Source: Yuukianura sp. NJ FZ-2021 (Eukaryota). From it: a stretch of DNA of 64,000 bases. How positions within the stretch are numbered: the stretch's first letter is position 1; each line of letters starts with the position of its first letter. The stretch is from NCBI GenBank assembly GCA_046563655.1, contig CM102284.1:434001-498000 (forward strand). The letters run 5' to 3'. Of the stretch, positions 1 to 64,000 are shown piece after piece. Under the pieces are notes generated by a model. That model did not search any database and was not told the origin of the DNA. It saw only the letters and a program-made list of their open reading frames with translations. Both the position numbers and the translations under genes were made by a program.

Positions 1-975
1 GGAAATCCTTTGGTTTTCCCTCAAGTGAGAATTTAGTGGGTGGGAGTGGTTTGATTCCACTGATAATTAGGAAATGAAGTATAGAAGAGAGAGAGAGTTG
101 GAGAGTGAAGGTTGACTACTTTTCAAAAACACTTTTATTCCTGCAGTCCATAACCAATTCACTATAACACTCAATGTTAAAAAGAGCAGGAGTGGAAAGG
201 GGGATTTCTAATCTGTCTCCATAAAAAATCTACTCGTCCTCATTTCTTTTTACGCCGTAACTTTAGTCTTTTCAGTTTCTCATGTCACAGAAACCAATGG
301 AGTTGAAAAAATAGTAGTTTATAGTCGATTCATTTTGACTACTAACTTTGTAGGAGACGATTTCTCCTGAAAGCGCTGTGTTTTTCTGGATGCCAAAAGC
401 CACCCCCCACCACCCCCTGCCCACACTCCATCGTAACGGACTATAAACTCTGATTTTCCCTTTTCCAAAACCGCAACTCTCTCTTTTCCATTCAGCTCAA
501 ATGAATCATCTAAAAACTTTTCATTTTTCGTTTCTTGGCCTATTTTTAACACATATTTAAAAAAATCACTTTAACATGCAACTTTACAAAAGAAAAAATT
601 AGGAAATTTTAAACCCGGAGAAAGCTAGCCTAAGTTCGGATTCTGAATTTGTGAATAACCTTGTAGATTTTGATTTGCAATGTTCTAATAACCTTAAAAC
701 TTAGTTTAAAAATGTTAAGAATGTGAAAAAGTGGTGAAAGCGGGTAGTTTTGAACTTGTGTGTCACGCTGTACACTTTTCCTAATGAATATTTGTGAAAT
801 GTAAATCCTGATTACTGGTGCAAGAGAATTTTAGACTCTTCTGAATCAACAACGCAACGACAAAACCACTTGAGAGAGAGGAAAAAAAGTTTCTCTCTTG
901 CGTGGCTGAAAAATCCTGATGAATTTCATCGCACTCAATATCGCCTATACTAATGAAATATTAGAAGATTCGTGT

Positions 976-1174
976 TTCCGTGCGTATTGGGCATATTTCC
1001 CTCCATACTGGGCATATTGTGCATGGCTGGATTTTATGCACTTTTTGTGCATACCTAAACATATTCTGTGCATACCGAACATATTTTGTGCATACCTAAA
1101 CATATTCTGTGCATACCGAACATATTTTGTGCATACCGTGCATATTTTGTGCATACCGTGCATATTTGGTGCAT
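976..1174. repeat. Tandem repeat, ~20-bp unit (CATATTTTGTGCATACCGAA-like)
   Basis: Visible array of catatt(t/c)tgtgcatacc(g/t)aa units; it explains the spurious ORFs 919-1176 and 945-1163. Confidence 0.85.
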
Positions 1175-4100
1175 AATAGTGTTATGTTGATCATGTAACG
1201 TTTTAATGGATGTAGAAAGGCCATTTTATACAACCTATGTTAAAGTTATGTTAAATTTAGTTTCTCCTTGGAATGAAGTAGGAAATGAGAAATGTGTTAG
1301 TGCCATTGGATGTTTTTGCACTGTGGAGAGAAACATAACAATTGAAATGGGAGACGGAGAAGGAAGTTATGGCTTCAAATGTAGTTTGTGGAGGTTACAA
1401 TGGGAGTTTGTGAGGCGTGGGATAAAAGTAAGCTCAAAAGCAACAGATAGTTACTCCCTGTCTCTGCATAAACGTTGTACTTTTTGCAATAAATTCAAAA
1501 GGGAGTAACTAAAAAGAGTGATGCTAAATTCAAAACAAAGGGAGAGTATTAAGTTCAACAGTTGAAGGCACAAGGAGCTGGCCTTGTCTTTTTACCAACT
1601 TCAGGGCCACGACTAAGAAAAAATGAAAAAATCTCATCAAGTGTGCAACAATGTTACCAAATTACGGGCTAATTTTAATCAAAATGAAAAAAAGCATCAA
1701 TTTCTTAGTTTTTCAAAAATTGAAATTGAGGAGTTTAAAAATTAAGAGTTTGATGATTTGGAGACTGGAACATTTTTTGCAAAATGCAAAGTTTTTTTGT
1801 CTCCCACTTTTTGCATATCATTCATAAAGTTCAATCCATTTTTAAAAAATGTTGTACACGATTTTTTTAAAAGTGGAAGTTTTTTTAAACTTTTCTTTTG
1901 TTCTTTTGTTAACCTTCTTGGAAATTTTTTTTTGGGTGAAGATTTCACTGTGGACTTTGGAGGGGATTGTGATTTGGAAAGTGGGGTTTTGTGGTGGAAG
2001 GAGAATTTCACAGTGATACAGCACAAAACGACAGTCAAAAAACGAAACCAGGCAAAATGCAGTTGAAAAACGAACAAGGAAAAACGGAAAAATATTTCAA
2101 AAGTTTTAAGCCTGAAGTTTTTTGACTTTGGAGAAAATGCACGCGTTACCTTTTCAAAAAAAATGAAAGAATAGAAAGTCGGTTTTTTTTTAGAAAGTGA
2201 GCAGGAAGGAAGGGAGGAATTTCGGTTTGGCTGGCGGCCTAATGGATCTCCCGGGTTATTTTGGGAGTCAAGTGGGAAATTCAAAAAAAGGCGGGTGAAA
2301 GGAGGGAAAGCGGGAGATGCCCGGATTCGGAAATCCGGGTAACAGCAGGAGACAAGCCAATTGAAGTCAATTGGAAATGAAAGGTTTTTGATGAGATTTA
2401 ATTGTGTCTGATTTGAGTTCAATTGAGGCGGTGGTTGGTGTGAAAGTTGGAGAGGAAAAAGAAGTTGTCGTTTGGGCGGCCATTTTTAAAGTTGTGGTGC
2501 CTAGTATAGCATGAGACAGTAATCAGTTGACTATTAGTGGAGTTATGAAGGGGAAATGTTTGGAGGGGCTAAATAACTTTCGAATGTTCAAAAGAGAGGT
2601 TTTCTTTTTCCATTCCAACACACACAAATTACAAAAAGCGTCTCTTCTTTTTGGTTTTGTGTAGGAAGGATGATGATGAAGAGGGGACCGTTCCACTCCT
2701 TTTCCCTTTTCTCCCTCAGTCCATCTAAATTTCACTCTAAAGAGTCACATTCCACCATGAAACCAGAGCTGGGCATTGTAAAATAATAAAAAAATAAATA
2801 AAACAATATAAAAAATGCATGAATAACAACAACAATATAAGTAAGATTTTATATACCTACATGTGTGTAAGTGTAAGTAGTTTTCGCCGTTGCCAATAAA
2901 GTGTCGTAAAAGAAACAGATTTTCACTTTTTTTGAATTAATTTGAAAAAAGAACAATTTAATTGATCTACAACAAACTGCGCCCTTCGGCAACGTTGCTG
3001 TTATACTAATATTTAATTTTTAACATTTAATATTTAGATATTATAATTCTTGGTAAGCAGTTATGCTATGAAGGTATTCTTTGAATTTCCATTATGTTAA
3101 ATAATAGTTATAAGTATAAATGGATAAGAAGCAATACTTGTAGCATATTTTGGAATATATTTGAACTATTTGTAATAAAACTTATAAATTGATGCCCATC
3201 TCTGAATAGGGTGAGGGTGGGCTGAGTGAGAGTTGTTTAGGTTGGTGTGATTTGCCTCCGCCTTCTTCCTGGGAGAAACGATTTCCCTTCTGTCTCCAAC
3301 AAAAACTCTCTCCAACTCTCAAGGAGAAAAAGTGTGTCTCTCTCCTTGGATTCCTCTACTGTGGAAGTACAAAGTACTGGCAGTACACAGCCTCCTGCTC
3401 TCTGTCCTCCCAGTCTCCATCCACTCCTCAAACAAACACCAATTCCCCCACTCTCTCTCACTTTTCTCACTTTCAAACAGTTTCTCCTCCATTTTCTAAT
3501 TTTGGCTTTCTACCAGTACCTTCGAGCCAAAAACAGGAAAAGACAGGAATTTCTCCCGGGTTTTCAGCAACAAGGGAAAACTCCCGCCTCTCATCACTTC
3601 CTGCTCTGCGAAGCTCACAAACTAAGCTCTCCCCGAAATTCGGAGGAAACAGGAACTCTACATAACAAAAAACATCCACCGTAAGGTAAGGCAACGTTTC
3701 TCTTTCGTTTCTAAAACGTTAACTTACATTAACTATTACATAAGTTGAGATTAGCAGTGGAAGTATCATCATGACATATGCACCAGAGTGTACGATATGC
3801 TAATTAGTTACCTGTAATTAGTCTTATGTAAATATGACACAGGGAGGAGGGGGAGGTGGTTCGTATTGTTACAAAAAAAAAAAGAGAAGGTAGAAAAAAT
3901 TACAGTAAAATTTCCTCCTCTAGCTCTGTTCAAGGTAAAAAAAAATAGAAGAAAACATCTGACGATAAAGAAAATTTATTGTTGTGTGTGCAACTTTCTA
4001 AAAAAATATTCTTACATGCAACTTTCTAAAAAATATTATTGCATGCAACTTTCTAAAAAAATGCGTTGCGTTTGATTAAAAATTCAAAATTTTGGAAAAT

Positions 4101-4357
4101 TCTGTAAAAATCGAAGGCTAAGATCTTTTATGAAAAGCAAAAAGTTTTTCTCAAATCTGAAAACAGGAATTTCTTCGTGAAAAAGAAGCTTTTCTGAAAT
4201 GAGAATTTTTATTTGTAGGGAGCAAAAAGCTTACTGTTGTTGTGGGTGGTTTTTACGGTAACTTCGTAGTGGTACGGTATAAGGGGAGCGAAACACTAAT
4301 ATTTTTTTGTATGTTTGAATTACAGGCTGAGGACCTTACTGTACTTTTCCCGCGAAA

Positions 4358-6989
4358 ATGTCTTCCAGTGGTTCGGCCTGGCTCTTTCTCCAGTACAACA
4401 AGCATCTGAGCGTGATTGGAGAGGAAGTTAAGAATTCATTCCAGAACGAGGCCTGCGCCGATGCCAAAATCGTTTGTGACGGCGGATCCATCAATGTCCA
4501 TCGACTTATCCTCGCTTCAGCAAGTCCCTGGCTCAAAACAGTCTTTGAAGAATCTGGTGGCGATCAACATGTCATTGTCATTCCGGATATCAAGTATGAC
4601 GACATGCTGCTTCTCATTCGGTTCATGTACGGCGGAGAAGTGACTGTCCCACTAAAGCAACTTGGAGACCTCCAAGACCTTATTCAACTGCTTCAACTGG
4701 ATCCTGGACATGTCAATGGCAAGTTCGTCATTGAGAACACACATGACAAGTCCATCACTGCAAACATCCCAGCCACTATCACCGTCGTGTCGCCACCAAC
4801 TGAACAGACAAATCGAAATAACGACGATATTGATGATGACCCAGATGACGACGATGGAGATGCCGAAGAACGTCCAGATTCGCCTAAACCCGAGGATTTA
4901 TCAATCAGCTCAAGCGAGATTCGAGTCAAGAGCGAATATTCAAAAAGTGCATTGGAACCCATGGACATGGTGACAACAGATCGGTCTGTCACGGTATCAC
5001 TTACAGCAGGTCAGAGACGGACACATGAAGAGGCAATGGGAGCAGATGACGATGTGAACGTAGATGACGATGACGATGTGAGTGAGAAGGCTAAGATCCC
5101 AGAGACAATCTTAACGACGACCAGATCACGTGGAAAAATGGGCGGAGTTTCACTTGGGCGACAATCGACAGGAAGTCGTCGGCTCCTTCCGAGTACTGCC
5201 GGAGGCTCTTCTAAACGGACACGCACTAGTGAACGGTTTTCACTCAACATCCCACTCAATAACAATCTTCTCTTGACAAACAACAATGACAGTACTAAGG
5301 AAAAGAAAAAGAAAAAGTCAGCTGTAGCCGTTGTTCCGGCAGCAGCTCCAAGTCCAGACGACATTGGCATGTCACCAGCCGAAGTGGATCCGATGAACAT
5401 GGAAGATGATGGAGAACGCGGAGAGGAACCTTCCAATAACAACTCGGTAATTAATTTCAAACTTAAGTTAAGAAAAATTTAACTAAAGTTAATTAACTTA
5501 AAGTTTACGTCAATTAACAACAACTACCAAGGCTCCCTCTCACACTGAAACTACTCTTCCTTTTTCCTATTTTCTACAAAGTTTACTTTCTTTTTCGCCT
5601 TGTAAGAGAATTTCTGATTACTCATTTTTCTGGTATCCGATTTCTGATGACTGACTCCCTTCGCTGATTTCCGATTTTTCTGATTACTGGTATTTTTCTG
5701 TTTTCTGATTTCTCCGATTTCTGATCTCCGATTTTCCCGATTGCTCTGATTTTTTTTTTATTTCTGATTATTGATTTTTCTCATCTCTGATTCCTGATTC
5801 CTGAGTCCCTTTGCTGATTTACGATTTTTCTGATTACTGGTCTTTCTGTTTTCGGATTTTTTCGATTTCTGATTTTTCTGTTTACTGATTTCTCCGATTT
5901 ATGCTTGATTGCCCTCATTTTCCAATATTTCTGATTGTTCTGATTTTTCATTCTTTTTCTGATTTCTGATTTTTTCCCATCACCTCCGACCGCCCATTTT
6001 TTTTTAGTTTTCTGATTTCCCATCCCGATTTTCTTGTTTTCTCTGACTTTTGTTCTTTAAAACTGTTTTTCCGTTTCTGGGGACTTGGTAGGTGGCGATT
6101 CTGGCGAAAGTAGGGACAAAGATTACGAACACACGGACTAAGACGCCTCATTTGCAGATCATCCCGGAGTCAGGAGTGCTGAGATGCTCCATGTGTCACT
6201 ATGAATGTGCCTCCTACGACGACTACAAGAAGCACGAGAAAGTCCATCAGCCCAACTTCTCTTGCCAGTACTGCGGAAAAGGCTTCTTCATCAAGTGGAA
6301 CCTCATCGCTCATCTCAGAACACACACTGGAGAAAAACCATTCACTTGCTTCTTCTGCAAAGGATCTTTCAGACAAAAGGTAAACTTTCAAAATTTCAGG
6401 GTTTTCAAATTTTGAAAATTTCACATTTTCATGAATTTAGTTATATTTTGAAAGTGCAACCCCTCCTCAGTTAAACAATGTGAGTCATAAACTCTCATTT
6501 TTCGTTTTTTCCTATTTCTGCTGGTAATTTCCGAAATCTTTCCGGGTTCGTTAAAGTTTGATTTTGGCGAAACACAACTAAAAAAAACACAGCATGACAA
6601 GATTTCATTAGTACAACTTTTGTGTACTAATGAAATCTTGTCTGTTCGTTCTTCTGAGGATTATGAAAACGAAAAGAGGTGGAGTGGCGTTTTTAAAAAG
6701 ATGTTTTTTTAAGTTATGTTTTTATACTAATGAAATTTTGTGTGTTCGTTTTCAGGCTCACTTGATCAAGCACATTTCGAGCGTGCATCGATTCCAGGAC
6801 GGCGGGAAAAGTGGAGTTGCTGTGAAGACGGAGAAAGTGAGCGGAAATACTTCTGATTCGAACAGTACTGAACTGGGGGGCAAAGAGGACTTTTCATGCT
6901 GTTTCTGTGGGGAGCCCTTTGAAAACAAAGATTCAATCCGGAAGCACATCTCACAAGCACACAGAGAACTACTCGTCAGAGCTACTTAA
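4358..6989 (+). CDS. BTB/POZ domain C2H2 zinc-finger transcription factor (3 coding exons: 4358-5446, 6092 or 6158-6379, 6756-6989)
   Basis: BTB motifs DAKIVCDGGSINVHRLILASASPW and LLIRFMYGGEV; C2H2 fingers with the HLRTHTGEKPFTC linker; GT-AG phase-0 junctions join RQK|AHLIKHISSVH in frame. Confidence 0.9.
5608..6050. repeat. Low-complexity intronic repeat of TTTCTGAT / CCGATTT units
   Basis: Many degenerate tttctgat copies with an internal duplication (about 5640-5740 vs 5795-5900) inside BTB-ZF intron 1. Confidence 0.7.
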
Positions 6990-8383
6990 AACAGGGGTCA
7001 ACTACTCTTCTTCTCTAAACTTAATTAACTTCTATTAAGTTAACTACAATTTAAAATTAACTTGTTAGTTAACATTTTTGTAATGGATTTAGGTTATGAG
7101 CTAATGACTTACACTCAAGTGCCTTCCAGGAGATGCCTTATATTACCACTACCACAAAATGACCAAATAATCAACTCAAACTTTAAATGATTTGAGTTAT
7201 GATGCCCCCTAAACAGTTTTGGAAAAAAGTGTTTTTTGAAAAACTTAAACTTTTTTGAAATGTTAGGCTACTGATGCTTAGGGCACCTACAAATTCTACT
7301 TTTTGTACTATTGGAAGAAAAGAGGGAGATTTATAAAATATTTAAGTAGAAACTTGTTGCAGGTTGAATGAAAAGTGGCCTTGATAGTCTGGTGTAGTAA
7401 AAAAGAAATTTTTTTTGGCGGGAAGGCGATTTTTAAATTAAAATTCAAAATTTCAGTTTGAATTTAGTTTAGAAAAGTATATTAATTTTTGAAATTCTTG
7501 TTATGTTAAAATGCTATGTTAACTTAACATTGTTAACTGAAATTGATCCCACGCATATTGTATACTAACTCTTTTGTTGTAATTAATTTTCTCTCATTTT
7601 TTGAGTTAAGTTCTAAAAAATTACTTTTTCCAAAAAAACTAAACTTTTTTTTGGAGGTTTTCTTTGTTTTCTTTTGTTTCTTAAAATTTATTTAAAATTT
7701 AAAATTATATGGGGGATATTGTGGGAAATCATGTTGACGTAAATTAAAAAGTGCTTCACTTCTCAACACTTTCGAAATTTCCAAAAAATTCTTTGTCACA
7801 CCTAACTAATCGAAATTTCTAAAAACCGAAAATTTTGACTTTTTGAAATTTTGAGCCGATTCTTCGTAAACCAGGCGTATTGTTGTGATTAATTGGTTAA
7901 GTCAATGAAATTTAAGAATAACGTTGACCTTTGACCCTTGTATTTCTGATTTATTGTCTGCCTATGAATATAAAACAGAAATTGAGTCTACGGAACTACG
8001 CTTTGTCTTGGTTGTTTCTTCCCTTGCTGCATCCTGTTTCTGCCGCCACCTTGTTGAAAGTCTGTTTTAACTTTTGGAGTTTTAACTTTGTTTTAACTTT
8101 TGTTTGGTTGGGTGTAACAATAACAAGCAATTAAAGAAGGGCTCTTCTTCAATTAATTAATTTCAATTAATTAACAACTTCCTAACCCCTACAACCTCCG
8201 TCTTCTAGGCTCCCTAGAAAGAGGACATAGGCTTACGGTTAGGTTACACATCTCAACGGTTTACTCCTGTGGCGTTTAAAGGGGGGGGGGTCACCAGAAG
8301 GGGGGGGGGTCACTAATAATCATCTTCGGTTGCAGTTGAGACACTGATCACTGACCTGTCGCTTATTGCATTTAGGCTGCTAA

Positions 8384-8612
8384 CACTTTTTGACCTCCAG
8401 GCAAAAATTTTTGACTCCGGGCAAAAATTTTGACTTCGGGCAAAAATTTTGACTCGAAGAAGTTCTGGCTCCGGGATGTTTAAACGCCAAGAAGTTGTGG
8501 CCCGAGGAATTTTTGACTCCAGGCAAAATTTTTGACTCGAGGAATTTTTGACTGTGGGAAGTTTTGACTGCAGGCAAAAGTTTTGACTCCAAGGAAAAAG
8601 TTTGACTCCGGG
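8384..8612. repeat. Tandem repeat, ~19-20-bp unit GGCAAAAATTTTTGACTCC
   Basis: About 10 degenerate copies are visible. Confidence 0.8.
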
Positions 8613-8887
8613 GTTTTGTAAATACGTATTTCTGCCACTTTTGTGTAAGTATATAACGACTGCTGAAACTCGGACTGTGATTGGTTGATTTCTATAGCTT
8701 CATCCTCCAATAGAAAAAGACCCTTGCGTTTTTTCTTGAAGAGAGAAGGAACTTGAGCATTTGACGACGTCCGGGAGAGAGAGAGAAAGAGAGAGGAAAA
8801 GCAAGAGATTTGATTGGTTGGGAGAGGGGGAGGAGCTTACGGATTGGCTAAGAACGTTTTGCTTCGGGAGCTACCGGAGAGAAAGTG

Positions 8888-11594
8888 TCATGAGATGCGC
8901 TGGAGAGAGTAAGACCTAGGACATGGTCTTGCGCATGACCATGACAGTCGCCATGACGGTCGCCATGGCGACAGTCGTCTCCATTCGTTGCTGCTGCCTT
9001 GACTAGTAGTAGAAGTAGTAGTAGTAATAGTAGTACTTGGAGTGGATGGACTTTGGCTCTGACTTTTAGTCACCCGACTTTTAGTCACGTGACTTTTCAC
9101 ATGACTTTTCACCAGACTTTTCATAACGTCAGTTTTAACTTTGTGACTTTTCACTACACAACTTTTCACGAAACGACTTTTAATCACGTCACTTTGAGTC
9201 ATGTGACTTTTCAGCACACCACTTTTCGCCATGTGACTTTTCAGCACACCACTTTTTGTCATGTGACTTTTCAGCACACCACTTTTTGTCATGTGACTTT
9301 TCACCACGTGACCTTGAGGAGGGCTCACAACAACATTACATGGCCTGTTGGATTCTACTGGTTGAGTCCTTCTAGGCTCCACCCTTCTAGGCTCCGCCCA
9401 TTCTAAACTTTGGTTACTCATTGGCCTACGTTGACGCTGACTCCGCCTTCTCGACTCCCTGAATCCCGCCCATTCCAGACTCGTGAACAGCAGTGGTGGA
9501 AGGAGGAGGAGCGTGACGGACAAGAGGAGGAGCTTAGGACAACCGCCCCCAATCGACGACGACGTTGAACGCGGAGATTCTGTTGCCACCGACCGTCGAT
9601 GTCGCCAGTCACTTGTCGTCGTTGATGACGTCAGTTGTGCGTGGGAGGAGTCAAGTGACGCAATGAGCGACATAAAGGCCTCCGTAGTCGAAGTGGCTCG
9701 GGGGAAGTCGTACTCTTCGTCCTCCTCTTCGTAGTCCTCCCCCTCAGCAGACGTAAACCCGCCCGGTGGAGGGTCGTCCTCATCCGGGCGGGTCCTGGGT
9801 ACCCTCCGACCGGGCGGGTCGTCGTCCTCATCCGGGCGGGTCCCGGGTACCCCGCTGCCGGGCGGGTCGTCGACGTAGATTGGAACGTCTTCGTAGATGT
9901 CCGGCGGGTCTCGGGCGGGCGTGGGACTGGACGTGTCCTGGGAGACTAAGCACTGGAGGAAGACCTGCTTCAGGGTCTCTTGGTCTGCGGACGGGGGGAG
10001 GAGGGGGTTGGCTTCATGGAGATTCGTCTCCAGGGGAGACAGTTCTTGTCCTCAAGGTCACTGCGCCGCAGAGTGGAGGACAGGAAGTTGTATGTTTTGG
10101 GGAGGGCCGTGGTGTATGTCCAGCAGCACTGGGACACGTTGACCCGCCCACGACTGTCCGTGAGGAGCGGGTGTTCGTCGTCGTGGTTCGCACCATAGTC
10201 TTGGCAGTAAGTAAAATTGAAGTTACGGAGGTCGAGGGACCGGAGCGGGAAGGAGGCGGGGCTCAGACCCGCCTCAGACGGATTGAAGAGGATGCAGACG
10301 AGGGCGTCGGCGGGTGTGGCTCGTCTGAAGAAGTAGTCCTCCGTGTGGTGGTGGTTGGAGTCTGTGTAGGTGGTGGGGCAGTGGAAGGCGGGATGGCCGC
10401 CGTACTGAGAGGGATGGAGGGCGGGTTTGCCTGAGGCTTCGACCTGGACACGGTCTGGAGAGAGGTACGGGCACACACGGATCACTTGGTGACACGTAGA
10501 ATCACAACGGTTCAGACCCGCCGGCAAAAGCCCTTCCGCCAACAGGCTGCAGCTCCAGTCTCGGTAAGCCTCCTGAAAATTAAAAAAAAAATCCTCAAAA
10601 ATTTTGAACAATTTAAAACTTTTTTCAAATTCAAAAACGGTTTTGAAAAATTGCTTTGAAGAAATGTGAACAAAGTTAGTACTAGAATTCTACTAACTTT
10701 CACATTTCTTCAAAACAATTTGTTTCAAATTACATTAAAAATAAAAATTTTTAAATTTTGCCGGAGTTACAAGAATGCTGCATATGCGTACTGGGCCAGC
10801 GTCGGAAAATATTGTGTGTTCTTTTTTTGCTGCACATGTTTCTTGGGCTTGGCCGAGAAATATTTTTTTACTAGCATTCGTAGCATGCGTGTTGGGGCTA
10901 CGCCGGACCGGACTAAATGTAAACAAACTTAAATACTAACATACTTCTTAGCTTCGGAAACTAAATGATACTTAACATTAACGCTAAATTAATGCAGAAC
11001 TAACATAAAACTAACGTATTAAGGTGAATCTTGTACTAAATTAATAAACAAAAATAGGTTGTCAAAATTTATTAAAACTAAAAAAAAATAAAAATTACTT
11101 TTAGAACTAATGTAAAATTACTGGAAATTAATGTAAAAGTAATGGAAATTCAAGTAGAATTAATGGAAAATAGTGTAAAATAAATGACAATTAATTAAAA
11201 TGAATATACAATATATATATTATTTTGTGCTTACTTGACAGCCGAGTCTCCACCTTGGCCTGACAGTGAAGGGTTGTGCGCAGTCCATTTTGTTGAGGAC
11301 CCTGACCATGTCGCAGAAGAAGGCCTTGGCCCGCGGGAGCATGTCGCGAACCGCTCTTCTGGCCGTGTCGTTGAGGAGGGTTGTGTTGAGGAGGGCAGAG
11401 CAGAAGACGGGCCATCGCCTCGCCTCGGGGCAGTCCGTCCATTCCGTCCACTCCGTCCAGGATGTGTCCAAGGACGGCGGCTCGTCCGCGGACGGACTCC
11501 TCAGAGGGACGAAGACCACGAGAAAGACGAGCACCACGACCCACACCCAGTCACGCACACCGCACAAAGATCCCTGCGGCGGAGGCAGTGCCAT
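8888..11594 (-). CDS. NALF1: NALCN channel auxiliary factor (NALF/FAM155/NLF-1/Mid1 family); exons 11594-11235 and 10572-8888, with an apparent frameshift near 10051-9970
   Basis: N-terminal hydrophobic segment; cysteine-rich domain motifs DCAQPF, CQ|EAYRDWSC, CHQVIRVCPYLSPD and YGGHPAFHC match FAM155/Mid1. An acidic linker and a second hydrophobic helix (LLLLSVTLLLLPPLLF) lie in the -1 frame. In-frame TAG upstream of ATG 11594. Confidence 0.8.
9060..9312 (-). repeat. 15/30-bp tandem repeat (KSHMTKSGVL units) in the NALF tail
   Basis: gtgacttttcagcacaccactttttgtcat repeated, with degenerate flanking copies. Confidence 0.85.
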
Positions 11595-12049
11595 GCCGCC
11601 ACCAAACAGCCCACCCAAAGCATCGCACAACTACACAACGGCCCTGCAAATACAAAGAATCAATTGGAAGATTAAGTGTTGAGTGATCAATTAATTAGTC
11701 AAAGTCAATTAGTTGGAGTCAAGAGGTAAGCTGGAAGCGGGAAGAGTGAAAACAGATTCACTTTCTCACGACAGATGCCCGCTTTCACCCAAATTAACAC
11801 TGTCCACCTTTCTCTCACTTTTTTCATCGCTTTCGAAAAGAAAGTTTTTTAAACCAAAATTTATTGCTTTTTGAAATAGATTTTTTGAATTAAAAAAATC
11901 ATTTTCAACTATTACGTTAGTTCTGACGTGGCAAAAATATTTTCTGCCGAAAATAAAAATGGTTTTGTGTTTGTCGAAGTTTCAATTTACTCGAATTAAA
12001 AAAAATCAATAAAAGTTTTTCTTATGTCAATTCGATAAAAAACGTCTTC

Positions 12050-12500
12050 AGTGGTTATGTTTTTGTGAAAACGAAAAACCGGTATTTTCCGTAATTTCTG
12101 TTAGTTAGTAATTTCCTAACTCTCTGAACAGAACTACGCTTTTTACCGTATTTCTCAAGTATAGAAACGTTTTCATGTGTCCTTTACCAACATGAAAACG
12201 TTTTTCACGGTTATTTTAGTAAACTCAAAACGTTTTATGTACGTTTTCACTTAGTACGGAAACATTTTCGTTTTACATTTTCAATAGTATACACAACTGT
12301 GCATATTTCTTCCTAAACGAAAACGCTTTCTATACGTACTTCAGTTAACTTAAAAACGTTTCGCGTTTGCATTTCAGTCAATTCAAAAACGTTTTGCGTT
12401 TGTATTTCAGTCAATACAAAAACGTTTTCCGTGCGTGATTGACCTAACAGGAAAACGTTTTACATACATGTTTCACGTTAACAGGAAAACGTAAAGGGCG
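12050..12500. repeat. Degenerate array of AAAACGTTTT palindromic units
   Basis: Repeated aaaacgtttt cores at roughly 30-nt spacing in the NALF upstream intron. Confidence 0.6.
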
Positions 12501-14065
12501 TTGTTAACTAACGTGAAAGTGATGGTGCGTAACTTACAGTTTCTTATTTTCGGAGCTGCCCGAAGTCCTCTAGAGTTGTAGGTGAGGAAGGGTACGTTGG
12601 ACAAAGTGTGTGACACAGGGACACCATGACCCCTTAGCCTTAAACCGGTCCTTCAGCCCTGAAGGGGGGCCCTTAACTCCACTTCTAAGGGACACATAGT
12701 TCTTGTGTTGACCTCGTGACCTGGACAGAGGTGTGTTGTGTGGGTTGTGGCACTGGTAAGACCCTTGGAAGGAGTAGGTGGCTCAGAATGTGGTAGGAAG
12801 GACACTGGGGATGACTTGGCCCTAATTCCACAGAGCGGAATCCATTTTTTTTGACAGTGCTAATATAGTCTTTGGGTCCGGAGAGTAGGAGTAGGTTGCT
12901 TCTGCGTTAGGTTCCTAGCCTAACGTTAGGTTTGTAGCCTAACGTTAGGTTTTAGCCTAGTTGTGTCCAGGAGAAAGGGAAGGCTCGTCTGCTCCTGCTC
13001 CCCCCGACTCCAGCCCCTTCGCTCTCTCTCCGAACTCCGACAAATCGGAACGTGGCCACATCCGTCTTATTAGGCCACACGATCCAGCCCGATCTCCTGT
13101 CCTCTCCTTTAGAAACAACTTTTAGCTGTGTGTCAAGTAAGGAAACAGTTACCTTTGGCCTCGTACAAACCACGGACACACTTTCTCCAAGTGGATCTTA
13201 GGCCGGGATACTCTCAATCCTAGGCTTCTTAGTAACAAAAGAAACCAAATGGACACAGCCGACAAGCATAAACAGGCACAACTTTACACAAAAACTATGA
13301 AAAAGTGGGAGAAACCATTAAATTTCAAGCTAAAAAGACACTTTGTCATGAAAGAAATTTTATAACTAATTTTCAAAACTAAATATAAAACGATTGACCC
13401 CCAATAATTAATTAATGTTCGTTGCAATTAAGACAAGGTAGTTAACAGTTGTGATTAATTTCGTTGTTGGTTATTTCATTTAATAGATTTCTAAAGTTTA
13501 CAATTCGTTTAAAATTTAAAAAGAGTTGAATACACTTTTGAGAGAACAACTTTCTCTAATAGTTTCTTTTATTTTTGCTGGAGAATCTGGTAGTGTTAAG
13601 AGAAAAGAGAAAGTGGAGTGCCGATGAGAATTTTGGCGGGAAGTCGAAAAATTTGAAAATGACAAAAGTGAAAGTGGAGACTAAATTTTTTTAATGTTTT
13701 TTTTACCGCAAGTTTTTAGTTTTGATAATTTGCAATGATGATTCATTCAAAATTTCTAAAAATAGCGTTTCTACTTGTAACTACTCTGTCCTAGTTTTCT
13801 GTTCAGTTGTTTCCAATTACTTTCGGAGAGAGTTCCGTACTGAGGCTGAGGTTACATTTTTGGCCATCCTTGTCACCTTGTCAGCAGCAAGGTGTGTCCT
13901 GGACGTGAATCCACTTGTGTTCAATATCCCGGTGCTAAAATGTTTTAATATTAATTACTAAATAATTTAGTGGACTAATTACTTTTTTGGCTTTCAGAGG
14001 AGATTTTTTTACTAATAAACGATTCATTGTCGTCTTCATTCTGGCTTTGACCATCGGAATCTAGA

Positions 14066-14894
14066 ATGACAAGATCTCGAGTGCCAATGCCCCTGGCCAA
14101 ACTACTGGACTTGGACAAGATGCTGACGAAACAGTTCTGTGACAAGGCGGCTCAACTCTGCCCAGAAATCAACCACTCTTATAGAATCTACCTCAAGGCC
14201 TTAGAAGTAAATCCGTTAATCGACACTTATTCATGACTTAATTGATTGATCAACTGATTTCATTTGGTAGTCTAAGGTGACACTTTTTGAACCTGCAGAT
14301 ATCATGTCACGGGTTACCCTGGTTGTCTCTGACGTTAATCTGGATATACCTGTTCACATCTTCCGAAACTCGTGAATTGCAGATCAATCTACTCTTCGGT
14401 AATCAAAGTCGCAAATTAAGATTTAGGTTAAGGTTATAACACTCTTAGAACCGTGATTGTCATGATGAATGTTGGATTTGTAATTTTCAGGGCTGTTATA
14501 CGACATTATGATGGTCGCTTTTGTAAAGGCAGTGACACGAAGAGGTCGTCCTGTTCAGTTCGGCCGAAAGCATGACATGTTCCTGACGATTGGAGTGGAC
14601 AAGTTCAGCTTCCCCTCTGGCCATGCCACCAGAGCCGTTTTCGTGGCCTTCTACTTCTGTCAATGGGCTTATCCACAAATGTGGTTTCCAGGACGACTGC
14701 TTATCTTCACATGGGCAGTGGCTGTCTGCTTCTCAAGAATTCTGCTCCACCGACATCACATACTGGACGTCGTGGGGGGCGTTGTCATTGGTTACCTCGA
14801 ATTCTTCTTGGTGGGAATCCTCTGGGTGGGACCAGTCGGAAGTAAAGTGATTGGTGACTGGATATCCACGGCTGCTGAGGACGAATACAACTAA
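14066..14894 (+). CDS. PLPP6: PAP2-family polyisoprenoid diphosphate phosphatase (PLPP6/PLPP7-like); exons 14066-14206, 14299-14398, 14491-14894
   Basis: LE|ISCHGLPW, KAVTRRGRP, DKFSFPSGHATRA and SRILLHRHHILDV correspond to PAP2 motifs C1-C3; canonical GT-AG introns keep frame. Confidence 0.88.
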
Positions 14895-15252
14895 AAAGTG
14901 ATATTTTACCGCATAGTACCTTTCAAAAAACTTAAGAAAATTTTTCAAATTTTGAAAATGTTTCAAAAATGCTCATGTTCCTTTCTAGAATGGATGGACT
15001 GTAGGAACCAAATCATCACAATTTCAATGTGTTTTAAAAAATAATTTAAGTGATTTCGAAAACTTTTGATTGAGTAGCGTGGCAACATAAACATAAATTT
15101 TGATTTTCCAACAAACAAATTTTAGAAATGCTTGTTTTCCTGTCAATTTGTGAAAAATTTCTTTGATTGGCTCCCCCGGTGGGGCATGGATTTCAAATCA
15201 CAGTGACCTTGACTTTTGACCTTGTCGGTGACCTTGACCTCGAGGTCGAATT

Positions 15253-15850
15253 ATGGTCAAGGCCAAGAGGGCAAGTCGGAAAGACGGCGGAGATGGCAAG
15301 GTAGCATTGATTCCTGCTGTATCCAATGACTCTGCAGAATGGACTCCATCAGGTACGCCCAAAGTAATTGAATAAGTTAATTAATTAATCAATTAACTTA
15401 TTAGTAACTCCTAGGTAATGTTTTGGTATTGTTTTTAGAGGGACCTTCCCTGACGTCCACAATGGTTCGACATTACGACGGTAACCAGCCTACCAAATGT
15501 CCCAAGTGCCTGTTCATGGTGGTAGGTGAAGGTCACTTTTACTAATTAATTAATTAAGTTATTGATTAATTACATAATTTATATTAATAAGGTTTGATGT
15601 CTGATGGATTTTGTTTAGGTTCCAGAAGAACAGCGTGTGTCCAATGTTCGTCAGTGTCTGCATTCGCTTTGTTGTTGCCTCTGTGTTAGGAAAAATTGGT
15701 TTGGGTGCAAGGACTGTAACGAAGATCTCAAGGACATTATCATGGTCTGTCCACGATGTCAAGTGAGTCTGTTAAACTTTTACTGTTTTAGTCAATTAGT
15801 TAATTCAATGATTGATTTCATTTCAGGGCGTAATTGCTTCTCTAAGGTAA
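15253..15850 (+). CDS. LITAF-domain-like small protein (~116 aa, 4 exons)
   Basis: Spliced product contains PTKCPKC...CLHSLCCCLC...LKDIIMVCPRCQ|GVIASLR*, i.e. two CxxC knuckles flanking a Cys-rich hydrophobic segment; all junctions GT-AG. Confidence 0.7.
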
Positions 15851-16648
15851 AGCGTCGTCACCAGTACCAGAAGATCCTGAGTTGTGCGCCTTTGGAAACT
15901 AAATAATGTATTTTTCAATCAATAATAAAAGATAAAAAAGATTCTCCGGGGATTCATCAAATCCCCGCGGAATCATGAAATCCCCGGGGAAAATCGTACA
16001 CTGATTAATGTAAAATTTAGTTCAATTTTTAAATATAACCTAAGTTCTTTATATTATAAAGCCGCCCATCTACGCACAGAAAGGTTAGGTCAGTCTGGAG
16101 TGGTGTGTTTTTGTCAAACTCACAATTTGCGAAGGATTTGGGTTGCTGTAAGGATTACGTACCATAATTGTTATTGTGGTCGCCACTGCGGAATTAATTG
16201 ATTGCTAAAAAAGGTGGCTACACCTCAGTGACAACTGATTCAGTATTTTTGGCTAATCTAGCATTAAATGGCAACATATTTGATACTGTGTAGCCAAGCC
16301 ACCCATTTTAGCCCCAATGTGGTTACATTCATGAAATGTTGATGCTAAGTAAGCCTTACGTCAACCAAGCACATAGATTCAAAATTGGGGTCGGACGAAA
16401 AGTCTGATAAGTCAGAAACTGCAGATTAGTGTGATTTTGATTTGTTTGTCATTTTTATAAAAGGAAGCGTGATTGTGAAAGAAGGAACAACGTTAAAAGA
16501 ATTCAGTTAATCGATTACTTGAGAAATTACCAAGTAAATAAGGACTGGGACAGTGACGAAGGTAACTGTTTAATGTTTTGGTAAGTTTGTGTTAATTGGT
16601 TGCTCCTGTTTAAGCTTGATTTTTTGTAGGATTTTTGGCAAGTGATGA

Positions 16649-17227
16649 ATGGCCGAGTACAGAGTCGCTTCTGGATCGTCATCCACTGTTGATTCGTTTG
16701 GTGATGAAAAAGAGACTAAGCCAAAGATAAGCTCCCTCTCCGTTCCAGCTGCTCATGCTCATGAGAAGGACTTGGACACTACCGAAGCTCAATTTGCCGG
16801 ATTCCTTAGCAACTACGAAGTGTACACTTATCTAAAAGAACTCAAAGATTCTGGAGCAGCAGGCGGACCAGCTTCACTGGCTCATGATCGTCACTACCAA
16901 CTGCCCACGAACACACACATGCCAACTCTCATCTACGAGACTCTCCAGTACTTTAACACTCACAATTCTTGCTGTATGGTCCAAAGTCCAGAGATCATAT
17001 CAAGTTTACTCAAGGATTTGGAGGAGTTTGGGCTAACGAAGACCGAGAAACTGACGATACTCAATTTAAGACCAACACAACCTGTTGATATCCAAGCAAT
17101 AGTTGAAGAAAACGAGGAAAGACTGTCGGAAGCTGACGTGGCCAAAATACTCCAATTTGTAGAAGATCATCTACCGGCAGTAGTTTCCGAATCAAGTGGA
17201 GTTAGAACCGACGGAGATTCGGAGTAA
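16649..17227 (+). CDS. CRCP: RNA polymerase III subunit RPC9/C17 (CGRP receptor component), single coding exon
   Basis: LSNYEVYTYL, LIYETLQY, LTKTEKLTILNLRP and IVEENEERLS are Rpb4/C17-family motifs. Confidence 0.9.
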   Translation: MAEYRVASGSSSTVDSFGDEKETKPKISSLSVPAAHAHEKDLDTTEAQFAGFLSNYEVYTYLKELKDSGAAGGPASLAHDRHYQLPTNTHMPTLIYETLQYFNTHNSCCMVQSPEIISSLLKDLEEFGLTKTEKLTILNLRPTQPVDIQAIVEENEERLSEADVAKILQFVEDHLPAVVSESSGVRTDGDSE

Positions 17228-19004
17228 ATGTCACCACTAAACTTCACTTTCCTGGACACTCAGAAGATGGAAGTCGAAGATAGAACTGACACGAATTCAA
17301 ACGTTTCTGGAACGTATGTTGTCATTTCTAACTTGTACTACTACTAAGATATTCATGTCCCATCGTCATATGGACATCACTCATGATACTAACAAGCATT
17401 TCTTGGATTTTCAGATCGCTGAAACGGAAATCAAGGTTGGGAGTTTGCGTGGTCTGTGCAGTTGAAGAAGCAAAGTATACTTGTCCAGCATGTGAAATCA
17501 CAAGTTGCAGTCTAAAGTGTTCAAATAAGCACAAAGTGGAGAGCGGATGTGACGGAATTCGAATTCGAACTTCTTTTGTAAAACTGAATGAGTTTGGAAA
17601 CCTGCATCTTCTAAGCGGTAAAGAATTGATTAGTAGATTAATTGATTAATCTTAATCTTAATTTACTTGATTAATCACTTTTAATCTTAATTTTTTCTAT
17701 TTTATGTTTTTGTGCACAGATTATAGACTTCTGGATGACATTTCGTGTAAAGTGGATGCTTGTCGTCGTGATAAGCTGAACAAGGTTCCGACTGCAAATC
17801 ATTTCCAAAACGTAAGCCTTACTATCCTAATAACCGAAAAATCGTTACTTGAAAACTAATTAATTGAGTTAAATTTGTTAATTCAATTGATTCAGAAATC
17901 TTCCAAGCTGAAACATGCTGTGCTGTCAAGAGGTGCTGACTTTGTCATACTTCCGAATCAGTTCGCTCGTCACAGAAAAAATTACTCAGTGTTTGACTCC
18001 AGAAAGAAACAAATCTCCTGGATGGTACAACTCACATTTCTAAATGCTGCTCAACTCACAGTCTTTGAGAGGTAAGTTTTAATTCAAATCAAAGTACTTA
18101 AAGTAATTAGCTTCATAATTACTTAAATTCAAGTAATTACGTGCTAATTACTCAACTTCAATTAATTAAGTTACTAAATACTTTCGTAACATTTGTCTTA
18201 GGTGTTCAGAAGAAACGGTGCTGGAAAAATTGGTCCAGGATTGTCTGAAATCCGAAGCAAACAAACTGAAGTTCAAGAAGGTAGAAACCTACAGAAAGAT
18301 TGAGCTATCCAGCAGCACAGTTCTGTTAAAAGCAGAAAGAGTTCCAGAATCAGATAAGAAGTAAGTAATTGAGTAATTGACTGGAGTAGTTCAATTAACC
18401 GAGAATAGGAAGTAATTCCTTCTGAACTATTTCAGATTTTACAAGTTGGATATGGGGAAGAATCTGCGAGAGAACTTTATAGGGAAGACGATAGTAGAGT
18501 TTCCTCAACTCTACGTTCTAATCGACGGNNNNNNNNNNNNNNNNNNNNNNNNNNNNNNNNNNNNNNNNNNNNNNNNNNNNNNNNNNNNNNNNNNNNNNNN
18601 NNNNNNNNNNNNNNNNNNNNNNNNNNNNCGGTTGTTTTAGAAGCACCGCAGTGAAAACGAAGAATGGTACTGTCAATACTGGATCCAAATCTGGACAAAA
18701 CTGGTTGCTACCGACAACAGCAACTGCTGCACCAAAATCTACTGCCATCCGTAAGTCCAGCATCCCTGAATTGTCTTCCAGCAGTGACGAAAGCAGTGGA
18801 GAGGAACCGGATGAGTTTGCAATCCAACTGGGATCCTCTAACAAACTTCCGAGCTATCGAGACCTCGTTGGACTCAACAACAGCAACAACAACAGTAATG
18901 GCAACAACAACAGAAACGGCAACAACAGGAATAGCAACAACAACAGGAACAGCAACACTATCAACAATGACTCCAACAAGTCAGTTAGAAGAACTCAGAA
19001 ATAA
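17228..19004 (+). CDS. ZNHIT6: Box C/D snoRNA protein 1 (zf-HIT, BCD1); start at ATG 17228 or 17267; the last exon spans the N gap
   Basis: zf-HIT CVVC...AKYTCPACEITSCSLKCSNKHK..GCDG; LLS|DYRLLDD; FARHRKNYS; GKTIVEFPQLYV; introns GT-AG in frame. Confidence 0.88.
18529..18628. other. Assembly gap (100 N)
   Basis: Run of exactly 100 n. Confidence 1.
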
Positions 19005-19606
19005 TTTTGTGACATTTTCAAAAAACAAATAAAATAAATAATAGTATGTAAATGTATTTTTAAAAAGATTAATATTAATTAAAATTAATATTAATTCAGA
19101 TTAATATTATTTAAAATTTTAGCAAATCGATGCCCACCTCTGGTTGTGTGATGCTGGTGTCCTTTTGTCGGACTCAAAAAAAGTTAATTGCGTAGTGTTA
19201 AGTGGTGGACCACTCACGTCAGAGAATTCGTTTTTTTTTTGGGAGGTTAGTGGATTTAGTCATTTAGTGAAGAAGAGTGACTAAAACAAAAAGGACAAGG
19301 TCAATTAACTAATTGTTGGTCCGTATCGTGTTCCGTACGACAAATTGACGATTTTAGTGTGGGTCCATACTGCCAATTGGATTATTAATTACTTCGTGCA
19401 ACGGAAGACCCAACTCTCAGCTGGTAATTAAAAACAGGTCAGTATTTGTGTTCTCAAGGTTGTGTATCTTACTTAGAAAATGGACTTAACAGTAGTTGGA
19501 CGTTGGGTTGAACAAATTACGTTGAAAACTGATTTCGATAGATCTAAGGAGTAATTTGCTTTTCATTATGTTTTTCAATGAGTCTAATTGATTTGTAGGC
19601 TGGAAG

Positions 19607-22600
19607 ATGTCAGGAAGAGGAAGAGCAACGATGAACTTTTTACGTGGAGGAGGTGCCGGAGGGAAATCGCGGATGTATGCTGATGGTGGAACTGTAAACT
19701 TCGGTCACGGTGAGAGAGATCATACTGCAACACAATTTTCTTGAGTTATTTGCATTTAGCACTTGAGGATTGATTAGTTTTGTTTACTATTGATTTAGAT
19801 GATCGAATGAACATGAACTTTACATCAAATAGAAGCAGAACGATCAGAAGAGTACCAAGAAACTTCCAGCATCGTCTGGGAGGAGACGATGATGTTCAAA
19901 TGGACGGTCCGGATGGGATGAATCGAAACTTTGCGTAAAAGAAATTTAGAACTGGAGGGAACTTCGATATCCTATGATCTAAAAATCTAAACATATTGTG
20001 TTTTTTGTTGACCTTGATAGAAATCGGGGAGGTTTTCGAGGCAGAGGTCAATTCAGAGGAGGTCAAAGGATGAGACGAGGAAATCGCAGAATTGACAACA
20101 ACAACCACAGTTTCGGTCCTGGTTGGCACAAAGTCACGGTAAGGTGTCACTCAAAGCATAGAAACGTTTATCAAAAGATTCTTTGATTATTGATTGATGA
20201 AAGTTTAACTTTTGGGTCCATGCCAATACATCGAAAAAAAGACATCGAAACGAAAGACATCGACACAAAAGACATCGACACGAAAGACATCGACAATAGA
20301 AACACATCGACAATGAAACACATCGACAAAAAAGACATCGACCAAAAAGACATCGACAATAGAAACACATCGACACAAAAGACATCGACAATGAAAACAC
20401 ATTGACACAAGGGACATAATCCGTATAATTAAATAAGCAAGGAAGTTTACGTAACCTAAGTGAAAAAAACACTAGTAAAATTTTGAAAAGTGAAAGTCCA
20501 CCTAAGCCAGACCTAACAAGTGGCCCTACCGACGTAATCACTATGACGTGCTTTACCAAACCTAACGCCGCGCCTTCGGCGCGGTACCGCAAGCTAAGCT
20601 AGCCATACGTCATCAGTATTGCCAGACATATTTTTTTTTCAAAATTTGAAGAAGAATACGCAATTTCATTTCCTGGTATAAAAAATAAAATTTCTGTCGA
20701 TGTCTTTTGTGTCGATGTGTTTCGTTGTCGACGTATTTCTATTGTCGATGTCTTTTTGGTCGATGTCTTTTTTGTCGATGTGTTTCATTGTCGATGTATT
20801 TCTATTGTCGATGTCTTTTGGGTCGATGTCTTTCGTGTCGATGTCTTTTGTGTCGATGTCTTTTTTTCGATGTAATGGCGTGCTTCGTAACTTTTAGATA
20901 CCCAATGGGGCAACACTTGACAGAGATTTTGTCTTGAACAGCATCGGCTCATTGACGCAAGCTTCCTTCCAGCCAATTTCGGTAAGTTTCCATACTTCTA
21001 TAAAACTACTGCTTCAACATCCAGCATCAACACAAAAATACTTACAACTTTTCAACATCTCTTTTCAGTACACAAAACTAGCCGTGAATGCAATTTTCTT
21101 CATTGAGAACCGCGAATGTGCAGAAGCAGTTGCCGCTTGTTCTGGTCGATTCAGTGGACCAGACGCCCAACCAGTAAGCCACTTTTCACAAAAATCGACC
21201 GTATTTTAAACTTTTAGGCGCTCGAAATAGCGCTCAAGAATGACGAATTTGGTTGAATTTCAGATTTTGCTAAAAGTGGACACAAGTGGACCCCCTCCAA
21301 CAGCCACACTTGATGCAACAGTTGAAGCTGCATTAAAAGCAGCCCTTATCCCAAGATACGATCCTGCTGGACCCTCGTTGAACTTACAAAACTTTTCAAA
21401 CTCACCCGAAGTTGTGCGTGAATACTACGTTCCACTGTTCCGGCCCAGTGTTGTAACAAAAATCTTCAACATCCTTATCGAGATACTGCCGAAACTTCAG
21501 ATTCTGGATATATCCAGCAACAAACTCGGAACGTTAGAATCTTTCCAGAAGTTGGCCCAACTCACACCTAACCTAAAAGCGTTGAACTTATCCGATAACA
21601 AGGTAAGTTTATCGTACTTAAGAAGTTAAAGTTAGTCGGCTCAAGCTCAGCTGTTTTTATATTTAGTTCTTTAGACTCTCTTGAGTTACTAAGTTACTAT
21701 CCAGACTATCTTGAGCTACTATTTATCTAAAATATCTCGTGCTACGAGTTATCTAAACTATCTTAATTTACTCGTTATCTAAATATCGAGGTAGTTTTCT
21801 TTATCTAAACTATCCTGAGTTACTAGTTATCTAAATATTGAGACAGTTTTTTTTATCTAAGCTATCCCGAGTTACTAGGTATCCAGAACCTATCTTGAGT
21901 TGTTATTTATCTAATTATGTTTAGAAGTTGGATAGTTATCTAAACTATCTTTATCTAATATCGTTCCTTATCCTTATCTTTGCAGTTGCGAGATGTTTTC
22001 CTGCTGGAGAGGATAAAAGGCCTTCCCTTGCTGGAGATTGTACTGGACAAAAATCCTCTTGTAGACAAGTTCGCCAACAAGGACGACTACATCAGGTCAT
22101 TCGATAAATTCAATTTTCCCGCTCCTTTAACTTAACTTTACCGCAATTTTTTTCCCCGCCAGTTTCCCTTGCGACAAAACTTCCCCGAGTTTAAGTGTAA
22201 ACTTCAAGGAATTTGAGTACCAATGCCACAGCACAACAAGTTGGGAGAACCTGTGTTTGGGGTATCAAATTTTTTTTTTAATTTTGAAGAATTTGAAATT
22301 CTGGAATTAGTGAAGTACCAAGTCAGGGATCACCTAAGTTCTGGTTCGAAGCTGTAAAAACGACTCGAGTGGCTTAATTTTGGAATTTTGAAAATTCAAA
22401 TTTTGAACTTTTTCTAAAGAATGAGCTGGGATAAGGAGAATTGTTTGAAAAGGCAGCAGTTACGACGATCGGAATGAATTGGATGGTTGGTGATGCTCCG
22501 TTCTCGGTCTCAGTTTTCAGTCGCAACGGATGTCAGTTTGCTTCACCAGCGGCTACCACCGTGAAAACGGTGTCTTCGAAAACTCCGAAATTTTGGGAGG

Positions 22601-24851
22601 AAACAAAATTTGTTGGAACCCCCATGCCCGATTTAAAAAAAAATTAAAAAAAACATTTTGGAAAAATTTGCCAGGAATTTTCCTCAAGCGTGCAGGAATT
22701 TTGTGAAAGTTTGGCGAAAAAAGCGATGGCAAAACTCCACTTCTGAAACTGTTGATTCGGACGAGCAGGAAGGTTTGTGTGTCACTCTTCTGCTTTATCC
22801 CAGACGATTAGTCAATTAGTCGATTAATATCGACTAATTAATCATGAATTAATCAACTGTCGACGAGTATAATTTTTATCGGTGTTGGACCAAACCTGCG
22901 CTGTCTGTGAAAACAACAGCGATCGTGGTTTTTTACTTGGTTTTTGAGAAAAATTGAAACTGGAAATCCGTTTTGCTAAATCCGAGGTAGAGTTCTTCCG
23001 ACTAGATGTCTGTGTCATCGGTTTTGAAAAAAAAAATTTTTTTTTTGAAATTTTTCTAAAGTGAAGTTTTGTCGTGGTCCTTGGTCCTTTTTTTTTTCCT
23101 AAAATCCTCGTAGACACATGAAATTTTTCAAAATTTTGATTGTGTCTGCCGCTTATGCTTTGTTCGGATTGTATTTATTTATGTGAGTTCCAGAACCGAC
23201 TCTACGATGCCTTACAAATTATTTCCAGAGCTCTTCGCAAGTACTTTCCAAAAGTGACGAAAGTGGTAAGTTTCAGAGTTTTCAGATAGCTGAAAATTTC
23301 AGATTTCAGATTTCAAAATAGGCTCAGATTTCAGACAGTTTGAGGTGGCGGACAATTTCAGATTCAAGAAACTTTCAAATTTCAGATCATTTCAGATTTC
23401 AGATAGCTTCAGATTTTTGTATTGTCAGAATTCTTACGGTCCTGTTTCGAATATGAGTGATTAATTAAGTTTTGATTAATGAATTGATTAATTTTTAGGA
23501 CGGAATCGATTCACCAGCTCCACCTAGTTTTGACGTTGAAGAAGCAAAACAGCTGATTCCGTCCATTCTGCCTGGATTTTCGTGTAACGACGAAGCAAAG
23601 CGAGTGGTAGGAACCTTTGTTGAGCAGTACTACAAAATCTATGACTCGGACAATAGGGAACCTTTGTTCTCCGCATACCACGAATCAGCTGTTCTCACTA
23701 TCCAATCGTGGTCAACCAGACATGGCAACGAGGCACCCAATACCAAGTAAGCATTACAAAAAAAAACGATTTCAAAACGATTTCATAGCTTGTGAAAACG
23801 ATTTCATGATTTGTGAAGATTTCCAGACAAAGAGGTTTTTTGATCTGTAGTACGAGGTTAACAACGTTTGGTTTGTTTTTTTTTTTGGAAATAGATTGAC
23901 AGCGTACTTTGTAGAAGCAAGGAATTTTTGAAAAATCAAGATGTGGGACGGTTGGAGCGATGCTGTCATCAAGGAAAGTTGGACATTGTGGCCTTCCTGT
24001 CCAAACTACCGAAGACAACACATGATGTCAATGCATTTGTGGTTGACCTCACAGTGGCTCTGGTAAGTTTCATCAAGAGTTACAAAATAGTTATTTGAAA
24101 ATACTTATTTTCAAAAAAGTTCCAAATTTTGAATTTTTTGAAATGTTTGTTTGGTTTTTAGCCGACGCTGATAAACTTTTCCATCACTGGATGCTTCAAA
24201 GAGCGTGGCGGAGAGCGAAACATGTCCCTGCGATACTTTCACAGAACGTTTGTGCTTGTGCCACTCAACCAAGGTTATGTCATCGTGAACGAGATGATGT
24301 TTGTGTCCAATGCCACCAATGACCAAATCAAGGTGATACTCAATTAGTAATTGAGTCCCTTGATTAATTGATACTAATTTATGTGTTTGTAAACTTATGT
24401 TTTTGACATTTTTGAAATGTTTTTGTTTTTGAATTAGGTGGCATTTTCAATACCGAATGCTGCTCCAGCACCCGTACATGCTCCGACAGCCGCACCTTCC
24501 ACTTCGGCCGCATCATCCAGTATCCAGCATCCAGCATCCAGTATGCCAGTGGTTGAACTTCCGAATATCCCAAGTCTCTCGATAACTTCTGACTCAGATA
24601 GAAGGGCACTCATGATCAAAGAGTTTGCTAAGCAGTCAACCATGAACGAGGCTTGGGCGGAAAAGTAATTGAAATATTTAATAAAACTAATTGATGATTA
24701 ATTAGTTTTTATACAAATTATTTAAATTAACTTATTGATAATTGTGTTTAGGTGCTTGTATCAGAATGGATGGGACTATGGCAAGAGTGCGCAAGTGTTC
24801 ACGGAACTGCACAAGAACGGCAGTATCCCCGAGGAAGCATTCGCCAAATAG
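19607..24851 (+). CDS. NXF1: Nuclear RNA export factor 1 (TAP/sbr): RGG-rich N-terminus, RRM, LRR, NTF2-like and UBA domains
   Basis: GWHKVT|IPNG (RRM); LDISSNKL, LNLSDNK and LDKNPL (LRR); FVEQYYKIYDSDNR, LPKTTHD and FHRTFVLVP (NTF2L); FAKQSTMNEAWAEK|CLYQNGWDY..IPEEAF (UBA); 110-nt and 37-nt exons. Confidence 0.93.
20214..20887. mobile_element. Foldback-like non-autonomous DNA transposon in an NXF1 intron, 8-bp TSD TAACTTTT
   Basis: Inverted arms (about 20214-20410 and 20695-20887) made of ~15-bp ACATCGAC repeats; taactttt at 20206-20213 and 20888-20895. Confidence 0.85.
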
Positions 24852-25061
24852 TTTTGACTTAGTTGGAAAAATGTGTTTTATTATTAGTTTTATTATAAAA
24901 GGATTTTATATCTATGAAAAATTGAAATTAATTTAAGATTTTATGCCAATTCTGAAAGCTACGAAGGTGTATGTGAGGAATAAAATTTCGTATAGTTTCT
25001 TAATTTTGTCATTTGAATATGATGGGTTATTTTTTTGTTGGTGTGTAATAATACATTATTC

Positions 25062-25374
25062 TAGCGTTCCATACTTTATTCGACCTCTAACAAAAAAAAA
25101 GCTTCAAAATGTTTTTTTTCTAGGAACAAAGGAGTCATGGTGTTACATTTTAGCAAAATTTTAGCAAAATGTAAATTTACTGCAGTGAACTTCTACAAAG
25201 CCTTCTATTAGAATTGGTGTGTCATATGAGAAGGCTTTGTAGAAGTTCAGTGCAGTAAATTTACATTTTGCGAAAATTTTGCTAAAATGTAAAACAACAT
25301 GACTCCTTTTTTCCTAGAAAAAACATTTTGAAACTTTTTTTTTTGTTAGAGGTCGAATAAGCCATGGAACGCTA
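25062..25374. mobile_element. Palindromic MITE (~145-bp inverted arms), probable TA target duplication
   Basis: tagcgttccat...atggaacgcta; the arms are nearly complementary along their whole length around a ~16-nt spacer at about 25210-25226. Confidence 0.85.
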
Positions 25375-25657
25375 AGCCTTGAGGGAAAGAATCGTGGAAA
25401 AGACAACTGCCTTTTGAAGGAAGTTGACGACGGTTACTTGGACATGGGATGGACAAGGGATGGACCCCTTGTCCATCCCATGGTCTATTTATATTTGTCT
25501 TCGGTTGTGGATCGGTGTCTGTACACTTGGAATATTGTGGTTCTTCTTACAATCCTAGTCTGCCACCAAGTTAGCGTCCAACTTCCCAAAAGTTTTTTAA
25601 TCAAAACAACTCAAAGTAAAGTTTATACTTAAGGATCATTAGAACAGCGTATTTGAA

Positions 25658-26085
25658 ATGGCCCAGTACGTAGAGATTCTTCGGAATGCGCCAGGAATGC
25701 AGGTCACTATTAGTTCAAATGGTGGGGTGCACCCGTTCACAGGCGTCGGATTTCCAGTCCAGCAGGCTTCCTGGATTTTTTCGATAAATGAAACTGCTCG
25801 AAACGTCAAATTGGAACTAGCTTGTAATGTGCCGGGAACACCAGGCAAGTAAATTAATTAACTATTGAGACAAAACTACAAAATTTAATTGTACTTCCAT
25901 TTGTTCCAACAGATTCCAACACGTTGAAGTTTGTGGTCGGACCACAGACACATACAATGGCTATTTTCGGGTTTCGTCGTAACAGGACTGCAGCACGACC
26001 CACGATCTACGGGTTCAAGATACGTTGCATCATTAACGGGGAATTACTGGAGCTGACAATGGAGATGCAAAAGAGCGGTATTTAG
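25658..26085 (+). CDS. Uncharacterised 119-aa protein (exons 25658-25844 and 25913-26085, GC-AG intron)
   Basis: ATG in gaaATGg context; the donor CAG|GCAAGT joined to aacag|AT gives a continuous open frame to TAG 26085; coding-like composition. Confidence 0.55.
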
Positions 26086-26267
26086 CTATATAAAAATAAT
26101 ATAACTGGATGACCACTGGTAATCCATTTCTAAAATTGTCTAAATCCGCTTTCTTTAACAGAATACGCAGCATTGAGGGCAAGAATTGAATACGCGGAGC
26201 AACGAGGACTTCTTCCGCGAAAGGTAATCCACTCGCCGGAACAAAATTAAAGGTTGAAGCTTGCAAA

Positions 26268-26848
26268 TAGGGATGTTCACGTTCCGTTTCCAGCAACGGA
26301 AACAAAACGGAAACGCCTTCGTTTCAGTTTCCTCGAATTTTGGAAACGAAACGACTGGGTTCGTTTCCGCTTCCACCCTCTCCGTTTCTGTTTCCTGCTT
26401 GGAAATGAAACGGAAACGGTTAGTGTGTTTTGGCGGGTTGTTTAAATTTTGAATGTTAAAAGTTCACATAGACAAGATGGATTTGCACTCAAGAATAAAA
26501 ATTAGTCACACTTCTGGCTAATATTGCCTGTTAAATGTCACAATAACCTAGTTCCTCAGACTAAAAAGTTGACGGGCTCATTGGGTCAATTGTTGACAAG
26601 TTGCCAAAGACAACTTCAGTGTTTCTGTAGTGGAAAAGGCTGTTGGAAAATACAGCTACATTTAACTATCTAATTTAGCTTATTTTTTGATAAGCAAAAT
26701 AAAAAATCGGTCTCCGTATCCGTTTTGTAACGTTTCGTTTCCGTATCCGTTTCCATGGAACGACGCCGTTTCGTTTCCGTTTCCTGAGTTCCCGTTTCGT
26801 TTCGTTTCAGTTTCCGCGTGGAAACGAAACGGAACGTGAACATGCATA
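26268..26848. mobile_element. hAT-family MITE
   Basis: Left TIR TAGGGATGTTCACGTTCCG, right end CGGAACGTGAACATGCATA; subterminal GAAACGG/CCGTTTC repeats; TSD cttgcaaa / cttccaaa (7 of 8). Confidence 0.8.
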
Positions 26849-27126
26849 CTTCCAAAAAAAAAATTGACCTCGAAATTGGTAAAAACTAATGATAACTGCG
26901 GTTTAACGTATAGTTATAATTTATGATTTTATAATTTTAGATAAGAGGTTCACAATTTAGGGGATTGTGACTGCCAGGGTTTGGAGTTTCCAGGAAATGT
27001 AGCAGTTACAGCTTCACATCCCCTTTTAGGATTCAGAGGACTCTTTAGTTTGAAACGTCGAATTATTCTAGACTTCTTTTTAAACAACTAACACTTTTTT
27101 TAAATAACTAAAACTAACACTCCCGT

Positions 27127-27598
27127 TAGGGATGTTAACGTTCCGTGTCCGGAAACGGAACTTCTGCCTATTTCCGTTTCCAAATATTTTAGAAACGAAA
27201 AATACGTCGTTTCCGTTTCCACTTGGCATTGGAGCATACTAGGAAACCAAACGGAAACGGATTAGAATTTGCGTTATTTGCTTAGGTTTTAACCTGAATT
27301 GTGAGCGAAACTTGAAACCAAAAAGGTTCTCTATTTTATCTGACGTATTTAACGTCAAATTTTAGTGTAACTTTTATTGCAGCAGTCACAAATGAGACAC
27401 TCGGAGAATATATGTATTAAGAGGAGACTAGTGGTTCAGAATTAGACTATGATTTATAGTAAAAACTGCCTTCGAGAAATTTTAACCTTCCGTTCCGTTT
27501 CCTCCATTTTTGAGGAGTTCCGTTTCCATTTCGGAAAAATCTCGTTTCCGTTTCGTTTCCTAGTGGAAACGGAACGGAACGATACATAACCATCCCTA
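27127..27598. mobile_element. hAT-family MITE
   Basis: TIRs TAGGGATG...CATCCCTA; perfect 8-bp TSD actcccgt; subterminal AAACGG repeats. Confidence 0.9.
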
Positions 27599-28560
27599 AC
27601 TCCCGTAAACAACCCCCATTAGTAAAAAGGTGTATAGACAAGTAGCGATGTTTTAGGATTTCATTTGACTTTGTAAATAAATAAATTTTTTGACTTATCG
27701 CACCTATATTGAATCTATATTTATATTCTATATTTCGTTCTATATTTCGGTTTGCCATTACTCTCTAATTTAGAATATTTTAGAATTGACCGTTCATCTT
27801 TTGATCCTTCATGTACAGGCGATAATGGTGGATAGAATGGCCGTGAGATTGAGACAGGGGAGGGCGCTGCCGCGTCAAGCACGTCCGGCACAAGGCAGCT
27901 CGACGGTTGCAGAGATCCTTCATTTTTGGAACGGAACACGAACATTTACAATTTCATAAAGTAGTCGGCATCAAACTTCAACTCAAGGACGTTATTTTAA
28001 TTTCAGGACTAATTTTATTTCCGTAAGTCTAGTACAAATACTTTGTCGAAGAAACTTTTTCGAAAAGCGTTGTTTTGAAATTTTTTTTTACTTTAGGTTT
28101 CATCTTGTTTTTTTTTTATCCGAAGACTTCGTCATCATTTTTGATTCAAATGACGTTCACATAATTTTTATTCTTCATAATGTATATTTTCATAATTTCT
28201 CAATCAGTGTTTTAGTGCACCCTCTGGTGCACTTTGTTCGTGAGGCTTTTAGCGAACTTTGCCGACTTTCATTTTTCCCCTATTTGTTATTCAATTTATT
28301 GTCAAAGTCAACTGTTGACTGACTTATTACTTGTTGGAAAAGAGTAATCGATTGACTAACTGTTACCATTGTAAATAACTAATTGAAGAAACGAGGAAAT
28401 CCCCTTGGGGGTATTCGGGTGAGTCATTTCGTTATGTCATGGGAATCCCATATCATGAGTTAATGAGAATAGGAAATAATGGCAAAATTAATTGGTTAAT
28501 GATTAACGTGATTTATTTGTGATCTTTAAGGCAACAGCCCATTGGAAACGCACATCGGAG

Positions 28561-44815
<16,255 letters not shown>

Positions 44816-45092
44816 AAAAGACGTTCGGAATTTCAGCAAAAACTGAAGAAAACTAGCTTTGTAAATAGTTGTGAGACTAAATGTTATGTTGTTGCTAAGC
44901 AACAGTGGCTTAAACATTATTTTAGGTTATGCTTATAATTTATTGCTTTACAAGGGTATGGTTACCTGGTACTGGTGAATTGGAATCTTGGTAAATTAAA
45001 AACTGTATTGAGATTGAGATATTCCCGTCATGACCCCAGGTCAATGACCTTGAAATTTAGTGATCTTGACCTACAGTCAGTGACCTTTGACC

Positions 45093-46761
45093 TTATTCTT
45101 GCATGTCAGCTGATACCATGTTCCTTCCAGTGTAAAACAGAGAAACAAGAGCTCCGAGTTGCAACTTTTCGTTGGTTCCAAGGGAAAGGCGACACTCGAG
45201 TTCGGCCATGCCTTTGAGGAGATGAATCCTCACTTCAGCGGGGAAGTCAATTCGCTCAATGAACTTGTGCACTTCGGTGACAATGTCCAGAAGGGCCAAG
45301 CCCTTAGAAGTCTTGAGGGCATAGATGTTGTTGAAGGCAGTCGTAATGTCATCAGATAGCATCCAATTTGTAATTTGTTCGACGTCACAAGGCATGGGAG
45401 CTCCAGTGCAGAGGTAGATGTGGTTCTCATTAATAGTTACTTCGTCATTGCGAGAGTCAGGATCTGAAGTGATACTGAAAGCCATGGCAGTGCTCTGCAG
45501 AATGTTCAGAACACGACGCATATCTCCGTCTCCCAATTTGAGCAGAACTTTTTTCGCTTCATCGCTTACACTCAACCTATAAAAAGTTTAAACAACTTTG
45601 AGTTTAGGAAATAGAGTAATTAGTAATTGAATTACAAAGTAATTTGTAATTGAAATACAAAGTAATTAGTAATTGAATTACTTTTCCTGTTCGATGACAT
45701 GTTGCAGGCGAGGAAGAATTTGATGTGGATTGAGCGGTCCAAATCGAAACCGTGTGCACCGACTTTGAATTGCTGGTGTGATTTTGCTCAAGTAGTTACA
45801 GATGATACAAAACCGGACGTTTTTGGCATACTTTTCAATCACTAGGTGAAACCAATTGAAAATTAGAATCAAAAACTGGAAGATATGAAAGTTAAATTGG
45901 TTTACCTCGTCTGAGAGCATTTTGAGCGTCATTGGTCATGGCATCTGCTTCATCCAGGATAATCAGTTTGTGTTTTGACTTGAAAAGAGTCTTGGTAGAA
46001 GCAAAAGTCAGAATTTGACCTCGTACTATTCCAATCCCACGGTCATCGGAGGCGTTCAACTCCAGAACCATTGAGTTGAATTCATTCTTGGCGTACATTT
46101 GCCTAGCAACTGCAAGAATTGTGCTAGTCTTCCCAGTACCTGCAATACAGAAACAAAAAACGTTGACAAAAGATCAATGAGCGAATATAGTAGGTAGTTT
46201 GAAGGTGAGTTTTCATCGGATCGACACCCAGATTTAATCGCCTTATCAAATTGGACTAGAAATGTAAGAGGAAAGTTGGAACGAGTAACTAGGATTCTAA
46301 AAAAAAGTGAAGCGCTGGAATTCTGTGGGCTGCTATTCTTGAAGAAGAGAATCGTGAAGGAATCAGTGATGTTACTGGAAATGTCAATGATTGTCTCACC
46401 CGGTGGTCCATAAAACAAGAGATGTGGCAGTTGGTTCTTCGCAATGAACTTCCGAACTGGAAACAACAATTTAGCATCTCAGACGTAAAGCAGATGTAAA
46501 CATTACATCAAATGTACATTTACGCACTTGTAGTAATAATGTCCGTATGAGAAATCAATTCATCAAGGGTAGCCGGTCTGTACTTCTCCACCCTGAAAAT
46601 ATTTACTCAACATTAGCCAAAAATGAACAATGTCTGCCAGTGGTTTGCATAAATCAAAATTTTTGGATTTTTCGCTTGATTGCATTTTTACATTTATACA
46701 ATTCAATACAATTGAGTTCAATTTACCAAGGAAGATTCAGTACATAGGGCTTTGATGACAT
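45093..46761 (-). CDS. RFC5: Replication factor C subunit 5 (36 kDa; yeast Rfc3-like)
   Basis: [50 protein letters not shown]-terminal [12 protein letters not shown] is typical of RFC5. Confidence 0.92.
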
Positions 46762-47921
46762 CTTTCACTGTCTCCGTCTCAGCTATTGGTTGACGATGTC
46801 AAGGTCAAAGGTCAAGGTAAATCTTAAATGTAGAAATAAGAAAGAGCAATTTGGAAAGAAAGAAATAGCAAAATCTACCAAATTGAAATTTAACTTATAA
46901 CTAATATGTACCAAAAAAACAAAGAAAACGTGGTAGTACTAAAAGACACCCACTAACCACCACCCAATTGTATCACATACTGCCAAATTGCACCTTTATT
47001 TACTGTTTTGCCTATTTTTACAAAACATTGCCTACTAAAATATGAAATTACTTAATTTAATAAATTTATACTTTTTTCATTTAATTGATTATAATATAGT
47101 AGCATAATTCAGTTGAATAGACGGTGTTGTTGCTTATTGATGCAGTGGATTATTTTATAATCATAAAGTTTGACGTCACCTCTAGAACAACCCCAAATTA
47201 ATATTTTTACCGCCTTCGCGGTTTTTTATTTGAAAAGTTTTTTTTTGCAACTGTGGGTCTCATCTTGCCCCATATTAGTTACTAAAAGTACCTTAATTTT
47301 AAAACTGAAGACATGGAAGCACATACTAAGTAGTTTGAGGTAATTAATTCAATGATTTAAGTTAATTTCAATTAAGAATGAGACACTAAATGTTTATGCT
47401 TTGAATAAAATATGCTTTGTCTTGAACAATGACAACTGAGAGGGTGGATTTGCCGAATGTGTCAATTTGCTATTTTGCTCCATCTGGAGTCTCCCAGTGG
47501 AAACAACTTTTGTGTGAAATTGAATCTGTCTGTGTCGATCTCGGCGTGTTGTAAAAGAGCACGGGAACATCTTCCTTAGATTTGGATATTTTTAGTGATT
47601 AATTGGATCAATCGTTCTGTAAATTAATCTTAAAAGGTAAGTTTAAATTGTTGAGCATCTTTGTTTCTATCATTGGTTACAGTAGAGTATAAGTTAGCAC
47701 AGTCTTGTTGCTGAAGGCGAAGGCTATAACATAAAGAAACAGAAATCTGTTCGAAATTCCAACCGGCTGATTGATTTTCACTGACCAATAACAAATTACA
47801 AGACTAAATCTGGGTGCATGATCAATCGTACATTAAATTTGTACAAACCGATTGAACCTCAGAGTACTAAGTATTGCAAAAATTGCCTTCGATACATGCT
47901 AATTTTGTGATTTGTTTTCAG

Positions 47922-49035
47922 ATGGGTCGAGTAATTCGTGCTCAGCGTAAGGGCGCCGGTTCCATTTTCGTCGCTCACACTCATCACAGGAAGGGAGCTC
48001 CCAAGTTGCGACACATGGACTATGCAGAGAAGCATGGTTACATCAAGGGAGTGATTAGGGAGATTATCCATGATCCAGGTCGAGGAGCTCCATTGGCAGT
48101 TGTAAACTTCCGAGATCCTTATAAATTCAAGACTCGGAAGGAACTGTTCATCGCTGCCGAGGGAATGTACACTGGACAATTTGTGTACTGCGGGAAGAAG
48201 GGTAAGTCATAACACCAAAACCTCAATGAATCAAAGTCCGAAGTAAAGATTCATTGCGATCATTGTATTTTACTTATTGCCATTGTTTATTTTTAGCCAC
48301 TCTCCAAATTGGGAACATCTTGCCTGTCGGAGTCATGCCCGAAGGTACGATTGTCTGCAATCTGGAGGAGAAGACAGGAGATCGTGGACGTTTGGCCAGA
48401 ACTTCTGGAAACTACGCTACCGTGATTGCCCACAACCCGGACACCAAGAGAACCAGGTAAATCCTTTCAATTTCATCATCAATCGACAGATTCAATTGGA
48501 TGTTGATGTTGCTGTGATGACCATTGATGTTCAGTCTCAGTGATGATGTAATGTAATGATCATTGATGTACACTGATGATGATATGATGAAGATCAATGA
48601 TCATCATTTTCATTGATGATGTGATGAAGATCGTAGATCATCCATTGACGAAGCTTCGTTGTGGTTTTATTTTAGTTAATTAATTTCGTCATTTACAGAG
48701 TCAAACTTCCATCAGGAGCGAAGAAAGTGATCCCTTCCAATAACCGAGCCATGGTTGGGATTGTTGCCGGAGGTGGGCGAATTGACAAGCCAATTCTGAA
48801 GGCCGGTCGTGCTTATCACAAGTACAAGGCCAAGAGGAACTGCTGGCCAATTGTTCGTGGTGTTTGCATGAACCCAGTCGAACATCCCTTCGGAGGAGGT
48901 AACCATCAACACATCGGTAAAGCCTCTACATGTAAACGTGGAACATCCGCCGGAAGGAAAGTGGGTCTCATCGCTGCCCGAAGAACTGGACGTATCCGAG
49001 GAGGAAAGAAGACCATCAAGGGAGCAGAGGATTAA
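47922..49035 (+). CDS. RPL8: 60S ribosomal protein L8 (uL2); exons 47922-48201, 48297-48456, 48700-49035
   Basis: [45 protein letters not shown] at about 49073. Confidence 0.97.
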
Positions 49036-49123
49036 GTTCTTTCTTATACGGTTACTCTTTTCTTTTTATTCTAATAAATTCTGGTATCCACGGATATGCT
49101 GAGCACCGACGAGGTATGCATGC

Positions 49124-49488
49124 TGCAACAACCCCGCAGTCCCTGAGACCGAAACTGTGATTTCCTCTACAGGGAAATCTGCAGTTCAGGTCGAATCTTC
49201 CTGGAGAGAAGATTTGACCTGAGGTCAACAATGCTTGGTTCTCCTAATGTGCCAACATCAACTGGAAAATGAAATGGTCGAGAACAACAAAGTGAACTAA
49301 TGGAATAACTTTTATTGAGATGTTCACTTGTTGAAGGTTGGGAAGAGACTCCCGCTACAGAAAATGCGAATAAAGATCTTTCTGTAACCTACACTCAGAG
49401 AACATAGTCCTCCTACTTTACCTATGCCTAACTACTCGGTTTCCTCCGGAGTTCCGAATCCGTCCCTCGTCAGTCCCTGTCCGCTTCA
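49124..49488 (-). repeat. 3' LTR
   Basis: Identical by eye to 53385-53749; AATAAA on both strands. Confidence 0.95.
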
Positions 49489-50486
49489 TATTGCGCCCGC
49501 GAAACGCGCCTCCATCAGCGCCATCTCCATGCACGGTCCTCCGACCTCGACCAGCGGATAAAATCTTCGTCTTCTTATCGTCTCGTTTCCACTCGACACG
49601 TCCAGAATTCCCACGTTTTGTCTTAAGTTTCTCCCGTTTCTTCATGTTAGTTGTTTGAGTCAAATGAATTCTGTTGACTGGACATTGTTCAAAATAGAGG
49701 TTCCGGAATTGTTTTCTTTCCAAAATATTGCTTTTCTGTCCGGTTGTTGGTTGACTTTCGGGCATTCTTGCCTGTTGTGTCCATTCGAGAAACAAATGAG
49801 TAAATCTTTGAAGTTAGACTGTTGAATTGTTGTAGGATGTAGTAACTGTCAAAACTTGTCTCTGATGTTGTTAGATGTTGATCTGCAACTCATCAGTTAT
49901 GTCAGCAATGTCTTCTTCAGCATATCGTTGTGCCAATTTGTTTTGAAGTAAAGTTGCGTTTCGACTGCTTGTCACTTCCATTGGTTTGTCAGTAAATTGA
50001 GTGTTCTTGACACTTTCGTCAGAAGTCGGCAATAATTTTGATTTCTTCTTCACTTCAACGTTTGTTTGACATTGTCGACTTCTTCTACGGAGAAGTCAAC
50101 ACCGATTTTCTCTTCAGGAAAATCAGTACCACGTTTTTACAAGTAGAAATTCTCTCTTCCGGAGAATTCCAATTTCCAATGTCCTCTACAGGGAATTTAG
50201 AGTAAATCTTTAGACTGTTTGTGCTGAATCTGGAGAGCATTTGAGATATTTAGATAAATGATTGTAAGTTTGCGCTCTAAAGTGAGGTTGTGACTAAAAC
50301 TCTGACTTAGCGGAAACTGCTTAACGTCAACGTACGATTTTCTATAGTAACGACTAAATGTACTGGACTATATTATTTCAGTACTATTAAATAATTCAGC
50401 AAAATTATAAATCTATTACATTATGATTTATACTATAATAATTTGAATATTTTCTTAACTAATGATTAATTATTATTTTGCCTTAA

Positions 50487-52064
50487 CTAATGACGTAGGC
50501 CTGCCAATGACCTATAATTTACTTGTTTTCTTTCGCGTAATTTGCTGGTAACTGCTGGACTTGTCGGAATGTCACTGGTTGCTTTCTTCTCGCGTAACTT
50601 CCTGGTAATTGGTTGACTTTTCCGAATGTCATTGTTCTTGATTTCTGACACAGTTTCTTCTCGAACAAAAAATGGTTTTAGCTCCAAAGCGTGACGTCTC
50701 CCGAATTTCTTGTTTGTGACTGGATCTGCTAACTCGTAGCTTGCGTCTGCGGTTTTTGATGTAATTTTGAAAGGGCATAGCCGTCGTTTTGAAAATTTTT
50801 GCATCATCTCATCGTCCTTTTTGGGAATTGGGTGATTTCGAATTAAGGCTACATCACCACTGTCGTATATAACATCTCGATGAGAACTGTCGTAATTTTT
50901 CTTATTTTCTTCACGTTCCTCCTCCATGTTCTCGCGTACCCATTTGATTAATTCTTGAAGTTTCTCGGGTAAACTTGTCAATTTCGCGCTTTCTTCATCA
51001 AAATTGGTGTTTCCTTTAGCTTCCAAATTTCTGTCAAACGGAAGTGGCAAATCGTTGCCTAAGTTCAAAAGGGCTGATGTAAATTTTGGTTGTGGTAACC
51101 CAGATGGTAGGGTATTGTCTGGCTTTGTCGTTTGACAAATTTTGCATGACTTGACGTAGTCAGCAGTGTCCTTATTCATTCTGTTCCAGAAACATCGATC
51201 TTCGATTTCCTCTTTTGTCTTCTTAACTCCAAGATGACCTGGCTTCGGTGCATCATGAAAAATCTTCTGAATTTCATTTTGGAGTGACGTTAGGATAACT
51301 GGAATCTTGATTTTTTGCAAAACGCGCTTCTGTTTTGACATATTGGGTTGGTTTGACTCTGGTACGATCCCTGCCGACTGAACTTGATTAGGTTCCTCCG
51401 CACTGGATGTACATTTTTGGAAACCCGGAATTTCCATTTTTTGAATTTGAGTTTCAGCTACTTTTGAGTGAACCTCGGTAGTATCTGCGAGAGAGTACTT
51501 TTTGATTCTCTTGAGCGGAATCTCGACTTGACGCTTCACTATTCCAACTTCAATTAAGAAGTGTGTACACTTGGAATTTGAAGGGTCATCACGAATCAAT
51601 TTCTTGAGACGTGAAGTTTGAATTTCATTTTCTTGATCAATTTTGATTTGGTTCGAAGTCGGTGTCTCGTAACAGAAACACACAAGGGTACAGACGATCT
51701 CTTCTGGATCGTCCGTTCCTTCAGTGTCATGACTGTCAACTGGAGCTCGTGAGAGAACGAAAATGTGTGCACTCCGTTCCGGTTTCTTTAGGATTTTGGA
51801 GATGAATAAGATTGGCCGATCCTTTCCATCTAAAGCTTGAACTTGCGCGGTGCCCAAGCTAATGTCGGATGCGTCACATTTGAGAATAATTGGAATTTTG
51901 GATTGAATTTTGATTTTTGATTGGATGTGTTTTGTCAATTGTTCTGTCATCATGCAAAACTTAGACACTGAGTCCAAGAATGCAGAAAATTTGAATTGAA
52001 TTGAAATAACTTGAGTTGTAGGTACACCTCTTGAGATTTTGTGGATTATCGGGAGAACACACAT
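50487..52064 (-). CDS. Internally deleted Pol-like ORF (RNase H N-terminal part, integrase HHCC zinc domain, GPY/F-like region; no RT or DDE core seen)
   Basis: ILKCDASDISLG..DRPILFISKIL (RNase H start); FHDAPKPGHLGVKKT..FWNRM..VKSCKICQ (HHCC); KFSKRRLCPFKI (GPY/F-like). Confidence 0.8.
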   Translation of the reverse strand: MCVLPIIHKISRGVPTTQVISIQFKFSAFLDSVSKFCMMTEQLTKHIQSKIKIQSKIPIILKCDASDISLGTAQVQALDGKDRPILFISKILKKPERSAHIFVLSRAPVDSHDTEGTDDPEEIVCTLVCFCYETPTSNQIKIDQENEIQTSRLKKLIRDDPSNSKCTHFLIEVGIVKRQVEIPLKRIKKYSLADTTEVHSKVAETQIQKMEIPGFQKCTSSAEEPNQVQSAGIVPESNQPNMSKQKRVLQKIKIPVILTSLQNEIQKIFHDAPKPGHLGVKKTKEEIEDRCFWNRMNKDTADYVKSCKICQTTKPDNTLPSGLPQPKFTSALLNLGNDLPLPFDRNLEAKGNTNFDEESAKLTSLPEKLQELIKWVRENMEEEREENKKNYDSSHRDVIYDSGDVALIRNHPIPKKDDEMMQKFSKRRLCPFKITSKTADASYELADPVTNKKFGRRHALELKPFFVREETVSEIKNNDIRKSQPITRKLREKKATSDIPTSPAVTSKLRERKQVNYRSLAGLRH

Positions 52065-52100
52065 CGAGGTGGTTATTGGTGTCTCCCTTGGGAGTTTAAA
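52025..52100 (-). promoter_or_regulatory. -1 programmed ribosomal frameshift signal (U_UUA_AAC + H-type pseudoknot)
   Basis: Heptamer in phase with ORF1; 6-nt spacer; stem 1 GGGAGACAC/GUGUUCUCCC; stem 2 CACCUC/GAGGUG; the -1 frame is the Pol-like ORF. Confidence 0.8.
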
Positions 52101-52510
52101 TCTGGTTTCTGATTGGTACTCTCGGCATCATTTTGTTCATTAACTTGACTCGATTCTGGAATGCGAACGTAATCTGCTCCACTCGGTACAGCACGTGAAC
52201 TGGATTGACCAGAAGCCGTAGTGCGCATGCCTGTTGTTGCTGTTGGAGCTTGGGTTGTGATAGTTGAAGCAGTAGATGAGACGATAGGGACTTGGTTTGC
52301 TACAGTTCGTTGAACAACGGAACTTGCATCTGAACTTCCATTTGAGTAATCATCTTCATCTACTGGATTTTGAATTTGCATGTCACTTTCAACATCATCA
52401 TCATCAATTGGTTCTTCAGGAATTTGATTTATGTTTTGTCTGTCCATGTTAAATCCTTGTAGGAATGCACGAGAGTTTCGATCCAAATCTCTCACTTCCC
52501 TTCTGCTCAT
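52073..52510 (-). CDS. Short ORF1 in the gag position (145 aa, low complexity)
   Basis: First ORF after the 5' UTR; it overlaps the Pol frame at a slippery heptamer; no capsid or zinc-knuckle motif recognised. Confidence 0.55.
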   Translation of the reverse strand: MSRREVRDLDRNSRAFLQGFNMDRQNINQIPEEPIDDDDVESDMQIQNPVDEDDYSNGSSDASSVVQRTVANQVPIVSSTASTITTQAPTATTGMRTTASGQSSSRAVPSGADYVRIPESSQVNEQNDAESTNQKPDLNSQGRHQ

Positions 52511-53384
52511 TAGTTAATACTGGAAACGAAATTCTCTACGGGAATTTCAATTAGCCAGTTAACTGAGTTAGTTTTTAGGATTCTGTTTGTTTTAATTGGT
52601 TTTGAGATGGTCTTGGTGTCGATGCTCTCTTCAGGACCTTCAACTCCACGTTACAACTTGTTCCTCTCCTTGAGTTTTTGATTTCCTCTACAGGGAAATC
52701 TAAGTATTTGGTAATTTTTGGAAAATCGGGCAGCACCCGTGCGTGATTTCGAATTTTTGAAATTTTTTGGGCAGCACCCGTGCGTAATGTTTGATTTTGG
52801 AATTTTTGGCAGCACCAGTGCCTTTATTTTATGTAGGGGTTGTTATATGAATCTCTTCCTTCTTTTAATTTGGCATCAAATGGACAATGAACGATTTTCT
52901 CTACAGGAAAATCGGTTCAGTCTATCGAAAAATCTCTTCAGGATTTTTCAAAATGAGCGACGAATTGCTCTCTGTCCTTTGGTTTGGTGTCCTTGACCTC
53001 TGAACTTTTCTCTACGGGAAAATTTCAAAGTGTTTGAATTTTTGAAAAAATCGGGCAGCACCCGTGCGTGAAAACGATTTTTGGAAAATTTTTGGCAGCA
53101 CCCGTGCCTTTATTTGACCTTTGACCTGACCCGTCTTTTCTCTACCGGAAAATACAGGTAGGTTGTTGATTTATTCCAATGCTGGATTGCTTTTCTCTAC
53201 AGGAAAATCAATCAGCTGGTAGGTCAGAATTTCCTCTACAGGGAAATTCTCATCGGTTTATCTCGTCTCCTTCTTCAGTTGTCTTCAATTGAGCCTTTCT
53301 CTACAGGAAAGTCTCACTTGACCTCTTGACCTTTCATTTCAGTTGAGAACATGACATCACTGGAATGATCCCTTCGGCCGCCAC

Positions 53385-53749
53385 TGCAACAACCCCGCAG
53401 TCCCTGAGACCGAAACTGTGATTTCCTCTACAGGGAAATCTGCAGTTCAGGTCGAATCTTCCTGGAGAGAAGATTTGACCTGAGGTCAACAATGCTTGGT
53501 TCTCCTAATGTGCCAACATCAACTGGAAAATGAAATGGTCGAGAACAACAAAGTGAACTAATGGAATAACTTTTATTGAGATGTTCACTTGTTGAAGGTT
53601 GGGAAGAGACTCCCGCTACAGAAAATGCGAATAAAGATCTTTCTGTAACCTACACTCAGAGAACATAGTCCTCCTACTTTACCTATGCCTAACTACTCGG
53701 TTTCCTCCGGAGTTCCGAATCCGTCCCTCGTCAGTCCCTGTCCGCTTCA
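53385..53749 (-). repeat. 5' LTR
   Basis: Adjacent to the PBS-like sequence at 53367-53383. Confidence 0.95.
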
Positions 53750-53990
53750 ATGCATAACTTTTTCATGAAGCCAAAAAAGTTAAAGGTCAGCCTCTGCAAA
53801 TCCTCCAGGACTTTCTGGGCTTCATCGAACAAAGTTAAAATCAATTTGTACAAAAAGTTTGAGTATTAGAAGTTAGCAGTATTTAAGCCTCCCTTTTCCA
53901 GAATTTGGCAGTAGTTGTTCATCCTTCGTCGCTTGGTGAAGGTGGATCCATCCAGAAAAACTCGAATTATTTGAAGATTTTTAACAAAAG

Positions 53991-55643
53991 ATGAGTTACA
54001 GTGGTGGCTACAATGGTGGCTACATGCCACCACCTTATCCACCCGGTGGCTACGGCTATCCACAGTGGGGTCCACCAAATCCATTTACGACTTCGTTCCA
54101 AGCATCGCTCCAACCTGGAGCCAGTCGGTTCGGAAACCAAACCGTGGTGGACAAAGTTCCAGCAGAGATGTTGAGTCTCATAGATCCTCATTGGTACCAA
54201 TTCCCTCCGATGAATCCTCTGTGGCACTCGATTCTGGGTGTTGCCATGACGATATTCGTCATTTTGTCGCTCGCTGGCAACGGAGTCGTCCTGTCCGTCT
54301 TCATGTCAACCAAATCCCTGCGCACTCCAGCCAATCTCCTGGTGGTCAATCTCGCCTTCTCTGACTTTTGCACCATGTTGACCATGGGAATTCCAATGAT
54401 CATCAACTGCTACTACGAAACATGGATTTTCGGTAAACCATGAATCATAACTTAACTTGAGTTGATTAATCATGATTAACTTACCTTGGATATGTTAGGT
54501 CCACTGATGTGTGAAGTTTATGGAATGCTGGGGTCACTCTGGGGGTACCTTTCAATTCACTCCATGGTTCTCATTGCTCTGGACAGATACAATGTCATCG
54601 TCAAGGGTTTTGCCTCAAAACCACTCACCACAAAATCCGCCATTTTGAAAATCCTCCTCACGTGGTTCATCGCTCTCGTCTGGACAGTCATTCCACTTTT
54701 CGGCTGGAACAGGTAAGTGCAATGCCCAATATGCAAGCAATGTATTCCTCAAGGTTCGTAAACAAAATAGTTTTTTCTTCAACAGGTTAGCCAATAACTA
54801 GAACTTTTTAAATTTTTAAACGTTTTGGACAGATACGTTCCGGAAGGGAACATGACATCTTGTGGACTGGACTATCTGAACAAGGATTGGTTCTCACGGT
54901 CCTACATCTTGGTCTACGCATTCTTCGTCTACTTCCTTTCTCTGTTCACTATCATTTATGCTTACTACTTCATTGTCAAGGTATGTATGCAGTTTTCAAA
55001 ATTTCGAAAGAAAAAAAATCAAAAAAAAAAAATTCTGAAAACTCAACCTGGTTTCCAATTCCAGGCCGTTTTTAGTCACGAGAAACAAATGCGGGAGCAA
55101 GCTAAGAAAATGAATGTAGCCTCTTTCCGTCAGAACCAATCCGACGAGACCAAGAAACAGTCTACGGAAGCTAAACTCGCAAAGGTAATTAAGTAAACTA
55201 ACCTTAATCAAGTAAACTAAACTTAATCAACTAAAAACTCAATTAACTACTCATTAGCACTATCCGTTTATCCTTAGATTGCTTTGATGACGATCAGCCT
55301 TTGGTTCCTGGCTTGGACTCCCTACCTCGTCATCAACTTTACCGGAATCTTCGAACCATCCAAGATCTCTCCACTGGCATCAATCTGGGGCTCAGTCTTT
55401 GCTAAAATGGGCGCCATTTACAACCCAATTGTCTATGCAATCAGGTACGCCTTACTCACAACTCTAATTAAAGTTAATTAATTCCTCAATTAATCAATTA
55501 ATTGATCCTTTAGTCACCCCAAGTACCGTGCTGCTCTGCTCAAGAAGTATCCTTGCCTGGCCTGTGCCACGGAACCACCGGAATCAGACATACTTTCCCA
55601 AACATCGAATGTCACCAAGGCTAACCTCGAGGAGACGGCCTAA
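53991..55643 (+). CDS. Long-wavelength-type rhabdomeric visual opsin (6 exons)
   Basis: [69 protein letters not shown], retinal-binding Lys in [18 protein letters not shown]. Confidence 0.96.
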
Positions 55644-55856
55644 TTCCTACACTCCGCAATCTGGACTTGCAAATGTCGTTTGTCAAACGAATTTTAAAAC
55701 ATTACATTTCTGCAATTAGTGTCACTTTTAATTACTTTGTCATCAGTTTCTCGAGTTGTAGCATTAGAAGAACCGCCAGAATGAAAAAGTTTAGCTAAAT
55801 ACTATGCAAATTAGTTGTTTTCTCCCAGGATTTTGTGGAATACAAATGAGAGTGAT

Positions 55857-56765
55857 TTATGCTGTGGTGGTTGTGGGTTTGACGATGCAGTGAGTGACAC
55901 CGTCACTTAAATAAGCGATTTGAGCAAAGGCTGCTCTGGAGAGTGTAAGACATCGACCGTAAGCAAGGTCCTTCGGCCTTCCCACGATCTGGACGGTAAC
56001 TGATCGCTTGAGTTCGGGATTTGTGACGGAAACGTACGAACCAATCGGAAGTTTGGGATGGAGTCCGGAAAGACTGGTGGGATCCATGTAGTATACTTGA
56101 CGCTTGAAGAATCGCTGCGTAGCATGAGCTGGATTGGTATAGTCTCCAGACGTAGTACTTCCGCCGCTATAGGTACTCGCTGGGACGTACCCGGTTCCAG
56201 TGTTTCCGTAGTAAGTACCTTCAGCATTTTGGTGGTACCCATTCTTATTGGTATATCCTGTGTCGATACCGCTATAATCTGTGTTGGTACCGCTATATCC
56301 TGTGTCGATACCGCTATATCCTGTGTTGGTACCGCTATATCCTCCATTGGTACCACTATATCCTGTGTTGGTACCGCTATAACCTCCATTGGTACTGGTA
56401 TAGCCGCTATTTGCACCGCTTAAGTATGCAGCTACTGATGGATCGTACCCAGCGTTTGGATGGTAGCCAGTTGCCCATGAATTTAAGTTATCGTAACCAG
56501 TATTAGCGTAGCCTGAGTCCACAGCGCCACTAGAATCCTCGTCCGCCATTTCTCCAGTTGTTGACCAATCACATTCCGCATCCTCTAAAAACAAGTTTAA
56601 TTAAACTAAAAGTTTAAATATTTGGGCGCTAAATTCTTAATTTGTGATTGATTGCTGACCTGTGTTTGGTGGTAGCGTCGGGTCTGCCGACCAGAAGCCA
56701 CCCAAAACGCCTGGGATGGCAAAGCCAACAATGTTTAGTGTCGTTACAAACATTCGCAGCTTCAT
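55857..56765 (-). CDS. Secreted protein with GYSGTN repeats and a C-terminal RlpA-like double-psi beta-barrel; exons 56765-56660 and 56584-55857
   Basis: Signal peptide MKLRMFVTTLNIVGFAIPGVLG; 21-bp repeats; GTYYG, LHPKLPIGSYVSVTNPELKRSVTVQI and GRCLTLSRAAF align by eye with the RlpA pattern AHxTLPxGTxVRVTN..GRSVxVRI..GRIIDLSxAA. Confidence 0.75.
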
Positions 56766-57135
56766 CACCGCTAAATTCAAATTCTTAACAAACGACACTC
56801 TAAAAAAAGCCGGAACGCGGTGAGTTTGAAAACGGAGTTGACTTAAACTACTTTTTTTAAATAAACTTTTATGAAGGAGAGCCAAAAGTTGAAAATCGTA
56901 AGTGAAAGGTCTTGGTCAAGGCTCACGTCATTTATACACGCAAGGCTAAGGGTCGCTTCAAGTGTACCCTTAGCAATAAGTAGGTCAAGGGTGCATGACT
57001 TCGAATTTTGTGCGATCCCTTCGTGTTCAAACAAAATTGGATGTAGGTCACTTGCGTGTTTTCATGTAGGTCAAGGTCTTTTACTTAAAATTCTCAATTT
57101 CCAAAGTCACATACGTTGGTTTTTCAAACAGATTT

Positions 57136-57741
57136 TCACTCAATTACTTCCTTGTAGTGTGCTAAATGCTCGTCACAATTCCCCCATCGCTTCAACCTCA
57201 GCTCTAGTAAAAAATAAATAAATCATGAAATTCTGAAATCTTCAAATTTTTTCAACTCGCTTACTCGGATCTTTGCGCTGGGCACAGAGAAAGAAACATC
57301 CGTTGTCGTACGTCTTTGCATCAGAACCTAAGTCAAAGTAAAAGGTCAAAGTCAAAATAGAGGTCAAAGGTCAAAGGTCAAAGTCCTTACCACAATGGGG
57401 GTCAATGAATCGTTCCACACACATGCATCCCTCTTGTCGCTTCTTCTTCTCCTTGTCTTTTTCACGGTGTCCATGCGCTATTTCGTCAATGTACTGCAAA
57501 ATCCCACAAAAAATTTGAAATTTCAAAATTTGAAATTGCCATTTTCAAAAATTCAACTTAAATAGTTAAATTTTAATTTTCTTACGTCAAATTCTGCTGG
57601 AAGATCGTATCTCGCGTTGGCTATAAGGAGGGCTTTGTATCTCTCTATATTTTTCGTTTCTTCTTCCGTAAGTCCTGCAAATCCATTTCTAGGAACCACA
57701 AAATACAAAATTAGAACAAAAAGATGTAGGCGTATGGTCAT
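57136..57741 (-). CDS. Secreted single-domain Kazal-type protease inhibitor (4 exons)
   Basis: Signal peptide; spliced GCMCVERFIDPHC|GSDAKTYDNGCFFLCAQRKDP|KLRLKRWGNC carries the six-Cys Kazal pattern. Confidence 0.85.
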
Positions 57742-58059
57742 CTTTCGGATGTTAGCAAAACTGAATTCAAAAAGTTACTTACAGTTCCAACTGGACACAA
57801 AACGTACTTTTTAAAGTGCGGTTTACATAAAAACCACAGGCACAGAAGCTCAAAAAGTGACCACAAAAAGGCTCCACCTTTCCTCTCAAGTTAAAGTTAA
57901 AGCGATTTGTAAAAAAAAAATTGAAACTTTTTAAAAATGCTAATCGAACTTTAATTAGTGTAACACTTTTTTAAAGATTTGAAAAAGAAAATTTTTTAAA
58001 GAATTTCTTGGGATTTTAAACAAAGTTTGACTCCGATTTCACGATTCTTTCGGAAGGTG

Positions 58060-59951
58060 TTAAGCCCCAGGGACGATATTTTCATTTTTTGCATCTTGTG
58101 AATTGAGTGCCGCTGTGGTTCTAGATGATGCTGAAGCATCATCTGCGCATGCGTCGAAACCATTTTGGGCAGTAGAAGGCGTTCCTGCGTTCTGATTGGC
58201 TGGACGTGAGATTGCTGCTTTCTGATTGGCTGGAGCTGGAATTCCTGCTTTCTCATTGGCTGGCGCTGAAGTGCCTTTGATGTATTGAATGAAAACTGAA
58301 GTTTCTCCTACTGTAGTCACTGGCTCCAGTTTGGATTCTTTTGCCAATTCAGCAATCTTCTGTCTGTACAGATTACGTTGGTCTGGACGAAGTTCCAGCA
58401 AGTAGCTACATTTCAAAAAAAAAAAAAAAACTTTCAAAATTCTGAAATTTTTTTTGAAAATCCAATTGTGTCTTTCTTAACCGAGTGTCTTCAATCAAAA
58501 CAGGAGCTCCGGACTTGAACAAGTTTGTGATTGGTGGAATCAAGTACTGCGCAGAAGCAGTAGAAAAAAATCCAGCATCGAAGAATCCTTGCTGGAACTT
58601 TGCAAAAAATCTCGGTGTTCCGAAAGTCGCTGGTGACAAAAGTGTAACTCGAAGATGCTTGGCCAGTACTTTGCAAGTACTTGCAGCGATCGCTGAAAAG
58701 TACTGCTGCAAATTGTGAATTGAAATGTCGTAGGCACTGCATTTGTACTTTCCATTTTCAGTTTTGAACAAATCAGAGTCGTCGGCCTGAATTCCAAAAG
58801 AAATGAACGGTCCAGTCACAATTTCTCCACGGTAAGACAGGAAAGCTCCGCCCCCTGATGCAATTCCTAAACCAATTTTTTTAATTTTCATAATTTCATC
58901 AGTTTTCAAAACTTTTTTCCAAAATTTCTAACCAGTTGCTAGAGACACATTGGGTTGAGAGTAGTCAGCGTCAAAATCGGCAAAAGCGATTCCCGTTTGG
59001 CGCCATTTTTTGTACTCAGCAGCAGCGATTACACACGGTCGATTATCTGCTAAATGCATGTTGTAGTCCCAATCAAACACATTTTGACGTGCGTCGTATC
59101 TCACACCCAAGTGCTTCTCAACTCGTTTTTTCCTAAAAATTTTCAAAATTTCCAAACTTTTCAAAATTTCATTTCAAAATTTCTGAATTACCAGCTATCT
59201 TGAATCGGAAAAGTTCCAGAGAAGCTTTTCCAGTGATTGAATATTTCAAAGAGGTCATCCCTCTCTCGAAACTTGAGGTGAGACAGGTCAAACACACTTC
59301 CCTCAGTTGGAGTGCTTACTAACCTGTAATACAAAACAAAAATCAATTAATTCAAAATAAAATTGCATTAATATAAAATTATATGTAAATTACTTCTTAC
59401 TCAATCAGTTTGTCTGTCATGTCAATGAGAGTTCTGCGCGTCTTGGGTCGAATGAGCGAATTTCCAAAGATTTCCAGCCACTGGAGACATTTTTCCTGCA
59501 GCCCAACTTGTGTCAGAGGCTGCATCGCCAGTAACAGCAGCAGCATCTGACGACCAATAACTTCTGGAAAGTCCTCTGCTAAGTAAAACTGAAAAAAAAG
59601 TCATTTAGGTCAAAGGTCAAAGGTCTAAGCTTTCACTAAGTCAAAGGTCACTCCGACCTCAAGAACGACGTTGTTATTCTCCAGAAATTCTCGATTTTTT
59701 GAAAATGTTTCCAGCACATGCCGAGCATCTGCTTGCCCGACCACTAGAATCCGTATAGCTGCTGTGTTACGTTGTTGATCGCCTGTAATTGATATAATAT
59801 ATTGCATTAATATAAATATAAATTAATTAATTGAAATTAATTATTAATTGATCCACTTACGAGTGATATACTGCATGAAGTCTATGGCAGGACTGTGACC
59901 CCACAGGGGGACTTGACCTAGTCCAGCAATTGGGCCACCACCGTTTGACAT
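58060..59951 (-). CDS. DNAAF3: Dynein axonemal assembly factor 3 (PF22)
   Basis: GLGQVPLWGHSPAIDF, ILVVGQADARHVLET, LGVRYDARQNVFDWDYNM, YKKWRQTGIAF, YRGEIVTGPFISFGI. Confidence 0.85.
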
Positions 59952-60283
59952 TGTCAGTACAAGTTCAAAAGTACTGCGTATGCTGTAATTGTTGCAAATA
60001 CTTGGAAGCGGAAATGAAAATGATGCCAGTAGGATTTAAAAATGCTGCCAATATGAATTACTTCCAAAACGGGGTAAATCCTTTGATTCGCCTCCACACA
60101 AAAATGATTGATCAAACAACACACTCGGGTTCTCAGATCGTTGTGAAGAGTTGCCATGGCAACGCATTTTAGACTCATTTATTACCTTCTACTTCCATAA
60201 AATACGAATGTGCTGTTGGAAACGATGTGCAGTCATGTCAGTAAGTCTTCTTTAAGTATTAAAAATGCTTGGATGCTGACTAC

Positions 60284-61738
60284 TTATGCTGCTTGAGGTT
60301 GAGATGCTGATGCTGCGGAGGATATTTCAGCATTCTTCAGCCCTTCTATGCTCTTCGTTAGACATTCTTCTGCTCTATGAAATGCTTCCAAGTTTTTGAA
60401 TTTTGAGGCCAAGTCTTTTGCTTCTGAACAAACTCTAGTCGCTTCCTCAAACTCCGATTTCTAAAAAACATAAACAGAATTCAATTGACTGAGTTAGAGA
60501 TATTTTTAAAATTTTCAAAATTCTAAAAAATTTTCTTAATTTTTTTTTTTTTTTTTTGGAAAAACTACCTGAAGATGAATGTTGCCAACATTAACTTTAA
60601 TTCCGGAATACAAATCGGTGTACTTCTCTTTCGCAATTTCTTCAATCTCCGAGAAAAGTTTAAACGCTGCGGTATGGTTGCCTTTCAGAGCAAGGGCAGT
60701 GGCAAGGTCACTTTTGACTGAAATTGTCTAAAAAAACAAAAAAAAAACACATAAGATCAAGTGTTAAAAGTGTTGAAATTGTCAAACAAGTTAAAAGTTT
60801 TAACCTAAGTGTTAAAACTGTTAAAAATTGTTGAAATAGTAAGGGAATGAGATTACTTGTTGAGAATCCGGACCAACAGCTTTGGTAACATGAGCCTCCG
60901 CTTTCTTCAGACAAAACACTGCTTTCGCTAGATGAATATCCTTCGGGTCAGCGGGTGACCCCAGACGGATGTACAGTTGAGACAGGTCATGTAATGCCCA
61001 TGCACTCAGCATCAGCGTGTCCTCGTCTTCCGCTCCAGCTTCAATCTATTTTCAAGAAATCTATGATTAATCATACTAATTAACTAATCGATTAACTTAA
61101 GTGTTACCTTTTGTTTTTGAGCAATCACACAATACTGAAATCCTGTCATGGCTTCTTCGGTTCTTCCCGTTCTTGCGTAGATTTCAGCCAGTTTGAGGCT
61201 GATTTCCACAAAAGTGTTGTCTGTTACAGTGCACTGGTTGAGGTTGACTAGTCTCTGAGACAAGAACTTGAACAATTCTTCCGCCTTTGCTAACTTGCCC
61301 ATCTTCAGAGCAAGATTAGCCTGGTATGAGGTCACTTGACTCAAAACATCTTGGTAGCCATACTGCTTACTCAGTTGAAACGCCAAATGAAGTTCTTTTT
61401 CCGCTGCATCGTACTCTTGTCTCTGAAAACGAAGGGCAAGGATCATTTTTACAGAAACTAAGAAATGAAGTAAATGTCTGGGATATTTTGAACCATTGCT
61501 GACCTCAACTCACCTCGGCATACAAAATGGACTTCTTGATGTGCATTAACACTCTCTCTTCAGCTGGAATTTTGTCTTCTTCGGTTTGAAAGTACGATAG
61601 GAAGCCTAACGATACTCCACTCCCACCGACAGAACGTTTTACGAAACGTTCTGACTGTGATCTGACGAAAACGAATCGACAAGTCTGGCTCCATAACCTT
61701 GACCATGACCTGTAGAACCCTGGTGCCCTTATATTCAT
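60284..61738 (-). CDS. TTC19: Mitochondrial TPR protein TTC19-like
   Basis: Arg/Ser-rich presequence; AAEKELHLA, KAEELFK, VEISLKLAEIYA and GFQYCV match TTC19; GT-AG junctions in frame. Confidence 0.8.
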
Positions 61739-62516
61739 GTAGAAATTCGAACTGTAGGTTGATCTTAGCATAACAGAGATCTGTCAAAACCAAAATTGCA
61801 TTGTAATCGTTGTTGTGTTTACGTTTTTACATTTCAAGTACTAATTAAAAGTGAAGAAAATCACCTGAGGTTGATTTCGTCCACAGAAGAATTTAAGCAG
61901 TAGTTGTTTGACTCTCGGAAACGTCGACATGACGGTGACCTTTGCAACTATTGCAGAGCTTAGTGACGGGGTTTCCCAAATGGCAATGTGTCAATTAATT
62001 AATTAGTTAAAAACCTACTAAAACTTAATTAAGAAATTAACAACAGCACGGTGAGGATTGGAACAAGAGAAATCAGCTGTTTGTGTTTATGTTCTGCCGA
62101 TAGATTTAAATTTCTTAAGTGGCGGGAAAATTTTGCGTGGTTTTAGTCGGGCCTGACTATTCCTAAGAAAACTCAGATTTTTTATTTTGTAAGGTTTTCT
62201 TCGGTCCGATTTTTCAGTAGTATTTAATCGTTGGGTTGTCATGACAACGTCGTGGTTTCTGTGCTGTTACTACAATGAAGGTTAGTTGATAAACACAACC
62301 AAACGATTTCTATAATCTCCATTTATAATCTCCATTTATAATCTCCATTTCATTTCCGTTTTCATAACGGAATACGGAAACGGAATCAACAAGTTGCAGA
62401 ATCACGTTCACTCATTCGTTCGATCCCTTTTACGAAGATTATTTTTCATATTTCTTTTGTTCATTTCAGAAATTTTTGACACATTTTCTGAAAACTACTG
62501 AAATCTGAATCGCAAC

Positions 62517-64000
62517 ATGACAGCACTGTTCAGAACTAATTCACCTTCAAATCGCCCAAAAGGAAACCAGCAGTCATCGAACAGAGCCAAGTTCCCATTC
62601 ATTCTCATGCCAGTCACCGACATCGGCGAAGACGAAAGCAGTTACGATTGTGACGACTGGTAAACGTTTTTTAACTTAACGTTTTGGTAACGTTAAGCGT
62701 TTAAGTACTTACAAAAATTCCTACGGCTAAGCTTGCAGCACATGCGCAGTTGCTTTTCCTTCCACTTTCAGCAACGTTGACTCACCTTCGCCTCAAGTCC
62801 AGCATCCTGTCCAGTATCACGACAACACAATTCCGGCTCGCCGAAATACCGGAGTACCTGCCGGGATCCGGTCTCGGTTTCCAGCCATTTCCACTTCTAC
62901 CGGTTTGATCGGGGACTCTCCGCTGGAACAAATTCGACGTGCAGCCCGAACGCTGTATCCCTCTTCGGCAGTTCCAGGAAACAACCGAACTTCGAATTCG
63001 GGTTCTCGAGAAAACATTCTGTTCAGTGGGCTTCCACTGCCCAATCAGCAGAGTCAACGTAAGACATCCAAATTTTGGATTCCAAAATTTCAAAAAAAAA
63101 TCGATTTCATAATGATTTTTTTTTTGAGTTTTATGAAAATTTTATGAGAATTTCTATCTAGCCCCAGCAGTGGTGTTGCCACGAGTTCGCAATCGGACCA
63201 CCGCGGCACAACGTTTGAGAGCTCCTGTATGGAATCCATCCGACGATCCAATTTCGCCTGTCACATCACGACGTGTCTCTGCTTCTAATTCGGCTTCACA
63301 GTTAATCTTTGGAGTTGGACGTGGAGATACTGGCAATACTGGCAGTACTGCTGTCCAGAATACTCCAAATACTGCTCGTCAACGCGAAATGGAACTACAG
63401 TTGCAAGAAAAAGACAAAGAAATTCTTCAACTCAAACAGGAACAGGCAAAGTTGAAAATGACTTTAAAAGAAACAGCGATCGAAGCGCAGACGATCAAAG
63501 CTCAGCAAGAATCGCTGCGGCGGGAATTTGCTACGCTGGAAAACCACTTCGAATCGCTGGAGGTAAATTTAAAAAAAAATTACACGAGTCGTGTGACACA
63601 ATTTGTATCTTTTTCCAGGAAAAATTTGACAACCAAGATGACATTGCAACTGTTCGCGAAATCTTGGCTCAAGCCACGACGCGACCAACTCCGCAGCGAT
63701 CCATTTTTCTGGATTCAGCGATCAATTTGACCAAACCGACACCTCCAATGCCAAACTACATTGACTTTGACCGTCTCATTTCCATGACACATGAACTGAA
63801 CTCAATCGCTGGAAGCTACCAAGCACTGGAAATTGGATACACCAGTGTTGGCGCTACTTTCAAACGACCAAACCCAATTACTCTGACACTTTACCGAAAT
63901 GGAATGACGCTGGACAACAATCTGTTTCGTCCTTATGTCGCCGTATCCACAATTCAGTTTATCCAGGACATCTACGACGGATACTTCCCATCTGAGCTCC
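62517..64000 (+). CDS. UBXN11: UBX domain protein 11 (socius)-like, 5' part; runs off the window
   Basis: Coiled coil followed by the SEP domain IDFDRLI..ELN..GATFK..PITLTLYRNG..FRPY..IQDIYDGYFPSEL in the exon starting at 63619. Confidence 0.82.

Follow-up and report, generated by a model that had tools for sequence, protein, structure and literature searches.

The known packaging signals of retroviruses are located in the leader, and Psi has been kept by defective elements that borrow Gag, such as mouse VL30 and barley BARE2. At the DNA level, the leaders of insect retrotransposons carry repeated protein sites, for example those for Su(Hw) in gypsy and the dyad repeats in copia. We know of no Psi that is built as a repeated module with an invariant heptaloop. 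The Psi of retroviruses and LTR retrotransposons comprises cis elements in U5 and in the leader near the primer binding site, with hairpins that expose unpaired purines or G to Gag/NC, which favours unpaired purines according to the available part of PMC13736810. In alphaviruses and coronaviruses, arrays of several stem-loops with free stems and a common loop motif serve as packaging signals whose copy number matters (available parts of PMC5869531 and PMC8206606), and the alphavirus nsP1 stem-loops carry GGG tips (PMC5869531). The Smaug/Vts1 element is likewise a hairpin with a free stem, often present in several copies per RNA, with C1 and G3 fixed and N2 free; the available part of PMC4053848 gives its consensus as CNGGN0-3, with an invariant G4 and a 3' loop part that is not read.

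The array described here shares with Psi its position in U5 and the leader; it differs in that one small module with an invariant heptaloop is present in about 17 copies, also in pol and in the 3' UTR. It resembles the viral packaging repeats in having several stem-loops with free stems and a common loop motif; it differs from them in that they belong to plus-strand RNA viruses, lie together in a single region and have unrelated capsid proteins as readers. With the gypsy and copia sites it has in common a short motif in many copies in the 5' untranslated leader of a Ty3/gypsy-type arthropod element; those sites are duplex DNA without covarying flanks, whereas the flanks of this array covary and carry strand-specific wobbles. 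Our literature search found no repetitive structural packaging motif of this sort for LTR retroelements.

The array lies in an internally deleted, 4.6-kb Ty3/gypsy LTR element on the minus strand of an arthropod genome (Table 1). With the Ty3/gypsy group (Metaviridae) the element shares TG..CA LTRs, a 4-bp target duplication, a primer site starting with TGG and a pol that runs RT-RNase H-integrase and includes an H2C2 finger; it differs in being a non-autonomous deletion derivative, and its nearest full-length relatives are metagenome contigs with at most 41% identity. The two LTRs are 100% identical at an offset of 4261, so the insertion was regarded as recent, and ATGC stands as a direct repeat on either side of the element (49120-49123 and 53750-53753). 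The 5' LTR contains an AATAAA whose start on the sense strand is 53577, and both LTR hairpins were therefore assigned to the inferred U5. No tRNA gene for a primer match was found in the whole 64-kb window, i.e., the complete stretch of DNA analysed. The pol ORF matched the Pfam models Integrase_H2C2 (E = 3.9e-17) and RT_RNaseH (26.4 bits), and in the alignment to full-length relatives it lacked the protease, most of the RT, most of the RNase H and the integrase core. The 145-aa ORF had no similarity to 48 related loci. Contigs of other copies part from this element at 52117-52129, which may be the deletion breakpoint. No sense frame of the element encodes a CCHC knuckle, which was present upstream of pol in seven of the eight relatives examined, so the element would need a helper. 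The initial annotation had called the element defective, and indeed gag, the protease and the cores of RT and integrase are all missing from it.

A scan of the whole window looked for a 7-nt loop, TCTNCNG or CNGNAGA, enclosed by five or more Watson-Crick pairs. Seventeen hairpins passed, all within the element; 15 present CNGNAGA on the minus strand and two are inverted (loop starts 49201 and 53462). Two more copies are decayed in this element (loop starts 50185 and 52628). Loop words with a stem of at least 5 bp amounted to 17 of 33 inside the element (nine of 11 in the leader) and to none of 136 in the other 59,373 bases. Dinucleotide shuffling of the element (500 replicates) gave a mean of 0.014 hairpins and a maximum of one. 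Among the 17 distinct copies, 16 lie on the sense RNA of the element and one, the inverted LTR copy, on the opposite strand. The initial annotation had described about 15 such stem-loops in the non-coding parts of the element, and the array is real, most of it being found in U5, in the leader and in the 3' UTR. Of its 15 sense hairpins 14 passed the 5-bp test, the one at 50178 having two mismatches here; its loop variants were correct, CAGAAGA being missing from them; and its statement that host DNA and ORFs are free of copies holds for host DNA but not for the 525-aa pol ORF (loop start 51700). The oppositely oriented LTR hairpin that it reported is present in both LTRs. No Rfam match to the hairpins was found at E values up to 1.

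Table 1. Features of the element and of its hairpin array (window coordinates; the sense strand of the element is the minus strand).
Feature	Position	Strand	Description
5' LTR (element sense)	53385..53749	-	365 nt, TG..CA; 100% identical to 49124-49488
U5 hairpin, 5' LTR	53420..53440	-	loop CUGUAGA, 7 bp; duplicate 49159-49179
Inverted LTR hairpin	53447..53483	+	15-bp stem with one G.U, loop CUGGAGA; duplicate 49186-49222
Candidate primer binding site	53366..53383	-	TGG start, one base past 5' LTR
5' leader	52511..53384	-	874 nt; 10 motif copies, one decayed
Leader hairpin	53290..53316	-	loop CUGUAGA, 5 bp + A.G + 4 bp
Leader hairpin	53226..53250	-	loop CUGUAGA, 9 bp
Leader hairpin	53185..53213	-	loop CUGUAGA, 5 bp + A.G + 5 bp
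Leader hairpin	53129..53159	-	loop CGGUAGA, 5 bp + A.G + 6 bp (one G.U)
Leader hairpin	53001..53027	-	loop CCGUAGA, 5 bp + A.G + 4 bp; paralogous in position to 52680-52700
Leader hairpin	52925..52951	-	loop CUGAAGA, 8 bp + G.U + 1
Leader hairpin	52892..52914	-	loop CUGUAGA, 8 bp
Leader hairpin	52680..52700	-	loop CUGUAGA, 7 bp; one pair longer in other copies (52701 T>A)
Decayed leader copy	52618..52644	-	loop CUGAAGA, two internal mismatches
Leader hairpin	52527..52549	-	loop CCGUAGA, 7 bp + G.U
145-aa ORF	52073..52510	-	low complexity; without family match
Pol remnant, 525-aa ORF	50487..52064	-	RT thumb, RNase H start, integrase zinc finger, integrase C-terminus
Pol-ORF hairpin	51690..51716	-	loop CAGAAGA, 7 bp + G.U + 2 bp
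3' untranslated region	49489..50486	-	4 motif copies, of which one is decayed in this element
Decayed 3' UTR copy	50178..50198	-	two mismatches here; perfect 7 bp in other genomic copies
3' UTR hairpin	50146..50170	-	loop CGGAAGA, 7 bp + G.U + 1
3' UTR hairpin	50099..50129	-	loop CUGAAGA, 7 bp + G.U + further pairs
3' UTR hairpin	50073..50101	-	loop CCGUAGA, 7 bp + G.U + 3 bp; sole copy closed by U-A
3' LTR (element sense)	49124..49488	-	identical partner of 53385-53749
Minus-strand hairpins passing the scan, plus-strand loop starts	49166, 50084, 50111, 50155, 51700, 52535, 52687, 52900, 52935, 53011, 53141, 53196, 53235, 53300, 53427	-	

The stems differ in sequence and yet stay paired, as the initial annotation had stated: across the 17 distinct copies, which are paralogues inside one element and not orthologues, 84.3% of 204 cells were paired. 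When the 3' arms were dealt among the copies, pairing fell to 59.6 +/- 2.4% and none of 500 shuffles reached the observed value; with slid partners it was 35-54%. Changes on both sides were found at 11 of the 12 stem pairs, stem position 4 occurring as U-A, A-U, G-C and C-G, and two paralogous leader modules (52660-52835 and 52985-53125, about 79% alike) differ by a compensated change from C-G to U-A at stem position 2. At stem positions 1-10, read on the motif's own strand, there are ten G.U and no A.C pairs. That strand is the sense strand for 16 of the 17 distinct copies, which bears out the earlier suggestion, made for one stem, that the wobble favours the sense RNA, and the C-A mismatch noted on the plus strand of the 50074 stem is a U.G on the minus strand, part of a G.U at stem position 8 in eight of the 17 distinct copies; several U.G copies have common flanks and may go back to one inherited event and not to independent ones. 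In the loop, C1, G3, A5, G6 and A7 are invariant in all 17 distinct copies, and the closing pair is C-G in 16. Position 4 in the 16 sense copies is U (11) or A (5) and never G, position 2 is C, G or A in six of them, and the heptaloop is purine-rich on the motif's own strand only. In the sense context, 13 of the 17 sense-type sites showed a pairing probability of 0.8 or more at stem pair 3; the pol-ORF hairpin reached 0.99-1.00 (CM score 33.4 bits) and the decayed copy at 52618..52644 only 0.00-0.02 (32.7 bits). CM scores were higher on the motif's own strand, both for the 3' UTR hairpin at 50099..50129 (39.9 bits on the minus and 15.4 on the plus strand) and for the inverted LTR hairpin (34.7 bits on the plus and 12.0 on the minus strand). 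Since the stems covary and these wobbles are all G.U on the motif's own strand, the hairpins point to a single selected module that acts as a single strand and is repeated along the element; its helix is free in sequence, its closing pair is C-G and its heptaloop, C-N-G-W-A-G-A, is rich in purines.

As the best explanation we tentatively propose, at somewhat less than even odds, that the module is a reiterated purine-loop site for the family's single-knuckle Gag/NC and thus a dispersed packaging signal used by Gag-less derivatives. The reader would be the Gag/nucleocapsid of autonomous members of the same family, with the single CCHC knuckle that relatives of this clade have, to which each loop would present unpaired G and A, and the many copies would provide avidity. 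The array in U5, the long leader, one pol site and the 3' UTR would then form a redundant packaging signal, perhaps also a dimer-forming one, and a deletion derivative that has lost gag and retained the tags could be packaged in trans by a helper. The array, its restriction to the element, its covariation and strand polarity and the defectiveness of the element are observed; a protein reader of the loop, its identity as Gag and a role in packaging are inferred. Packaging of Ty3 depends on UTRs or POL sequences, and its signals are called still undefined in the available part of PMC4974528. Several observations count against packaging. The wobble asymmetry weakens to 14 vs. 5 (p = 0.064) when every one of the 12 flank positions is counted, and the U5 hairpin (53420..53440) had a pairing probability of only 0.01-0.03 in the sense context, which is attributed, from inspection of the sequence, to a probable competing helix.

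Four copies lie in the 3' UTR, unlike the leader-bound retroviral signals, and in the inverted LTR copy wobble and loop both belong to the opposite strand, something that a reader of sense RNA leaves unexplained; both features weigh against packaging. So does the comparison with 48 related elements (pol at most 53% identical), among which neither a CNGNAGA array nor an array of another loop was found; the array is thus no general habit of the clade.

It is possible, if unlikely, that a host RNA-binding protein docks on the heptaloop and serves nuclear export of unspliced RNA, stability, localisation or translation, a task like that of the export or transport elements known from other retroelements, e.g., the MPMV CTE and the IAP RTE. 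The enrichment, covariation and wobbles apply equally to such a protein, retention in a Gag-less copy is equally expected, and for the copies in pol and in the 3' UTR a signal acting on the mRNA is no worse an explanation than packaging. However, no known host motif fits, given the empty Rfam search and a Smaug consensus that fails at G4; the leader-heavy layout (10 of 17 sites on the RNA) is more typical of packaging or dimerisation regions; and the absence of copies from the 59 kb of host DNA, which includes several genes, is a further, weak objection, as chance would yield only about 0.2 copies there.

We consider it improbable that the loops act by RNA-RNA kissing, in which the loop of the long U5 hairpin, UCUCCAG on the sense RNA, would pair with the many sense loops, of the same genome or of another, and so serve cyclisation or dimerisation. 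UCUCCAG is complementary to CUGWAGA at six of seven letters, all but the centre, and Ty1 reverse transcription uses a 7-nt complementarity between the 5' end and a site downstream of the PBS (available part of PMC4974528). The central pair would however always be mismatched, as position 4 is never G in the sense copies, the changes at position 2 are uncompensated, and the A.C mismatch in the U5 helix on the sense strand is left unexplained.

Equally improbable is a reading in which a host protein binds the conserved 9-bp core as duplex DNA, so that the array would be a leader enhancer or insulator. The array adjoins perfect nuclear-receptor-type direct repeats of AGGTCA in the leader, because of which the leader probably also acts as DNA, and one inverted copy is common for DNA sites. 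Binding to DNA has no need of flanks that vary freely and still complement each other, whereas the arms match within copies far above the level between copies, and a strand-specific G.U pattern is meaningless in duplex DNA.

A functionless young array, the product of segmental duplications that carried a palindromic unit into the various non-coding parts, is slightly less probable still. Duplicated modules in the leader, the identical LTRs of a recent copy and two decayed copies agree with it, but duplication cannot alone yield more than ten different stems all paired around an unchanged loop, and a pol copy built from codons is unexplained. Moreover, the pairing is for the most part maintained or even improved in other genomic copies. 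Among the best 40 of 610 run-contig differences, ranked by support, six touch a hairpin and none changes an invariant loop letter. The changes 50181 G>T and 50196 T>A restore pairs, are supported by the entire contig depth of runs X1, X3 and X4 and leave the 50178 stem perfect in all other contigs of these runs; 52701 T>A lengthens a stem, 50169 C>T turns a wobble into A-U, and 50160 C>T falls on the free loop position 2. The remaining change, 50077 G>C, would break pair 7 unless the partner changed, the partner lying outside these 40 differences.

Recognition by Smaug/Vts1, which the initial annotation had brought up and for which C1, the free N2, G3, the non-specific stem and the formal CNGGN3 match of the inverted LTR copy (CUGGAGA, plus strand) speak, is very improbable and membership of the array was rejected, because all 16 sense copies have U or A in place of G4 and A5, G6 and A7 are invariant although Smaug makes no contact there according to the available part of PMC4053848. 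As for the helper required under the preferred packaging explanation, loose ends and extra letters in the run contigs are the only hint of longer, putative autonomous copies.

The whole window was scanned for hairpins with a 7-nt loop (TCTNCNG/CNGNAGA) closed by at least five Watson-Crick pairs. All 17 instances were located within the minus-strand LTR retrotransposon (the element), 15 of them carrying CNGNAGA on the minus (sense) strand and the other two, one per LTR, being inverted and having a 15-bp stem. Each LTR contributed two, the 3' UTR three, the pol ORF one, the 145-aa ORF none and the leader nine. At two further positions, 50185 and 52628 (hairpins are named by the start of the loop on the plus strand), the loop was present and the stem mismatched. 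With these decayed copies included, the sites comprise one sense-type and the inverted copy in U5, ten in the 874-nt leader, one in pol and four in the 3' UTR. The hairpin list of the initial annotation was correct overall, apart from the decayed copy at 52628, which it missed, and its copy at 50178 (the 50185 hairpin), which is imperfect in this element; its statement that the ORFs hold no copies does not stand, as hairpin 51700 is within the pol ORF. Loop words carried a stem of at least 5 bp in 17 of 33 cases inside the element versus 0 of 136 in the other 59,373 bases of the window, in line with the annotation, which had noticed no copies in host DNA, and 500 dinucleotide shuffles of the element yielded a mean of 0.014 hairpins and a maximum of one. 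The hairpin array is genuine and beyond chance. A covariance model constructed from the 17 distinct copies (16 sense-oriented hairpins including the decayed ones and the inverted copy, LTR duplicates counted once) gave 19 matches, namely the 17 training copies and two LTR duplicates (E ≤0.005, as expected by construction), and nothing else in the rest of the window, where the best match reached 17.1 bits (E 0.09).

Features of the element and its surroundings (window coordinates)
Feature	Position	Strand	Basis or remark
LTR retrotransposon	49124-53749	-	LTRs and flanking repeat
LTRs	49124-49488, 53385-53749		365 nt each, TG..CA
Region with the U5 sense hairpin of the LTR	49124-49179, 53385-53440
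Candidate primer site	1 base past the 5' LTR	-	TGG..., read from sequence
525-aa ORF (largest; pol)	50487-52064
145-aa ORF	52073-52510
115-aa ORF	49418-49765
Paralogous leader modules	52660-52835, 52985-53125		about 79% alike
GGCAGCACCCGTGC copies	52729-52742, 52770-52783, 52808-52821, 53054-53067, 53094-53107	+	sequence repeats
AGGTCA direct repeats	53115-53127, 53319-53332, 52994-52999	- (sense)	perfect, spacers 1 and 2 nt
Insertion site	49033-49124, 53749-53991
Tandem duplication, 57 nt	50523-50631		1.9 copies, 83% match
Assembly gap	18529-18628		100 N

For the analysis of loop and stem the 17 distinct copies were aligned without gaps and 12 flanking pairs were counted. Loop positions C1, G3, A5, G6 and A7, numbered on the motif's own strand, were invariant (17/17) and the closing pair was C-G in 16/17, while position 4 was U in 11 copies, A in five and G in one. 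The sole G belongs to the inverted LTR copy when its plus strand is read, so that the Smaug-type G4 is indeed confined to the antisense copy, as had been noted earlier. The C-N-G-W-A-G-A loop contains at least four purines among its seven letters on the sense strand and is surrounded by more than ten different stem sequences. Altogether 84.3% of 204 cells were paired, compared with 59.6 ± 2.4% when the 3' arms were dealt among the copies (reached by 0 of 500 shuffles) and 35-54% in a slid-partner control. Both sides had changed in 11 of the 12 pairs, and the covariation score was 0.701 versus 0.231 ± 0.034, with the covariation measured among paralogues of one element, whose relatedness lies outside the model of the shuffle control. 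Because pairing and covariation exceed the shuffled and slid controls, the arms match their own partners and share no common half-site, which rules out a plain dimeric DNA-site model and confirms that the stems vary in sequence yet stay paired. The helix continues beyond 5 bp in 13/17; in four copies a 5-bp stem is followed by an A.G mismatch, beyond which another 4-6 pairs of unrelated sequence form, and the hairpins of the two paralogous leader modules show a compensated C-G to U-A change between them. The module is very probably a single-strand hairpin under selection.

Folding energy gave no choice of strand, as the hairpins fold on both, and the fold z-score was lower on the plus strand (-4.61 versus -2.33 on the minus strand; 20 shuffles each). 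Strand preference was therefore read from the mismatches. Read on the strand of the motif, the first ten stem positions had G.U ten times and A.C never. Position 8 accounted for eight of these G.U, in both orientations, and five U.G copies with common flanking letters possibly represent one inherited event, so that fewer than ten independent events are involved. The asymmetry was weaker over all 12 positions (14 versus 5, p = 0.064), positions 11-12 probably being outside the helix. The sense strand is A-rich and, according to a rough estimate, its composition would if anything favour A.C. On this evidence the 16 distinct copies in sense orientation (17 sites with the LTR duplicate) favour the element's sense RNA, in which the loop is purine-rich, and the preference that the initial annotation had derived from a single wobble extends to the array. 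The inverted LTR copy favours the plus strand, for which an antisense transcript or minus-strand DNA could be responsible; alternatively, the wobble could have been carried along in a recent inversion.

In the local sense context the pairing probability at stem pair 3 was ≥0.8 for 13 of the 17 sense-type sites and 0.53 and 0.00 for the decayed copies. The U5 sense hairpin reached just 0.01-0.03, a low value that the sequence suggests is due to a competing helix in which a downstream CAGGGA pairs with the 5' arm and loop of this hairpin. It arises in a fold that shortens the adjacent 15-bp hairpin, and the arrangement could serve as a switch in the leader.

The two LTRs of the element are 100% identical and a 4-bp repeat, ATGC, is present on both sides of it. 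On the sense strand an AATAAA begins at 53577 in the 5' LTR and at 49316 in the 3' LTR. The 525-aa ORF gave matches to the beginning of RNase H and, at E 3.9e-17, to the integrase zinc finger. Alignment with full-length relatives showed that it lacks the protease and the integrase core, together with the greater part of both reverse transcriptase and RNase H. A CCHC knuckle was found in none of the element's sense frames and is present upstream of pol in seven of the eight relatives examined; relatives of its clade have a single knuckle. Neither the 145-aa nor the 115-aa ORF matched a protein family or a relative, and tBLASTn of both against 48 metagenome loci with related pol returned 0 matches. 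BLASTN likewise returned nothing for the non-coding parts against these 48 loci or for the element when compared with the remaining window sequence, and the closest full-length relatives were metagenome proteins with ≤41% identity. The element thus has the LTRs, target duplication, primer site and order (RT-RNase H, then integrase) of Ty3/gypsy elements, and lacks the gag with knuckle, protease, RT core and integrase core of autonomous ones. The identical LTRs, the gaps in pol, the missing knuckle and the orphan ORFs mark the carrier as a deletion derivative of a Ty3/gypsy element, young and non-autonomous, and its earlier description as defective was right. A 57-nt tandem duplication is located near the end of the 525-aa ORF.

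The host is an arthropod; the opsin gene beside the element is of the long-wavelength type, and its best named relatives are insect opsins (55-72% identity). At the insertion site the stop codon of the ribosomal protein L8 gene lies 88 nt and the L8 AATAAA about 45 nt before the element, and the opsin start codon lies 241 nt downstream of it. Since the element sits so close to both genes, its insertion may affect L8 as well as the opsin.

In four DNA sequencing runs (X1-X4) from two organisms the element family was present at many times flank depth. This includes the runs of the second organism, where the flank shows about 4% difference and the depth of the family is high. Only contigs of run X2 matched the window's variant of the 50185 hairpin (50099-50301) and the right flank (53750-54000) without difference. 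Among the best-supported 40 of the 610 differences considered between run contigs and the window's element, six touch hairpins. Throughout the contig depth of X1, X3 and X4, 50181 G>T and 50196 T>A together turn the 50185 hairpin into a perfect 7-bp stem. Of the other four, one extends a stem by a pair (52701 T>A), 50169 C>T converts a wobble to A-U, 50160 C>T falls on the free loop position, and 50077 G>C would break a pair unless its partner, which is not among these 40, has also changed. The invariant loop letters had 0 changes among the best 40 of 610, a weak result given that only about 0.7 were expected. Longer, less deleted copies of the family are indicated by the run contigs, which have loose ends at 52117-52129 and, at 51756-51761, an insert of 217 letters.

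In the 48 related loci (pol ≤53% identical) an exact scan identified 0 sense-type hairpins and one weak hairpin of the opposite type, the covariance model gave one match (E 0.086), and a search of the 12 closest loci for any repeated-loop hairpin family revealed nothing comparable. Since the related loci have neither such hairpins nor an analogous array, the array is taken as an innovation of the element's family. Viral contigs scanned with a 17-letter core pattern gave 17 single matches, about the chance number by a rough estimate, with no arrays and 0 matches within tRNA genes. One contig of the viral collection (L052:977-1209) contains three copies of the core pattern at 108-nt spacing, with no covariance-model match, and these are probably a tandem repeat unrelated to the element's motif.

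A search of Rfam with both strands of 48900-53900 gave 0 matches at E up to 1, and the array is a member of no curated family; by analogy, it may be comparable in its working to a retroviral Psi signal or to a repetitive structural motif of RNA viruses. Like Psi signals, which are bound by cognate Gag/NC and required for encapsidation, it lies in cis close to the primer binding site, in both U5 and the leader, and presents unpaired purines or G in loops, here in a purine-rich loop, with 13/17 sites predicted to be folded. Like the viral motifs it consists of several stem-loops with a common loop motif and variable stems; eight stem-loops with GGG tips form the packaging signal in alphaviruses (PMC5869531), and stem-loop arrays with a common loop motif serve as packaging signals in coronaviruses (PMC8206606). 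In such viral signals the repeats are bound by the capsid protein, and packaging is influenced by their number. We tentatively favour, at somewhat less than an even chance, a packaging signal that is bound by Gag/NC in many repeats and exploited by defective copies. A free helix, fixed closing pair, fixed purine-rich heptaloop and many copies are what an address on the genomic RNA, read by a protein, would be expected to show. The copies are densest in U5 and in the leader beside the primer site, with more in pol and the 3' UTR, and they are retained by an element copy without gag. The reader would presumably be Gag/NC, as retroviral Gag/NC prefers unpaired purines and guanosines (PMC13736810). 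For yeast Ty3, PMC4974528 reports that UTRs or POL sequences are needed for packaging and that the signals are undefined, as are the RNA features behind Gag's choice of genome across the Ty3/gypsy group.

The copies in the 3' UTR and pol would fit equally well with a host RNA-binding protein acting in export, stability, localisation or translation, a less likely reader that still deserves serious weight. The sense loop of the U5 hairpin is complementary to CUGWAGA except at its centre, as loop-loop contacts with that hairpin would have it; such contacts are nonetheless improbable, given that G never occurs at position 4 of the sense copies and that position 2 varies uncompensated. Duplex-DNA sites, for which the perfect AGGTCA direct repeats in the leader might speak, are similarly improbable, as the flanks are complementary within copies well beyond the shuffled arms (0/500 shuffles), the arms covary and the wobbles are strand-specific. 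Functionless duplication has little to recommend it because it cannot keep more than ten different stems paired. Smaug elements are very improbable: the Smaug/Vts1 recognition element, the target of a SAM domain, has a loop opening with C-N-G-G in which C1, G3 and G4 are invariant (PMC4053848). It resembles the present hairpins in placing a 4-8-nt loop on a stem of free sequence (here 7-nt loops and more than ten stems), but the 3' part of its loop is unread and hence free, whereas A5, G6 and A7 are invariant here (17/17). Membership was rejected on this fixed 3' loop half and on the absence of G4 in 16/17 distinct copies.

It is just as improbable that the hairpins imitate tRNA anticodon arms, acting as about 16 decoys that would attract or sequester a protein that reads tRNA (such as a synthetase or modification enzyme). 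What we take to be the anticodon loops of animal tRNA-Tyr(GUA) and tRNA-Phe(GAA), at positions 32-38 and without modification, match CUGUAGA and CUGAAGA letter for letter, and the four copies with exactly five pairs and then a purine-purine mismatch resemble the top of an anticodon stem. The 7-nt loops depart from a true anticodon stem-loop, with its invariant U2 and 5-bp stem, in that U2 occurs in only 10/17 and 13/17 helices are longer than 5 bp. HIV-1 reportedly uses a tRNA-like element near its primer site; were the mimicry to hold, the array would be a much-multiplied version of it.

The hammerhead ribozyme was also rejected, as its box (CUGANGA) fits just the four CUGAAGA loops of the 17 distinct copies, helix II is absent and Rfam gave no match. 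A miRNA seed site and sites of Pumilio (UGUA) or Musashi (UAG) were rejected because the loop is variable at positions 2 and 4 and a stem is required for the motif, and a polypurine tract was rejected for the 3' arms because the purine arm is on the 5' side in some copies. The literature searched, from which most subscription journals were absent, described neither such an array in LTR retroelements nor the loop words.

The evidence for the array comes from the sequences of one element family in one arthropod. Within this scope the array is an unusually legible natural candidate for the choice of genome by Gag in Metaviridae (Ty3/gypsy), and a module of 21-31 nt with five fixed loop letters in about 17 copies makes the question of genome selection accessible to simple binding tests. 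If the packaging reading is true, no earlier retrotransposon would have had a stem-loop 'address code' in many repeats as in some RNA viruses, and the element would show how Gag-less derivatives remain mobile. If the reader is a host protein, the motif would be a new arthropod RNA recognition element; whatever its role, it represents a new and clean family of structured RNAs without a counterpart in Rfam.

The leader also contains a second motif, GGCAGCACCCGTGC on the plus strand, with five copies (one with a single change) and no others in the window. A 4-bp stem with a 7-nt loop is possible in two copies; since the pairing is lost in the other three, it looks like conserved sequence rather than structure. 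The AGGTCA direct repeats on the sense strand are of the nuclear-receptor type, with the overall density of AGGTCA half-sites not clearly above that of the window; these repeats suggest an additional role for the leader as a hormone-responsive enhancer at the DNA level.

Follow-up and report, generated by a model that had tools for sequence, protein, structure and literature searches.

A recently inserted Ty3/gypsy deletion derivative retains a predicted -1 frameshift signal and an open Pol frame without recognizable enzymes

Results

A complete LTR retrotransposon of 4,626 bp was identified on the minus strand at positions 49124-53749 of the window (the whole 64,000-nt stretch of DNA analyzed), and it contains both of the open reading frames considered here. 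Judged by its sequence, the element is a deletion derivative of a Ty3/gypsy (Metaviridae-type) LTR retrotransposon rather than an autonomous member of the group, and it is almost certainly a recent derivative mobilized in trans. It carries a -1 frameshift signal that is likely still functional, which leads into a long, stop-free remnant of Pol. As a whole, the explanation modestly favored here is that of a trans-mobilized derivative in which the frame has been kept for translation.

Structure and recent insertion of the element

The element is bounded by two direct LTRs of 365 bp each, which are 100% identical and have TG..CA ends (5' LTR at 53385-53749, with an AATAAA at 53577-53572; 3' LTR at 49124-49488). 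Both LTRs are flanked by a 4-bp target duplication, GCAT on the element strand, with the upstream copy at 53750-53753 and the downstream copy at 49120-49123. Two direct TG..CA repeats and a short target duplication are expected of Ty3/gypsy elements, and the empty site described below confirms the ends. A PBS-like site, read from the sequence as a TGG-led 17-mer at 53367-53383, lies 1 nt past the 5' LTR and resembles in form the complement of a tRNA 3' end; the 64-kb window contained no tRNA gene for comparison and no second copy of the element. No clear purine run that could serve as a polypurine tract was found abutting the 3' LTR. A leader of 874 nt (52511-53384) precedes ORF1, and a 3' internal region of 998 nt without a long ORF (49489-50486) follows ORF2. 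The latter includes a degenerate CCHC remnant at 49663-49848, possibly a zinc-knuckle tail.

Copies of the element were compared via contigs of four public sequencing runs (X1-X4) from two studies. Contigs in X1, X2, and X4 join 49119 directly to 53750, with four letters at the joint that fit either side, and a variant of this empty site occurred in X3, such that it was represented in all four runs. Since the empty site was found in runs of two studies, the insertion is both recent and polymorphic. Loose contig ends at 49124, 49488, and 53750 corresponded to other insertions of the same LTR, the summed contig depth over the element was several-fold that over its flanks, and the contigs aligned to the element ranged from at least 99% down to less than 90% alike. 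The deletion junction within RNase H was bridged by contigs that included X2, from the second study, and the junction at the DDE core was bridged by contigs of X1, X3, and X4, mostly with three extra letters. These bridged junctions indicate that the deleted form itself has spread.

Only one fuller relative was found among the contigs. It is about 85% alike, occurred in X1 and X3, and has 217 letters where the element has four at the RNase H junction, a net difference of +213 nt in the same genome that includes the C-terminal half of RNase H; this relative is known around RNase H alone. At the gag junction, loose contig ends continued into other coding sequence. No RT-bearing autonomous partner was seen among the contigs of the four runs.

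The bridged junctions also bear on whether the mosaic could be an artifact of assembly or a retroelement-derived gene that the host has domesticated, which we consider very improbable. None of the listed contigs spanned the whole stretch, and host genes of the PEG10 type are described as keeping gypsy frameshift signals (PMC5009743). An artifact is nevertheless opposed by the recurrence of the RNase H junction in two studies and of the DDE junction in three runs, and the LTRs, the target duplication, and the empty site in other runs are the opposite of what is expected of a fixed, immobile gene. A domesticated retroelement gene was rejected on these last grounds.

Domain content of the two open reading frames

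ORF1 (52073-52510, minus strand, 145 aa) is a gag remnant. As the original prediction had held, it includes no recognizable capsid domain or zinc knuckle: it matched no Pfam family, had no homologue among 1.84 billion representatives, and did not match a profile built from the gag of its relatives. The gags of these relatives each score Retrotrans_gag and/or a CCHC-type zinc knuckle, some of them below the curated cut-off, and searches of the element with the relatives' gag and ORF3 by tblastn or profiles returned no match. Within ORF1, loose contig ends at 52129 and 52117 point to the junction of an internal deletion.

ORF2 (52064-50487, minus strand) encodes 525 aa from an ATG at 52064 and lies within an open -1 frame at 50487-52127; the predicted product of frameshifting is a fusion of 139 + 535 = 674 aa. 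Pfam recognized three parts of it. The N-terminal half of RNase H (51756-51902; RT_RNaseH, 8e-6) ends at a deletion junction at 51756/51761, where 71 codons are missing. The HHCC zinc-binding domain of the integrase (51120-51287; Integrase_H2C2, 3.9e-17) is intact, with H270, H277, C307, and C310 all present. It is followed by the DDE-core junction (51086-51090), where 151 aa of the Pol of the full-length relative L001 are missing, and by the integrase C-terminal region (50490-51089), which includes an SH3/GPY/F-like module with a faint match to SH3_Tf2-1 (0.14). In this module a W and a G are replaced. The region also retains the C-terminal motif VNYR.LAG of the clade and contains a 57-nt in-frame tandem duplication at 50523-50631. 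The order of RNase H remnant, HHCC domain, and C-terminal module is of the gypsy type, and the best relatives are full gypsy-type Pols.

Compared with its relatives, the Pol has lost the protease and RT (about 430 aa), the C-terminal half of RNase H, and the DDE core, all in frame. The three remaining blocks share a single frame in tblastn, with gaps of 3 nt at the junctions, and the alignment agrees, which bears out the earlier claim of frame-preserving deletions. It had also been claimed that the ORF jumps from the start of RNase H to the HHCC domain; half of RNase H is indeed lost, but a linker of about 155 aa between RNase H and integrase is retained and is homologous to that of the relatives. 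No RVT, protease, or rve domain was found by Pfam in ORF2 or in 38 six-frame pieces of at least 45 aa, in agreement with the reported loss of these enzymes, and no cryptic RT or DDE domain was present in any frame.

Protein searches with ORF2 returned distant relatives only (identity of 41% or less), and viral contigs gave no match. An AlphaFold2 prediction from a seven-row alignment resulted in a poor model (mean pLDDT 45.5, pTM 0.27), where only residues 140-180 and 250-310 formed islands with a pLDDT of 64-80.

As all enzymes have been lost, the element must depend on a complete relative for RT, protease, and integrase in trans. The missing enzymes, the recent transposition, and the presence of several copies together characterize a non-autonomous element mobilized in trans, which is how the derivative was originally placed: dependent on an autonomous gypsy relative. 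An autonomous Ty3/gypsy member was rejected, as neither its own RT, protease, and DDE core nor a Gag with a capsid or zinc knuckle was found. The earlier description of the element as defective falls short, as the element appears structurally complete in cis and is recently inserted.

A frameshift signal conserved among relatives

ORF1 ends in GAT TTA AAC TCC CAA GGG AGA CAC CAA TAA. The slippery heptamer U_UUA_AAC (52094-52100) is in the X_XXY_YYZ phase with ORF1 and is followed by a 6-nt spacer, UCCCAA. Stem 1 of the putative stimulator (52051-52087) begins 6 nt past the heptamer, and when 52087-52051 was folded alone, the pairs described in the original prediction were recovered together with two extra pairs (-11.3 kcal/mol). 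The loop CACCUC (52071-52066) pairs with GAGGUG (52030-52025) as stem 2 (52025-52071; -10.4 kcal/mol), and no stop interrupts the -1 frame between 52127 and 50487. The ORFs, the phase of the heptamer, the spacer, both pairings, and the unbroken passage into the 525-codon ORF were thus confirmed. The element combines an in-phase heptamer near the end of the upstream ORF, a downstream ORF in the -1 frame, and a structure within the 5-9 nt downstream that are characteristic of -1 signals.

In the computed structure, stem 1 has 9-11 bp with bulges, loop 2 has 5 nt, and stem 2 has 6 bp. The combined score of the two stems was matched by 3 of 1,000 dinucleotide shuffles and, elsewhere in the element, at 2 of 113 positions. 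Stem 1 alone was weaker (reached by 42 of 1,000 shuffles and at 10 of 113 positions), a plain nested fold of 86 nt was unremarkable (z -1.46), and the region had no match in Rfam at E up to 1.

Four full-length relatives, L001, L002, L004, and L006, share 30-41% Pol identity with the element. In all four, pol is in the -1 frame and U_UUA_AAC is in phase. A stem occurs 5-6 nt downstream of the heptamer in all five elements, each with a different sequence, and an automatic scan found a loop-to-downstream pairing of 5-6 bp (-7.7 to -10.4 kcal/mol) in four of the five. The exception, L001, has a pairing of 6 bp (-8.2 kcal/mol) when its stem is taken with a larger loop. None of 90 shuffles reached the combined pseudoknot score in four of the five elements; L001 was unexceptional under the automatic score, which was reached by 9 of 90 shuffles. 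The ranks of the natural position among positions in the five elements were 2/113, 26/120 (L001), 5/212, 2/194, and 1/167, with a combined p of 1.4e-4. Conservation of the pseudoknot was judged element by element, as the 3' arms of the five regions did not line up in a MAFFT alignment.

The loop of stem 1 therefore pairs downstream as in an H-type pseudoknot, an arrangement kept across relatives by different sequences. The recurrence of the same heptamer, spacer, stem, and loop pairing in four relatives of 30-41% identity indicates a feature of the clade rather than chance. To call the pseudoknot "textbook" was generous in view of its 5-nt loop 2 and a structure that is computed only. Overall, the signal likely still works.

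Selection on the open frame

Whether the open frame is maintained was assessed from variants among copies. Those listed comprise 12 of the 76 indels and 40 of the 593 substitutions, and broken copies may exist beyond these. Among the 12 indels, the two inside ORFs were both +3, and the ten outside were each of 1 or 7 nt, such that all listed length changes in the ORFs were multiples of three compared with none of ten elsewhere (Fisher p 0.015). The three Pol deletions and the 57-nt duplication keep the frame as well; the three in-frame deletions alone would be expected in 3.7% of cases by chance. Additionally, stops would make up about 6.5% of the non-synonymous changes in ORF2, and a neutral amino-acid drift of 10-15% would leave ORF2 open with a probability of 0.06-0.016.

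The substitutions gave a different picture. Of the 12 best-supported ORF substitutions among the 40 listed, ten were non-synonymous (8/8 in ORF2 and 2/4 in ORF1) where about 79% is expected by chance, and thus there was no sign of amino-acid constraint. ORF2 keeps 48 of the 75 columns invariant in its relatives and has lost 27, including the W and G of the GPY/F module that all five relatives with this region keep. The relatives themselves scored 67/74, 67/75, 67/79, 66/89, 47/55, and 42/50. Within ORF2, the HHCC domain stands out, with 14 of 15 invariant columns preserved compared with 34 of 60 elsewhere (p 0.007). By this measure, only the HHCC finger escapes a general relaxation of amino-acid conservation.

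The well-kept finger would fit a role of the Pol remnant as a protein, in which the HHCC and C-terminal domains act as an adaptor, decoy, or dominant negative on the integration complex of the helper. The DDE deletion, a clean excision of the core that joins the finger to the C-terminal region, and the natural C-terminal motif would also fit such a role. It is nonetheless improbable: the GPY/F residues conserved in 5/5 relatives are replaced, every listed ORF2 substitution alters the amino acid, the RNase H piece is half a domain, and ORF1 has no capsid domain to carry the fusion into particles. The first and second of these points argue against the integrase decoy or adaptor that had originally been offered as an example.

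Another explanation, which we regard as quite possible and short of probable, is that youth and chance account for the open frame. The deletions would have fallen in frame by luck, the copy would not have had time to gain stops, translation would be irrelevant to spread, and the frameshift signal would simply be inherited. The identical LTRs and the empty allele point to a very recent copy, the listed substitutions look neutral, many conserved residues are lost, and the known variants come from part of the tables. The finding was also chosen for its open frame, which introduces a post-hoc bias. Against this explanation, the listed length changes in the ORFs all keep the frame, and the family as a whole is not young, with contigs down to less than 90% alike and deletion junctions common to many. 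The lost residues further point to an amount of drift at which stops should have appeared.

On balance, selection seems somewhat the better account of the open frame, and the frame is probably kept for translation itself rather than for an enzymatic or well-conserved protein function. Relaxed residues combined with frame keeping fit selection on translatability better than a conserved integrase decoy or adaptor. The evidence for selection on translation, as first proposed, is suggestive and not proven: the listed ORF indels keep the frame, but most of the listed substitutions change the protein and over a third of the invariant residues are gone.

Proposed propagation and comparison with known elements

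In the favored explanation, the element would have kept all of the cis-acting parts that it needs, namely identical LTRs, the PBS-like site, a long leader rich in structure, and the -1 signal of the clade, and a complete relative would supply RT, protease, and integrase in trans, resulting in its recent copying into the present site. Ribosomes would begin at ORF1 and in most cases terminate at 52073. The stem or pseudoknot located 6 nt past U_UUA_AAC would pause a smaller share of them, which would slip by -1 on the heptamer and continue through the 535 codons of the Pol remnant up to its natural end. Two candidate benefits may be considered: a cis effect like that of the mouse IAP 1-delta-1 element, or a clearing by ribosomes of the region past the gag stop that would shield the RNA from nonsense-mediated decay. 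Transcripts sensitive to this decay are described as being protected by readthrough and -1 frameshift elements, an effect that downstream stops are expected to prevent (PMC6277124). A more detailed version, which is tentative and rather doubtful, is that translatability is selected because slipping ribosomes, in travelling about 1.6 kb beyond the gag stop, protect or mark in cis the RNA to be packaged, with 15 hairpins acting as a high-avidity packaging signal that takes the Gag of the helper.

The closest precedent is IAP 1-delta-1, which also has an internal deletion and one open fused gag-pol frame (PMC6466679). It is described as needing Gag and Pol in trans and as causing most new insertions, and its fusion ORF has been reported to be cis-acting (PMC6466679, citing Saito et al. 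2008). It differs in being a vertebrate element of another retroelement class with a single 1.9-kb deletion, whereas the present element has at least three Pol deletions and a gag deletion, retains the gag-pol frameshift signal, and is known here from its sequence alone.

Non-autonomous LTR elements are generally regarded as passengers that code for nothing; LARD and TRIM elements, for example, are without ORFs and are mobilized in trans by autonomous relatives. To our knowledge, the question of translation in cis raised by IAP 1-delta-1 has not been examined in invertebrates. The literature on in-frame non-autonomous LTR elements yielded little beyond Tos17. Tos17, another element mobilized in trans, is described as active although it lacks gag (PMC3977881); it keeps pol, whereas the present element has a gag stub and a Pol frame devoid of enzymes. 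PEG10 and similar domesticated Ty3/gypsy genes have likewise retained -1 frameshifting (PMC5009743), but they are immobile host genes, in contrast to an element with LTRs, a target duplication, and insertion polymorphism.

The frameshift signal resembles that of coronaviruses (IBV type) in its U_UUA_AAC, a similar spacer, stem 1, and a stem 2 formed between the loop and downstream sequence. There is no sequence relation between the two, and the structure of the element is computed only. For animal cells, this heptamer is listed as one of the most prone to shifting (PMC5009743).

Juno and Vesta of bdelloid rotifers encode a DEDDy exonuclease as ORF3 and mostly use a gag-pol frameshift (PMC5408684). 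The full-length relatives L002, L004, L005, and L006 share an ORF3 of this type, with DNA_pol_A_exo1 (1e-9 to 2e-33) and HRDC domains. Compared with TelKA2n and with Juno/Vesta, the element is without ORF3 beyond the possible degenerate zinc-knuckle tail, and the likeness is one of description rather than of sequence. Moreover, RPL8 places the host among animals and no more finely, and its nearest named matches are arthropods, in contrast to the rotifer hosts of TelKA2n, Juno, and Vesta.

The kind of element is already known, and its details provide a new example. With its mobility, at least four frame-preserving rearrangements, a conserved frameshift signal, and a relaxed protein, it makes a case for asking whether translating the RNA of a parasite aids its copying. 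A further outcome of comparing the relatives is the record of a U_UUA_AAC pseudoknot signal that is conserved within a gypsy clade, the full members of which have an exonuclease ORF3.

An array of heptaloop hairpins

On the sense strand of the element, 15 hairpins that share a conserved loop form an unusual array, which may be a packaging signal. Published work retrieved for the heptaloop motif concerned microRNAs only. Nine of the hairpins are in the leader, together with a second repeat of five copies, and three are in the 3' internal region. The repeats of the leader correspond to repeat family D3 and a period-41 array. A fold of the whole 874-nt leader was unexceptional overall (z -1.36, 20 shuffles) and kept most of the heptaloop hairpins. 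Their loops follow the pattern C-N-G-U/A-A-G-A, and their stems covary.

Structure and Insertion of the Element

ORF1, in the gag position (52510-52073, minus strand, 145 aa), and ORF2, a Pol remnant (52064-50487, minus strand, 525 aa), were found to be enclosed by a complete Ty3/gypsy-type LTR retrotransposon of 4,626 bp (49124-53749, minus strand). Its two LTRs (53749-53385 and 49488-49124) are identical, have a length of 365 bp each, and start with TG and finish with CA, and a 4-bp duplication borders the element at both LTR outer ends. One base past the 5' LTR, a TGG-led 17-mer resembles a tRNA primer-binding site and is considered putative, as the window includes no tRNA gene for comparison; inspection of the sequence adjoining the 3' LTR identified no purine run. 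The element lies antisense between two host genes of the plus strand, the ribosomal protein L8 gene (exons in 47922-49035), for which the best named matches were from arthropods, and a multi-exon opsin-like receptor gene (53991-55481). These neighbors identify an animal host. Additionally, the window includes 100 N and a 230-aa ORF (55857-56549, minus strand) that is unrelated to the element and encodes a Gly/Tyr/Ser/Thr-rich repeat in at least eight tandem units of 21 nt.

The insertion site was compared with contigs from four public sequencing runs (X1 to X4), three of them from one sample and one (X2) from a second study. An empty site with a single target copy was found in X1, X2, and X4, where a contig joins 49119 to 53750 and four letters fit either side, and the X2 flanks are identical to the window. 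A second, slightly different empty allele was found in X3 (49103-49119 / 53750), where 4,646 bases are skipped and three other letters stand at the joint. Loose contig ends begin exactly at 49124, 49488, and 53750, and the same LTR is hence present at other sites. The contig depth summed across the element was several-fold above that of the flanks, a hint of several copies rather than a count, and the similarity of matching contigs ranged from 99% or more down to under 90%. Together, these observations identify a young, polymorphic insertion of a multi-copy family of mixed age.

Retained and Lost Coding Content

In ORF2, Pfam matches were limited to the integrase zinc-binding finger HHCC (Integrase_H2C2, 3.9e-17), RT_RNaseH over its first half (8e-6), and a faint SH3 (0.14). 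The reverse transcriptase, the protease, and the integrase catalytic core (DDE) were also absent from all 38 six-frame pieces of at least 45 aa in the element, in agreement with the original observation that neither a reverse transcriptase nor a DDE core is recognizable. Alignment and tblastn against full Pols revealed three blocks kept in one frame: the N-terminal half of RNase H, the entire RNase H-integrase linker with HHCC, and the integrase C-terminal region up to the conserved C-terminal motif of the clade. The frame-preserving losses claimed earlier could thus be mapped against full-length relatives: about 430 aa of protease and reverse transcriptase before the first block; 71-72 aa in RNase H, a loss that takes in three of the four catalytic acidic residues as read by eye from the alignment; and 151 aa of the DDE core. 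Both the RNase H and the DDE junction are clean within 3 nt. At the RNase H junction, a relative approximately 85% alike (X1 and X3) has 217 letters in place of the four in this copy, a net difference of 213 nt or 71 codons.

ORF1 matched no Pfam family and had no homologue among 1.84 billion representatives. The gags of the relatives all scored for Retrotrans_gag and/or a CCHC-type zinc knuckle, in some cases under the curated cut-off. At the loose ends 52129 and 52117, family members run on into other sequence, which is open in the ORF1 frame across the 30 letters listed (by eye). This points to a deletion within gag directly upstream of the slip site.

After pol, full-length relatives found in metagenome contigs encode an ORF3 that combines a DEDDy 3'-5' exonuclease with an HRDC domain and a zinc knuckle (L002:6108-7757, L004:5894-7525, L005:1657-3288, and L006:5209-6444). 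The rotifer LTR elements Juno and Vesta have been described with an ORF3 of this type (PMC5408684). In contrast to Juno, Vesta, and these relatives, the element has no counterpart of ORF3. A 62-aa stop-to-stop piece (49663-49848, minus strand) had a weak zf-CCHC_2 match (8e-4, below cut-off) with one cysteine replaced, and this degenerate zinc knuckle may represent the remaining tail of an ORF3 that was lost.

Frameshift Signal

The heptamer U_UUA_AAC (52100-52094) occurs in the required phase near the end of ORF1 (GAT TTA AAC) and is followed by a 6-nt spacer and stem 1 (52087-52051, computed fold -11.3 kcal/mol); in its loop, CACCUC pairs with the downstream GAGGUG (52030-52025, computed -10.4 kcal/mol). 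The -1 frame is free of stops from 52127 to 50487, and a slip would yield a fusion protein of 674 aa. Reading and computation reproduced every component that had been described. The term "textbook" suits the slip site and spacer but is generous for the pseudoknot, which is computed only and has a loop 2 of 5 nt. The combined pseudoknot score was matched by three of 1000 shuffles and two of 113 other element positions. Stem 1 by itself was equaled by 42 of 1000 shuffles, and the plain nested fold of the region was unremarkable (z -1.46).

Further evidence came from full-length relatives identified in a metagenome scan. L001, L002, L004, and L006 (Pol identity to ORF2 of 30-41%) have pol in the -1 frame and U_UUA_AAC in phase directly ahead of the gag stop. 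A stem of differing sequence begins 5-6 nt past the heptamer (computed -9.4 to -12.9 kcal/mol), and its loop is predicted to pair with a downstream 5-6-mer. The combined score was reached by none of 90 shuffles in four of five elements and by nine of 90 in L001 under the automatic score; ranks among natural positions gave a combined p of 1.4e-4 across the five. Among more distant elements, L007 has A_AAA_AAC in phase at the gag-pol junction (460-466), and L008 has pol in -1 with no classical heptamer at the overlap (around 1940-1965). According to a review, pol is in -1 in 28 of the 51 LTR elements surveyed from animals, and U_UUA_AAC ranks among the most shift-prone heptamers (PMC5009743). 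The comparative evidence is stronger than the single-copy shuffle and position tests, and the recurrence of heptamer, stem, and predicted loop pairing identifies the signal as a well-supported, inherited clade feature.

Preservation of the Open Frame

The frame preservation is unusually tidy. All three verified Pol deletions preserve the frame, as does a tandem duplication of 57 nt (19 codons, 83% alike) in the C-terminal tail of ORF2 (50523-50631). The indels listed differ by location (Fisher p = 0.015): both within ORFs were +3, and the ten outside measured 1 or 7 nt. Such tests used only a fraction of the variants, and the finding was picked for its open frame. Many contigs cross the RNase H and DDE junctions, indicating that the deleted form has itself spread. 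Among 75 residues that relatives keep invariant, 27 have been lost from ORF2, compared with 7-12 of 74-79 in close relatives. As stops constitute about 6.5% of its possible non-synonymous changes, several would be expected at this loss if drift were neutral. Against selection, ten of the 12 substitutions listed were non-synonymous, including eight of eight in ORF2, and the W and G of the integrase C-terminal GPY/F motif are replaced.

The invariant residues also bear on whether HHCC and the C-terminal domain act as protein. HHCC keeps 14 of 15 invariant columns versus 34 of 60 in the rest of ORF2 (p 0.007), but these columns may just be those under the greatest constraint in autonomous ancestors, and the GPY/F motif has lost its W and G. 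A protein role is possible but poorly supported.

The element is an active, non-autonomous member of a gypsy clade, a known kind of element, and the original interpretation is partly supported. Its cis parts are intact, its enzymes absent, its insertion recent, and its frameshift architecture conserved. The Gag and Pol of a helper would copy its RNA, a minority of ribosomes would slip at 52100-52094 and read the Pol remnant, and the frame may be kept since translation itself benefits the RNA. Precedents make this benefit plausible. In the mouse IAP 1-delta-1, a non-autonomous subtype reported as the source of most new IAP insertions, an in-frame gag-pol fusion acts in cis (PMC6466679). Readthrough and -1 frameshift elements are reported to protect transcripts from nonsense-mediated decay, a shielding that downstream stops are expected to abolish (PMC6277124).

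Hairpin Array and Leader Repeats

Fifteen sense-strand hairpins share the heptaloop C-N-G-U/A-A-G-A (mostly CUGUAGA) on covarying stems of 5-14 bp. The loops start at 53433, 53306, 53241, 53202, 53147, 53017, 52941, 52906, 52693, 52541, 51706, 50161, 50117, 50090, and 49172 (minus strand); nine of these hairpins belong to the leader and three to the 3' region, and ORF2 and the two LTRs have one apiece. None was found on the antisense strand or in six relatives, and the remaining 59 kb of the window had one; a stricter pattern had 11 matches versus 0.28 expected. Constant loops on variable stems with G-U pairs suggest a feature acting at the RNA level. The array is a candidate packaging or protein-binding signal. 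The leader also includes a second repeat (52708-52829 and 53033-53115, minus strand), in which five copies of a GC-rich GCACGGGTGCTGCC-like motif are separated by A/T-rich spacers; this repeat was detected as family D3 and as an array of period 41.

Follow-up and report, generated by a model that had tools for sequence, protein, structure and literature searches.

The 64,000-nucleotide stretch that was analysed (the window), from Yuukianura sp. NJ FZ-2021, carries on its minus strand a two-exon gene (56765..55857) whose 277-aa product contains a double-psi beta-barrel (DPBB) domain of the bacterial RlpA type. The sequence-only reading that first singled out this gene had its limits (55857-56765) right. 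Exon 1 (56660..56765, minus strand) runs from the ATG at 56765-56763, with no in-frame ATG between it and the preceding stop, through a signal-peptide-like N-terminus to the opening base of a Glu codon that the intron divides, encoding MKLRMFVTTLNIVGFAIPGVLGGFWSADPTLPPNT and that one base; the start has an identical layout in the orthologue from a second species (L081). Judged by eye, the N-terminus consists of MKLR, ~18 hydrophobic residues and then ..WSA/DP, and it has no lipobox Cys and hence no lipoprotein signal. The product is probably secreted. The intron (56585..56659, minus strand) is 75 nt long, has GT..AG boundaries, lies in phase 1 and has 26% GC (measured on a 76-nt slice), and its position and phase are identical in L081 (...TT|EDAECDW). 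Exon 2 (55857..56584, minus strand) supplies the remaining protein in 241 codons and stops with TAA at 55857-55859; an ATTAAA at 55727..55732 (minus strand), 124 nt past the stop, is a possible polyadenylation signal by motif match only. The single spliceosomal intron of the first reading was borne out, and its signal peptide agrees with the N-terminus as judged by eye. The mature protein (P0001) has three Cys, at positions 5, 212 and 233.

The gene sits among animal genes. Immediately upstream lies a gene for a Kazal-type small secreted protein (57136..57741, minus strand), which we read by eye as four exons (57741-57586, 57493-57391, 57327-57265, and 57203-57136). One of its exons, scanned within 57245-57370 (minus strand), matched Kazal_1 at 22.1 bits (cut-off 21), which upholds the earlier report of an adjacent Kazal inhibitor, and the orthologous exon in L081 scored 20.7 bits. 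The six Cys are visible only once the four by-eye exons are spliced; a single-ORF pattern search for the Kazal six-Cys motif returned nothing relevant because introns split the gene. Downstream and convergent is a long-wavelength-type r-opsin gene (53985..55643, plus strand, 7tm_1 match), whose stop is ~215 nt from that of the DPBB gene; its best named matches were insect long-wavelength opsins at 55-72% identity, and the search gave no close named match. A scan of 137 of the 139 listed open reading frames of at least 88 residues recovered, among other matches, dynein heavy chain, RFC, RPL8, opsin, and DUF4471. The GC composition is 40%, Rfam gave 0 matches at gathering scores, and tblastn within the window found only the DPBB gene itself (next match E 0.063).

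Membership in an animal genome, as first proposed, was borne out by the intron, the animal neighbours, contigs from another study, and synteny. A 1088-base contig from a second study covers 54823-55910 with 2 mismatches, and the order DUF4471-Kazal-DPBB-opsin is repeated in the second species. The gene order and the intron position and phase shared with L081 exclude contamination and demonstrate purifying selection. The DPBB cores of the two species are 65.8% identical, with pN 0.27 against a saturated pS of 0.84, and one opsin exon compared in the same way gave pN 0.07. We give no dN/dS ratio because pS (0.81-0.84) exceeds the range of the Jukes-Cantor correction. The barrel is under purifying selection, and the gene has been inherited vertically within its lineage.

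Between signal peptide and barrel, the protein comprises two dissimilar segments. An acidic N-terminal stretch (56526..56584, minus strand) carries a conserved AECDW motif that includes Cys5 of P0001, and 12 of its 19 aligned residues are identical in L081. It is followed by a low-complexity region (56109..56525, minus strand; residues 21-159) rich in Gly (20.1%), Thr (15.8%), Tyr (13.7%), Ser (11.5%), and Asn (10.8%), with a pI of 4.3. This region is predicted to be disordered (AlphaFold pLDDT <50 across most of it). Within it, the G/Y/S/T/N heptad repeat reported earlier was recovered by Tandem Repeats Finder as an array of 21-nt units encoding GYSGTNT or GYSGIDT (56252..56420, minus strand; 6.4-6.5 copies per row), and the L081 orthologue has a 27/54-nt unit in its place. 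The region's best matches among PDB sequences, to the RNA polymerase II C-terminal domain (5x4z and further entries, none better than E 3.4e-7), were dismissed as compositional because only Y/S/T-rich heptads align.

The C-terminal part of the protein forms the DPBB core (55872..56108, minus strand; residues 160-238 of P0001), and residues 160-242 have a pI of 9.7. Its identity as an RlpA-type barrel, the central claim of the first reading, was confirmed by profile, sequence, and fold comparisons. The mature protein scored 29.8 bits against Pfam DPBB_1, a small margin over the gathering cut-off of 28.8, and the isolated domain scored 32.1 bits (E 1.4e-7). No other Pfam domain was found in the mature protein at E up to 10, SPOR included. 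In phmmer against PDB sequences, the sole non-compositional match was PA4485 (4avr, E 1.1e-4), and the same structure was the top Foldseek match to the six-stranded AlphaFold2 model (4avr_A, E 4.8e-8, TM 0.81 on target). The top Foldseek matches were DPBB proteins, 12 of which reached E ≤1e-3. The modelled core (residues ~165-240) had pLDDT >90, and the model showed no second folded domain. Among NCBIfam models, RlpA ranked above the expansin EXLX1, every one below its own cut-off (PRK10672, 25.7 bits against 201; TIGR00413, 23.2 against 82.15; NF041144 (EXLX1), 20 against 100). The nearest ESM Atlas clusters, which we treat as a lead only, were Bacteroidota proteins (0.89-0.90) and DPBB_1 clusters (0.88).

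Where the barrel begins can be read in two ways. The sequence-only reading matched GTYYG to RlpA; MAFFT and the AlphaFold2 model back its pairing with ASWYG of RlpA, the model giving the first strand a pLDDT of only ~60, and AECDW offers an alternative first strand. Compact relatives have GEC(S)W at the place of AECDW, and this segment is strand 1 in the AlphaFold model of a Folsomia candida protein (P0044) with pLDDT ~95. AECDW is thus a candidate for both first strand and disulfide partner in the Yuukianura protein. The second proposed pairing, of TTSGDY with TASGE of RlpA, appears in the many-sequence MAFFT alignment; by eye we prefer RFFKRQVYYMDP at that place because YYMDP aligns with RFDP of RlpA.

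The loss of both conserved Asp residues, likewise part of the first reading, was upheld. In the phmmer alignment to 4avr, Gly lies under the Asp of NDRG and Thr under that of IIDVS. We scored the two Asp columns on an alignment of the 150 best matches, 141 of which lie outside a small animal-like group described below. The Gly202 codon (55980..55982, minus strand) stands where the Asp of NDRGP is kept in 130 of these 141 rows, and the Thr214 codon (55944..55946, minus strand) where the catalytic Asp of IIDLS is kept in 126 of 141. Thr at the catalytic column is common to all three orthologues (the Yuukianura protein, P0003, and L081/P0004); among other members of the animal-like group the column holds Asp in 2/9 and Glu in 3/9. 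The available text of PMC9712689 describes the IIDLS Asp (D168 in its numbering) as catalytic in Pseudomonas aeruginosa RlpA, and Ser replaces it in the inactive RlpA of Escherichia coli. With a conserved Thr at the catalytic position and Gly in place of the other conserved Asp, the predicted protein cannot act as an RlpA-type lytic transglycosylase. The barrel motifs are retained, namely the invariant His, VTN, and GR..LS.AAF. A neighbouring loop, RPKD, contains an Asp that might in principle compensate for the loss.

Relatives of the domain are few. At E 1e-3, 184 of 1,835,955,588 representative proteins matched, and only 2 did so at E 1e-10. About ten further distant relatives form the animal-like group (~11 proteins in all), whose sole named member is from Folsomia candida, so that "animal-only" is an assumption for the others. 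DPBB_1 passed its cut-off in 8 of 11 group members and reached 20.6-21.4 bits in 2 more, and the L081 orthologue had no Pfam match at E 0.01. One further candidate (L082) proved to be a chance match in the wrong frame of a GC-rich, bacterial-looking contig and was dropped. Outside the animal-like group, every relative that could be labelled is bacterial, most matches carrying no taxon label. Actinomycetota such as Nonomuraea and Micromonospora score highest among the 78 named loci, and several matches are named "rare lipoprotein A" by JGI. A quick tree set the animal-like group apart from 107 bacterial-type rows with 95 SH-aLRT (unrooted, as were all trees, on only 85-87 columns). A careful tree to which Bacteroidota-like multi-domain proteins were added did not recover the group as one clan, a long-branch disturbance, and an AU test did not reject a single clade (p 0.36). 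From these unrooted trees of 85-87 columns, neither a donor nor a position within bacteria emerges. The horizontal acquisition claimed at first is therefore likely, with bacterial relatives wherever labels exist outside the ~11 proteins, and unproven, the trees naming no donor. The DPBB domain is likely of horizontal bacterial origin. The first reading would have been contradicted by best matches forming a vertically inherited metazoan clade, and this holds in part: the best matches form a small animal clade that descends vertically within its lineage, but it is not metazoan-wide.

Taken together, we propose that this is a gene of a hexapod, probably a springtail, whose horizontally acquired bacterial RlpA domain now serves as the dead, glycan-binding anchor of a matrix protein, an account to which we give an even chance of being right as a whole. 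The C-terminal domain would descend, through horizontal transfer, from the domain of a bacterial RlpA-type lytic transglycosylase. After transfer, it would have passed vertically, losing its catalytic Asp while the barrel was retained under purifying selection. The dead barrel would then most likely bind glycan strands of the GlcNAc type in the manner of a lectin, tethering the long disordered Tyr/Gly-rich region, which is probably cross-linked, to extracellular matrix. Of the two ligands considered, a chitin-containing matrix of the animal itself is slightly preferred to the peptidoglycan of bacteria. The matrix idea draws on the Tyr and Gly content of residues 21-159, on the glycine-rich structural proteins of springtail cuticle (PMC9861782, a review, in the text available), and on fold neighbours that bind polysaccharides non-hydrolytically (expansins, a loosenin, and cerato-platanins). 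A more specific and rather improbable version of the matrix proposal holds that the barrel is split. AECDW would be its ancestral first strand, joined by a disulfide to the last-strand Cys and parted from the rest by a lineage-specific Tyr/Gly-rich insertion of 110-150 residues. The dead RlpA barrel would then replace the usual chitin-binding modules in anchoring a cross-linked layer rich in glycine and tyrosine, for example the epicuticle of springtails. If this were true, the protein would represent a novel type among arthropod matrix proteins.

The most substantial challenge to a matrix role is that the dead barrel binds bacterial glycan strands for immunity or microbe feeding, as a peptidoglycan sensor or antibacterial lectin, which we regard as possible though doubtful. 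Catalytically dead PGRPs bind bacterial glycan strands in this manner. The parent RlpA family acts on the glycan strands of peptidoglycan (PMC9712689, available text), and orthoMCL groups the RlpA-like gene of the springtail Orchesella cincta with a protein carrying a lysozyme-like domain (PMC4987106). This grouping points to peptidoglycan rather than chitin as ligand and counts against the matrix idea, although it may reflect low-complexity sequence alone. A dN ~4.5x that of the one opsin exon, together with turnover of the repeat unit, would fit a microbe-facing gene, and the conserved neighbour encoding a secreted Kazal-type protein also counts for this reading; long Tyr/Gly-rich repeats are, however, more typical of structural or adhesive proteins. 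We consider it unlikely that the protein is a still-active factor that modifies fungal, plant, or bacterial walls by lysis or expansin-like loosening, with another acidic residue as substitute. Expansins and a loosenin are among its fold neighbours, the RPKD loop offers an Asp, the animal-like group keeps Asp or Glu in part of its catalytic column, and springtail genomes hold many horizontally acquired cell-wall-degrading enzymes (PMC5490193, available text). Yet Thr is fixed at that column in the three orthologues, E. coli RlpA, which carries Ser at this position, lacks activity (PMC9712689, available text), and the Yuukianura protein has no second expansin domain and falls far below the EXLX1 cut-off.

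Other DPBB proteins, the Streptomyces papain inhibitor and kiwellin, bind proteins and not glycans, an observation that counts against the matrix idea. Their fold matches (5ntb, the papain inhibitor, and kiwellins; E 5.8e-4 to 4e-3) and a Kazal neighbour conserved in two species could suggest a protein-binding barrel here too, for example a protease inhibitor working alongside the Kazal inhibitor. We hold this to be very unlikely: the sequence resembles RlpA and not the papain inhibitor, 4avr being the sole non-compositional PDB sequence match, the retained barrel motifs are those of RlpA, and adjacency by itself is weak evidence. Nearly as improbable, in our judgement, is descent without horizontal transfer, from an old eukaryotic DPBB lost from most animals. 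Plants and fungi do have DPBB_1 proteins (seen among the fold matches), the trees lack a root and a donor, and most rows lack a taxon label. Nevertheless, vertical eukaryotic origin is disfavoured by relatives at the sequence level that, the small group aside, are bacterial RlpA in every named case, by eukaryotic expansins, loosenins, and kiwellins that were found by fold only, and by the scarcity of close representatives (2 among 1.84 billion at E 1e-10). The RlpA-like family of O. cincta, moreover, counts 0 members across the 10 further species compared, which are arthropods and nematodes and include Acyrthosiphon pisum (PMC4987106).

The novelty is lower than the first reading implied, as aphid RlpA genes (PMC2662799) and a springtail table entry (PMC4987106) precede it. 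In the open literature searched, no paper names both "RlpA" and "Collembola", and the springtail DPBB family surfaces there only in a single supplementary-table row (Table S5 of PMC4987106). The Folsomia candida genome paper mentions neither RlpA nor DPBB in its main text and 3 supplementary files, nor does the main text of an arthropod fusion-gene paper (PMC13389597), and the family was not found in 9 supplementary files of the Holacanthella paper. The DPBB family is small and evolving fast. If our proposal is true, the bacterial RlpA barrel was taken up and rebuilt in a second lineage of arthropods, seemingly on a path separate from that of aphids; it was joined to a different eukaryotic partner and lost the catalytic residue while selection still acted. 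This would make it a clear natural example of an enzyme that became a binder once it had moved between domains of life.

A springtail counterpart is P0044 of Folsomia candida, which is named "spore wall protein 1", an entry we flag as mis-named. Like the Yuukianura protein, it combines a signal peptide with a DPBB_1 domain (29.3 bits) and a Gly/Ser/Tyr-rich region, and the two group together in the quick tree (95 SH-aLRT). Their similarity is weak (38% identity where they align, E 1.4e-5); the repeat follows the domain in P0044 and precedes it in the Yuukianura protein, and the catalytic column holds Glu in the former and Thr in the latter. Ocin01_19577 of O. cincta is listed as an RlpA-like DPBB and as lineage-specific (PMC4987106, Table S5), and its likeness to our gene is one of annotation only.

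The fold also occurs in expansins (bacterial and fungal), loosenins, and cerato-platanins (Foldseek E 1e-4 to 3e-2). These proteins work on polysaccharides non-hydrolytically, and expansin activity needs a conserved Asp. They are secreted, as the Yuukianura protein probably is, and beyond the Pfam family it has no significant sequence similarity to these expansin-type binders. It also lacks the conserved Asp of expansins and their second domain, CBM63.

With bacterial RlpA, the Yuukianura protein shares the DPBB core pattern H..LP.G..V.VTN...SV.V.I...GR...LS.AA. Unlike the canonical form (TIGR00413 / PRK10672), it has no lipoprotein signal, SPOR domain, or either Asp, and it is encoded by a gene of eukaryotic structure. 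Its top match by both sequence and fold, PA4485 of P. aeruginosa (4avr), is a stand-alone RlpA-like DPBB that is bacterial, keeps both Asp, and has no repeat region, differing from it in each respect. A natural RlpA without catalysis already has a precedent in E. coli, where the catalytic Asp is replaced (PMC9712689, available text).

The nearest precedent for the gene as a whole is found in aphids, where bacterially derived RlpA genes were already recognised in 2009 (PMC2662799, available text). Like RlpA1-5 of A. pisum and other aphids, as described in the available texts of PMC2662799 and PMC9116674, it is an arthropod nuclear gene with a spliceosomal intron and a eukaryotic signal peptide, retains only the DPBB of bacterial RlpA, without SPOR, and fuses it to sequence foreign to bacterial RlpA. 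The 40% GC and the lack of a close named opsin speak against an aphid host, and the fusion partners differ: aphid RlpA carries cysteine-knot (knottin) modules (PMC2662799 and PMC9116674, available texts), whereas the Yuukianura protein has three Cys and a Tyr/Gly-rich repeat instead. No knottin-bearing protein occurs among its 150 best matches, which argues that the two families are not close.

The DPBB gene, whose product ends in an RlpA-type double-psi beta-barrel (DPBB), lies on the minus strand and comprises two exons, as the sequence-only reading had proposed in describing a signal peptide and one spliceosomal intron at 55857..56765. Exon 1 (56765-56660, minus) opens with the first ATG in frame downstream of a stop codon and encodes MKLRMFVTTLNIVGFAIPGVLGGFWSADPTLPPNT plus one base; judged by eye, its N-terminus resembles a classic signal peptide, with a basic start, a run of ~18 hydrophobic residues, and then small residues ahead of 'DP'. 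A 75-nt phase-1 intron (56659-56585, minus; GT..AG) separates it from exon 2 (56584-55857, minus; 241 codons and TAA), giving a product of 277 residues. Protein analyses used P0001, a 242-aa reading of positions 55860-56585 of the window (minus), which matches the spliced product exactly from residue 36 onwards, since the G of the acceptor recreates the same Glu codon. Three parts make up P0001. Its acidic head reads EDAECDWSTTGEMADEDSS; residues 21-159 form a low-complexity stretch (Gly 20.1%, Thr 15.8%, Tyr 13.7%, Ser 11.5%, Asn 10.8%; pI 4.3), and residues 160-242 a basic C-terminal domain (pI 9.7). The G/Y/S/T/N heptad repeat noticed previously corresponds to a tandem array at 56252-56420 (21-nt unit, 6.4-6.5 copies, heptad GYSGTNT), and the repeat region is disordered in the AlphaFold2 model.

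Profile, sequence, and structure searches confirmed the proposed RlpA-like DPBB fold. Pfam DPBB_1 scored 29.8 bits on P0001 against a cut-off of 28.8 (32.1 bits for the domain alone), and the best NCBIfam rows were two RlpA models followed by expansin EXLX1, all far under their cut-offs. The sole non-compositional match among PDB sequences was PA4485 (4avr, E 1.1e-4), a stand-alone RlpA-like protein of Pseudomonas aeruginosa; stronger matches to the RNA polymerase II C-terminal domain were discounted, as only the heptads align. AlphaFold2 (77 aligned sequences) yielded pLDDT above 90 at about residues 165-240. All 12 PDB matches returned by Foldseek at E 1e-3 or better were DPBB proteins, headed by PA4485 (E 4.8e-8, TM 0.81 on target) and including a cyanophage baseplate protein, expansins, a loosenin, and a Streptomyces papain inhibitor; kiwellins, barwins, and cerato-platanins appeared further down the list. 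Two segments of P0001 are candidates for strand 1. The 'QNAEGTYYG' region, which resembles 'ASWYG' and is partly conserved as 'YYQNAAG' in L081 (a 12-kb metagenome contig with the orthologous locus), is strand 1 by MAFFT and AlphaFold (strand at residues 119-125, pLDDT about 60). The 'AECDW' head, as conserved as the core, matches the 'GEC.W' segment of relatives, which is strand 1 in the AlphaFold model of the Folsomia candida protein P0044 (pLDDT about 95), with its partner Cys on the last strand. With the head as strand 1, the repeat would interrupt the domain as an insertion.

The reported loss of the conserved aspartates of NDRGP and IIDLS holds in the 4avr alignment, where Gly202 (codon 55980-55982, minus) lies under the Asp of 'NDRG' and Thr214 (codon 55944-55946, minus) under that of 'IIDVS'. 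We aligned the 150 best matches of an exhaustive search and set aside nine belonging to an animal-like group (~11 proteins including the query); Asp occupied the Gly202 column in 130/141 and the Thr214 column in 126/141 of those outside this group. According to PMC9712689, P. aeruginosa RlpA has one catalytic aspartate (D168 in the numbering used there), and E. coli RlpA is without activity because its catalytic aspartate is a serine; from the motif context described there, D168 would fall in the 'IIDLS' column. This putative catalytic column holds Thr in the query and both close orthologues (CLTLS, ALTLS, CLTLT), so the Asp loss is old and the protein has been kept since. Among the features of an active RlpA, the product lacks the catalytic Asp, the NDRGP Asp, a SPOR domain, a lipoprotein signal, and scores above the NCBIfam cut-offs, and expansin membership tests place it outside that family.

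Flanking animal genes and the intron had been taken to argue against contamination, and the wider setting bears this out. A scan of 137 of the 139 listed ORFs of 88 residues or more in the window identified BTB and zinc-finger proteins, PAP2, Rpb4, NXF1, RFC, RPL8, an opsin, DUF4471, TPR and SEP proteins, and a gypsy-type element, with dynein heavy chain exons spread over about 15 kb. The best named matches of the first opsin exon were insect long-wavelength opsins (55-72% identity), and one unnamed protein reached 85%; the host would accordingly be an arthropod of hexapod type, without a close named relative in the collection searched. Public runs from two studies, which are only partly independent since the best-covering run may come from the source sample, also yield contigs at the locus. 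One contig of the second study (1088 bases, 54823-55910) reaches from the opsin into the 3' end of the DPBB gene with 2 mismatches, and a further contig of 613 bases covers 56557-57169. Synteny with L081 is the strongest evidence that the DPBB gene belongs to an animal genome. Order and orientations along this contig agree with the window: DUF4471, then a Kazal gene, then the DPBB gene and, after ~2.5 kb of extra sequence, the opsin. The signal-peptide exon there is followed by a phase-1 intron at the matching position (between ...STT and EDAECDW), and the Kazal gene noted beside the DPBB gene adjoins it there too. The extra segment (L081 6000-8500), absent from the window, contains ORFs without Pfam matches, and an ORF at 6362-6694 (plus strand) has a signal-peptide-like start.

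Compared with L081, the window shows 86.5% identity in one opsin exon (pN 0.07, pS 0.69), 65.8% in the DPBB core (79 codons; pN 0.27, pS 0.84), 63.2% in the head (19 codons), and 49.0% in the repeat region; no pN/pS ratio is given because synonymous sites are saturated. With pN far under pS, the DPBB core is under purifying selection, and its rate of evolution is about 4.5 times that of the opsin exon (dN 0.33 versus 0.07). The repeat unit measures 21 nt in the window versus 27/54 nt in L081, and the array has therefore been rebuilt within the lineage. A run X2 contig, on reaching 56402 in the array, resumes at 56309 after 11 intervening letters, which hints at copy-number variation in the population. 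Another contig, from run X1, connects 55685 with 57362 through 12 other letters (depth 13.7 versus about 140-380 for the main contigs), leaving out the entire DPBB gene and the Kazal gene's 3' exons; a deletion allele, DNA of a relative, or an artefact of assembly could account for it. Over the DPBB core (55881-56118), a run X4 contig of depth 6.1 differs at 17/238 bases (2/1088 in the adjoining opsin contig) and could stem from a divergent allele or from a close paralogue.

Elsewhere in the window, an LTR retrotransposon (49123-53683) lies between RPL8 and the opsin. Its direct repeats (49123-49422 and 53384-53683; at least 300 nt, 4261 nt apart) flank minus-strand ORFs that encode RNase H and integrase zinc-binding domains (50490-52127) and are 100% identical, which suggests a recent insertion. 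Cys/Arg-rich low-complexity ORFs on both strands at 20242-20829 (CRCL.. repeats), caught by the Kazal regular expression, are probably a simple repeat. An ORF at 8957-9403, where the window is richest in GC (49% at 8001-10000), matches pentapeptide-repeat families (Pentapeptide 31.9 bits versus a cut-off of 20.2).

Relatives of the protein are few. An exhaustive HMMER search of 1,835,955,588 representatives recovered 184 proteins at E 1e-3 or better; two of them (P0003 and P0004, 60-61% identical) reached E 1e-10, P0004 being an internal-Met reading of the L081 gene, and none of the representatives reached E 1e-30. A word-based search found one protein. Among the weaker matches is a set resembling the query, the animal-like group, whose members look secreted, share GR..LS.AAF, and frequently end in a G/S/Y- or Q/N/P/Y-rich tail. 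In them, Cys takes the position of Ala in 'ASWY' (GEC.W), and 8/9, versus 5/141 proteins elsewhere, have a Cys close to the C-terminus. The sole named member of that set is P0044, 'spore wall protein 1', a name that appears to rest on its Gly/Ser-rich tail; its folded part is a DPBB_1 domain (29.3 bits, AlphaFold core pLDDT above 90). A quick tree (118 rows, 85 columns) placed the query and ten of the group on one side of a branch (95 SH-aLRT), and 107 rows, including all 45 named loci in the tree (21 Actinomycetota, 19 Pseudomonadota, others), on the opposite side. A careful tree (87 rows) kept every second bacterial row and was extended by 21 domains drawn from 12 divergent multi-domain proteins; there, a very long Bacteroidota-like branch joined the query and its two close relatives, breaking the group. 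We read this as long-branch noise, and an AU test did not reject one clade for the animal-like group (p 0.36). Bacterial proteins with 'V[IV]G[RK]' may be closer kin of the query, and an Atlas search led to unnamed Bacteroidota clusters (a lead only). In Tables S3 and S5 of its genome paper (PMC4987106), Orchesella cincta has a lineage-specific family, orthoMCL12529, with three genes and none in ten other species including A. pisum and D. pulex; one member, Ocin01_19577, is annotated as an RlpA-like DPBB, and another has a lysozyme-like domain. No paper treating RlpA and Collembola together was found in the literature searched. Taken together, the searches, the trees, and the O. cincta family are best read as a likely horizontal transfer from bacteria to a springtail-like lineage; the host is presumably a springtail. 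The sequence-only observation holds, and its interpretation was mostly right: the RlpA fold, the Asp loss, and the animal genome stand, and the horizontal origin is probable.

Dead enzymes whose fold is under selection usually retain ligand binding, and a Tyr/Gly-rich make-up is that of cross-linked structural or adhesive proteins; chemical analysis has reportedly found Gly, Tyr, and Ser in springtail cuticle. The parent enzyme acts on peptidoglycan's glycan backbone, a close chemical relative of chitin; several of the fold relatives bind polysaccharides without hydrolysis, and the partner region is predicted to be secreted and disordered (13.7% Tyr, 20.1% Gly). E. coli RlpA offers a natural non-catalytic precedent (PMC9712689), and a review (PMC9861782) names glycine-rich structural proteins in springtail cuticle. 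The kept fold, the dead-enzyme precedent, the fold relatives, and the Tyr/Gly-rich partner suggest that the barrel is a lectin-like anchor for glycans, carried by an extracellular protein that can be cross-linked, a role to which we give roughly even chances. Its ligand could be either the animal's own chitinous matrix or bacterial peptidoglycan; the lysozyme-like relative in O. cincta speaks for peptidoglycan.

Among known cases, the aphid RlpA family comes closest. According to PMC2662799 and PMC9116674, aphid RlpA combines a signal peptide, knottin modules, a DPBB domain, and introns, its donor is unresolved, and its expression is high in bacteriocytes. None of the 150 best matches of the exhaustive search bears a knottin. 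The DPBB gene shares the principle of aphid RlpA with a different partner module: whereas the aphid proteins carry knottin modules, its product has three Cys and no knottin, and the two are likely independent.
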